This document shows positions 1 through 64,000 of a stretch of 64,000 nt of DNA, piece by piece; position 1 is the first letter of the stretch, and every line of letters starts with the position of its first letter. The notes under the pieces are model-generated. The model was not told where the DNA came from. It saw only the letters and a list, made by a program, of their open reading frames with translations, and made no database searches. Position numbers and translations under genes: made by a program. Location: positions 143,344,001 to 143,408,000 of the forward strand of contig OX597817.1 in assembly GCA_951406725.2 (NCBI GenBank). The letters are read 5' to 3'. This DNA comes from Octopus vulgaris (taxonomy: Eukaryota).

Positions 1-50
<50 letters not shown>
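1..50. repeat. (AAT)n microsatellite
   Basis: Perfect AAT repeat directly upstream of the Dong-like LINE. Confidence 0.95.
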
Positions 51-51
<1 letters not shown>

Positions 52-52
<1 letters not shown>

Positions 53-867
53 TGAAATCCAAACTAAAAATAGAACAGCAACGAGCCATGATAAAACGAT
101 GGCAAGAAAAGACCCTTCATGGTAAATACTGCACTAAACTAAACGCAAAAGAAATAGACAAAGAAAAATCTCAGCAATGGTTGAGAAGCTCAGGACTCAA
201 AGCAGAAACAGAGGGATTTTTAATTGCAGCACAAGACCAAAGCCTCCCCACCAGAAATTACCAAAAACATGTAATGAAAAGAAATATTACAAGTAACTGC
301 AGAATATGTGGAGATGGACAAGAAACAATAGATCATATTATCTCTAGCTGCCCAGTCCTGGCTAAGAAGGAATATATTCACAGACATGACAGAGTTGGAA
401 CCTACATACATTGGAAGCTATGCCAACATTATGGAATAACAACAGAAAAAAGATGGTATAGGCACACACCAGAAAAGGTCACAGAAAACGAGAATGCAAC
501 TATACTCTGGGATATGCCGATACACACAGATAGAGAAATTAAGGCCAACAGACCAGATATAGTTGTCAGAGATCATGAAGAAAAAAAATGCTTTCTAATT
601 GATGTATCAATACCGGCAGATGACAACGTGTCTCTAAAAGAAATGGAGAAACTCTCAAAATACAAAGACCTGGAAATAGAGGTAACTAGAATGTGGAACC
701 TGAAAACAGAAACAATTCCTATCATAGTAGGCGCATTAGGCATGATAAAAAAATATTCAGACAAATACATAACAAAAACACCAGGACTTACAAACACATA
801 TAACATACAGAAAATTGCACTACTAGGCACTGCACACATCCTACGCAGAAGACTTTCCATACAATAA
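52..867 (+). CDS. C-terminal part of an R4/Dong-clade non-LTR retrotransposon ORF (CCHC knuckle plus restriction-like endonuclease), 5'-truncated
   Basis: AAQDQSL; CRICGDGQETIDHIISSC; RHDRV; ILWD..RPDIV..IDVS..K..KY..L; PIIVGALG. Uninterrupted 271 aa; the ATG is probably an internal Met. Confidence 0.9.
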
Positions 868-980
868 CCATCAGAGCATCACAACAAATCACAGCACATA
901 CCCAAGGCACACAGAGCTGCGCTCGGTAGTGAAGTGAAAGCACGCTATAAAAATAAAACTACTGAATAATAATAATAATA
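52..980 (+). mobile_element. 5'-truncated R4/Dong LINE in (TAA)n
   Basis: ORF plus ~100 bp 3'UTR ending aaataaaactactg-(aat)n; (AAT)n on both sides. Confidence 0.88.
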
Positions 981-981
981 A

Positions 982-1100
982 ATGTACATTGTTTTGTCTT
1001 GGTATAAAAAATGGGCTACAGCAAATATTCTGCTCAATACCACAGATTTGCTTGTCAGTTGTTTGACCTTAACCAGTTGAGCATGTCCCTTAGTGGCTGA
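982..1100. repeat. Fragment of an unclassified interspersed repeat
   Basis: Near-identical to ~13348-13467. Confidence 0.8.
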
Positions 1101-2150
1101 CATCCACTTTCACTCACCTTTCAAGAAATTCACGGAGATTGGAGCAGCACAACCCTCTCAAGGCTACCCTTTCAAATGGAATTTTAAAAACTCGATACGG
1201 GCTTGGCCGAAGAGGAAACCGTTTATCTTCAATCCTATCAGTCTCATCCACCAGACAACCACTTTCGCCAGAGCCACCAGACAGAGGAAGACTGCCTGCA
1301 CTTCTCGACCAAAGGAGGGTGGCGAGACGGTCTTCGCACTGAAGTCGGATGATAGCCAGATCTGTCCTGCACCTGAGAGCTGATATTCGACATAACTCGA
1401 CAAGTCAGTAATGCTCGAACACTTTACAAACGCATGCAGGACGGTCGGTTCCATCGCTCTGCGCGTCAGGCTCGGCTGACGACACTATCATGTCTGTTGA
1501 GTTGATCTCGAACGACCAAACATCCTCACCCCCCCAGTAATTGGACCACGCTGGAAATTTCGGAAAATTAATGGAAACCTGCCTGAAGGACAAGCCAATT
1601 TTCATCGGCACCCAAAGCTTCCCCGAGGACGTCGTCGCTCTTACCCACCATTAATCTACTGTAGAACGCCACGGTGGAGCCTCCACCGGCCGCATTTCCC
1701 GAATGGCAGAAAGCTGTGAGCGCCTAACGGCACTGAAGGTGCCAGGGACCCTTCCTCGGTCTATGCTTGATCCAAGACTACTTCTCTGTCAGAGAAACGA
1801 GCTACAGACAAGAGAGGCTGACAAACGGCAAACACAGCTGCTCACCGTCAAGGAAACGCTTGAGATTTCACAGCCTCAACGCATGTCAGGGCACCCTTAG
1901 CCACGGAATGCTCAGTCCTCCATGCAGCAGATGTTAGCAGAAAATGGACAGTCTGATCAATGGAATATTCTCTTCCACAGAAAGCGGAAGAGCGGGCTCC
2001 AATCCACTCAAACGTGAACTGCGGCAAGGCATGACAGTTAGACGGTAGGAGATGACAGATGCGATGCAAGCATTCGCCGCCTCCGCCTAACCCCAGGAAC
2101 AGTTTCCTCTCGGTCCATTTCATCTATTCCCTCACCTCTCTTATCTGATC
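1100..2150 (-). mobile_element. Decayed L1/Tx1-like LINE, 3' part of ORF2
   Basis: Frameshifted minus-strand pieces: KWTERKL..AEAANACIASVISYRLTVMP, LWK/NIPLIRLSIFC*HLLHGGLSIPW, TVLHAFVKC, LVALAKVVVWWMRL. Confidence 0.7.
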
Positions 2151-2234
2151 AATATAAACACACACCCACACACACACAACAAGCATACATACATACAAAT
2201 ACACACACATACACACACTAACATATATATATAT

Positions 2235-2413
2235 GCGAGCTGGCAGAAACGTTAGCGCGCAGGGCGAAATGCTTAGCGGTATTTCGTCTGTCGTTACGTT
2301 CTGAGTTCGAATTCCGCCGAGGTCGACTTTGCCTTTCATCCTTTCGGGGTCGATAAATTAAGTACCAGTTACGCACTGGGGTCGATGTAATCGACTTAAT
2401 CCGTTTGTCTGTC

Positions 2414-2416
<3 letters not shown>
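2235..2416 (+). mobile_element. SINE family A (tRNA-derived head, Meta-like central domain)
   Basis: gagctggcagaaacgttag...gagttcgaattcc B-box...gcctttcatcctttcggggtcgataaattaagtacc; many copies in the window. Confidence 0.85.
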
Positions 2417-2489
<73 letters not shown>

Positions 2490-2491
<2 letters not shown>

Positions 2492-4544
2492 TATCATTAT
2501 GAACCAATAGCATTATCACAGCAGAACAAGAAGCTGGGATGAAGGGAGTTTAGGGATAAGCTGAGCAAGTATCAACCAACAAAACTGTGATGTCAAAGGT
2601 GCGAGAGCATAGGAGGAACCTAGTTTCAATGTGGCTAGACTCCAAGAAAGCCTTTGACTCTGTTCCTCACTAATGGATGCTAGACGTTCCAGTGAGAATA
2701 GTCAAAGCCATAGCTGACTTGACTTCATCGTGGGCCACCGTCTTGAATTAGACACAAAGAGTGACTGTATTATCACCGATAGAACACAATATCGCCAAGG
2801 CATATTCCAAGGAGACAGCCTCTTTGTGATGTTGTTTATACTTTCTGTGAACCCCTTGTCATTCATGTCAAGGAAGTCTGAAGGGTATATCACTGGTTCA
2901 CAAGGAAACAGAAATACTGATATAACACACTGATTCTTTGTGGATGACTTCAAACTTTATGCCACGTGATGAAAAAGGGCCTTGACCTTGTTACAACATT
3001 CTCAAAGGATGTAGGGTTGGAGTTTGGTCAGGATAAATGTTGTTATATTGTTGTGAAAAGGGGGAAAAGTATAAACCAGACTAATAACATCTCCATCAAT
3101 GATTCCCCTTATCTGACGAGGAATGTTACAGGTATCTAGGAGTGGATGAAAATATATCTTACAATGGCACCTGTAACAAAATACGTGTCACTAAAGAATA
3201 TTACAGCCGAATAAAGAATATTTGGACCTCAGAACTCTCTGCATGCAATAAAACAGTGGCCCAGAATGTGTTTGCAGTGCCAGTACTCATACCAACATTT
3301 GGGCTGCGTGATTGCACGCTTGATTAGATCCGAGCCATTGATGTGAAAACCCCAAAAAAATACTAACAAATACATATAATTTCCACATAAACCGTGATGT
3401 AGACCGCCTCTACCTTATACGGAAACAAATGTCGTATCATATCCTTTCGGCAACAGCTTTTAACCACAAAGCATGGAAGTGCATCCCTTGACCAAGTTTG
3501 CATACATGAGGCTGATAACATCATAAGACTTGGAAGGAAGCTCCTTGAGCAATACTCTTTGTCTAGAATGCATGCCCAAAGAAGTCGTACGATTCTACCG
3601 CAACGTATCATCAGATAAAAAGATGAGCAGAAGACTATGCATTGATATGTTAGTGGAAAGATCCGAGATGATAGTAACATCGATCATCAAAGCAGTCTAT
3701 CATGGACGAATAGCCGGATTATTACCTCCCACTTTGAAGGGTATGTGTTTGCAATCCAGGAGCAGGAAATAGCAACCAAGTGCCTGAAGCACAAAAGGGG
3801 TAGAGATGCAAGAAAAGCAGTAAAATGTGACAACCGATGAAGACTTTGTGGAATTCAAACTGAAGATATCACCGACATCATAAACAGTTGTCCGAAAATG
3901 TCATCACGGTATTATCTGCCGATGAGACATGACGTTGTAGCTAGGATACTCTATAATGAAATCCGTCGGAAGGATAATCCTGAGGACAAAGAAATAAAAT
4001 CCCACAGTATAGTAGAAGCCATAGCCACTCATAATGAAAAGGAATACTGGTGGAATGTACCAGTGAAGACCTCAATAAAATGTAGACACAACTGACCTGA
4101 TATAATGATTTGGGATAAAGAAGAGAAACTGTTCACAGTTGTGGAAATTAGCTGCCCAGTGAATGTTAATATAAGGCTGAGGATCAGTGAAAAAGAGAAC
4201 ACCTAAGTTGAACTATTTAGAAATCTACAGTTACTCTATCCAGATTACAACTTCAGGTTTATACCTGTAATTATTGGGGCCCTGGAATACGTAACACCCT
4301 GTCTAAATATCAATCTGGAGAAATTAGGCTTCTCAAAACCAGAAAGGAGAAAGCTAATTCGAAGACTACAGATCCAATCCATCACTGCAACTGTAAAAAT
4401 CTGTAAAACTTTCCAGAAGTTTATCATTTAAATATATATGAGTATGCCTAGATATGCAACTATATCTACATACAAATCTGCACATACATACATACATACA
4501 TACATACATACATACATACATACATACATACATACATACATACA

Positions 4545-4575
<31 letters not shown>

Positions 4576-4650
4576 GAAGGAGTCTTGGATCTAGGTTAGA
4601 AACCGGTTCTTTCTCCATTGGCAAGAAATCTTGAAATAAACTGAATAATG
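2490..4650 (+). mobile_element. Decayed R4/Dong-like RLE LINE, (CATA)n-associated family
   Basis: RT motifs WLDSKKAFDSVPH, GIFQGDSL, FVDDFKLY; SCPKMSSRYYLPMRHDVV; PDIMIWD; PVIIGAL. Many stops and frameshifts; 3'UTR contains (CATA)n and ends aataaactgaataatga-(cata)n. Confidence 0.85.
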
Positions 4651-4857
4651 ACATACATACATACATACATACATACATACATACATACATACATACATGC
4701 ATGCATGCATGCATGCATACATACATACATACATACAAGCATGCATACATACATACATACATACATACATACATACATACATACATACATACATACATAC
4801 ATACATACATGCATACATACATACATACATACATACATACATACATACATACATACA

Positions 4858-4886
<29 letters not shown>
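4651..4886. repeat. (CATA)n microsatellite
   Basis: Direct tandem repeat. Confidence 0.95.
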
Positions 4887-4888
<2 letters not shown>

Positions 4889-5239
4889 GTGGTATGATAC
4901 ACTTATAGTGTGACTGGCACTACAGCACTAAGTAAAATAATGATGCTTGCGAGGAGAAAATGTTTACGGAGATGAACTAACTGAAGATGTCTACTCACAC
5001 TATTGTAGATGAAACTGTCAGCTGCTTTACCATAGTCCCAACCACAGCATTCCAAACACCTGAAACAGAACAATACAAACAACCTATTTTTATTTCTATT
5101 ACCATTACTAGCGGCGGTACCCAGAGTTTCCTAGGTTTGTAAAAATTATAAGAAAATATCACATTGCTTACGCTCTTTTGTTTTAAATGATGCGTCTCTG
5201 ATGAAAATTTCTAATTCCTCGATACAAAACTGAGTTCTA

Positions 5240-5480
5240 GGACTTAGAACATATCAACATTCACTCCGTATGTTAATGTTAGCTGTCATATTGTGTATAG
5301 GGCAGATATGGCTGTCAGCCGAGACCATTGTGAGGACAGCAGCACCACCTTCCTTTAGCCGAGAGAAACACAGTTTTCCTCTGGTCGTTATGGCAAAAGA
5401 GTTAGTATGATGATAGGCAAGGCTGAGATAGGAGACAGACATTTTCCTCTCGGGCCAAACTTTCAACTTCTTCAAATTCT
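5240..5480 (+). mobile_element. Tx1-like LINE C-terminal fragment
   Basis: QIWLSAETIVRTAAPPSFSRE..VVMAKELV..FLSGQTFNFFKFYL; homologous to 1180-1380 on the minus strand. Confidence 0.6.
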
Positions 5481-6039
5481 ATTTGAATATGGAGGGACAG
5501 GCGATCCCAACCTTTCCAGAAGTAAATTATTTAAATGAATGGCAGCAGAGAGTATGGCCTCTTTGGAAAATGCGTCAACTCATAGAATATAACTACACAC
5601 CAGAGAAATCTGTCGGCCAAGAAGCCCCAAGAACGGAGCTGATAGACTCTTTGATTGGCCCTTGAGATTATCCCTTATTGAGTCGTTTCATTTCATTACT
5701 TTTGTCTTTTGTTGTTTTTTAAGAGTAGATTTTTTTTTTTTATCTATCTTTTCTAATTGTCACAATCGATTCTGTGTAAACGCCTACATTTTATAACATT
5801 CTACATCCGGCTTCCTTCCATCCATCCATTTTTCCCACCCATTATACTTGGGTGGGTCGTAGAGGTAGAGTCCTCATGCACCTCCTCCGCAGGGTCCTAT
5901 CAGAAGCAACCATCATTAGACTTTTAGGCTGGATTCTTAACTATGATCAACTGAGATTATGGATATTTTCAAACCATCTTGTTCTTAGTCTAACCCCAGG
6001 CCTCCTGCCAATTGGCTCAGCTTCAGGAATATTTCTATT

Positions 6040-6320
6040 ATTTAAGACGTCGTGATGTTGATTGAAGATATTGTACTGTCAGTCAAGTCACAATAAGGAC
6101 CTCAGACAGAAAGTACATTATTTCCAAGCAATACCGATTTTTGCAGTACACCTAGATTGTAGGACATTTCTAAAGTTTCCAGATGTTTCTTCAGGTTGGA
6201 CGCTATTGAACCCAATGCCCCGATGATAATAGGGACAATCTTTACGTTTGACTCTAACACCTTGTCTGTCTGGAAATCAAAGTCCCAGATGGGTTTTGCC
6301 TTCCCTTTTTCGTCTAAGGC
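6040..6320 (-). mobile_element. R4/Dong-like RLE 3' fragment with internal deletion
   Basis: IWDFDFQTDKVLE/SNVKIVPIIIGALGSI..LQKSVLLG. Confidence 0.7.
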
Positions 6321-6845
6321 GGCGAGCTGACACTACCGGGAAGGCAGATAGGCAAAATTGTTAAAGTGTCGGTTGTTTGATGAAAACAGGGCAGATGAAG
6401 AAGCTTCTATAGTAAAACTATGAAAAATTACAGCAATTCCAAGAATGTCACCAAAGAAAGTTCGAGCAGAATAAGGGTCTGCTAAATTTAAGAGATCAAT
6501 GGAATTATTTCGCAAAATTTCTCCAGATTTTACAGTAAAAAAGTGAATGAAGTATAATTAATAAAAGAAGAAAGACAAAATGGTCTGTGTTTTGATTAAT
6601 TGATTAATTTAAGCGATCCATGAAATTATTCGTCAAAAGCTGTCCAACTTCAATGATTTACTGTATCAGAAAAGCAATGAAGAACTCTCTCGAAGACTGG
6701 CAAAAAGAGTCAGGCAAAATAACGGTCCTTGTTTTATTTACAGGATCTTGAATGTAATAGAACTGGTATATTATTTAGTAAAAGTTCTTCAGCAATAAAG
6801 AATTCCAGCTCTCTTGAAGACAGACAAAAAGAAATCTCAATAAAC

Positions 6846-7154
6846 TTACCATGTGCTAAATTGTGGGGTGAAGTTTGTAAACAAGGAGAATTGCTCCATC
6901 ATAATCCGTTTCAAAGCCTCGTCGAATTCATTCGAATTGTCTTTGGGGGCTTTCTTTGTGCTTTTTGGAATCGATGGTATAATGTGTTGTCTGACTGGAA
7001 TGTAGCTGTCACAGAACTGTGGGACTTGTGGAAACATGTAATGGACAGAATCAGAGTGAAAGTTCATGCCTGAAGTGCTGTCTTGCAGAAATCCTCCTGG
7101 CGCATTGAAAAAGCTGTTGACCGGAAAGTTAGAGTAACCTGTACACGGTATCAC
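6846..7154 (-). CDS. Putative host-gene exon, possibly the last; unknown protein
   Basis: Acceptor ttatttcag|GTG at 7154 (phase 0); open frame VIPCTGYSNFP...FSTW; ends at TAA 6846 or at donor TG|gtaagt 6850; non-repetitive sequence. Confidence 0.6.
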   Translation of the reverse strand: MIPCTGYSNFPVNSFFNAPGGFLQDSTSGMNFHSDSVHYMFPQVPQFCDSYIPVRQHIIPSIPKSTKKAPKDNSNEFDEALKRIMMEQFSLFTNFTPQFSTW

Positions 7155-7404
7155 CTGAAATAAGATATGGTTATATTGTATGCGTCTGGCTTGTGTGTGT
7201 GTGTGTGTGTGCGCGCGCGCGTGCGTGTGTGTGTGTGCGTGTGTGTGTGTGTGTGTGTGTTATGTTGTTATGTATGAATGGATGTGTAATTTCTGTACAT
7301 AAAATACAAGAACATGTATATTCAGGCAATATTTTCGAGCAAGCTGAAACTTCGAAGTCACTATCAACCGTCTGCTTGTTGAAGTTTAGTAAACTCTCTC
7401 TCTC

Positions 7405-7797
7405 TCTTTTACTCTTTTACTTGTTTCAGTCATTTGACTGCGGCCATGCTGGAGCACCGCCTTTAATCGAGCAACTCGACCCCGGGACTTATTCTTTTTG
7501 TAAGCCCAGTACTTATTCTATCGGTCTCTTTTTGCCGAACCGCTAAGTAACGGGGACATAAACACACCAGCAAAGCTAGGGGGACAAACACAGACACACA
7601 AACACATATATATATATATATAAATACATATATACGACGGGCTTCTTTCAGTTTCCGTCTACCAAATCCACTCACAAGGCTTTGGTCGGCCCGAGGCTAT
7701 AGCAGAAGACACTTGCCCAAGGTGCCACGCAGTGGGACTGAACCCGGAACCATGTGGTTGGTTAGCAAGCTACTTACCACACAGCCACTCCTGCGCC
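7405..7797 (-). mobile_element. SINE family B (tRNA-derived head, CORE-like ccttgggcaagt segment, internal microsatellite)
   Basis: ggcgcaggagtggctgtgtggtaag...gggttcagtccc...ccttgggcaagtgtctt...gactgaaacaagtaaaaga tail. Confidence 0.85.
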
Positions 7798-7974
7798 TAT
7801 ATGTACTCCACTTTAAAATATTCAGTAATCTTTCAGTTTAATGCTAAATTGTTTCCATAAATTTTCGTTAAAACAAATGTGAAATATATATATATAAGGC
7901 GAGCTGACAAAACCGTTAGCATTCCGAGAAAAAAATGGTTAGCGGCATTTCGTTCGCGTTTACTTTGTTACATG

Positions 7975-8042
7975 TTTATTGTGTTTGTTGAATAAAATTT
8001 GTTGAAAAAAAAGCCGCAATAATTATGCACCAACCCAATATA
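7975..8042. mobile_element. Mariner-type terminal fragment
   Basis: cgcaataattatgcaccaacccaa-TA resembles a mariner TIR end. Confidence 0.5.
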
Positions 8043-8044
8043 TA

Positions 8045-8635
<591 letters not shown>

Positions 8636-9379
8636 CTTTCTTATACGTATTTTTGTTACAACGAAAAGTTGGTAATGTCTTCGAAGTTTCGACGCAGCTG
8701 CCTTTTTCGGATTGTCTAACGAAGGCAATTCAGCCGAATATTTCAAGGTCACAGGCAACCGTTTCTTTGCAAAAGTAAAATAAATGTATATATAATCTAC
8801 TTGACTTTTTATATTATATAACTACGCATAAAAATAATACATACAATGCACACATAAAAATAATATCTTCTAAAAGAAAAAGCATGTCGCCATTTTTTTT
8901 TTCATGTACAAACCAAGAGTTGAAAACCAGTAGAAATAGAGATTTCTTTGATGTGAAATCTCGAAAAAGATTCTCAATCTCGTCTCTCAGTAATTCGATT
9001 CAAAGATATCCAATTTCTTTAATTTTCATTTATTTTTCAAAACCTGGAACGTCATAAAGAGAATCACAATTCTTGACTTGAAGCGTGCATAAAACAGACA
9101 AAGAATATTCTGGAAGATTGTCACAGACTTGTCCATTATCATTTTGTTTTTCACTGAAGTTCAAAGTTCATTTTTTAATGATGACCAGCAATGTCCGTCG
9201 GAAATACCAGCCGCCACGTTCATTCTTTCAGAAAAAAGACAAGCCGCTCGCGAGGGCTAATGGTAACGCGTAGTCCAATACAACTTATTGCATAAATAAA
9301 TAACAGTGACAAATGAAAAATACACCGCCGGAAGTTCTTGTTGATAAACAACGGCAGTAATTTTATTCAGCCAAATACA

Positions 9380-9570
9380 CATCATTGATTGGTTGAAATT
9401 ACCGAAATGGGACTGCTTTAACGTGAAATTACTTCGTAAATATAAGTTTTTCTCAAAAATGCTAAGAGTAAAAGATGTTTTGTATGAGACCTTCTAGCAG
9501 TGTCCGAAATTTGAAAGTGTTTAGTTACAAAAATTATTTTTTAAATCTGTAGGTCAAAAGGTAAAGATCC
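9380..9570. mobile_element. DNA-transposon terminus ending aaagatcc
   Basis: Repeated at 44240-44308; related termini at 43011 and 44750. Confidence 0.5.
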
Positions 9571-9909
9571 GTGGCTTATCACAACTGAAATCTAATGAGT
9601 TAAACATATGTTGGTTTTATTGAGGATTTTATTTGCCAGTCAGTCCAGCAACTGATGAAAAACAAATTCCTAATATAATGTTTACCAGAAACTGGAATAA
9701 TTTGTTGTTTGCTGATGTCATCAATTCTTAACAGAATCCTGTTTGTCTATTGTTATTTTCACATCTGAAGACAGTGATTCCGAATTGTGAGTTGGTGTTT
9801 CGGACTCTATAAATATTCCTGTTACATATACATTTATATTAAGAGAAAAAGGGAGATGGAAAAGAGAGGAGAGAAATGTACGCGCATGTGTGTGTGTGTG
9901 CATTTGGAA

Positions 9910-10030
9910 CAATATCGGCTATTTAATACCTTTCCAAAACATGAGAGATCTACATGGAGTAGGAGCAGACGGTTTCAAGAAACAACTTGACCTCTTGCTG
10001 TCCAAGGTCCCAGATAAACCTACGTCACCG
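9910..10030 (+). mobile_element. CR1-like LINE 3' fragment
   Basis: RLFNT.PKH/RDLHGVGADGFKKQLDLLLSKVPDKP. Confidence 0.6.
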
Positions 10031-10141
10031 TAACTTAGCGGTTCGGCAAAAGAGAGCGATAGAATAAGTCCTGGGGTCGATTTGTTTGACTAAAGGCGGT
10101 GCTCCAGCATGACCACATTCAAATGACAAAAACAAATAAAA

Positions 10142-10212
<71 letters not shown>

Positions 10213-10904
10213 CATATATATCGAACTCCCTCCTTCAAAAACACCAACCACAAAAGAGCTGTCATTGAAAAGGTAATAACATTGGCGGTGTCTTAGCATG
10301 GCCACAGCCTTTGGACTGAAACGCATAAAAGAATAAAAGAATACCATTAAAATTCCCCACTTAAAAGTCAGATCTTCAAAAGGTTAGTGCACGGTTTCAA
10401 AATCTACAGACGATAGAAAAAAAATTTTTTCCTCCATTGAAATCTGTATTTCTAAAATCTTCAAAGTTCAAGCTCACTAAATCGAACTGTAAACTTATCT
10501 AATGTTTGAATTGAGCAAAATCCCTGAATATCTTCGAAGTATTAACAGATTTAAGCGTGAAACAACAAAAGTATCGATTATTTTCTACCTTCCGTTCCAT
10601 GTTGAAACCTTGCACTGACTTTTTGAATATATTTTTTTGTTTAAGTGCGTAAGTTTTAATAAGGACAGCGTTGCGGTGCATACTGCATGTATATTTTGTG
10701 TGAGATATATTTTGTCCTGGTATTCAGCTTTTACGTGTTTCTCTCACTGAGCGACGGCCAGGCTGGAGCATCACCTTGAAAGGTTTAGTCGAACAAATCG
10801 ATCGACTACATATATATATATATTAACCCATTCATGCCGATCGTCCGTTTAAACTGACACTTAATTTATAAGGGTATAAAACAAGTACGTGATACGAATT
10901 GTGA

Positions 10905-11618
10905 TCTGGCAGAATCGTTAGCACGCCGGACAAAATGCTTTGCGGCATTTCGTCAGTTCTGAGTTCAAATTCCGTCGAGGTCGACTTTGCCTTTCATCCT
11001 TTCAGGGTCGATAAATTAAGTACCAGTTACACACTGGGGTCGATGTAATCGACTTAATCCGTTTGTCTATCCTTGTTTGTGCACTCTGTGTTTAGCCCCT
11101 TCTGGGTAGTAAAGAAATAGGTATTTCGTCTGCCGCTACGTTCTGAGTTCAAATTCCGCCGAGGTCGACTTTGCCTCTCATCCTTTCGTGGTCGATAAAT
11201 TAAGTACCAGTTACGCACTGGGGTCGATGCAATCGACTTAATCCGTTTGTCTATCCTTGTTTGTCCACTCTGTGTTTAGCCTCTTCTGGGTAGTAAAGAA
11301 ATAGGTATTTCGTCTGCCGCTACGTTCTGAGTTCAAATTCCACCGAGGTCGACTTTGCCTCTCATCCTTTCGTGGTCGATAAATTAAGTACCAGTTGCGT
11401 ACTGGGGTCGATGTAATCGACTTAATCCGTTTGTCTGTCCTTGTCTGTCCACTCTGTGTTTAGTCCCTTGTGAGCAGTAAAGAAATAGGTATTTCGTCTG
11501 TCTTTACGTTCTGAGTTCAAATTCCGCCGAGGTCGATAAATTAAGTACCAGTGGCGTACTTAATCGACTGGCCCCCTCCCCAAAAATTTCAAGCCTTGTG
11601 CCAAGTGTAGAAAAGAGT
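10905..11618 (+). mobile_element. Head-to-tail array of four SINE A units
   Basis: ~185 bp unit; junctions aaagaaata|ggtatttcg near 11119, 11303 and 11487. Confidence 0.9.
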
Positions 11619-12584
11619 ACACCTGTTTTTTTGTTTTGTTTTTTTGTTTTGTTTTTTTGCTTTCGTTTATTTTTTAGTCTTGTGTTTACTTCAATAACAT
11701 TTCTGATTCTAGTTTCCACCACGAAAATGCAGGATCCACAGCTTAGATGTTACGTTGACGATATTTAGGATATGCGTTCAATTCTCAGTCAAGCTAACTG
11801 TAAATGAGTGACAGCGGTACTCGGAGGTTAGTTCTATGACGGACAGATATCTCGCTCAGGAGTGAGTGTGGTACTTCCATCACTTAAGCGCCTTGAAAAT
11901 CTGGTTAAGGTTCGCCAAAATGTGCCCCTAGGTAAAACAGAGGCAAAAATGACAGTCTACCGTTATTCCTTTATAACTGCTTAGACATAGATGTTGGCAT
12001 AGCTGTGTGGTCAAGAAAAATACAAGCAAAGCTGTGGTCAGCACTGGTACACACGTAGCTGTGTGGTCAAGAAAGATGCAGGTATGGTTCTGCACTCAAG
12101 TGAGTGTATTTAAGACTGTCGATAAACGTGCAGGCCTTGTTGGTTGGGCTTGCTGTGTGGGGTCAACAGAGTCATAGGCGTGGCTGTGCGGTCAAGAAGT
12201 TTCCTTCACATCTCCGTTGTTTCTCGTTTAATCTCACTGCGACGCTGCTGTGGCACATGTATTTTAGTTGTAACCCCGAACTGCCAAAACCTTGCGAGTG
12301 TTAACCGGTCGAAGAAAACTGTAGTAACTCCGCAGATCGATCATTCACAGAATGTTTGCTCGGTTTAACACCACTGTTTGGTCCTTTGTTCGTCTTCAGC
12401 AGAGGTTTCGGGCGTGCTCTAAGGTTTTCCTTTCTTCCTTACACTCACGGAGGCCTCGAAAAGCTCGTGCATGTTTTTTCTTCTATCTTTTCACAGCCAT
12501 AAAACATCTTTTTTTTTACTTCTTAACTTATATAATATATCCGCTTCACTGCTTAAATATTTACACTTTACTGCTTATATTTTA

Positions 12585-12930
12585 CAGCCGCAGTTGTTTG
12601 GTTAAGTAGTTTGCTTCCTAACCACATGGTTGCGGGTTCAGTCCCACTGCGTGGCACCTTGGGCAAGTGTCTTCTGCTACAGCGTTGGTCCGACCAAATT
12701 CTTGGGAATGGATTTGACAGACAGAAACTGGAAGGAGATGGCCGCCATGTGTGTACGTCTTGGTGCATGAGCCTGCACACCAACTTAGCGTTTCGGCGAA
12801 ACTGACCGATTGAATAAGTACCAGGCTTTAAAAACATAAGTACTTGGGTCGAATCGTTCGGCTAAAATTCCTCAAGGCGGTACCTCAGTATAGTCGCAGT
12901 CTAATGACTAGAACAAGTAAAAAGATAAAC
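12585..12930 (+). mobile_element. SINE family B
   Basis: Matches 7405-7797. Confidence 0.8.
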
Positions 12931-13097
12931 GATGAATGAATTCATCACACAAAGCCATCAACGTTCTATAATCCGCAAAGAGATTGATTTGGGGAAAAAA
13001 GGCGTTAGAAAAGGTTTAAGGCACCCAGCAGATTTCAGTGTCTCAGTTATGGATCGCGACATCAATGTTGCAGACTCCTGCGTTTAATCAACAACAG

Positions 13098-13170
13098 CCA
13101 TATGGCGTAATGGTTAAGAGCACAGGCTACTAATCCTAAGATTCCGAGTTCGATTCCAGGCAGTGACCTG
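13098..13170 (+). mobile_element. tRNA-Arg-like Pol III head followed by (AAT)n
   Basis: A-box tggcgtaatgg, B-box gagttcgattcc; resembles tRNA-Arg(ACG); second copy at ~50540-50612 on the minus strand. Confidence 0.65.
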
Positions 13171-13192
13171 AATAATAATAATAATAATAATG

Positions 13193-13236
<44 letters not shown>

Positions 13237-13243
13237 CATAATC

Positions 13244-13280
<37 letters not shown>

Positions 13281-13282
<2 letters not shown>

Positions 13283-13797
13283 CCCTGATGCAGTACCAGG
13301 CAGTGGCTCTCATGGCTTCTGATCTTAACTGATTGGAAGTGTCATCATGTACATTGTTTTCTCTTGGTATAAAAGATGGGCTACAACAAATATTCTGCTC
13401 AATACCACAGATTTGTTTGTCAGTTGTTTGACATTAACCAGTTGAGCATGTCCCTTAGTGGCTGACGATATGTACATCTCTGATCACGAGCAGAAATAGT
13501 GGGGGAGCATCATAGCCATGTGTTAAGAGGAAATCTTTGGGGTTTGGATGATTGACCCTTGGAAACATGGGTGTTTCGTTCATCATCCTTAAACAATATT
13601 TATTCAGGGACCTTTTGAGCGGGATGGGTTTCTCGGCCTGAAGAAAATTCTAACTGGGCCCCACCTGTAAGGTCATGCGCTGTTTATCTTGACATGAGAT
13701 ACCCATGTCGCGCACATATGGTTGTGATGCATGTGCCTGGTGTATCCTTATCAGACGGGTAGTCGTGATGGGTATACTGGGCTTCGTATATTTTACC
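13281..13797. repeat. Unclassified interspersed repeat abutting (AAT)n
   Basis: Partial copy at 982-1100. Confidence 0.65.
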
Positions 13798-13924
13798 GCA
13801 TGCGTCTATGCCCAGTGAGAAATAGAAACACAGTATAAAGAACAAGAACGCTCATTTGCGAGCTGAACGTGAAGAGGATTCGACAAATCTAATCGTGTTT
13901 TCTTGATCCTTGACAGAATATTGG

Positions 13925-14130
13925 CTTCAAATTTTTGGCACAATGCCAGCAATTTTGGGGAAAGGGGTAAGCCGATTATATCGACCCCCAGTATTCAACT
14001 GGTACTTATTTTATCAACACCCGAAAGGATGAAAGGCTAATCGACCTCGGCGGAATTCGAACTCAGAACGTAAATACGAATGAAATGCATTTTGTCCGGC
14101 ATGCTAACGATTCTGCCAGCTCACTGCCTT
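13925..14130 (-). mobile_element. SINE family A
   Basis: Reverse complement of the family A consensus. Confidence 0.8.
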
Positions 14131-14159
14131 ACTCGACGCCCTCACTATGTTCTTGTGTT

Positions 14160-14362
14160 CATTTACTGGTTTCAGTCATTTGACTGCGGCCGTGCTAGAG
14201 CAGCGCCTTTAATCGAACAAATCGACCGCAGGACTTACACTTTGTATGCCTAGTACTAATTCTATCAGTCTCTTTTGCCGAACCGCTACTTTACGGGGAC
14301 GTAAACACACCGACATCAGTTGTCAGGCGATGACGGAGGTGGACAAACACAGACACACAAAC

Positions 14363-14399
<37 letters not shown>

Positions 14400-14526
14400 C
14401 GATGGGCTTCGTTCAATTTCCGTCAACCAAATCTACTCACAAGGTTTTTGGTCAGCCCGAGGCTATAGTAGAAGGTTCCATGTAGCTGGGAAGCAAGCTT
14501 CTTACCACACAGCCACGCCTGCGCCT
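14160..14526 (-). mobile_element. SINE family B
   Basis: Reverse complement of family B. Confidence 0.8.
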
Positions 14527-14961
14527 TTAATTCTTTTCTACTTAATTAACCAACGAAACTGGTAGATAGGCTACTCGCTTTACTATCATTTCGTCTTTCC
14601 TTACACAGACACAAACATATGCACTCTAAAAGATACACAGAAACACAGAAACACACAAATACAGAGAGAGAAAATAAGAAAGAGAAGAACAGAGAACAAG
14701 AAACGTCATTGCAAAACCCCTTTTCCTGCTTTCCTGTCTGGTATTAGAATCGTGAAATATTCCTCAGCCCACGGGTTTCATTCCATACAACGCGCCTACA
14801 AGCGTAGACGTAGCTGCGTAAGTAAGAAATTCGTTTTGCAGCCATGTGGTTTTAAGTTCGATTCCATGACATAACACCTTGTGCAAATATCTTTAGTCAT
14901 AGCCTTGACCAATATTTTCCGAGTGAGGAATTGATAATCGTAAATGTAAGCTACACTGAAA

Positions 14962-16313
<1,352 letters not shown>

Positions 16314-16454
16314 ATACAATATATATATATATATATATATGCATATGTATGTGTGCAAGTATGTTTATGGGAATAAGTGAGGCTTAGCGGCAGGAAGGGC
16401 ACCCAGCTCTAGAAAAACTACATCATGAATGGTTATGATGATATAGATGTATAC

Positions 16455-16537
<83 letters not shown>

Positions 16538-16867
16538 CCGAATATCCGGTGCGTTCCAGGCTGAAAATGGCTAGAAATGCCGCACAATTGCTCTTAATAA
16601 ATGTATATTCGGTTTAATAAACTATTTCATTTCATTTAAGAAGTTTATCTTTCATTTAGGAAATTAAATTATATTGTCTTACACATTTATAGCATTCTGG
16701 TGTCTGATTCACGATATTACAGTTAAATCCTCGATATTTCAAGAATATTAAATAAAAACATACGATTAAGTAATTGTGAAAACAGTTTTATTTTATTTCA
16801 TTCGAAACTAATACCGAACATAATGTATTTTATTCTTAAAATTCTCTCATTTTTAAAAAATAATTTG

Positions 16868-17040
16868 AAAATTTAGCAGTAACCAGAGTGACGAGACATA
16901 AACAGCCAATCAAAATTTAGCAGTAGCCAGAGTGACGAGACAAACAGCCAATCAAAATTTAGCAGTAACCAGGATGACGAGACATAAACAGCCAATCAAA
17001 ATTTAGCAGTAACCAGGGTGACGAGACAAACAACCAATCA
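16868..17040. repeat. Four ~45 bp tandem repeats
   Basis: aaaatttagcagtaaccagagtgacgagaca(ta)aacagccaatc x4. Confidence 0.9.
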
Positions 17041-17109
17041 ACCAATAAAAATAAAATCGTTTTCATGTCGTGTTAAAACCAACAGATCCAAATAATGAAG
17101 TGACAAGTA

Positions 17110-17437
17110 AAGATTTTGCATTATGTAGCTTGTTATTCTCTTTAAGTGAACATTTTTCTGGTTGAAATACACCGAAAAATGGTGACACAGCAATCAAAAA
17201 ATCGCAAAAATTAGGGATTTTCATAGAAAAAAAGCACCTTTTTGATGTAAATCATTTTTGGTGTTAACATGGTCCGATTTGAATTTTTTCTTCTACGGAA
17301 GGAAAGGCAAGCCTTCTTCTATCATACTCTCAATTTTGGTTGACTTGCGCCGCAGGGTCTCGGAGGAGATAGTGTTAGTTGAAGGCTTTCAAACCAGCCA
17401 TACACAAACAATTTCAGCTTTATATATAGAGAGAGAT
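17110..17437 (+). mobile_element. Helentron/DINE-like non-autonomous element, partial
   Basis: Matches 26945-27270; ends ctttatatatagagagagat. Confidence 0.65.
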
Positions 17438-17632
17438 TAGATATGTATCCATCATTGGTTCGCCAATCCTGAGCATTATCATAACAACACCTCAGGATAC
17501 AAAATTTTCTTTGGTTTCCAACTATCTAAATTCCTACATAGAACATGTCATCCTCAAGATCCAATCCAGCAACAGCTTATGTTTGCCTTTTGGGATTTAA
17601 CACAATCAGTGAAATGAGAACAGAAGTGTAGA

Positions 17633-17768
17633 TGTAGTAAAGATTGTTTGCCAACATAACATGGCAGTCTCCAGCTGGCTATACGACACGATCTGTGTCC
17701 TTACGTTTTTCTAACATTCGTCCTAAACCAGGACTGTCATGTTATGTTGGCAAACAATCTTTACTACA
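17633..17768. mobile_element. MITE-like inverted repeat with ~37 bp arms
   Basis: tgtagtaaagattgtttgccaacataacatggcagtc / gactgtcatgttatgttggcaaacaatctttactaca. Confidence 0.75.
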
Positions 17769-17949
17769 AAGTACCGTTGCTGAATATCTCACGTTGTAAG
17801 ATTTAAAAATAATAATTTTCTAAGAAGAGTAGATAACATATGGTATAAGCTTAACCACTTATTTCGTATCATTGATATATCCGCAACTGATCAAATTATT
17901 AGAGATCTTTTTGTAACGGAATTCTGTGCGATGGTAAACCGGAAGATTT

Positions 17950-19620
17950 CAATGATTATTTTCCCTTTTGAAGGATAATGAACGATATCTTCTTGGTCTA
18001 CAATGTTTATTGATCCTGTTTCATTGAAATGCCTACAGTGGTCACCAGTTGGTGTTGTTGATCAGAATACATTTTGGTAAGGCTACTTGTGAATTAGCTA
18101 ATGTTTTTGCAGACTACGAAACACTTCTGACAGAAAGTCATCAGCTATTTTAATTATTGTACTTACAGAAAACTGGATCCATGGTACCATTACTGTCGGA
18201 AAGAAATCTTCCTTTTCCAACATGTAACGAATTTTAAACAAAATGATTATACGATAAATCTCCGAAAAAATTGTCTCTCAAACGTGTAGACAGTTTGAAG
18301 ATTTTAACTTTGACCCAATGCGATGATGATTGAAAACAAGTACAGGTAAATTTCATTGAATTTTATTCCTTTGTGGTTACTAGTAAGGTCTGATGGAAGT
18401 CATCTGGCCAGTCCACCGCTACTCCTCCCTATTGAGGTCTATTGTCAAGTTACGCAGTGAATATGGTTTCATTATCATTGACATGCACTACAAATATAAT
18501 TGTATGATACTCCTTTAAAAATATTCTGTTGCTAAATCATTGACCTCATTGTTGTTAGGCGCTGAGGAAGGCTGTATTTTTTAAAGTTTTAGGCCATTTA
18601 TATCTTTGACTTTGTCAATAAGGATTTCCTTATATATTTCATTTCTGCACCCTATTTCTGTCAGGGTACACCTGTTGAACTTGATGTTTGATATCTTCGA
18701 CAAGGTCGTCGCAAAACTTGAGCCAAAGTGGAAGTGGATTGGGTGGGTGGTTCTCAAGCTTTTTCCCAGTATGGTAAAAAGAACACTAAGCTTCTTAACT
18801 GGTTGAGATACAAAAGCTTCTGACTGTGGGGCATCCCAATTGGTATCCTTCTCTAGCAAGCCAACTATAAAGTACATCCCTCTGCAGGTGGTGTAAGCTT
18901 TGCCAGTCGAAGACCAAAAAATGTACTTCATCCACCCACTTTATCAAAAAGATACAGTCACACCGAATGGTGTGTGCAGTTAACTTTCTTCCGATACTAC
19001 TATAAAAACTTATGTCAGACTGACCTTCAAGAAAGGGAGCCGTACTTTCTTCATCCCCATTGATTATTGTTCCATGAATTGATGGTACAGCTATGTATTT
19101 GTGGAGAGACCACATTGGCACAGACTGAAAAGAAAAATCTAAAGGCTGTGTCCTGTCCAAGTTGTACTTGCTGAGCAGCAATTGATTGAATGAAGTAAAG
19201 CAGTTTGACATTATTTTCTAAGTAGACATTATATTGGTGTGACTTCATAAATAGAAGTGACGAGAAATGCCAGAAAGCATCATTGCTGATGATTCCTTGT
19301 TCTTGCAGGAATCGGACAACTTCATCCCTGCTGGTTTGCTTTGTCAGATCAAATTTGGCAGGTGTCAGCGCCCTTTATGACTTATTGGCAGACACTTAAA
19401 GAACATTATTAAATTTCAGAGCTGCAAATTTCATCCGTGCATCAAATGTTTTGGTTAGATGTCGGTCATCAATTTCATACTGTCCAACTAAGATTTGGAA
19501 TCCTCCATCTTCTCTTGCTCTTTTTCAGTTTGAGCTTCTTTGCAAAATGGTTTTGGAAACCCTTTGGGAATTTGCTATCTTCCACTCGAAGTGACTTCTT
19601 GTGGCGGTCAACATGAGGAC
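17950..19620 (-). pseudogene. Unidentified decayed intronless coding tract
   Basis: Overlapping frameshifted minus-strand ORFs (19248-19051, 19211-18795, 18931-18581) with protein-like composition and no microsatellites. Confidence 0.4.
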
Positions 19621-20199
19621 CATGAATAATCTAGGATTTAACAAAACTAAGTGAATCATATTTGTTAACCAGATCAAAATGTGCGCCTCACTGAAGACCT
19701 TTTTACTGCAGTATTCATGATAGAAACGTTACTTCAAGCAACTTTCAGCATAAAATACTATAAAATTAGTCCCGTAGCCACAAAATTTGTTCGCCGCATA
19801 AATTCCTTAAAATTACATAATATGACTCCCGTACAGTATAACCAGCTGCAGGTCTACATGAATCAAGTCTTTTTATAAAACTGTAAACCTTGCCAAACAG
19901 AAACAGACAGCAAGGGAGTGAGAGAAGTAGAGAGAGAGAGAGAGAAAGACGGAAATAAAGAAGGATAGATAGCAATTGAGAGAGAGAGAAATGAAGAGAT
20001 AGTGATATAGTGATAAAGACAGAGAGTGAAAGAGAAACGAAGAAAAACTTTTTGAAATGGCAAAGCTTTTCGATGAGCAGAAAGATAGAATGTTAAAACA
20101 TTGATATTCAGCATTGTAAAGAAAACTGAGAAATAACAGACGATAGCTACATAACTACATAGCAAAAGATCAAGATGGACATATACACTCTTATAATGG

Positions 20200-20245
<46 letters not shown>

Positions 20246-20264
20246 GCGTGCGTGTGTGGATGGA

Positions 20265-20300
<36 letters not shown>

Positions 20301-20503
20301 TGTGTGTGTGCACGCGCGCGTATATATGCATAGCTTCATGAATATAGGAGTTATTCGTTAGTTACAAGAAATTTCGGAGATGTCCTTGCATAGAAAGTGA
20401 CCTGATCTGAGATCGTGTGCTGGGACGAAAACAATTGCAACGTGGAAGCCATTTAAAAACACACAAAAACCGTCAGATTCACTTCAACATTTAAATTTAA
20501 TTT

Positions 20504-20548
20504 GCCAAAATATTTTCGTCGCTTTGAGACCACAACCTGTTCACTGGC
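20504..20548 (-). ncRNA. Minimal hammerhead-like motif, G3:C8 variant core
   Basis: gcca GTGAACA g gttgt-ggtctcaaa-gcgac GAAA atat TT tggc. Confidence 0.5.
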
Positions 20549-20680
20549 GAAATATGTTCTGGTCCAGAAAAGGAGACCAATCTGTTATTAGTCTTTGGCG
20601 TAATGTAAAGAATATGCCGTATCATTAAAATGTTAGAGGTTTTGAAAGATTTGTTATGGTTCTGGCTATCACAGAATTTT

Positions 20681-20725
20681 GTCAGTGAACAGGTCACGGT
20701 CCCCAAGCGACGAAAATATTTTGGC
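20681..20725 (+). ncRNA. Minimal hammerhead-like motif, G3:C8 variant core
   Basis: gtca GTGAACA g gtcac-ggtccccaa-gcgac GAAA atat TT tggc. Confidence 0.5.
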
Positions 20726-21534
20726 AAATTAAATTTAAATGTTAAAGTGAATCTAACGGTTTTTGTGCTTTTAAATGGCTTGTAAACACCTTTCATGCTG
20801 CAATTGTACAAGAATTTCGTGTTCGGAAAGTGGAGATTTCGGACGGGCTTGTAAAACGCGCCGGTACGGCACTGTACGCTACACAAGCCCGTCCGATAAC
20901 TGAGTTACCCGACCATGAAACTTCAAGTAGCTCACGTATAACTCCTGTGTCTATTAAACCATGTATACATATATTCATGTATTATGTTATGATTGATTGA
21001 TTGATTCTAGTTTCAGCTTATGAGCTGTGGCCATGCTGGGGCATATATTATATTATATTATATTATATTATATTATATTATATTATATTATATTATATCA
21101 TCTAGGCATGTATGTATCTCTTCCGTCGTAATACAACGTCAAAAACTGGTGCTCTTCAAAGTGAAATCCTCTGCACCGAATTACGGATACTCCCTTGTCA
21201 GTCTCACAGTCAGAACTGCAGCGACCCGATGATTATCTTGTAACCAGTTGTTTCACTTCAACCAGCGACACAAAAACTATGATCTCCCATATATACGAAG
21301 TACTTTCTGTCAATTATTTCTTTCGGTTGACAACATTGAAGAACGACACCAAGGATCTATCATTCTTGTCAATCAATCGATTAACAGACAGCTATATTCG
21401 CTTTCACTATGTGCCCTCTCCGAAGAGAACTTCATTTTACAGTACTTCTTCATTCTCCGCACGTAGGTCTTGCCTACACGATCTTACCATCTCCGGTTAG
21501 ACCGTAACGTATTCCACAACAAAATCTCCAAGTT

Positions 21535-21620
21535 GGTGGTGGTAGTAGTGATGGTGGTGGTGGTGGTGGTGGTGGTGGTGGTGGTGGTGGTGGTGGTGGT
21601 GGTGGTGGTGGTGGTGGTAG
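21535..21620. repeat. (GGT)n microsatellite
   Basis: Direct tandem repeat. Confidence 0.95.
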
Positions 21621-23187
21621 TTGCGGGGGTGTTATTTTCGTTGTCCTTATTGTTAGCAAACCTATGGCCGAAAGCAAACCATCCAAGACCATATTCACCT
21701 TTCCCCTTTATGCAGAAGTTTTTTTTTTTAAGTGGTAGGGTGTAATATTTAAAAGTGTGAGATTTAGTTGCTATTTCTACTACATCAAGTGACCAGCAAG
21801 AAGCTCCATTGTTCTCGTCACCAAATTAGTTTCCAGTCAAAAGTTATAAGAACGCAAGATAGCAAAAGACATCCTAAGAATAACTATCAATTTCCCTTCC
21901 TATTTGTTCGTGAAGAATACGTAACCAAAACCATAACCAGTCTTTCAAAGCCTCTAACATTTTAATGATACGACATATTCTTTACATAATGCCAATGACT
22001 AATAACAGATTGGTCTCCCTTTCTGGACCAGAACATATTCTTGATTTGAGTTGTTACCAATCCTATTCAGAATGCTAGTAAGTCTTGGACTTCAGTTTCT
22101 GCCCACCAAGGCAACATTATTGACCCCCCCACCCCGCATATTTCGGACTTCTGTATTAACCATGTATACATCTAAAGCTTGAATAGTGACTACTCATATA
22201 TCTAAGGGTTCACTATTACTACCCATATATCTAAATCCTGAGGACTGACTACCAGTTCAGCTAAGACGGTGTACACACTACACTCACATACGTTATAGAC
22301 CGTATATAAGGAACGTTGATCTCTTCTCTCGTTTTACACGACTGGAGCCGTCCTTTTGCTCCTGCAGAATAAGCTGAGTTTATACCAACGCTGACTCAGC
22401 CTACACGAGGCCCTTGTACCTCTCATCGCGAAAACCTCCACTATATTTCCGTTCTCCTGGTCATGGATTAAATTATTTCTCTGATTCTTCTGCAAAATTA
22501 CAACACTTTGGAAGCCCCTTTTACGCATTCCCATTCTTAGTATTAACATACAATTTAGAATATATACTAGCTATATTCCTTTTCCCATCAGTCTAGAAGA
22601 ATCTAATTTGTCTAACACTGCGCACTTCTAATTAGTTTAAACACTTCACATTTTCCTCTTCAGCGTAACAAACACAAAGTACAGAGTCATGAGGGATTCT
22701 CGTGTCGTATCGACATAGGAGTGACTAATCGTTTTCATCAACTGGACACCCTATTCCCTAAATTAGCGTGCAAAGTGGAGGAGCATTCCACAGACCTTAA
22801 AGTACACATAAAGTAGTTCTCGAGTAGAATCAGCGTCACACAGTGTGATAAAGTACATCCAAGGAGCTTCTACACGGTTCTCATTCCAATTTACTCACAA
22901 GACTTCTGTCGACCCAGCACTAAGATAAATGCACCAGCCCAAGATGTATGAGCCAACTCGAAACTCACAATTATGAGACGAAATCCTCGACCGCACAACC
23001 AGACCAACATCCACATAAACACTAAAACACACACACACACACAGAGATAAACACACATTTAAATATGTACAATCCCACCGAAACATGTATGAATATTTAA
23101 GAATGTAAACATATATAAAAGATTTACAGGCATTAAAACATTACATTTCGTCCCTTTATTTTCATTATAAGCATTCAAACCACAAAC

Positions 23188-23942
23188 CTTATTTTCTATT
23201 GGTGGGTTTATCCAGCTCTTGTTGTCACGAAAGTTTAAAAAGCTGTAAGGAAAATCATAGTTGTAAAACCCCTCGTTGAACACCTCATCGGAGGGTTCAC
23301 GTATTGCATAATGCGGCTCTTCCGGTATACTGAGCGCTTGGTTGGGGAAATAACAGCTGGTCGTTTCATGTGTAGATTGCGGTGGCATGGGAGGGTTCTG
23401 GCTCTGATCGTAATTCAACGGAAGGTAAAATTCCACATTGGGCACCGGGTATTCATTGGGCCACAAGTTTTTATCGTAATCACAAAAGTTCTGCTGGTAA
23501 GTAGGATAACCATCGATCGTATGGTTCCACTCCCAGGAGGGAGTGTTATATGAAGTAAAGTTCTCTCTTTCCCTGCTTCGGGATTCATGAAACGATGGTT
23601 TTTTCGTGGAGGCTTGTCGCTTCTGTGGACTGTCTTGGATAGATTCTGCACTTTTGGAAGACTCATAATCATGGCTGGTGCTGGGATAATTACTGCGTCG
23701 CTCCTCTTCCGAATGCTTCGACCCACGGCTATTCTTGCTCTTTGACAAATTCTGGTAATTCTTCTTTCTTGGATAACATTGGTTGTCTGAAGATCGAGGA
23801 ACAAAGCTTCGGTGCCAGGTATGAGTTTGTTCACGTGATGGAGTACTAGAATCTCGGCGTTTGGAAGCAGTGTAATCGCTTTTGGATTGATGGCGGTTGG
23901 TCCTTTTAGGCGGCTTCTGCTTTTCAGATTTGGTATGACTAT
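23188..23942 (-). CDS. Putative 755 bp internal exon of an unknown S/R/K- then Y/P/N-rich protein
   Basis: Acceptor tctctctttggttttcag|AT (phase 1); 251 open codons SHTKSEKQKPP...WINPPIENK; donor AAG|gtttgt (phase 0). Confidence 0.75.
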
Positions 23943-24024
23943 CTGAAAACCAAAGAGAGAAGGGTTTGATTATTCTCCTAGCAAACAGAAATGGAAAAGA
24001 TATGGAAATATTTCTTTATACCAT

Positions 24025-24362
24025 TAAGCGCAAACATGGCTGTGTGGTAACAAGTTTGCTTCCCAAGCACATGATTCCGAGTCTTCAATCCCACTGCGAG
24101 CCGACCAAAGCCTTGTGAATGGATTTGGTCGACGCAAACTGAAAGAAGCCCATCGTGTGTGTGTGTGTGTCCACCACCACCGGCTGATAACCGCAGTTGG
24201 TTTGTTTACACTCCCGTTACTTAGCGATTCCGCAAACGAGAGACCGTTAGATAAGTACCAGGCTAAGAAAATAACTACTGGGTCAATTCGTTCGACTAAA
24301 AATTCTTCAAGGCGATGCCCCAGCATGGCCGCAGTCTACTGACTGAAACAAGAAAAAGATAA
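24025..24362 (+). mobile_element. SINE family B
   Basis: Match to family B with an internal deletion. Confidence 0.75.
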
Positions 24363-24399
24363 AACGATTCAAAGTAGACCAAAGTTATTGTTTCCTTTA

Positions 24400-25290
24400 A
24401 TAATTAAAGACCTACCTGTAATTAAAGAAACTACCTGTACCTATGATTATAGGCCTATTGGTAGTTAAAAAGCCACCTGCCCTTAAACAGTGACCTGTAA
24501 TTAAAAACCTACCTGTATCTATGATTATAGGTCTATTGGTAGTTAAAGACCAACCTGTAATTAAAAACCTAGCTTAATTAAAAGGCTACCTGTAATTAAT
24601 GCCCAACGTGTAAAGACCTACCTTTAATTAAACACCTTTATGAAGTAAAACATATATATTATACACCTACCTGTACTTAAGCGCCTAACTATAATTAAAC
24701 AGTAAAGCGAGTCGCCACATCAAAGTGGCGGTTAAATGTTACTATTAGTTGAACCCCAGACAGATTCTCTGTCTGCTGGTTTTCGGTGCAACACTCTGCA
24801 GCCTTTGTATACAATATATTGCTAGCGGTGGTGGGGAGCGAACCCTTACATCCTCCAGCAGCTAACAGGGTTGCTTACAATATATCGCAAGCAGAAGCGG
24901 ATCTTACCTATCACTCCAGTGCGCAGATGCACGCGGCTGAAGACGAACCAAACAGCTCGAAACTGGGTCAGCCTTGCGATCCTGTTAACTGCTGGAGGGT
25001 AGTAGGGGTTCGTCCCCCACCAACCCAACCATCTCCCGCTAGCCATATATATTGTATATAAAAGATGCTGAACGTTGCACCGAAAACCAGCTGGTGGAGA
25101 ATCTGCCTGGGGTTAAACTAGTAGTAACATTTACCTGCCACTTTGATGTGGTAACTCGCTTTACTGTTTAGTATACGTAACTACTCTATCACTTATTGAG
25201 ATTTTATAACTATCTACTTCGCTTATAATTAAACACTTATCTGTAATTAAACGCCTACCTGTAATTAAACACCTCCCGTTAATTAAAATG
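24400..25290. repeat. ~17 bp degenerate repeat array (taattaaagacctacctg) split by a fold-back insertion
   Basis: Units at 24400-24695 and 25220-25290; one inverted unit near 26300-26325; resembles MITE subterminal repeats. Confidence 0.7.
24696..25170. mobile_element. Long fold-back element with an HHR-like motif in the loop
   Basis: Arms ~24696-24876 and ~24975-25170; loop contains CTGAAGAc gaac-caaaca-gctc GAAAC tgg GTC at 24937-24969. Confidence 0.75.
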
Positions 25291-25829
25291 ATACCAAGGA
25301 TGAACTGGTTGAATTTATTTGAATGAAATCAAAACCTCATTCTTCGTTGACACCTCAGTAATAACTGTTTTTGTTTTTCTTACAAAACCACAGAGAAGGG
25401 TATAGTGTGTTAAATCAACCTCAGTACAGCACTGGTACTTAAACTCACCGATCCCAGTACTACATTGTTACATATTTTGTCGAGCCCGGTTTGTTGAAAG
25501 GTAAAGTTAAAACGAGCAGGATTTAAACACGTAAAAGGGACGCAACTCTATATTTAGTACAATTTTATCATTCCATTATCTTTCCTGACAATAATCGTGT
25601 CGGTACAAAAGCTCACTTTGCAGCTATGTCGTTTCGGGTTCAATACCAATGAGCGGCGCTTTGAGCAAACACCTTCGGCCATCACCTTGAGTTGATTAAT
25701 GCTTTATGAAGGAAATTTAATAGACTGAAACTAGGCGAGACTGTGTCTGTTCTTATCAGTCGCACGATTTAACATTATCAACCGGTCCTTGCGTCCCTTT
25801 AAAAGGATCCAATCTATTGCCAGTATTCT

Positions 25830-26260
25830 AGTTAATTCACCAGGCTGAGGATAACGTCATCCTTTCCTACAGGTACCCTTTTGGGGGCAGCTGTAAGCAG
25901 GGATGACATTCCTCTTCTTCCCTGATTAAGTCGTATGATTTTAAAAAATGGGTCCTTTCTGTTTGACACACACGTTCCAATTTCATTGAAGTTTTTCGAT
26001 ATCATCGTGGGCTGCACCTGAATGCATCATCGGTGATGTTTCCTGGCATCAATAGAAGTTTTGGGTCTTAGAGCAATAAAACATCTTAGCTCAGGTGACC
26101 CTACCAGGGTTGAGAAAGCCCCAGCTTGAGTCCACTTAGCATTGTCCCCTTCAGGGCTCACACTTTCTGACCTATAGCCACTTTGAGGCAACCTCTGCTC
26201 TTTTCACAGCCAACTCGAGGACCTCCTTATTTACAGTCTGGTCTTTACCGGGAGATCTTT
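25830..26260 (-). mobile_element. Possible decayed RTE LINE 5' end
   Basis: ccctggtagggtcacc 5'UTR-like motif followed by an EIGT.. start resembling the IGTWNV endonuclease motif. Confidence 0.35.
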
Positions 26261-26874
26261 AACTACAGACAGAACCATAATTATCGATACAGTTGGTTTC
26301 TTTAATGACAGGTAGGTTTTAATTGCGTACAGGTCACGTATTTCCATCTGTAGTTATCTGAACTGCAAGAAATAGCAGCTAAATTTCCTTCAGACACTGT
26401 GCCGTCTTAGAAAAGAGCACATTGGATAATGAGGTCCTGTGCTCCCTGCATATAAGAAACTGGGTATTTTCTGCGAAAATATAAAGAATGTGTGAAGTGA
26501 CTTTATTCAACTAAGGGTGCCTTGTATTCGGCCACTCGACCTGCTTGGAAAAGCAGTCAATTCTCCCTTAAATAAACTTTATAGGCCCCTATGTTGTAAT
26601 GGCTGCAGAGGGACTGACTTGCAAACCCTCTGAATCCCACCTCGATGGGGTCAAACATTGTTTGCAGCCCATTAAAAGTTTCTATACAGATGTATAAAAA
26701 TTTTTACATGCCAGTTATATAAATCACGACCAATGGGGATGGTTTTAAACAGTTGCTATGGTAACATGGCAATGACGATCGTCTGCTGTTGTTAACTGGA
26801 TAAATCTGACTGGCAAAATGACCAAAAAAAAATGAATCTCGATCTTTAGCATTTCGTAAATTATTTTATTATTA

Positions 26875-27270
26875 ACTAGCAGTATCGCCCGGCGTTGCTC
26901 CTGTTTGTTTCGACCCTTTAGAATTGGAATTTTTGAAAAGTAAAAATTTTGCATTATGTAGCTTGTCATTCTCTTTAAGTGAACATTTTTCTGGTTGAAA
27001 TACACCGAAAAATGGCGACACAGCAGTCAAAAAATCGTAAAAAATAGGGATTTTCATAGAAAAAAAAAGCACCTTTTTGATGTAAATCATTTTTGGTGTC
27101 AACATGGTCCGATTTGAATTTTATCTTCTACGGAAGGAAGAGCAAGCCTTCTTCTATCATACTCTCAATTCTGGTCAACTTGCGCCGCGGGGTCTCGGAG
27201 GAGATAGTGTTAGTTGAAGGCTACCAAACCTGCCATACACAGACAACTTAAGCTTTATATAGAGAGAGAT
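26875..27270 (+). mobile_element. Helentron/DINE-like non-autonomous element
   Basis: actagcagtatcgcccggcgttgctc start; ctttatatagagagagat end; copies at 17110 and at 54089 (minus). Confidence 0.7.
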
Positions 27271-27779
27271 TTCTCCTAAAAACGGTAGTTATGACTGTTT
27301 CGTAATCGATAAGCAAAACTACATCTGAACGGAAACGTTCAAAAAAATCATTCGAGTCACACCAAGAAGACACATAAAAATTTGTTGAGTTGGTCTCATT
27401 GGAAACTTTGTACTAGGAAACGTATTTCAGCGGCGTTTGGGAATAGTTATTTATCACTACTTTATAGGGAAGGAAAGAAACAAGAAACTGACTTTGTTTT
27501 TTTTTCGTTTTGTTTTTACTATTTCATACAATTCTTTATCCGAGATTTTTATTATTTACAATTTCCCCTTCAGTTCCGTGCCGTTTTCCTTTCCCCATGA
27601 CACAGTGATGCTATCCCAAAACACCGTCTGCTTTTCTTTCTCCATTTTAGGAAAAACGACTTATTTCGCTTTTAACTAACCTCGGTCGTTAACCAGTTAA
27701 TTTTTAATACTAAAGGGGGTAGGGGTTCTTTCACCCTGTAACTCTTTCACCGGAAGCAAAACTAACGGTGTCATTATAA

Positions 27780-28192
27780 ACCCATAAAATTATTAACCAC
27801 CTTACAAACAATAACTCTGAGCACCTTTTCAAACTCCACCTGTCTAACACCCATGGACATGTTTACAAAGTCAGAAAACAGCACAGCTCCCATGACTTTC
27901 GGAAACATTTTTTCACGCTAAGAGTTGCTGAAGCATGGAACAAACTGCCGGCATCAGTTGTTAGTTGTCGGAGCACTGCATCCTTCAAAACTTCCATGCT
28001 TCCAGAGATTCGCCAACACTACACCTGATTTTCTTCCCTCCATACACACGCAAGCATCTATCTGACTCATATACTGTTCACTTCCCAGACATTTGTACGT
28101 TACTGCATATACTTTATTCGCACTTTTGACAAGTTGTGGTGCACCTGAGCATTGTATACAATAATTTTATTATATTATTATTATTATTATTA
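27780..28192 (+). mobile_element. CR1-like LINE 3' end
   Basis: HKIINH..NTHGHVYKV..FRKHFFTLRVAEAWNKLPASVV..ASFK; (TTA)n tail. Confidence 0.85.
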
Positions 28193-28388
28193 TGCCACAG
28201 GAGACCTAGAGGGTAGCCCAAGAACAAGATGGTTGGATAGTATCCACAGACTCAATTGGTCGCACTTGGGAATCCAGTCGCAAGTGCAATGACGCCGGCT
28301 TCTGATAGGATCCTGAATACTCTACCCACGCGATCATCCCAGGAATACTGGAGGAGATGGATTTTGGATGGATGGATGGATGGATGGA
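28193..28388 (+). mobile_element. RTE-clade LINE 3' end
   Basis: RRPRG*PRTRWLDSI..LGI; (GGAT)n tail. Confidence 0.7.
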
Positions 28389-29214
28389 TTACAAACAGTA
28401 GGTATAAATAAATGAAGTGCTTGAATAAATAACACTATTACTATAAATTAAAACACTTACTTTGAATAACAACTGACTTCAGTCGTGTACACTGCAATTC
28501 CATAATGAATGTAGTAAACACATCAGATTCCTTTCATTATTTCGCAAAAATCATCAAAATCGCCAGCAATTCTCTCATTTTTTTCTTTATATTTTTCCTC
28601 AGTTCAGTCTATATCTTTCGCTTATTCTAAACTTATTATTTTCCACGGGTTAAAATATAAAATAAAATTGATACCGCTAAGTTCACAGGCAATGGCCCTT
28701 TTATTTTTGATTTTTTTTTTACTCAACAAATAACCAGAAACATCCAAGCTCTGATTTGTTTAGGATTTTTTTTCCTGTAAATAATGGAATCACCATTACA
28801 TCGGGTCTAAAGATCACTTTGAAAATATAAGTTCTCCTGTATTAATTTGCTCTTAATTAATGATATTTCTGCAACTCAGAGTTGACTTAATTCCAACCAA
28901 CTTGTTAAAATATTTGCAGATATTAATGACAGTGGTTTAATTTTAGGAAACCAAAATAAGTTCCACGTAAACTTGACTTATTCTTTATGTAACTCTTTGA
29001 AATGAATCGCGTCCTTAAGACCAACCGTTGACGGTAGCAGCGTTTTCGTTAATTCTTTATCTTTTCTCAAATTTTGGAAGACAATTCTGTACCGTTTAAA
29101 TTCTGTTCATAATCGTTTTATTTATTGTGTTACATCGTTATATTCTTGTTTTGTTTGGTGACCTGTTAATTCCACATCAATATTTATTTCTAAAGGACAC
29201 CGAAGGACACTGCG

Positions 29215-29440
<226 letters not shown>

Positions 29441-29860
29441 AAATATACACACATTTATATACACATAAAAGGAGGGGCGATATTATGATTTTATGACTTC
29501 TTGACGGCATTTACAATGAATGCCATAAATTTTTTTTTTTTTCTCGCACCTTTTCAAAATCTTCACTTCTCTTTAAAACTTTTTCACTTCCGGATAATGC
29601 GCAAAAATCTTTCCGGAAGTACTTCTGTTCTGTCACCATAACATACATGCGCATTATCGCACAAAAACTCACACACACACATACATATAGATACATTGTA
29701 TTTGTTCCATTATTGGAAGGATCAAAAAAAAAACGTACGACATCCAGTGAGAGTTAAATCTCATTTAATATACACAATCGTGTTATATAAATCAGTCATT
29801 TATTGCGTTTCCATAGCGTGAAACAAATTGTGGCTCAAATCTAAATACTGTGTTTATTAA

Positions 29861-29930
<70 letters not shown>

Positions 29931-30101
29931 TGTGTATGTGAGTGGTGCCTGTCTGTGAATCTGTGTCTGTGTGTCTATATCTCTGTGTCAGTATGTGTGT
30001 ATGTGTCTGTGTGTGTGTACGCGCGCGTGTGTCTGTGTGTGTGTGTGTGTGTGTTTGAGTGTGTGTGTGTGTGTGTCTGTGTCAGTGTGTGTGCGCGTGC
30101 A

Positions 30102-30160
<59 letters not shown>

Positions 30161-30493
30161 ATATATGTATGTCATTGTTCAGTTTTATTTCAAGAGCAAG
30201 CTGCCAAAAGAGAAAGAGCCGGTTTCTAACCTAGATCCAAGGCGCCTTCTTTAGAATTTCAACATCAACAACAGGGTATTTTTGCTTGTATGTATGTATG
30301 TATGTATGTATGTATGTATGTATGTATGTATGTATGTATGTATGTGTGTGTCTGTGTGTGTGTGCTTGTGTGTGTGTGTGTGCGTGTGTATGTGAGTGTG
30401 CCTGTCTGTGTGTGTCTGTGTATCTGTGTGTCTATATCTCTGTGTCAGTATGTGTGTATGTGTCTGTGTGTGTGTACGCGCGCGTGTGTCTGT

Positions 30494-30566
<73 letters not shown>

Positions 30567-30591
30567 TGCTTGTGTATGTATATATGTATGT

Positions 30592-31812
30592 CATTGTTCA
30601 GTTTTATTTCAAGAGCAGGCTGCCAAAAGAGAAAGAGTCGGTTTCTAACCTAGATCCAAGGCTCCTTCTTTAGAATTTCAACATCAACAACAGGGTATTT
30701 TTGCTTGTATGTATGTATGTATGTATGTATGTATGTATGTATGTATGTATGTATGTATGTATGTATGTGTTTTTATGCATATAGTCACACATCTAAACAT
30801 GCTCATACATATTTAAATGATAAACTTCTGGAACGTTTTACAGATTTTTACAGTTCCACTGATTGATTGGATCTGTAGATTTCGAATTAGCTTTCTCCTT
30901 TCTGATTTTGAGAAGCCTAATTTCTCAAGATTGGTATTTATGCAGTGTGTTACATATCTCAGGGCCCCAATAATTACAGGTATAAGCCTGAACTTATAAT
31001 CTCGGTAGAGTAACTTCAGATTTCTCAATAGTTCAGCGTAGGTGTTCGCTTTTAACTAATCTTCAGTTTTATTTTAACATCCGCTGGACAACTAATTTCC
31101 ACAACTGTGCACAGTTTCTCTTCTCTATCCCAAATCATTATATCAGGTCTGTTGTGCTTACATTTTATTGAGGTTTTCACTGGTACATTCCACCAGTATT
31201 CCTTTTTATTATGAGTGGCTATGGCTTCTACCATATTGTGGGTTTTTATTTCTTTGTCCTCAGGATTATCCTTCCGACGGATTTCATTATAGAGTGTCCT
31301 AGCTACAACGTCATGTCTCATCGGTAGATAATACCGTGATGACATTTTCGGACAACTGCTTATGATGATGTGGAGTGATATCTTCGGTTTTAACTGCATA
31401 ATGTCTGCATCGGTTGTCACGTTTCACGGCTTTTCCTGCATCTCTATCCCTTTTCTGCATCAGGTACTTGGTTGATATTTCCTGTTCTTGGATGGCAAAC
31501 GCAAACCCTACAAAATGGGTGGTAGTAATCCGGCTATTCGTCCATAATAAACTGCTTTGATGATCGATGTTACTATCATGTCTGAACTTTCTACTAGCAT
31601 ATCCATGCGTAGTCTTCTGCTCATATAAGCTCATCCTTTCATCTGATGATACGCTGCGGTAGAGTCGTGCGACTTCTTTGGGCATGTATTCGAGGTTATC
31701 AGATAAGGAATGTTGCTCAAGGAGCTGCCTTCCAAGTCTTATAATGTTATCAGCTTCATGCATGCAAACTTGGTCAAGGGATGCACTTCGACACTTGGTG
31801 GTTAAAAGATGT
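30592..31812 (-). mobile_element. 5'-truncated R4/Dong-like LINE, (CATA)n family
   Basis: Homologous to 3450-4650; 3'UTR duplicated at 30172-30286; (TATG)n on both sides. Confidence 0.88.
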
Positions 31813-32903
31813 TATGTATGTATGTATGTATGTATGTATGTATGTATGTATATACGTACGTACGTATGAATGTATGTACGTACGTATGTATGTATGTATG
31901 TATGTATATACGTACGTACGTATGTACGTACGTACGTATGTATGTATGTATATACGTACGTACGTATGTATGTACGTACGTACGTATGTATGTATGTATA
32001 TACGTACGTACGTATGTATGTATGTACGTACGCATGTATGTATGTATATACGTACGTATGTATGTATATACGTATGTATGTATGTATATACGTATGTATG
32101 TATATACGTATGTATGTATGTATGTATGTATGTATGTATGTATGTATGTATGTATGTATGTATATACGTATGTATGTATGTATGTATGTATGTATGTATG
32201 TATGTATGTATGTATGTGTGTGTGTGTGTGTGTATGCGTGTGTGTGTCACGGTATCGACCAGACTACCGGATATTGTTACACATCACTGGTGACATTCTC
32301 CATTGAATTGTTTTTCGGCATTCGAATAACACCATCCCGCTAGATGGGCAAGCAGACCAACGTTGCCCCTGATCGGAAGGCTATTCCATCACAGTGTGAC
32401 CCACTCACAGCAGAGTGGCCTTGAGCACCGCCAAATTAAGTGTTTTGCTCAAGAACACGATGCGTCACCCGGTCTGAGAATCGAAACTATGATTTCACAT
32501 TCGTGAGTGCAACACCCCTAGCCATTAGTCCATGCACACACACACTCACACACACACTCACACACACACACACACACGCACACACACATACATATACATA
32601 GGCGCAGCCATGGCTGTGAGGTAAGAAGTTTGCTTCCCAACCACATGGTTCCGGGTTCAGTCCCACTGCGTGGCACCTTGGGCAAGTGACTTCTACTATA
32701 GCCTCGGACCAACCAAAGCCTTGTGAATGTATTTGAATCCATGATCACATAATAGATTACATTAGCATGGCAGAATTGTTAGTACGCCGGACAAAACGCT
32801 TAGCGGTATTTCAACCGTCTTTACGTTCGGAGTCCAAATATTGGTGAAGTCGACTTTGCCTTTTTGTTTTTTGAGGTTCAATAGAATTAATGAAAGAAGC
32901 CAG

Positions 32904-32936
<33 letters not shown>

Positions 32937-32941
32937 CGTGC

Positions 32942-33008
<67 letters not shown>

Positions 33009-33435
33009 TATATACGTACGTACGTACGCACATTCGTACGCACGTACGTACTTACGTACGTGCGTACGGATGAACGGACGGACGCACGGACAGAGAGAAC
33101 GAAAGAACGAATGAAATGTAAGCAAAAGATATTGAGGTTTTCGAACGCTGTCAGTATACTAGTCTCTAGTACCTCACCACTAACTACGATGCAGATGTCA
33201 TGTGGTCAGAATGGAAGATAATAAGATCCCTAAGCAATTTCTGTATGGGTAACAGAAGTTGCTTAGGGATCTTAATGATTGCATCAAGAATAGGGTAAAG
33301 AAAATCAAAAGTCTAGAAAATGAATGAGAAAAACTTGCCCTGGATTCGTTCATCGTGGAGTAAAGCAATCCATGATCACATAATAGATTACATTAGCATG
33401 ACAGAATTGTTAGTACGCCGGACAAAACGCTTAGC

Positions 33436-33642
33436 TGGCAGAAACGTTAGCACGCCGGGCGAAATGCGTAGCCGCTACGTTCTGAGTTCAAATTCCGCCG
33501 AGGTCGACTTTGCCTTTCATCCTTTCGGGGTCGATTAAATAAGTACCAGTTACGCACTGGGGTCGATATAATCGACTTAATCCGTTTGTCTGTCCTTGTT
33601 TGTCCCCTCTGTGTTTAGCCCCTTGTGGGCAGTAAAGAAATA
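33436..33642 (+). mobile_element. SINE A (tail-2) inserted into an older SINE A
   Basis: Empty site cttagc|ggtatttcaacc present in the paralogue at 32804/32805. Confidence 0.85.
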
Positions 33643-33887
33643 GGTATTTCAACCGTCTTTACGTTCGGAGTTCAAATATTGGTGAAGTCGACTTTGCCTT
33701 TTTGTTTTTGGGGGTTCAATAGAATAAATATCACTCGGACTCCAGGGTCAATGTAGTCGAGAGAACGCCTTCCCCAAGTGTTCATGCCTTGTGCCTATAG
33801 CAGAAGGAATTGTGGTTATTATTGTTAGTGTTCATTGTTTACATTATTAACATTATTTACATTATTGTTAGTGTTGTTGCTTAATTA

Positions 33888-34472
33888 AGGCGGCGAGCTG
33901 GCAGAAATGTTAGCACGCCGGGTGAAATGCGTAGCCGTATTTCGTCTGCCGTTATGTTCTGAGTTCAAATTCCGCCGAGGTCAACTTTGCCTTTCATCCT
34001 TTCGGGGTCGATAAATTAAGTACCAGTTACGCACTGGGGTCGAAATATAATCGACATAATCCGTTTGTCTGTCCTTATTTGTCCTCTCTGTGTTTAGCCC
34101 CTTGTGGGTAGTAAAGAAATAGGTATTTCGTCTGCCGTTACGTTCTGAGTTCAAATTCCGCCGAGGTCGACTTTGCCTTTCATCTTTTCAGGGTCGATAA
34201 ATTAAGTACCAGTTACGCACTGGGGTCGATATAATCGACTTAATCCGTTTGTCTGTCCTTGTTCGTCCCCTCTGTGTTTAGCCCCTTGTGGGTAGTAAAC
34301 AAATAGGTATTTCGTCCGTCTTTATGTTCTGAATTCAAATTCCGCCGAGGTCGACTTTGCCTTTCATCCTTTTGGGGTCAATAATTTACATACCAGTGAA
34401 ACACTGGGGTAGATGTAATCGACTAGTCCCCTCCCTCCAAATTTCAAGCCTTGTGCCGATTGCATAAAGGAT
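33888..34472 (+). mobile_element. Head-to-tail array of three SINE A units
   Basis: Junctions aaata|ggtatttcg near 34121 and 34304. Confidence 0.88.
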
Positions 34473-34496
34473 TATTATTATTATTATTATTATTAC

Positions 34497-34549
<53 letters not shown>

Positions 34550-34552
<3 letters not shown>

Positions 34553-34875
34553 GTTTGAATTTTGCTTTACATTTGCACAAGCTGGCTCCAAGTCTCACCC
34601 AGAGACCTCAAGAGACAAGTTGGAAGTTCATGTTGGTGTTATGCCTAGGGTGCCATATATTTGGTTTTGTACTTAGTGTTGTACTAGTGAATGTCTAAAA
34701 AACCATACGAAAATTGTTTGTTTTAAAACTTGAGATTACATAGAAAGTATTTTGCGTAGGATATGAGCAGTTCCCATGAGCACTATCTTTTGAATTTCTG
34801 CCATTTTTGGGTTTTCTGGTATCTGAGTTAGGTAGCAATCATCCCCTTTTGCTATCATTCCCAGAGCACCTAGTA

Positions 34876-34877
<2 letters not shown>
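34550..34877 (-). mobile_element. R4/Dong LINE 3' end between (TAA)n tracts
   Basis: ILGALGMI..IQKIVLMGTAHILRKILSM*. Confidence 0.8.
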
Positions 34878-34924
<47 letters not shown>

Positions 34925-34928
<4 letters not shown>

Positions 34929-36194
34929 TTCCCTTCTTTCTTCAAATTTTCTTCCGTTTCATGCCGAGTGTTTTCCGTACATCTATGACAGAGAAGCTTA
35001 TTGTATGCATTCCCAGATTACACACGCAAATTCACAGGTAAAATACGTATTTAAAAAATTAATTAATAAATAAATTCATGAATGGATGTTGTTTTCACAA
35101 CGATAATGTTCTTCTCAGCAGATGGGCTGTTCCAGTTAACACAATTTTTTGCACTCCCTGTAGGGATGGTAAACCTGGTATCATTTTCAAATAGGTTTCA
35201 GTGCCTTTTTTTTTTTATCATTCCTAGAGCTCCTATAATCACTGGTACTGTAGACGCCTTGAGATGCCACATTTTTTTCAATTTCTATAAGCAAGTCTTT
35301 ATATTTACTGATCTTGTCAAATTCTTTCGCCGCTATATTGTGATCGCAAGGAATATTCATGTCAATTAATAAACACATCCTTTTTATCTGATCTTTTATA
35401 ATAATATCCGGTTTATTAGCTTTTATAGTCTTGTCGGTCTGTACGGGGAAGTCCCATAGAATCGACACATTTTCTACCTCAGTCACAGCTTCAGAATGGT
35501 GTTTATACCATTTGTCAGTGGTTTTGATTTTATAATGCCGACATATTGTCCAGTGTAAATACTGGCCGACTCTGTCATGTCTTGCTTTATATTCTGCAGG
35601 TGCTAAGACTCTACACCCTGAGATTAGGTGGTCTATTGTTTCAATCTCATCGTTACAGAATCGGCATTTTGGGTCAGCTCCATTTTTTTATCACATTGGC
35701 TTGGTAGTTCCGGGTTAATAAGCTTTGGTCTTGAGCAGCTAATATGAAACCTTCACTCTCCGCTTTTAGCCCTGAGCTTCGTAACCATTGGTGCGTGTGT
35801 TTCTGGTCGACATCAGCTTGTTTGCTACGGGCCACATACTTGCCATGCAGAGGTTTCTGTTCCCATCTGCTAGCTAATTTTTCATGCGCTTTTGTCTTTG
35901 CAATTAATTTTATTTTCTTTACAGCAGCAGTTGGCGCATTTCCTTCAACCTGATCAATCTTGTAGGTATCTAAGAGACCAGTAGCAAATTTTTTGCTCTC
36001 TTTCAGAATAGAGTGATGTTTTTCGGTCTTTCATGTTTTTTGACATCTAATCGTTGGTTACTTCAAGGTATTTGGCCAGTCCGATTGTGGTGGTTTTGTA
36101 TGTAAGTTCAAGCTGGATCAAACCTCGACCTCCCTGAGCTCCGGGAAGGTAAAGACGAACCACGTCTGCCTTTGGATGGTGCATTTTATTACAA

Positions 36195-36197
<3 letters not shown>
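34925..36197 (-). mobile_element. 5'-truncated decayed R4/Dong LINE between (TAA)n tracts
   Basis: HPKADVVRLYL..GGRGLIQL; LHGKY; AAQDQSL; CRFCNDEIETIDHLISGC; ILWDFPVQTD..KPDIII. Confidence 0.88.
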
Positions 36198-36247
<50 letters not shown>

Positions 36248-36334
36248 AGGCAACGAGCTGGGAGAATCGTTAGCACACCGGGCAAATGCTTTCGTCTGTC
36301 TTTACATTCTCAGTTCAAATTCTGTCGAGGTCTT

Positions 36335-36540
36335 CATAATTCGGACATTTGATGCAATAGATTAGATTGCTGTTTTTACTGTTCATACTTGCATTTGTAA
36401 ATATTCTTCCCGTTTTTATTATTTTTTTGTGTGTGTGTTGATATACTTGACTGGGATATATGAAGTGACGTGTCACGCATGGATTGTCGCCGCATTTAAA
36501 TACTAGAAATGTGTTATCATGCATGAAGCTGCTCATGAAA
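36335..36540 (-). mobile_element. Penelope-like (Neptune-type) Cys linker/GIY-YIG fragment
   Basis: KCGDNPCVT..NASMNSKNSNLIYCIKCPN. Confidence 0.55.
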
Positions 36541-37149
36541 GAAACAAGAAGACAAAAACATCGTCAAATTTAGCCTGAACACACTGTATATTCTAACAAA
36601 AAAACTTGTTTCATCCTTGTTAGAAACCAACTCTTTTGTCAACAAAAACTTCAAATAATTATTCTTTGTAAGCTACTTATTCTATAGACTCTTTTGAACA
36701 TACATACGGGGACGTACATACATACATACATACATACATACATACATACATACATACATGCATACATACATACATACGCACGGCTTCTTTTCACCGTCTA
36801 CCAAATCCACTCACAAGGCATTGGTCGACCCGGGGCATAGCATAAGACATGCCCAAGATTCCACGCTGTGGGACTGAACCGGAACCATAGTGGTTGGTTA
36901 GCAAGCTACTTACCACACAGCCACTCCTGCGCCTACTGTATATTCTAACAAAAAAAACTTTGTATCCTTGTTAGAAACCAACTCTTTTGCAACAAAAAAC
37001 TTCAAATAATTAAAAACTAAAAGAGAACATACATACGTACATACATACATACATACATACACGCATGTGCACACACACACACACATACATACATACATAC
37101 ATACATACATACATACATACATACATACATACATACATACATACATACA

Positions 37150-38230
37150 TAACATCTGTTAACCACCAAGTGTCGAAGTGCATCCCTTGACCAAGTTTGC
37201 ATACATGAGGCTGATAACATCATAAGACTTGGAAGGCAGCTCCTTGAGCAGCATTCTTCGTCTGATAACCTGGAATGCATACCCAAAGAAATCGCACGAT
37301 TCTACTGCAACTTTTCATCAGATGAAAGGAAGAGCCTATATGAGCAGAAGACTATGTATAGGTATGTTAGTAGAAAGCTCCGAGATGATAGTAACATCGA
37401 TCATCAAAGCAGTTTATCATGGACGAATAGCCGGAATATTACCTCCCACTTTGAAGGGTATGCGTTTGCAATCCAGGAGCAGGAAATATCAACCAAGTAC
37501 CTGAAGCACAAAGGGGATAGAGATGCAAGAAAAGCAGTAAAATGGGACAACCGATGCAGACTTTGTGGAGTTCAAACTGAAGATATCACCCACATCATAA
37601 ACAATTGTCCGAAAATGTCATCACGGTATTATCTACCGATGAGACATGACGTTGTAACTAGGACACTCTATAATGAAATCCGTCGGGATGATAACTCCGA
37701 GAACAAAGAAATAAAAACCCACAATATGGTAAAAGCCATAGCCACTTATAATAAAAAGGAATACTGGTGGAATTTCTAAGTGAAGACCCCAATAAAATGT
37801 AAACACAGCAGACCTTATATAATGATTTGGGATAGAGAAGAGAAATTGTTCACAGTTGTGGAATTTAGCTGTGCAGCGGATGTTAACATAAAGCTGATGA
37901 TCAGTGAAAAAGAAAACACCTAAGTTGAACTATTGAGAAATCTACAGTTACTCTATCCAGATTACAAGTTCAGGTTGATGTCTGTAATTATTGGGGCCCT
38001 GGGCTATGTAACACCCTGCCGAAATATCAATCTGGGGAAATTGGGCTTCTCAAAACCAGAAAAGGGAAAGCTAATTTAAAGGCTACAGATCCAATCCATC
38101 ACTGGAACTGTAAAATTCTGTATAGAAATCCAGAAGTTTACCATTTAAATATATATGAGCATGTCTAGACATGTAACTATATGCATGAGAATACATACAT
38201 AGAGCAAAACATACAAATCTACACATACAT
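37150..38230 (+). mobile_element. 5'-truncated R4/Dong-like LINE, (CATA)n family
   Basis: FAIQEQEI; CRLCGVQTEDITHIINNCPKMSSRYYLPMRHD; (CATA)n on both sides. Confidence 0.88.
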
Positions 38231-38267
38231 ACATACAAATCTACACATACATACATACATACATACA

Positions 38268-38298
<31 letters not shown>

Positions 38299-38344
38299 GT
38301 GTATATGTATATACATATATGTATGAATGTATAAATATAAATAA

Positions 38345-38396
<52 letters not shown>

Positions 38397-38829
38397 GTGT
38401 TCGTGTGTGTGTCTGCCTGTCTGTCTGTGTACACACGATTTAAGACTGTAAATGTCGTAGGTTTTGTAGCCCCGTCAGTAGAAGATAGCGCCTTAAAAGG
38501 ATGCAACTTGGGTGTTTTTCTTGGAGAGGGCAATAGAATAAATGTTAGACTAAATACGAGGGTCGATTAAATTAAGTTAAGCTGTTTGAAAGTTGTTCCT
38601 CATTATGGCCACTTTTGGATATCCGAAATCGCTAAAAGAATAATTCAGTTTTCTTTTCGTTTTCGTAAGTTTTGCTCAAGGGAGTTAACTACGTAGAACA
38701 TATATCACCTCAATATTACAAAGTTACTTCCCTTGACAAAAGATGCAGAAATCCATATCTGTAACGTAATAAAACGTAAAAGCTCACTCTTTAAACACGA
38801 TAATATCATACAGACACATTTATAATCTA

Positions 38830-39220
38830 CTATTTGCAGTAACCCCGGCGTTGCTAACGGGTACTTTCTAAGGAATATTTTCAACTCATAAAGCATCTTT
38901 TAGATAGTTATAGCCAAAATATAGCAAAAAAATAAAAAAATGATGCTAAATTTTTTTGAGAGTTAAAAAGGTGGAGTTGCGTCCCCTAGACAGTCTGTGG
39001 TTTGTGTTTCTAATTCTCGACCCCATGCCGAATTTAACGATTTTTTTCAGAACTGGGGGAACTTTTCAAAATTTTCGCTGCGTTAGTTTTGAATTATGAC
39101 ATTTATGTGTGTGTCAAGTTTCATCAGAATCGGTTGAAAGCCGTGGTCAGAGTGAGGGTACGACCAAACAGACACACAGAAACACACACAGACAAACTGC
39201 CGTTTATATATAGAGAGATA
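38830..39220 (+). mobile_element. Second Helentron/DINE-like family
   Basis: gcagtaaccccggcgttgctaacgggt start; gacaaactgccgtttatatatagagagat end. Confidence 0.6.
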
Positions 39221-39304
39221 TTTGATAACCAGTTTCACGGAAATTCTTTCTATGGAATATTTTCAAGATCTCCGAGAGATCTTGTGTATATACATATATA
39301 TGTA

Positions 39305-39455
39305 TGTATATAATCAAAATAAGCAACAAGAATAACTGTTTATTAAATGTTGTAAGTATATACAACAGTTTTATTAATAAAACGATGTAGTGCGAAACGA
39401 TCGTACCAAATTACCGATATCAGTTATTCTTGTTGTTTATTTTGATTATATATGC
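39305..39455. mobile_element. Fold-back with an HHR remnant in the loop
   Basis: Arms tataatcaaaataagcaacaagaataactg / cagttattcttgttgtttattttgattata; loop contains GAAACGATCGTA. Confidence 0.6.
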
Positions 39456-39832
39456 ACCCCATATATATTTATATGGATAACACCATACAAAATTCTGGTG
39501 CATCTAACTTAAGTACCATATTCATTTGAATCTAAATTTTATGAACTTATGTATGTATGTATGTATGTATGTATGTATCGAACGCCACACATCTATTTCC
39601 AAGTAAGTTTTATCTATCTATCTATCTACCTCTGTTTGTGTGTGTGTGCGCGCGCGTGTGTAGTGAAATTTTACACATGCATATATGGGTACAGAACGTC
39701 AAAAAATGTAAACAACATGAAATAGATATATATATGTACATATACATATATATGTAAGTATGTACATTTATGTATGTATAGCTCAAATATTTTTTCCTCT
39801 GTCTTCCCTTCTTGGGATCTTTCCTTCTCCTT

Positions 39833-39867
39833 GTTTCCGACGAAGAGCTCCGCTCGAAACGTTAAAC
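39833..39867 (+). ncRNA. Minimal type-I hammerhead-like motif
   Basis: gttt CCGACGA a gagc-tcc-gctc GAAAC GTT aaac; palindromic AACGTT. Confidence 0.55.
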
Positions 39868-39980
39868 CCTCCTTCCCTTCTTTCCTGAGCGTCAATAATA
39901 CTTTAATTGTTCCACGTCCTGCGTTGCTGTGTTTTTTTTCTCTTTTTTCTGTGTTTTCTTGTTTGGATTAACTTTATATA

Positions 39981-40026
<46 letters not shown>

Positions 40027-40734
40027 TATACTATATTATTATATGATCGAACGCCACACATCTATTTCCAAGTAAGTTTTATCTATCTATCTATCTACCT
40101 GTGTGTATGTGTGTGTGCGCGCGCGCACGCGCGTGTGTAGTGAAATTTTACAAAAAAAAAACAAAAGACGAAAATGGGTGTGTAAGCAACAAACAGATTT
40201 AACAGAAAATGCACAGATAAAACATGTGGTATCAACTCAGAGCGTGGAATTTATAACTTAAGCATTAGTAATAGAGTTGTTACAATTCGAGTAAAATACA
40301 TCATATAGATAAAAGAATATGATATACTCTACTCCAAAAACTCTACAACTATATTGAAATTATAAATTCCATCTTCTAAATTGATATCAATTGTTTGCTC
40401 TTTCATTCTTTCTTTCTGTTATAAATTACTTCATTCAGCGAGATAAAATTCGCTGGAGAAAGATGTTGTGGCTTGCCACTCGCAGTTTCTTTGAACATCT
40501 CGTGACGTTGGTGATTCTGTGTGGCTATCCGAGTTACACTTTTTTAGCTCTTGTTTCTAGCAATTGAAGGTGCTATTTTGCACCCTTAATTAAGTATTCT
40601 GTACCTTTTCGGTTTTTTTTTAATTGTATCTTTAGCCACCTATATTATAATGTATTTAATATATCATAATATTAATCTATCGTTATATCTTACTGCATGT
40701 GTGTGTGTATATATATATATATAATAATAATAAT

Positions 40735-40789
<55 letters not shown>

Positions 40790-40947
40790 AAACACCTTTT
40801 ATCAATTCAATAATGAAAAATCAAATTATAGCATTTAGAGAAATTACATATTAAAGAAAGATTAAATATAAGATAAAGCATATAAGGATGATTAAGTAAT
40901 GTGCAAAATGATAAAGAAAACGTGTATATTTGGTAGAATAACGACAC

Positions 40948-40980
<33 letters not shown>

Positions 40981-41461
40981 ATATATAAGTGCATATATAG
41001 GTACAGGACTTCAGCAACTCTTCAGAATGAAAGTACGAAAACAAACGAGTTAAATACGCAAATAACGACAGAAATATATGGAAAACAGGACCAAGTAACA
41101 TAAAGAATGACCCTTCATTAGTTGTCGACTCTCTATCTACTCCTTATTTCGAGCATTCAACGACAGTTGCTCCCATAAATTTCAAAATAGAATTTAGGAT
41201 TTATGGAGGGTCAACTCTTGGGAACAAAACAGGAGAGTGGAGACACACAAGGAAACAGAACGATAACAAACATGGAGGATCGTTAGACCAGAACTGGAGG
41301 AAAATAGTGAATGCTGTGAGAAATATTTTTGGAAAGAGAAAATGATAGAAGGGAGAGATTGAAGACGTCCAGTTCTTAGAACATCGTGCAGGGAAAAGAA
41401 AGATTATAACATGAGGAAAAGAAATGGACAGTGGTCACGAGTGAGCAACGAGAGAGAGGAA

Positions 41462-41577
<116 letters not shown>

Positions 41578-43010
41578 GATACACACACACACACCCTCAG
41601 GTGTACTGAAAAGTTCCTGACCCCAGCTATGAACTCATTTGCATACAGCCAATCAGAGCTCATCTATCAAACTAACTTATGAGCCCATGACAAGTGATGG
41701 GCGATAAGATAAGGTCACTTGGGTACGGAATGACCATGCTTCTTTCTCTTTTAAGAATGCTTGTTGTTCTTGTTCCTGTTCCAACCATGGCTGCCTCTGC
41801 GTAGTTATTTGTGTTGTTGTTTACTTTGTAAAACAGTAAGGGGAGAGGGTTGCTAGCACATCACCACATTTTCCCCATCCACATCTTTACCATATGGGGC
41901 CCCTAACAAAAATCCGATAATATGTATAGATGCAAATCTACCTAATAACTTCTAAAATCAGGCACAAATTGGCGGCGATCGGTCGACTTACAACACCGTT
42001 CTTCGTCTTGAGTTTACTTGGTAGAGTGTGTTTGTTAACCTGACAACAAGGTCAAGGTGGGCTCTGATTGACTGTATACAAATTCAATTCATTACTAGGG
42101 TCCGGAACTCTCGTGGGAAAAAAAGTTTCGCAGCCCGGTTCGACTGGACCTGTGGTCAAAGGTGACTTCAGCTGTAACCAACGATACGTTATCAATTTCT
42201 TTTTTTTTTTTCCTCCTTAAGACAGCATTGTATGATTTGAAGGGCGATTGATTGTTATTTCTAGCAAGTCAAGTGACTGTGTAGAGGTTTTCTGTTGTCC
42301 CATGTGTTATTTATTACCAACGATAAGTATCTCAGCGACCTCTTCTTTTAACGGAGTTTCCCTTACCAAGGGAGACAACTACTTAACCAATAAATTTATT
42401 TATTTCCCTTACATAAATTTGTAAATTACATTCGTTTTAATAAACACGAAACTAATACTTATATTTTCTAACGGCTTTAGTGAGATAAAGAAGGAACAGT
42501 ATCCGAGACAGAAAGTGTGTATAGGTGTATATATATACGCATATGTTTGTAACCAGTGTGAGGAAATGCCAGCAACAGGATAGATTCCGTCACAGCCAGG
42601 AGTCAGGTGGTGGCGTTAAACAGGGAGACTGATCGAGTTTGCGATTTAAAAAACTGGAACGGTCTGTCTGACAAGCTTCCATACAATTTTTCAACAGTAT
42701 CACCACCATCACCATCACTGCCACCACAACCACCACCATCATCGTCATCATCATTTTACATCGGCTTTCCTGGTTGGCATAAATTGAATGGTTTAACAGG
42801 ATTCGAGTTCGTTCTTATTGAAGTTACAGCTCTTCTGGATGGATCAGAGGACCACGTCTTCCTCAAACACCTCAAAGGTCTCTACAGATGGACGACCTTC
42901 CTAACACCGAACACTTTACCAAGTGTACTAGTTGCATATTTCATCAAAGCACTACGGAGTTTGCTTTCTAACTCTTAAAACTAACTCTTAAAACTTAAAA
43001 CTCTTAAAAT

Positions 43011-43938
43011 GGATCTTTTCTAAAGGAAGGACAGATTTTTCTAGTTAACTAAATAATTTGAAACTTCGTATACTGATAGAATGTGTCAAAGAAAACATTA
43101 ATTTCAACTAGTTTTTTTTTAGAAAAATGTATTTTATAAGTTTAAACGTAGTTTAAATCTGCGAATTTTAACCAATCGTATTGTCTGTTTTGATCTGAAA
43201 TAATTATCTGCATAGTGTTACTGTAACGTAGACAGCTATTTTGTGAAAATTTTAAAGAGTGTGGGTAAGAAGTAAGCAAACTGCTGTGGTAGATGTGGTT
43301 ATCATGGCAGTGGTGGTGTAGTGGTGACAGTGGATGTGTATGATGGCAGCAATTATAGTGTTGGTGTTTTTGTAGAGGTGGTGGTGGTGGTGGTGGCGGC
43401 GGCAGTGGATGATGATGATAATGATAGTAGTAGTGGCATTGATTATGTTAGGATGTCTCATGGATGGTAGTGTTGAAGATATTGCAGAGTGTAGTGGTGG
43501 TGAAATTGGTGATTTTGAATATGATGCTGGTATTGGTCTTGGGGTTGTGGTTGCAGAAGATGGTTGTGGTGGTGGCATTGGAGGTTGTAGTAATGGTTGT
43601 AGTGGTGGTTGTGAAGATGATTCTGATATTGATAGTCTTTGCATTGAGGTGGTGGCAGAGTCAGAGTAAATAATAAGAGCCCAGTTAACACAAGATTCTT
43701 AAATTTCGGAGATCATAAGATAGAGAGCAAGAAGTTAAAAGTTCCAATACTGACCCAATTCCTACACCCCAGATTCTTCAACTATTTTATAAGAAAGGGG
43801 TTAATGGCAGGATAGGGATTCAGCTTAAAAATGAATTGTATAACAAAAAATACATAAATAAATTACTGCTCCAACGATGTAATTTTAGCATGTGTGTATG
43901 TATGTATGTATGTATGTATGTATGTGTGTATGTATGTA

Positions 43939-43974
<36 letters not shown>

Positions 43975-44750
43975 GATCAAAACAGTTTGATTCAAATTCT
44001 GTGGTACTTATATATTCATACATACATATATATGTAGATGTATATAACATATATATATATTGTATGTAAACATCTTTTATATATATATAATGTATGCATC
44101 TATAATACACACACATTATAAATATATACACATATATGCATATGCATTAGAATATGTGTGTATAGGTGTATATATATGCATATGTTTGTATACATGTGTG
44201 TGTAGCTATTTAGGATCTACACAAATTTTATATATACTCCACGAAGTTTGAAAGTGTTTAGTTAGAAAAAATTATTTTTTAAATCTGTAGGTCAAGAGGT
44301 AAAGATCCGGTATTTTAAATTTTTGTTGCATTTCTAATCTTTCTGATGTCTAAGGATGGATATTTATGCGTATGAATCTTTTTATTTTTATTTTGTTTCA
44401 AATATAGTTCTAGGGAACTGAAAAAGCTGTGTACGATGCCAAGCGAATTTAGCTGTTTACGATAAGCGGATGTTTACGTTTTAGCTGTTTACATGTTTAC
44501 GTTAAGTACGTCACAAAATAGCTGATTACGTCACAGTAACAATATGTTGACAGGCAGTAAATGATATGAGGTCAAAACAAAGAATACCATTGGTTAAAAT
44601 TCGAATTATTAAACTACGTTAAACTTAGAAATTACAATTCCGTTTTCAATTTGGTTTACAATTGTTTTCTTTTGACACATTCTACCAGTATACGAAGTTT
44701 CAAATTGTTTACTTAACTAGAAAAATCTGTCCTTCTTTTAGAAAAGATCC
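43011..44750. mobile_element. Inverted ~180 bp termini (ggatcttttcta...tagaaaagatcc), non-autonomous DNA transposon(s)
   Basis: 43011-43195 is a degenerate reverse complement of 44570-44750. Confidence 0.6.
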
Positions 44751-46979
44751 AATAATTACCAGTTATGCACAGGGCTTGATATAATCGACTTAATCCATTT
44801 GTCTGTCCTTGTTTGTCCCCTCAGTGTGTAGCCCCTTGTGAGCAGTAAAGAAATAAGAAACGTTAGCACACCGGGCGAAATGCTTAGCAGTATTTCATGT
44901 GTCTTTACGTTCTGGGTTCAAATTCCGTCAATATATTAAGTACCAGTTTGCATAATGGAGTCGATTTAATCGATTGGCCCCTTCCCCCAAAAAATTTTGG
45001 ACCTTGTGCCAAGGGTAGAAAAGAATATTTGTATGGGAAGAATGCGTGTGAGAGTGCATGTGTGCACATAAATTTGCATATTTATTTCAAAGATGAAGAA
45101 AAACAGGAGAAAGATAAAAGAGTATTATTTATTTTTTCTTTTTTTTTGTGTGATTTTATTTTCTTTTTTTTTTGTCTTTGGCAAATCTGTTTTCCTGTAC
45201 AGCAATTCCACTGAAAATATCTCAAAGAATTCAAAACAAGAGTTTGATATCAATCTTTTCCAGCAGACAATCAGCCTTTTCCAGCCACTCAAACAGAAGT
45301 ATGTGGTCCAGACACACCCAAGCATTCTCATTCATTCTTAAATATACTTAGATTACATATTTCCCTACATACAATCCAATCTTAAGTAGATCAGGTCATA
45401 TCCATTTCCAAAGAAATAATCAGATTAAAATATAATATAGATACATTAACATTGAGTCATTTCTTGTACGTAATCCTAAAGCAAGAAGCTCGTTCAGACA
45501 ATGAAGACTATAATAAGATTTGGTTTAAATAACAAAGAGATAAAGAAGGATATTATGTTAGAGGATTGCTTTATGTAACTTAAACAGCTGATATCATAGC
45601 AATGGAAGCAGGATTTTCCTTCTGCTATCTTCTCTTATTTGCTTCAATCATCGGCCTGTGGCCATGCTGGTGCAATGCCCTGAAATGTTTTAATTGAATA
45701 AATCAACACTGATTCTTTTTATTTTTATATAAGGGGGTGTTGAGAAGGGCGGAGGTAAAAGACATGGACATGGTCTGCACCCCATTTCGGTTTTTTTCTT
45801 GTGAATGGATATGATAGATGGAAACTGAAAGAAGCCCACCATATCATTATCATCATTGTTGTCGTCATTTAACGTCCGTTGTCCATACTGTCATGGGTTG
45901 GATGGTTTGACCAGGGCTGGTAAGCTGGAAGACTGCACCATGCTCCAGTTTGATTTGGCAAGGTTTTCTATGGCTGGATGCCCTTCCTGACACCAACCAC
46001 TCCAAGAGTGTATTGGGTGTTTTTACATGCCACCGGCACAGGTGCCACAACTACAATTTCACTTGACTTCACGAGTTTTCTGTTCAAGCACAACATAATA
46101 CCAAAAGTCTCAGCCATTTGTCATTGCCTATGTGTATGTATGTAGGTGTGTGTGTGTGTGTGTGTTTGTGTCTGTGTGTGTGATTGTGTGTATGTGTGTC
46201 TGTCTGTGTGTGTGTTTGTGTGTCTGTCTGTCTGTGTGTTTGTATGTCAGTCTGTGTGTTTGTCCCCACCAACACTTGACAGCTGGTGTTGGTGTGTTTA
46301 CATCATTGTAACTTAGCAGTTTGGCAAAAGAGACCGATAGAAAATGTAACAGGCTTAAAAAACCATATGAACTGAGGCTGACTCATTTTGCTAAAATTCC
46401 TGAAGGCAGTGCCCCAACATGGTCACTATCTAATCACTAAAACAAGTTAAATATATTATAATATATGATAATTTATCAAACGTTAAGAAACAATATTCCT
46501 CTTTGTTCAACAGAATCAATTCATGTTTTACAGCAAACAAATATAATGGCACTAATTAAATTAGTATGCTGCTAAGTAACTAATTAATTAGTACACCAAG
46601 ATCACATTCTTTTCTGAAAGAATTCTATTCATTTATATCATCATCATCATTTTAACATTCACTTTCCATGCAGGCATGTGTCAGACAGAATTTGTTGAGG
46701 CAGAGCTGGCAGAATCATTAGCATACCAGGCGAAATGCTTAGCGGTATTTCGTCTGTCTTTACGTTCTGAGTTCAAATTACGCGGAGGTCGACTTTGCCT
46801 TTCATCCTTTCAGGGTCGATAAATTAAGTACCAGTTACGCACTGGGGTCAATATAATCGACTTAATCCATTTGTCTGTCCTTGTTTGTCTTCTCTATGTT
46901 TAGCCCCTTGTGGGTAGTAAAGAAATAGGTATTTCGTCTGCCGTTACGTTCTGAGTTCAAATTCAACCGAGATCGACTT

Positions 46980-47272
46980 TCTTCATTTGTTTATTATTGT
47001 TCTTATTTTATCTTATGTCCATTGTCTGGGAATTTCCCATCACACATCCGTGACCTCTTCAGCGATCGTTTCTATCCACATGTATCCTCATGTTCAACCT
47101 AGTCTATTCCCAATGGACTAGGCAAAGCAGGAGGATATGAGTGGATGGACAAGGCAGATCAAAAGAATACATGTGAATGGAAAAGGTCACTGAAGGGGTC
47201 ACAGGTGTGCAATGGAAGATTTCCAGGCAATGAACATACAATAAAATAAGGACAGTAATGAACGAGTAAAGA
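46980..47272. repeat. Degenerate fold-back with ~110 bp arms
   Basis: For example gtgacctcttcag / ctgaaggggtcac and cattgtctggga / ttccaggcaatg. Confidence 0.7.
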
Positions 47273-47324
47273 ATGAATATTTAGTGCATGTGTTTATTTG
47301 GCAAGAAAAAAAAAATGACCAATG

Positions 47325-47722
47325 AGCCGCAGGAGTGGCTGTGTGGTAAGTAGCTTGCTTACCAACCACATGGTCATGGGTTCAGTCCCACTGTGTGGCA
47401 CCTTGGGTAACTGTCTTCTACTATAGCTTCGGGCCGACCAAAGCCTTGTGAGTGGATTTGGTAGACGGAAACTGGAAGAAACCCATCGTATATGTATGTG
47501 TGTGTGTCTGTGTTTGTGTGTCTGTGTTTGTTCCCCCCAACATCACTTGGCAACCGATGCTGATGTGTTTACGTCCCCATAACTTAGCGGTTCGGCAAAA
47601 TAGACTGATAGAATAAGTACTGGGCTTACAAAAATAAGCTCTGGGGTCGACTTGCTCAAATAAAGGCAGTGCTCTAGCATGGCTGCAGACAAATAACTAA
47701 AACAAGTAAAAGAATAAAAGAA
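47325..47722 (+). mobile_element. Full-length SINE family B
   Basis: Matches family B end to end. Confidence 0.85.
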
Positions 47723-48362
47723 TTCTGAAATATAACAATATTTGTTTCAATACACGGTTTCACATCAAGAATCTTACAAAACAAACACATAAATGGAGAG
47801 GGAGAGAGAGAGATATATATAGATAGATAGATAGATAGATAGAGAAAGAGAGAGAGAGAGAGAGAGAGGGAGAGGCGGGGGTGTTAATTACCAGTTACAG
47901 AATAAAACAAAGCATTTATAGGTTATATATTGTTAGCATTTATTTGCTAATTATTAAATCAAATTAATTTAACACCGGTCATTTGCATTTTATCTGTATG
48001 AAACCTTTTGAAGTAAGTCATATCATCACCATTCATTGCTATGTTTGTAAATAGATGTGTGTGAAGTAAGAGCTGTGTGTTTCATAACTTTGTAATTAAA
48101 AAGGGAAGGAAAAAACAGACAGACAGACAGACAGGAAAAGAGAGAGAAAGTGAGGAAGTAAGAGAGCATGAATAAGAAAATAGCATGAATTATTCACAGC
48201 AATTGTCTTTGTATATCTGATAATTATGTGTGTGTCTAGTGTATCGGTGGGGGTATAGTCCAGTTCTGTATCTCTCATAACAAGGGGAAGCCCATGAGAT
48301 TTATAAACCATACAGAGAAATTGACCTATTTGTAAAAAGTACACACATATTTAACCCTTTAA

Positions 48363-49000
48363 AGGTGGCAAGCTGGCAAAATCGTTAGCATGCCGGGCAA
48401 AGTGCTTAGTGGTATTTCATCTGCCGTTACATTCTGAGTTCAAATTCTGCCGAGGTCGACTTTGCCTTTCATCCTTTCGGGGTCGATAAATTAAGTACCA
48501 GTTACGCACTGGGGTCGATGTAGTTGACTTAATCCCTTTGTTTGTCCCCTCTATGTTTAACTCCTTGTGGGCAGTAAAGAAATAAGAAACGTTAGCACAC
48601 TGGGTGAAATGCTTAACCGTATTTCGCCCGTCGCCACATTCTGAGTTCAAATTCCGCTGAGGTTGACTTTGTCTGTTCATCCTCTCAGGGTCAATAAATT
48701 AAGGGCCAATCTAATTGACTGGACACCGCCCCAAAAATTTTGGGCTTTGTGCCTAGAGTAGAAAAGAATATTTTAGGTTCATAAGGCAGCAAGTTGGCAG
48801 AAATGTTAGCATACCAGGCGAAATGCATAGCAGTATTTCGTCTGCCGTTACGTTCTGAGTTCAAATTCCGCTGAGGTCGACTTTGCCTGTTCATCCTTTC
48901 AGGGTCAATAAATTAAGAACCAGATGTGTACTGGGGTTGATCTCATCAACTGGACCCTTCCCCAAAAATTTCAGGCCTTGTGCCTAGAATAGAAAAGAAT
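48363..49000 (+). mobile_element. Cluster of three SINE A copies
   Basis: Junction aaagaaata|agaaacgttagc near 48583; CpG-decayed. Confidence 0.85.
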
Positions 49001-49653
49001 ATTTAACCCTTTAGCATGTAAAGGCACATGGCTTAGTGATCTGGGTATTCAGCATTAGGTCATGAGGTTGTGAGTTCGATTCAGCAGGAGATTTCATTTC
49101 ACATTGCTCTGGGTCACTCAGCTGGCAAAAATGAGGGATACCTGTATTTCAAAGGCCTTTCAAAAGGCCAGCCTTGTCACATTCTGTGTTAAACAGAATC
49201 TCCCTAAGAACTACACTAAGGGTACATGTGTCTGTGGAGCGCTCAGCCATTTGCATGTTAATTCCACAAACAGGTTGTTCCATTCATTGGATCTACTGGA
49301 ACCATCATTGTCACAGCCAACAGATTGCCACTTAAGTATTTATACCAGCCATATCATGCCAAGATTTTCTACCTGTTTTACATTCAAACTGATCAGATCC
49401 AGCCTCTCACACCTACCCTACAATGTAATTCCAAAACTAAGTAATCACATCATCAAAATCTCAAAGCTATGAGATAATGCAGGATTAATTTAAAACAAAG
49501 TACAAGCATGGTTGTGTGGTAAGAAGCTTGCTTACCAGCCACATGGTTCCAGGTTCAGTCCCACTGTGTAGCACCTTGGGCAAGTGTCTTCTACTATAGC
49601 CTCGGGCCAACCAGTCTTGTGAGGGGATTTGGTAGATGGAAACTGAAAGAAGC

Positions 49654-49685
<32 letters not shown>

Positions 49686-49987
49686 GGAGGTTATGAGAGG
49701 TAATGGTGTCATTGAGACCCAAAGGTGTCAGGTAATGCTGAATAAGTGCTATGGATAGACCATAGTTAAGTTCCAGGTTCGGTGATTATGTGAATAGGGT
49801 TCAACGTTGGTCGGATTTTACTCATAAGGCATTGGAATCTTATATATATACCATTCTGCCTAAAAAAAATTGATCTACAAATACAATATCCCTACATATC
49901 TCACATCTATTTTCTTCTATTTCCTCCACTTCATTCTCTATTTTATATCTTATCTAAATTAACTATTCCTTAACCATTTTCTCACAC

Positions 49988-50036
49988 TGCTTCTGATGGA
50001 GAGATATAAAAAATATCCTGGAAACAGCTGTAAGAT
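49988..50036 (+). ncRNA. Degenerate minimal HHR
   Basis: ctt CTGATGG ..gatat-aaaaa-atatc.. GAAACAGCTGTA aga; same family as 58477-58524. Confidence 0.5.
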
Positions 50037-50334
50037 CTTCTATCTATAAATGTTCTAAAATCTACACAGCCTTGGTATTTTATCTCATTACGAAAAATAA
50101 TTATATATATATATATATATATATGTTTATTTGTGTCTGTGTCTGTCACCCCCACCATCGTTTGAAAACTGATGTTGGTGTGTTTACATCCCCCATCACT
50201 TAGTGGTTCAGCAAGAGAGACTGATAGAAAAAAGTACTAGGCTTACAAAGAATAAGGGATACCTGGGGTCAATTTGTTTGACTGAAGGTGATGCTCCAGC
50301 ATGGCTGCAGTCAAATGACTGAAACAAGTAAGAG

Positions 50335-51050
50335 AATTGTACAGTTCTGTATTTAAGAGATGAGGAATTATTTACATTATTTACATTTGTCCCCATCTTG
50401 CTTGTTGTTAATACGTTTCAGCTGATATACCCTCCAGCCTTCATTAGGTGCCTTGGGGAAATTTTGAACATTGGTTCTCATTCCTAAGGTAGTTTTCGAT
50501 GTTGATTTTGTTGTTGCTGTTACTATTACTATTATTATTCAGGTCACTGCCCAGAATTGAACTCAGAATCTTGGTGTTAGTAGCTCGTGCTCTTAACCAT
50601 TACGCCATATCCCCGTGGGCAATTATGGAGTGAATTTTAGGGCTTATAAATCAAATATTCTCCTATCCCTTAATACCGGTTCCCATATGCAGCTTATATC
50701 TGCACCCGGTCTGCTTAGGAGGTTGTTGTGTCCTAGCATATGTGCTGCTTCTTTTAGTTTTCATATTTTCCAGTGGTGTTCTCTGTCTATTATTTTAACT
50801 TCATCCCACAAGGGGAGGTGGTCTCCATTTTTCCATACATGATCAGCTATACCCTATCTATCAATATCTCCCTGTGTCACAGCTTTGTGATGTTCCTCTA
50901 CCCTTATTTTGAGGGGGCGGCATGTTTCGCCTTTGTATAACCTACCACAGCCGCATGGGATGGAGTACACGCAGTTCTTAGTCATATTCTCTTCTATTGG
51001 TGGTTTTATTCGAAGGAGATATTTGCGAAGTGTTGTATTACTCTTGAACC
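50335..51050 (-). mobile_element. Penelope-like element 3' end: GIY-YIG endonuclease, tRNA-like segment and HHR
   Basis: NCVYSIPCGCGRLYKGETCRPLKIRVEEH..IADHVW..LKEAAH; tRNA-like ~50612-50545; CTAATGA a ggctg..cagct GAAAC at 50447-50415. Confidence 0.85.
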
Positions 51051-52074
51051 CAGCTGAAACCACATCTGGCTCTGTAGTACAAATGTCTTGTTTCCATAAG
51101 TTCTGAATTAAAATCTTCCACCAAACCTTAGTCACAATTTATGTTCCTAATACTAGCTTAATGATAACTAAGTTATTTTACTAAATTCTTTGTTATATTT
51201 AAAATTAATTGAAAGAAACATAGAGCATCTCAAAAGAAATACAGTAACAAAAGGGTTAAACAAGAATGTTCTGTTAAAGAGCTAGGGACAGTCTCAGGTG
51301 GATTAGTATGAAAAGAATTAAATTGACAGATTACTAACCTAAGGTTTATTAGTTCAAAACTGACCAGTAGACATTGCCATGGGTCCTAATATTCTAAAGC
51401 CAAGTATTCTAACTGGTTAACCTAACTAAAAATGATTACCTCCCATATTTCACAGCTGAGTGAATTAGCAATACAATGAATATTTTAGAGTACAAAACCT
51501 GCTCCATTTTCATGTAGATTTCCATATTTCAAGAGATGTCTGACCTATTTTCTTTATTTATCTCCGTAATGAGATGTACAGCGATTAAGGAATTCATTAA
51601 TATTCTAAATCAAGAAAAATCTAATTCCCATCTCGGAATAATACTTCGGTTTATCACAGATTTTTTACTCATGGGAAATACGAATGAATTTAAGAAGACA
51701 TCTAATGCAAAATGATAATACAAATAATCACAAAGGAATAAAGACATTGCGAAATTATAAATACACCTGAGTGTGATTGTATATATCATAATCATGATCA
51801 TCATCATTTAACATCCACTTTTCATGCTGGCATGGATTGGACGGTTTGACAGGAGCTGTCTAGGCAGAAGACAGCACCAAGCTTCAGTGTGTGTTTTGGC
51901 ATGGTTTTTATGGCTGGATGCCATTCCTAACACTGACCACCTCACAGAGTGGACTGAGTGTTTTTATGTGGCACCTACACAGGCAAGGGCAGTTTTGGCA
52001 TGACTTTTACAACTGGATGAAAAATTAATCTATTTTCATAATCCTAATAAGAGAAATCACTGATTCATTACAAT

Positions 52075-52633
52075 CAACCCAAAGAACCTTTTGTCAAACA
52101 AGGAAGGGTGGTTTGAATAAAATGCCATATTGTGTGTTTACTGGAATTTCAAAGTGGAGTGTTGCACTTTGAGTTTGTCCCAGATGATCATACTGTAAAA
52201 GCTAACCTTTGATGCTTTGAAAATCCATTACTTGGCATTATTCAATCAAAGGCATACACTGCTACAGCATGACAATGCCCCAGCACACCCTGACAATGGG
52301 ACCAAGCACAAACTTCAGGTTCTTGAAGGGCTAAAAGTGCTACCTCACCCTATCCAGACATTGCACCATTAAATTACCATCTTTTCTGAGCAATGGCTAC
52401 TTTCCTGCACAGACAGAGGTTCGACAACTTGAGTGAGGTTGAAAAGGGAGCAAGGGGTTTTATTGTCTCTAAACCAGCCATCTGGTATTAGCATGGACCT
52501 GAGATTCTGACACAATGATGGCGACTGACAACAGAATATGGTGGCATATATTTTGATGAATAAATGCTTTATGAATGTAATTTGTTTAACAATTAATGCT
52601 TGAAGTATAAAAATCTTTTGACTCAACCTGGTA
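52075..52633 (+). mobile_element. Decayed mariner-type transposon, 3' half
   Basis: LLQHDNAPAH..KVLPHP/PDIAPLNYHLF; terminus cttttgactcaacctgg-TA. Confidence 0.75.
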
Positions 52634-54088
52634 AATATTGGAGGAAGACAAAAATTCACTCCAACAGCAACCAGTGAGAATACCAAATAAATTTCGGCTG
52701 TTTTGAGCCTTTTCAGTGACACATACTCACATCTGGTCACATGTTGAGATGAGAATTTTCTGTGTCCAATATAAGAAACAATTAATAAAACATTCACTGA
52801 TGTTGCAAATAGCTGCCCAGCTGAATAAATAAACAGTATATGTAAGTGAGCCATTATTAAATTACTTCAGTTGTGTATACAGGATTAAATCATTGCTGAA
52901 TTTAGAATCGAAAATAATGACTATTATTGAATCATGGAGAGAAATCATCATCACCACCACCATCATCATAAGAGTAATGGCCTATCAATGGCAGCGGAGT
53001 GCCAGGTTACATGATTAGTGATACTTTAAGTACATGCTTTTAAATTGAGTTCAAGTCCTACCAGGGCAGATTCACTCACTTAATTGACCAGATTATCGGA
53101 TGATGTTATACCCCACTGGCTATGATGCACTTTGCATCATTTTAGCTTTCAAATTATGCCTCCCCAGTGTCTAGGCAAACAGGTCAATGTCATTCCCTGA
53201 CCTGTTCAGAAGGCTTGGCCATCACAAGGTGTACCCATTTACAGCTGAGTGGACTGGGGCAATGCAAAATAAATTTTTTTTACCCAACAACACAGTGCAC
53301 TGCTCGGCCAAAGAATCAAACCCATGATTGCTGGATCCTGAGTGCAACATTCTAACCACTGGGCCATACACCTTCACAGGGTAGATGAAACAAGTACCAG
53401 TAATATACAGGGATATAAGCTCTCCCTTGTAAATATCCACTTTTACACCAATGTAAGCAATCATCATCATCAGAAGAATTGATTTCGTCACTTTAAAATC
53501 ACCAAACTAGAATTACCTGGCATCCAAATGATATACAGGAATTACACCTCAAGTTTGGACACTTTATATTAATTATTCAGTACCTTGGCATTCTGATTGC
53601 AAACCTTCACACACACGGTTCCCAGAGTTGATGAAATTCTTACAAATGATTGAAGCCAATTCTATAACTGACTCTTCCTAAATAGTGCACACAGTCAAAG
53701 GAAATCAATACCATTATACAGAATTTAACTACTCTCACTAATACACATATATATTTGTTTATTGTAGTATGAAACAAAAATATTAATGATATTTCCTAAC
53801 CTTGGCACAGTGCCACACATTATGAGAGAAATTGTAATTGATTTTACTGACTTGCTATTTCACCGATAATTATTTTAACACCAGAATGATTTGAACTCAA
53901 AACAAACTGGAATATAGTAACTAAATACAACAATGTATCTCTCTTTGTAATGTTTTATGTAATTTTAGATAGGGTGATTCAAAGGTAAGTATATCTAAAT
54001 ATGTAACCAAAACTCAACATAAACTTAATCTAAATTTGAACTTAAAAACAAATTGGGATATAATAACTGAATACATCAATATATCTGT

Positions 54089-54460
54089 AATCTATATATA
54101 TAAAGCTGAAGTTGCCTGTGTATGGCAGGTTTTGTAGCCTTCAACTAACACTATCTCCTCCGAGACCCTGCGGTGCAAGTTCACCAAAATTGAGAGTATG
54201 ATAGAAGAAGGCTTGTTCTTCCTTCCATAGAAGAAAACATTCAAATTGAACCATGTTAACACCAAAAATTATTTACATCAAAAAGGTGCTTTTTTTCTAT
54301 GAAAATCCCTATTTTTTACAATTTTTCGCCTGCTGTGTCGCCATTTTTCGGTGTATTTCAACCAGAAAAATGTTCACTCAAAGAGAATACCAAGCTACAT
54401 AATGCAAAATTTTTACTTTTCAAAAATTCCAATTCTAAAGGGTCAAAACAAACCCGAGCA
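54089..54460 (-). mobile_element. Helentron/DINE-like element
   Basis: Reverse complement of 26895-27270. Confidence 0.7.
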
Positions 54461-54469
54461 ACGGTTGAA

Positions 54470-55147
54470 ATACCACTTAGCATTTCATCCAGCATGCTAA
54501 CAATTCTGCCAGCTTACTACCTTTAATAACAACAACTACAAATTTTGGAGAAGGGATAATCCATTACATTGGCCCCGGTACTCAACTGGTACTTAATTTA
54601 TCAACCCCGAAAAGGATGAAAGGTAAAGTCAACCTCAGCGCAATTTGAGCTCAGAACGTAGTGAAGGGCAAAATACTGCTAAGCATTTCATCCAGTGTGT
54701 TAACAATTCTTATTTCTTTATTGCCCATAAGGGGCTAAACATAGAGGGGACAAACAAGGACAGACAAAGGGATTAAGTCAATTACATCGACCTCAGTGCG
54801 TAACTGGTACTTATTTAATTGACACCAAATGTATGAAAGGCAAAGTCGACCTTGGCGGAATTTGAACTCAGAACAAAATAGCAATAAGCATTTCGCCCCG
54901 AGTGCTAACGTTTCTTATTTCTTTATTGCCCACAAAATGCTAAATATAGATGGGACAAACAAGGACAGACAAAGGGATTAAGTCGATTACATTGACCCTA
55001 GTGTGTAACTGGTACTTATTTAATCAACCCGAAAGGATGAAAGGCAAAGTCGACCTTGGCGGAATTTGAACTCAGAACGTAAAAACAGACGAAATACCAC
55101 TAAGCATTTTGCCCGGCATGCTAACAATTCTGCCAGCTCGCCACCTT
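54470..55147 (-). mobile_element. Array of SINE A copies
   Basis: Tail-2|agaa junctions near 54710 and 54915. Confidence 0.8.
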
Positions 55148-56289
55148 TAATAACAACAACAACAACAACTATAAAAATAACAACAACAAGAATTACCATA
55201 AAGTTGCGCTTGTCTTTTACTTTACTACATTCATTCATTGTCTTTTCAGAAATGAAAAATAAAATAAAAAATAAACAGTCACTTTGTTTCTATGAATTCA
55301 CAAATTGGTGATATTTTTTCAATAACAAAAATAACAAATATATAATATACAACAAAAATAATAAAAACACCGTCTTCAAAAGACAGAAAGGACAATTACC
55401 CTTCCAATGTCTCAATGTGTGGAAAGATGGACTAGGTCTTGGAGGTTGTTTCCTGTTCTAAGCTTCCCAAACTGAATTGATAATTGCTTGATTAATTAAT
55501 ATTACAGATAATTAACCCATAGGTAAAATAATTATTTAAAATTTTGGCACAAGGCCAGCAATTGTAAGAGGAAGGGTCAGTCAATTACATCGACCCCAGT
55601 GTCCAACAGGTACTTATTTTTACTGACCCCAGAAGGATGAAAGGCAAAGTTGACCTCAGCAGAATCTGAACTCAGAACACGAGTCACCTTATCCTTAGAT
55701 AGAATAAGAAATCTTTCTAATATAGGCACAAAACCAGAAATTTTAGGGACAAGGAAGAGTTAGTCAATTAAATTGTTCCCCATTACTAAATTGGTTATTT
55801 TTATTTTATTTGACCATGGAGGGATAAAAGCAAAGCTGACCTTGGCAGGGTTTGAACCCAGGATGTAAGAGCTGGAAGAAATACTGCAAGGCATTTTGTC
55901 TGATGCTTTACCATTTCTGCTATATAAATAATTTCTGGGCACAAACAAAAAAAAAACCTTCTGAGGATTGGGAAAAAGATAGATACAAAGCCCCCCTCGC
56001 CACCCTCCTGTTCTTCAAACATAGGGCTAAGTTGCTATGGCAGGGCTTGAAATCAATGTTAAAGAGGAGTAACTTCAATGCATTTGCCCATTGCTCCACC
56101 GATTCAACTTTCAACTGCCTCACTCGTCTGCATTGCCCTATCGTTGCACAATTAACAGTGATGACACAAATATCTGAATTCCGTTTTCTTGATGTAAAAA
56201 AAAACAAAGTAAAACCATCACATAGGATACCTAGGAATCAATAGACTGAAATAATAATAATAATAATAATAATGATTTCAAATTTTAGC

Positions 56290-57000
56290 CACAAGGGCAC
56301 TTATTTTATCAACCCCGGAAGGATGAAAGGTAAAGTCAACCTCAGCGGAATTTGAACTCAGAACGTAAAGACAGACGAAATACCACTAAGCATTTCACCC
56401 GGCGTGCTAACGTTTCTGCCAGCTTGCTGCTTTAATAATAATAATTTTTTCTACTCTAGGCACAAGGCCCTAAATTTTGGGGGAGGGGGTCAGTCAATTA
56501 GATTGACCCCAGTGTGCAACTGGTACTTAGTATATCGACCCCAAAATAACGAAAGGCAAAGTCGACCTTGGTAGAATTTGAACACAGGACGTAAAGACAG
56601 ACGAAATACCGCTAAGCATTTCGCCTGGTGTGCTAACGTTTCTGCCAGCTTGCTGCTTTAATAATAATAATAATAATAATCTTTTCTACTCTAGGCACAA
56701 GGCCCAAAATTTTGGGGGAAGGGGGCCAGTCAATTAGATGAACCCCAGTGTGCAACTGGTACTTAGTATATCAACCCTAAAATCCTTTCTACTGTAAGCA
56801 CAAGGCCTAAAATTTGGAGAAGAGGGATAGTCGATTACATCGACCCCAGTACTCAACTGGTACTTAATTCATTGACCTCAAAAGGATGAAAGGCAAAGTT
56901 GACCTCGGTGGAATTTGAATTCAGAAAGACAGACAAAATACCGCAAAGCATTTCATTTTGCCCGGCATGCTACTGTTTCTGCCACCTTTATATATAATAA
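56290..57000 (-). mobile_element. Cluster of SINE A copies with (TAA) tails
   Basis: Reverse-complement family A matches. Confidence 0.8.
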
Positions 57001-57257
57001 TAACAATACTTTCTACTATAGGCAGAAGGTCTGAAATTTTTGGAGTGGGGTCAAGTCAATTACATTTCTCCCCCACCCCAGTATTCAACTGGTACTTCTT
57101 TCATCAACCCCAAAAGCATAGAAGGCAAATTCAATCTCAGTGGCAATTGAACTACAAACATAAAGAGGCAGAAGGAATGCAACTAAGCATTTTGTCTGAA
57201 ACACTGACAATTATTATTATTGTTATATAAAGGATTGAGGTAACTCCTCCAGAAGAT

Positions 57258-57374
57258 ATAGAGTCAAAATTAAAAGAAGAGTGCCATTGTCATCTAGTGA
57301 CCTGTTGAAGACACACAAGATGTCGAAATATCGTTCACTAGATGACATTGGCACTCTTTTAATTTTGACCCTAT
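57258..57374 (+). ncRNA. HHR-like core capping a ~43 bp hairpin
   Basis: ...gtcatctagtgac CTGTTGA a gaca-cacaaga-tgtc GAAA ta TC gttcactagatgac... Confidence 0.6.
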
Positions 57375-58311
57375 TATAATTATTCCTGGTCTAGGGGTTT
57401 ATATGTGACATCAGAAACACAAAACAAATTAAAAACAAAAACAAAAAAACAGAGTCTGACAAAATTAATGATGTTTGTACCAGAAAATAAATGATGAATA
57501 TAATGTATAATTAAAACAAAGTTCATTTGTGGTTAGGAAAGGCTAGTTCTGACATTTGGGGCAGGACCTTTCCTTGAATAATAAAAAAAAAATTTTTTTA
57601 ATGACAAGTCTATTTGAACTCCTCCTGTCTGCACACAAACTATTTTTCATTTCATAACATAACATAAATGTTGGTATTTGTAAGTAACTGGCTAACCTGA
57701 TTACTTCCCTTGTTTAAGTCCATCTGTTGGTGACACAGAGATTCATTGCTTTTATGAAAATGTATATGGATCTTAACATATATATATATATATATAAATA
57801 TGGCTTCACTTAACAAGCAAAGGACTCACTCACTGTGTGATGATAATGTTTCACTTAACAATACTATTGAACGTGTGTGCATAGGTGTGTGTATCAGTGT
57901 ATATACATACACCCACGTTCTAAAGCAATTGTATATGTTTGTATATGTATGCATGTTTGAGTGCGTATGTGTATGTGTACACACATTTATTCAAAAGCAA
58001 TTGTGTGTGTGCATGCATATAGATAGATAGATAGATAGACAGATAGATAGATAGATAGACATGCATGTGTACTGGAACATAACTGTATGACTGTGTGTAT
58101 GACAAGACTTTTAGGCTAAACAAATTATATTTTGTTGGACACTTGGTTTTAAATTAAACTTTTGACACTCCAAGCTCTACCTTGGAGTTCTTCATTCAAA
58201 GTGGGCCCAATTATGTTTCTTGAAACTTTGTCACTTCTAAGAATGAATATATATATATTCATATACATATATATCTGTAAATATATTATGTGACAATTAT
58301 TCGGTAGCCAT

Positions 58312-58372
58312 GATAAAACTCAAAGTTTCGTATGTTGGGGTGGAAACCCACGCTGCCATCTTTTCAGTTATC
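58312..58372 (-). ncRNA. Degenerate HHR-like motif
   Basis: gataa CTGAAAA ...long stem II... GAAAC tttga GTT ttatc. Confidence 0.4.
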
Positions 58373-58476
58373 CGGCCATCAAAAAAGTGCCCATATATAT
58401 ATATATATGTTTAAAAAAGAAGCCAACAAAGCCAAGGCTGTGTGGAATTTTCAGGACTTTTATAAAGAGAAAGTCA

Positions 58477-58524
58477 GTCTTACAGCTGTTTCTGGTATAT
58501 TAGGGACATCCCTTCATCAGAGAC
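58477..58524 (-). ncRNA. Minimal type-I HHR with canonical core
   Basis: gtct CTGATGA aggga... GAAACAGCTGTA agac; palindromic ACAGCTGT; GUA site; stem II imperfect. Confidence 0.65.
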
Positions 58525-58812
58525 GATGTGAGATGGTTAAATAGAGGGAAATATATATATATATATATATATACACAGCCCAGATCTTATCTACTCCATT
58601 CCTTAACTCTTGTATTCTTATTTGCACACCCAGCAACCCTGGTCGTCTACTGTGAAATATAAAATCAACTTTTTTCAGTTTATAGTACTTTGATACAAAA
58701 AATATCCACAACCTTCCGTCTCAGTAAACCAATATTGTCCCTGAAAGTTGTTTTTAATATTTACTACAGATTGCTTGAGGCTAACTTTCTTCCTACACCT
58801 CAATCCTTGGAT

Positions 58813-58852
<40 letters not shown>

Positions 58853-59119
58853 CACACACAGAGACTATATTTGTGGGTTAACAAAGCTACCAATGGTTTT
58901 ATGTAAGAGATTCTTTACAATTGTTGAAGTATACCACATGGGGAACATTGGTGCTCATACCAACAGCCCCATGTTTGGAGAACTCATTATCATTGTTTGA
59001 TATTAGCATATCAGTATTATTGCAACATCTACTTTTCCATACTGGCTGAGGTCAGATGAGAATATGTTGGGGCAAAGTTTTCTATGCCAGATGCTCTTCC
59101 TGATGCCAACCATATCTTT

Positions 59120-59525
59120 TTCCTTTTATTCTTTTGTTTTAGTCATTTGACTGCAGCCATGCTGGAGCACCACCTTTAGTCAAAGAAATTGACCCCAGGA
59201 TTTATTCTTTTCAAGTCTAGTACTTATTCTATCAGTCTCTTTTGCTGAACTGCTAAGTTTCAGGGACATAAACATACCAACATTGGTTGTCAAGTGATGG
59301 CAAGGGGACAAACAGACACAATATATATATATCATCATCATCGTTTAACGTCCGCTTTCCATATACACGACAGGTTTCTTTCAGTTTCCATCTACCAAAT
59401 CCACTCACAAGGCTTTGGTCAGCTCAAGGCTATAGTAGAAGACACTTGCCCAAGGTGCCACATAGTGGGACTGAACCTGGAACCATGTGGTTGGGAAGCA
59501 AGCTTCTTACCACACAGCCACACTT
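59120..59525 (-). mobile_element. SINE family B
   Basis: Reverse-complement match, CpG-decayed. Confidence 0.8.
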
Positions 59526-61273
59526 GTGCCTGAGCTGTGTCTGTTTGATTCCTTGAGAGATTATTTCTATACTTGGAAACAAGTGAAGTGGCGAACCAGA
59601 AACAAACAAAACTGTTTGAACAGGTCTTTTCTTGACAAAAATCTCACAATATGTCAAGTCATGTCAAGAATCCCAGCCATGCTTTCATAGTAGACTGAAA
59701 GCAGCCAACACCAACACAGTTAACAAGCAATAAATACATTTGAAAATGAGAGAGAATAAAAAAACTAACCCCCACACACATATATGGGGTTGAGAAGTGA
59801 AACCAGTGCCTATGAACTTCTTAACCACACCTCACAACCATACCTGCAAAGCAGTATTTAGTGATGCAATGGAACTTACACCAGCGTGGACATAACTATC
59901 AAATAGAAGGTTTCTTAAGATAATTACCCTGTTCTTAGTTTGTCTGATGATGCAAGAAGTCTGAGTAAATTTTGGTGCAGAGATGAAGCTAAACGTAACA
60001 TGAGGAAACTGGGGGGTGACACTTGCACCTAAGCCACAGCAATTGGGAACAGAATGCAGAGGTGGTTGTTTTATGTCTGATACTACTGTTAGTATAGTGA
60101 AGTGGTTGGCAATAAGGAAGGGCATCTAACTACAGAATCTGTGAGAAAAATGAAACATACGAGTGATGTGTGGATCCCTGACTCATCTAGGAGGGCCAGA
60201 ACTCTGAATAAGAATCGGTTCAGATTGTGATGCCCTCTCCAATCCATGCCAGCAAGGAAAGTAGATATAACAATGATGAGGGCTACAACTCACAAGTCAT
60301 TGCTTGAGGGAATGAGATATTTGGGCACAGCTGTTGGGCGCTGACAATTTGGCATGGCTAACTGGATATTCAGTCTGTTTTGATGACACTATGTTTTGAG
60401 TGTTGGTAGCAAACTCATACACATATGCACACGCACACAGAAATATACACATACAGATAGGGAGAGAGTAGGAGAGAGAGGGGGGACATTGCAATTTATT
60501 AATTGAACACAACTGATGTAAATATTTTTCTTCTCTTCAGACACATAAAGAGAAACATACTTACACACTTATTCAGAGAGAGGAGGAGGGGTAAGGGAAA
60601 GAATAGGGAAAATATTAGCTGTATCTGATGACAAATAAGTCAGCGTTGAATCAGCAGTTTTAAAATGGCAGCACCAAAACAGCTGTGCCAAACCGTCTCA
60701 TAACCATTCTTTGACTATCAACAGACTACCTATAACAAAGAAGAGTTAAACATCAAGAACTGTGTATAGGTGTGTACTTCAAACTATAAGGTGGCAAAAA
60801 GTGGTAAATTTGTTCAAGAGTCAGTAGAACATAGGACAGGAATGCCTTGTAGTATTTATCTTGAATACCCAAGTTCAAATCCCACTAAAGTCAACTCCAC
60901 TTTTCCATTTTATTTTTTCAGGGATGATAAACAAAATACCATTCCAAGGCAATATATTGGCAGAACTGGTAGAGCATCAGATACGGAATCTGTTCCAGCA
61001 ACCTCGGAGACAATATACATACTGTATTTTCTCTTGGGAAACCTTGCTAGTACAGCAAGTGAAGGTTTGCATGCATTTGCAACAGCTAGTCTTAAATGGT
61101 GGGGGAGGGGGATCTTGCTCTGACCTGCACCTTGGACGGTAACTTTCCAGCTGCAGGGGTATTCATAGCAAATATAAGAGACCACAAAGTCCATTGAAAT
61201 TATCAACAAAACTCCACCTTCTGGGCATTTTTCTGGTGTTCATTTATCATAAAGATAGATGCACACACGTACA

Positions 61274-61311
<38 letters not shown>

Positions 61312-61460
61312 CTATACATACCCATGCACCTTATATATTCATATATAATTACACACACACATCCGTGGTCAAGGATTGGATCTCACAACCATTTCTGAAG
61401 TTGCTCTACCTCCTCCTCCTAATCTGTAGCTCCATATTGTATGTATGTAGAACTGAAAAG

Positions 61461-61461
<1 letters not shown>

Positions 61462-61499
<38 letters not shown>

Positions 61500-61999
61500 C
61501 ATATATACATACACACATATATATATATATACACATATATATATACATACATACATATATATACACATATATATATACATACATACATATATATACACAT
61601 ATATATATACATACATACATATATATACACATATATATATACATACATACATATATATACACATACATATATACATACATATACACATACATACATATAT
61701 ATACACATACATATATACATACATACATATATATACACATACATATATATACACATACATATACATACATATATATACACATATATATATATACAAACAT
61801 ACATACACATATATATTCATACATACATACATATACATATATATTCATACGTACTACATACAGATACACATACATACCATATACATACATATACACACTA
61901 CATACATATACATACACACATATATATATACATACATACTACATATATATACATACATACTACATATATATACATACATACTACATATATATACATACA

Positions 62000-62036
<37 letters not shown>
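61462..62036. repeat. TA/CA low-complexity tract
   Basis: Mixed (TA)n and (CATA)n. Confidence 0.95.
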
Positions 62037-62037
<1 letters not shown>

Positions 62038-63208
62038 GCGCGCACACGCACACAAACACACACATACTTATAAACAAAACTATAATGGAAAGACTTTAAA
62101 GTAAAGACTATTTGCCAACAAAATGTGGCTGTCCTGGACTTTCAAAGAACTATGAAGTTCTTTATAGCATTCATTTAAATCAGCAGTTTGTGATTTGTGA
62201 GAAACTTGGCTGCTATTTTCAGCAGATAGAGTAAGCATTGTATAAGCTGCCTATTGAACAAAATTGTCACTAAACAGTTCTCTCTCTCTTGCTCTGTTTA
62301 TGTTTTACAGTTTCATATCTTCAAACAAAAAACTGAGCCAAGGGGTAACTTTTATTCATCACTACAAGAACAGACTGTGTTTAGAGACTTTGAGACAGTG
62401 TTTAGAGCAATTTTGGCTACTTCGTTATGGAGAGTTAACAAAGGAAAAGTTTTCCAAGACACGTATATGTACATATCAAAACATAATCACAAGGGTTTAG
62501 TCAGTCTGGGGTAAAAGAGAAGACACTTGCCCAAGGCACCATACAGTAGGACTGAATTGGAAACCATGTGGTTGGAAAGCAAATTCCTTATCCAGACAGC
62601 CACACCCATCTCTATATGTGTGTGTGTGTATATTATAGATAGAGATATATATAATATAATATATTTATATATTTTAGATAGATAGAGATATATATAATGT
62701 ATATATACATTAAAGATAGATAGAGATATAATATATATATATTTACACATATAGATAGATATATATGTGTGTGTGTATATATATATAAAATATCAGTGAA
62801 TGAGTCTTTAATTGACAAAATGATGCTACCAAAGAACAATATTATGTGCAGGTGTATATAAGTTGTCATTCAACATTGTTCATCGTGAGAAACAAATTGT
62901 TTGCACCTGTTATTTGTTGCACCTTTATGGTTATTTTAATTTCAGAACCACACAATCAAGTTTTACCAGCGCTTGTACTGAAAATGCCATAAAATGTAAC
63001 TTAATGTCAAAAGAAATTATGACATTTGGTATAATGGTACATGTATGTGTGTATATATAATTACAGATATATACACACACACAAACTTATATATATATAT
63101 ATATATATATACATATATAAATAAGGATAAGATCGTTAATTTAAAAATAAAATAACGATTTTATCAAGTGGTCAGCATGGAAAAAATAACCTTCAAAGGT
63201 AATAATTA

Positions 63209-63415
63209 TTAAAATTATAAATTAGGATGTCTACGAGATACCACCATGCTGAAAATAGCAGCCGTGATCTGACTTTAAAACCACCTAAATTGTCCATATA
63301 TCCATCTTGTCTCTTTGTTTTCTCTCCGTGTTGATCTATGGACAATTTAGGTGGTTTTAAAGTCAGATCATGGCTGCTATTTTCAGCATGGTGGTATCTT
63401 GTAGATACCCTAATT

Positions 63416-63425
<10 letters not shown>
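63209..63425. mobile_element. Near-perfect fold-back with ~90 bp arms
   Basis: 63209-63298 is the reverse complement of 63333-63425. Confidence 0.8.
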
Positions 63426-63450
<25 letters not shown>

Positions 63451-63517
63451 GAACAGGAAGAATGTTCAGAGCACATGACCAATACAACATGCTTGAATAA
63501 CTTGACAGCAACTGTAA

Positions 63518-63557
<40 letters not shown>

Positions 63558-64000
63558 TAAGTATGATTTCATTTGAAATATTTTTACACTTTATTTGGAA
63601 TGGAGAAGGAGGTCTGGTGTATATTTTTTTTCTTAGTTTTCTTTTAGCTTTATAACTTAAAATGAAAGATTATTCAACACTAATTCAAAAACATGCCACT
63701 TTATCTTATTTACATATTCATTATTCCCTTTAAAATATTTTATTTCCTTAGGCAATAATAATAATAATAAATTATTATTATTATTATTATTTTGGTTCTC
63801 CTGCCCCTTAATCAATAACAATGAGTGAAGAGAGACCATTTTGGGTACGGCAAGTCTGAGGGTGAGCCATTGATATATTTTATTTTCACTTATTGAACCC
63901 ACTTCAGCAGCATAGCTAAAAGGGTATGTGCCACCCTGGGCTGCCCTTTGAGTTTGCACCACTCCCTCCCTTTTCCCCATCCCCACTCACCCAATACACC

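Follow-up and report, generated by a model that had tools for sequence, protein, structure and literature searches.

Does a tRNA-like segment lying between a Penelope endonuclease frame and a hammerhead motif belong to the retroelement that carries it and, if so, what might it do there? The question is raised by a locus in the 64,000-nt stretch of Octopus vulgaris DNA analysed here (the window), where a decayed, 5'-truncated copy of a Penelope-like element (PLE) runs on the minus strand from 51048 to 50340 in the order GIY-YIG end, tRNA-Arg(ACG)-derived head, (AAT)n, minimal hammerhead and tail. A sequence-only reading of the window had named these parts, and all of them lie on that strand at the place it gave. 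The 3' end of the Penelope ORF, encoding the GIY-YIG endonuclease, occupies 50644..51048; it is truncated at 51048, carries two in-frame stops and a 5-nt deletion near its end, and reaches the family stop codon at 50646-50644. The relative P0046 matches this frame in tblastn (E 2e-55), and the copy is 95% identical to the family ruler across 430 nt. A 29-nt 3' spacer follows (50615..50643), whose last bases, GCCC-AC, fold with the opening bases of the head into a small hairpin (family form GCCC-AC-GGGC); in short copies, inversions by fold-back centre on this spacer. The head itself is 75 nt long (50540..50614, with G1 at 50614), forms the 5' edge of the pLTR and is a predicted type-2 Pol III promoter, with an A box, TGGCGTAATGG, at 50607-50597 and a B box, GTTCAATTC, at 50562-50554. 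Next comes an (AAT/AAC)n linker within the pLTR (50501..50539), which varies in length among copies and is a target for other repeats. An ATG at 50479..50481 opens, in the family ruler, an 835-aa frame that passes through the hammerhead into the ORF, and is the predicted start codon when the repeat stands upstream of the ORF. The minimal type I hammerhead (50408..50452) is followed by a terminal segment with the tail (50340..50407). The copy ends at 50340, where homology to other copies ceases, and this is the distal of two 3'-end sites used in the family. Another high-copy short repeat starts 5 nt beyond (50335-50200, minus strand) and recurs near 59134, 7413, 14163, 47715, 10142, 24359 and 12920.

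The head is derived from a tRNA and is no longer one. Among nine tRNA types compared, it aligns best with tRNA-Arg(ACG) of the same genome (score 70.5, z 9.2; about 52 of 75 positions agree, as counted by eye from the alignment), and Arg(TCG) and Arg(TCT) come next. The A and B boxes are kept, while the acceptor stem and the fold are lost: the stem cannot pair, and the folding z of about -0.3 is no better than that of shuffled sequences. Given this loss, the head is not a tRNA. The cloverleaf with acceptor stem of a functional tRNA gene was found neither by alignment nor by folding, ARAGORN called no tRNA in the window, and the 147 Rfam matches in the window at E<=1 include neither the head nor the hammerhead. 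The same Rfam scan gave a weak U6atac match at 36552-36649 (minus strand; 26.2 bits, E 0.019, under the gathering score of 33), which is probably due to chance. Elsewhere in the genome, about 25 matches to a tRNA-Arg(NCG) motif, most of them ACG and in part spaced at ~206 bp, are densely clustered at G000:C2:211887730-211907123. The octopus SINEs OR1 and OR2 are other repeats with tRNA-Arg-derived heads.

An A/B-box pattern, scanned over both strands of the 64 kb, matches only the head at 50614-50540 and a second site at 13103-13156. The latter belongs to a second head of the same family on the plus strand (13099..13170), which begins at +4, has no ORF upstream and matches the family ruler over 93 nt at 92% identity. 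It runs into an (AAT)n array of ~37 triplets (13171..13281), and from 13282 into an unrelated repeat of ~520 bp; no hammerhead was found downstream in the window. The tRNA head with (AAT)n reported to stand alone at 13098-13170 is thus present, but it offers no evidence for a SINE, because it is interrupted by another repeat. The ~520-bp repeat (13282-~13800, plus strand) also follows (AAT)n arrays at L062, L089, L103, L156 and L170 with ~90% identity, sits in such arrays at unrelated loci too, and appears to target them. The window contains a further repeat with a B-box-like motif and a period of 184 bp, both tandem and dispersed (10859-11534, 33382-34528, 46667-46974 and 48368-48922).

The sequence-only reading held that the head is part of the terminal repeat of the element. 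Were it instead a one-off SINE insertion into a single Penelope copy, an idea that draws on nothing beyond the look of one locus, other copies would lack it. A search of the genome (2.8 Gb) with a 401-nt stretch returned 7,405 first-look candidates, of which 40 were scored and 30 examined; all 30 align across head, (AAT)n and hammerhead, having been picked for that similarity. Copies were therefore re-selected by the ORF alone. Among 30 RT-selected loci, 24 reach the GIY-YIG end, and of these 22 carry the head, one carries part of it (L061) and one is broken off earlier (L042). Among 27 protein-selected loci (seven at the same places as RT-selected ones), the head is present in 24, two keep remnants (L189 and L225) and one is broken off earlier (L193). 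An ORF joined to the hammerhead without the head was not seen in either set (30 RT-selected and 27 protein-selected loci), and the junction of ORF and head is spanned by contigs of four runs (labelled organisms A, C, D and E). The tRNA head is family-wide, its physical link to a Penelope ORF holds, and the one-off insertion is refuted.

Loci selected by the ORF start (30) have the pLTR repeat on the upstream side of the ORF too. The whole unit of 2,655 nt consists of head, (AAT)n, hammerhead and an ORF encoding RT and GIY-YIG (~835 aa), with the head repeated after the ORF. In the family majority the 835-aa frame is a single ORF with YVDD and a C-terminus of GIY-YIG type. It is 72% identical to P0046 over 790 aa, and this similarity begins inside the piece that had been described as a terminal segment; the piece is there, but it is the start of the ORF and codes for part of its N-terminus. 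Relatives of the ORF carry PF00078 and PF26215; six short decayed ORF fragments gave no Pfam family with a profile library that does not contain PF26215. Frame length is kept in six of nine upstream pLTRs; of the 41 non-modal length variants, 23 are multiples of 3, a pattern that slippage of a triplet repeat could also yield. The pLTRs occur as partial tandems, copies are 5'-truncated and an inverted 5' copy was found, as in other PLEs; by these features the element is an EN+ PLE. Its placement in the Penelope/Poseidon clade, made by domain order, is tentative. In one full-length copy (L048/L153, G000:C2, near 109997500), a 27-nt segment at the pLTR-ORF junction is repeated about four times.

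In some other PLEs the promoter of the pLTR overlaps a spliceosomal intron (excerpts of PMC8557442). Among the splice joints listed (15 of 99), at a depth of only ~2-20 reads over the ORF, there was no GT..AG joint in the octopus pLTR, whose frame is open and homologous to P0046 across the candidate splice acceptor. An intron of 38 or 98 nt ending at TATAG was dropped as a candidate because that homology spans the site. As to sister families, genome searches with P0017 and P0001 apparently gave only the head-bearing family (60-72% identity; 27 of 27 loci checked), and a metagenome scan gave no related locus among 126 pattern matches. Related PLE proteins (P0001-P0088) are present in ENA and Logan records, with 57-68% identity over the RT fragment searched, and are apparently missing from the octopus genome.

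The hammerhead of the window copy is not representative of the family. Its core, at 50447-50441, reads CTAATGA, with the G5A change noted earlier, and is accompanied by a 3-nt deletion at the cleavage site. Family hammerheads were collected with a pattern requiring stem II and the 5' flank, so that very decayed copies are excluded from the 139 distinct copies obtained: CTGATGA occurs in 88, CTGAAGA in 22 and CTAATGA in 5. The core is CUGA(U/A)GA in 110 of 139, which bears out the expectation of a CUGAUGA consensus, and GAAA is present in 106 of 139, with CGTTGTGTT commonest (47/139). The family form, GACAC-CUGAUGA-A-GGCUG..CAGCC-GAAAC-GUU-GUGUU, has the features of a minimal type I hammerhead, namely the CUGANGA and GAAA core, an extra base after A9, G10.1-C11.1, a palindromic 15.2-16.2, an NUH site and stem I. 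G5A is decay of the window copy and not a feature of the family, and, as judged from its core and stem I, the hammerhead in this copy is likely to be dead. Hammerhead-core-like CTGAnGA...GAAA motifs also occur in a 318-nt repeat with three copies (3876-4193, 31050-31367 and 37593-37910) and at 4981-5014 (plus), 24937-24962 (plus) and 58520-58489 (minus); these may be other ribozyme-bearing repeats, or chance.

The positions at which copies begin were analysed in 60 loci chosen by the head alone. In 55 of them homology is lost at about -9 to +5 of G1, and five extend 35-1421 nt into the ORF; because the loci were picked by similarity to the whole head, junctions inside it are under-counted. Genome-wide, exact 22-mers have 2,931 sites inside the head versus 922 just 40 nt upstream. 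Corrected for exact-match rates (14/52 and 23/52, or 9/22 and 8/22), these become ~7,000-11,000 copies at the head versus 2,100-2,500 upstream, a 3-5-fold step over ~65 nt. ORF truncations, by contrast, are scattered over 61-1259 nt. Five full-length copies among the 30 loci selected by the ORF start contain the whole upstream head; three of these have their 5' ends at -2, -2 and +3/+4, and the other two extend to -62 and -182. The 3' ends are bimodal, at about +241 (31 of 45) and at +268 to +278 (12 of 45); the ~30 nt between the clusters correspond to the 30-40 nt tail that PLEs have at one end, and in Poseidon this tail marks two RT start sites (excerpts of PMC11167929). No 5'-end peak was seen at the hammerhead cut site (+188) among the 30 ORF-start loci, in agreement with lizard Poseidon, for which uncleaved RNA is the main substrate in vitro (excerpts of PMC11167929).

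With thousands of copies starting at the head, the element is likely to be transcribed by Pol III, an enzyme generally credited with short non-coding RNAs only. The reading preferred here, with a probability of roughly 0.55, is that the tRNA-Arg-derived head of the pLTR serves as an internal Pol III promoter that sets the 5' end of the element RNA. The 5' junctions of short copies would then map the RNA start, since an RT starting internally would run off the RNA 5' end. There is a quite different way to obtain a 5' end at this place, in which the head is a tRNA-like processing signal and the 5' end arises by RNase P cleavage, at G1, of a longer transcript made by Pol II. Nine of 60 junctions do lie exactly at G1 without upstream match; however, most 5' junctions retain two bases upstream of G1, and an acceptor stem that cannot pair, no ARAGORN call and the folding z given above speak against recognition as a tRNA, so that this route is very improbable.

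The 5' pile-up also coincides with the hairpin, and positions -3 to -7 are not assignable to template versus palindrome. Palindromic arms of at least 8 nt centred on the GCCC-AC-GGGC loop are present in 19 of 60 head-selected copies. Among 30 copies with arms of at least 4 nt, the loop is AC in 19 and flipped GT in 6. GT in place of AC was recorded in L099, L110, L113, L116, L123, L128, L130, L145 and L150, like the flip/flop ends produced by hairpin opening. The ORF-head junction itself resembles the relic of a fold-back. Both the long arms and this junction would suit an explanation in which the head is a passenger, that is, a SINE or tRNA fragment captured once in a master pLTR, with the RNA made by Pol II or by read-through and the pile-up produced by snap-back of the cDNA at GCCC-AC-GGGC. 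Two full-length copies begin at -2 without an arm, however, as do about a quarter of the short copies at +1 to +5, and a hairpin of 4-5 bp with a 2-nt loop is presumably weak. The pile-up is moreover located where a type-2 promoter would be expected to start, and the boxes have been kept. A passenger head is rather unlikely.

On the sense strand of the 2,655-nt unit there are no runs of T>=4, versus 4.7 expected under base shuffling (P 0.008), and none in the ORF, versus 2.9 expected under synonymous shuffling (P 0.025). The statistics are modest, a point in favour of a passenger head: P is 0.047 on a shorter ORF and 0.08 under a first-order Markov null, and G4 runs are absent as well (P 0.033 by base shuffle, 0.29 by synonymous shuffle). 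A control PLE family from the same genome has 10 TTTT runs in its ORF versus 11.0 expected, and this difference from the TTTT-free unit counts against a passenger; the control is a single family from another PLE lineage, represented by the majority of 11 of 30 loci. One control copy (L233), scanned to ~350 nt past the ORF, has no tRNA head, and a type I hammerhead core was not found in the copy scanned. The control (L127:2213-2600 and L228-L257) is a very young second Penelope-like family, with copies 99% identical and an 811-aa frame within the span examined. Among 134 variants at a frequency of at least 15% in the head-bearing family, none creates TTTT, a count of little power given 56 one-step sites and neutral copies. 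The TTTT comparison is suggestive of Pol III, not decisive. Three RNA runs from one study, of each of which ~6% was examined, resemble read-through: depth is equal in both directions, 87-88% of reads continue into unlike sequence, and neither a pile-up of read ends nor a transcript start was seen, which would suit a passenger head. Contig depth rises at the head, by a measure that cannot rank parts of the element.

The sequence-only reading went further and proposed a SINE-like derivative, and suggested counting copies with and without upstream GIY-YIG. Copies without the ORF are indeed the majority (short versus ORF-linked, ~3-5 to 1), and the hammerhead body lies downstream of the head in 53 of 60 head-selected loci. 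Both facts would be expected if Pol III transcribed the short head-hammerhead-tail units and the Penelope protein mobilised them again as a SINE family, for which the head has the customary tRNA origin with A and B boxes. The nine copies with a GT loop, some without a long opposite arm, likewise do not follow from simple truncation of the ORF-linked form; GT loops would, however, also be expected from opening of the hairpin on the other side. When 55 short copies were compared with 69 ORF-linked ones, a set that is small beside the several thousand present, nothing pointed to an independent lineage that has source genes of its own. Both classes show a pair of master variants (+64 G/A; core T/A) in the same proportions and linkage, and, apart from a single variant that the choice of query explains, no non-CpG variant tells the classes apart; the way in which the short set was selected accounts for the CpG differences in the head and for a further one at +42. 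Non-CpG divergence is 4.9% for short and 4.3% for ORF-linked copies, so that the short ones are not younger. They have no 3' tail of simple repeats or poly(A): their 3' ends lie within the ORF start, and (AAT)n is internal. For lizard Poseidon, a template has to extend to +172, while RT starts at 111-118 (excerpts of PMC11167929); the octopus short copies, which stop at the inferred RT start sites, would be missing the part of the template that lies downstream. Spread as a SINE is thus improbable, and the proposal was not supported: internal RT initiation (excerpts of PMC11167929) accounts for the short copies, so that no SINE stage is needed. Run-off cDNA synthesis after internal initiation is the likely source of the short copies, which are likely dead ends rather than a separate SINE lineage.

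Under the preferred Pol III reading, transcription would start 2-7 nt upstream of the head in the upstream pLTR, and the polymerase would encounter no TTTT terminator across the unit. RT would begin within the RNA, ~125 or 155 nt into the ORF, as it does in vitro for lizard Poseidon, copy back through the uncleaved hammerhead and run off the RNA 5' end, which would account for the short copies that span head to tail, of which there are thousands. Fold-back of the cDNA end at GCCC-AC-GGGC then likely primes the second strand, and palindromic arms around an AC or a flipped GT loop would remain. RT starting in the downstream pLTR would instead give ORF-bearing copies such as that of the window. 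Pol III RNA is uncapped, and the protein may derive from rarer Pol II read-through. Pol III is also described as weakly processive (excerpts of PMC10886601); this, the missing cap and the intron-overlapping pLTR promoters of other PLEs count against the preferred reading. A bolder version can be put forward tentatively, at less than even odds: an autonomous coding retrotransposon would have switched to Pol III, with a captured tRNA promoter driving the 2.65-kb unit, a coding strand purged of TTTT, an uncapped RNA serving as both message and template, and a terminal hairpin self-priming the second strand.

Several known elements share parts of this architecture. Poseidon of Anolis carolinensis likewise has a single ORF with RT and, at its C-terminus, GIY-YIG, a pLTR overlapping the ORF start and a hammerhead at that start, and it has two 3' ends ~30 nt apart (the tail) and no ends at the hammerhead cut site; in contrast, the excerpts of that report mention no tRNA-like head or Pol III promoter, and the start codon lies inside the hammerhead core, whereas that inferred for the octopus element is ~35 nt upstream of it (PMC11167929). 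The minimal type I hammerheads of PLE pLTRs share the extra base between 9 and 10.1, G10.1-C11.1, the palindromic 15.2-16.2 and an almost absent helix III, as in the dimer type (excerpts of PMC4209133); the main text of that paper contains neither 'tRNA' nor 'Pol III'. TRIMp3 elements (Cassandra, Helenus and Ajax) also have a Pol III promoter derived from a small RNA within a retroelement terminal repeat (excerpts of PMC10886601). However, they are short non-autonomous LTR elements, whereas the octopus head belongs to a protein-coding PLE, and its repeat flanks an RT/GIY-YIG ORF instead of forming a short non-coding LTR element. Schistosome Sm-alpha and Sj-alpha unite tRNA-related repeats and hammerheads in one family, but this is described as SINE-like, with no RT/GIY-YIG ORF attached (excerpts of PMC2770079). 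Mollusc SINEs have heads of tRNA-Arg origin with A and B boxes; these lead into SINE bodies and LINE-type tails, while the octopus heads lead into the pLTR of the PLE itself in 53 of 60 loci (excerpts of PMC4758252). Titles and abstract openings in the literature searched described no PLE whose pLTR has a tRNA head or Pol III promoter; Repbase, Dfam and the repeat library of PMC13282606, outside that scope, may already hold a consensus.

The retroelements with which Pol III promoters are associated are short non-autonomous passengers such as SINEs and TRIMp3. According to a 2024 paper, whose excerpts do not mention Penelope, Pol II is obligatory for the autonomous partners of TRIMp3 (PMC10886601). 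If the preferred reading is true, a tRNA promoter running a coding element of 2.65 kb would counter that expectation, and one would have to ask how translation of an uncapped RNA comes about. Whatever the polymerase, the run-off copies, thousands in number, locate the 5' end of a PLE RNA, and they reveal fold-back centred on a hairpin, with flipped loops. Second-strand synthesis of PLEs is listed as not yet validated (excerpts of PMC11167929), and the flipped-loop fold-back provides a testable handle on it.
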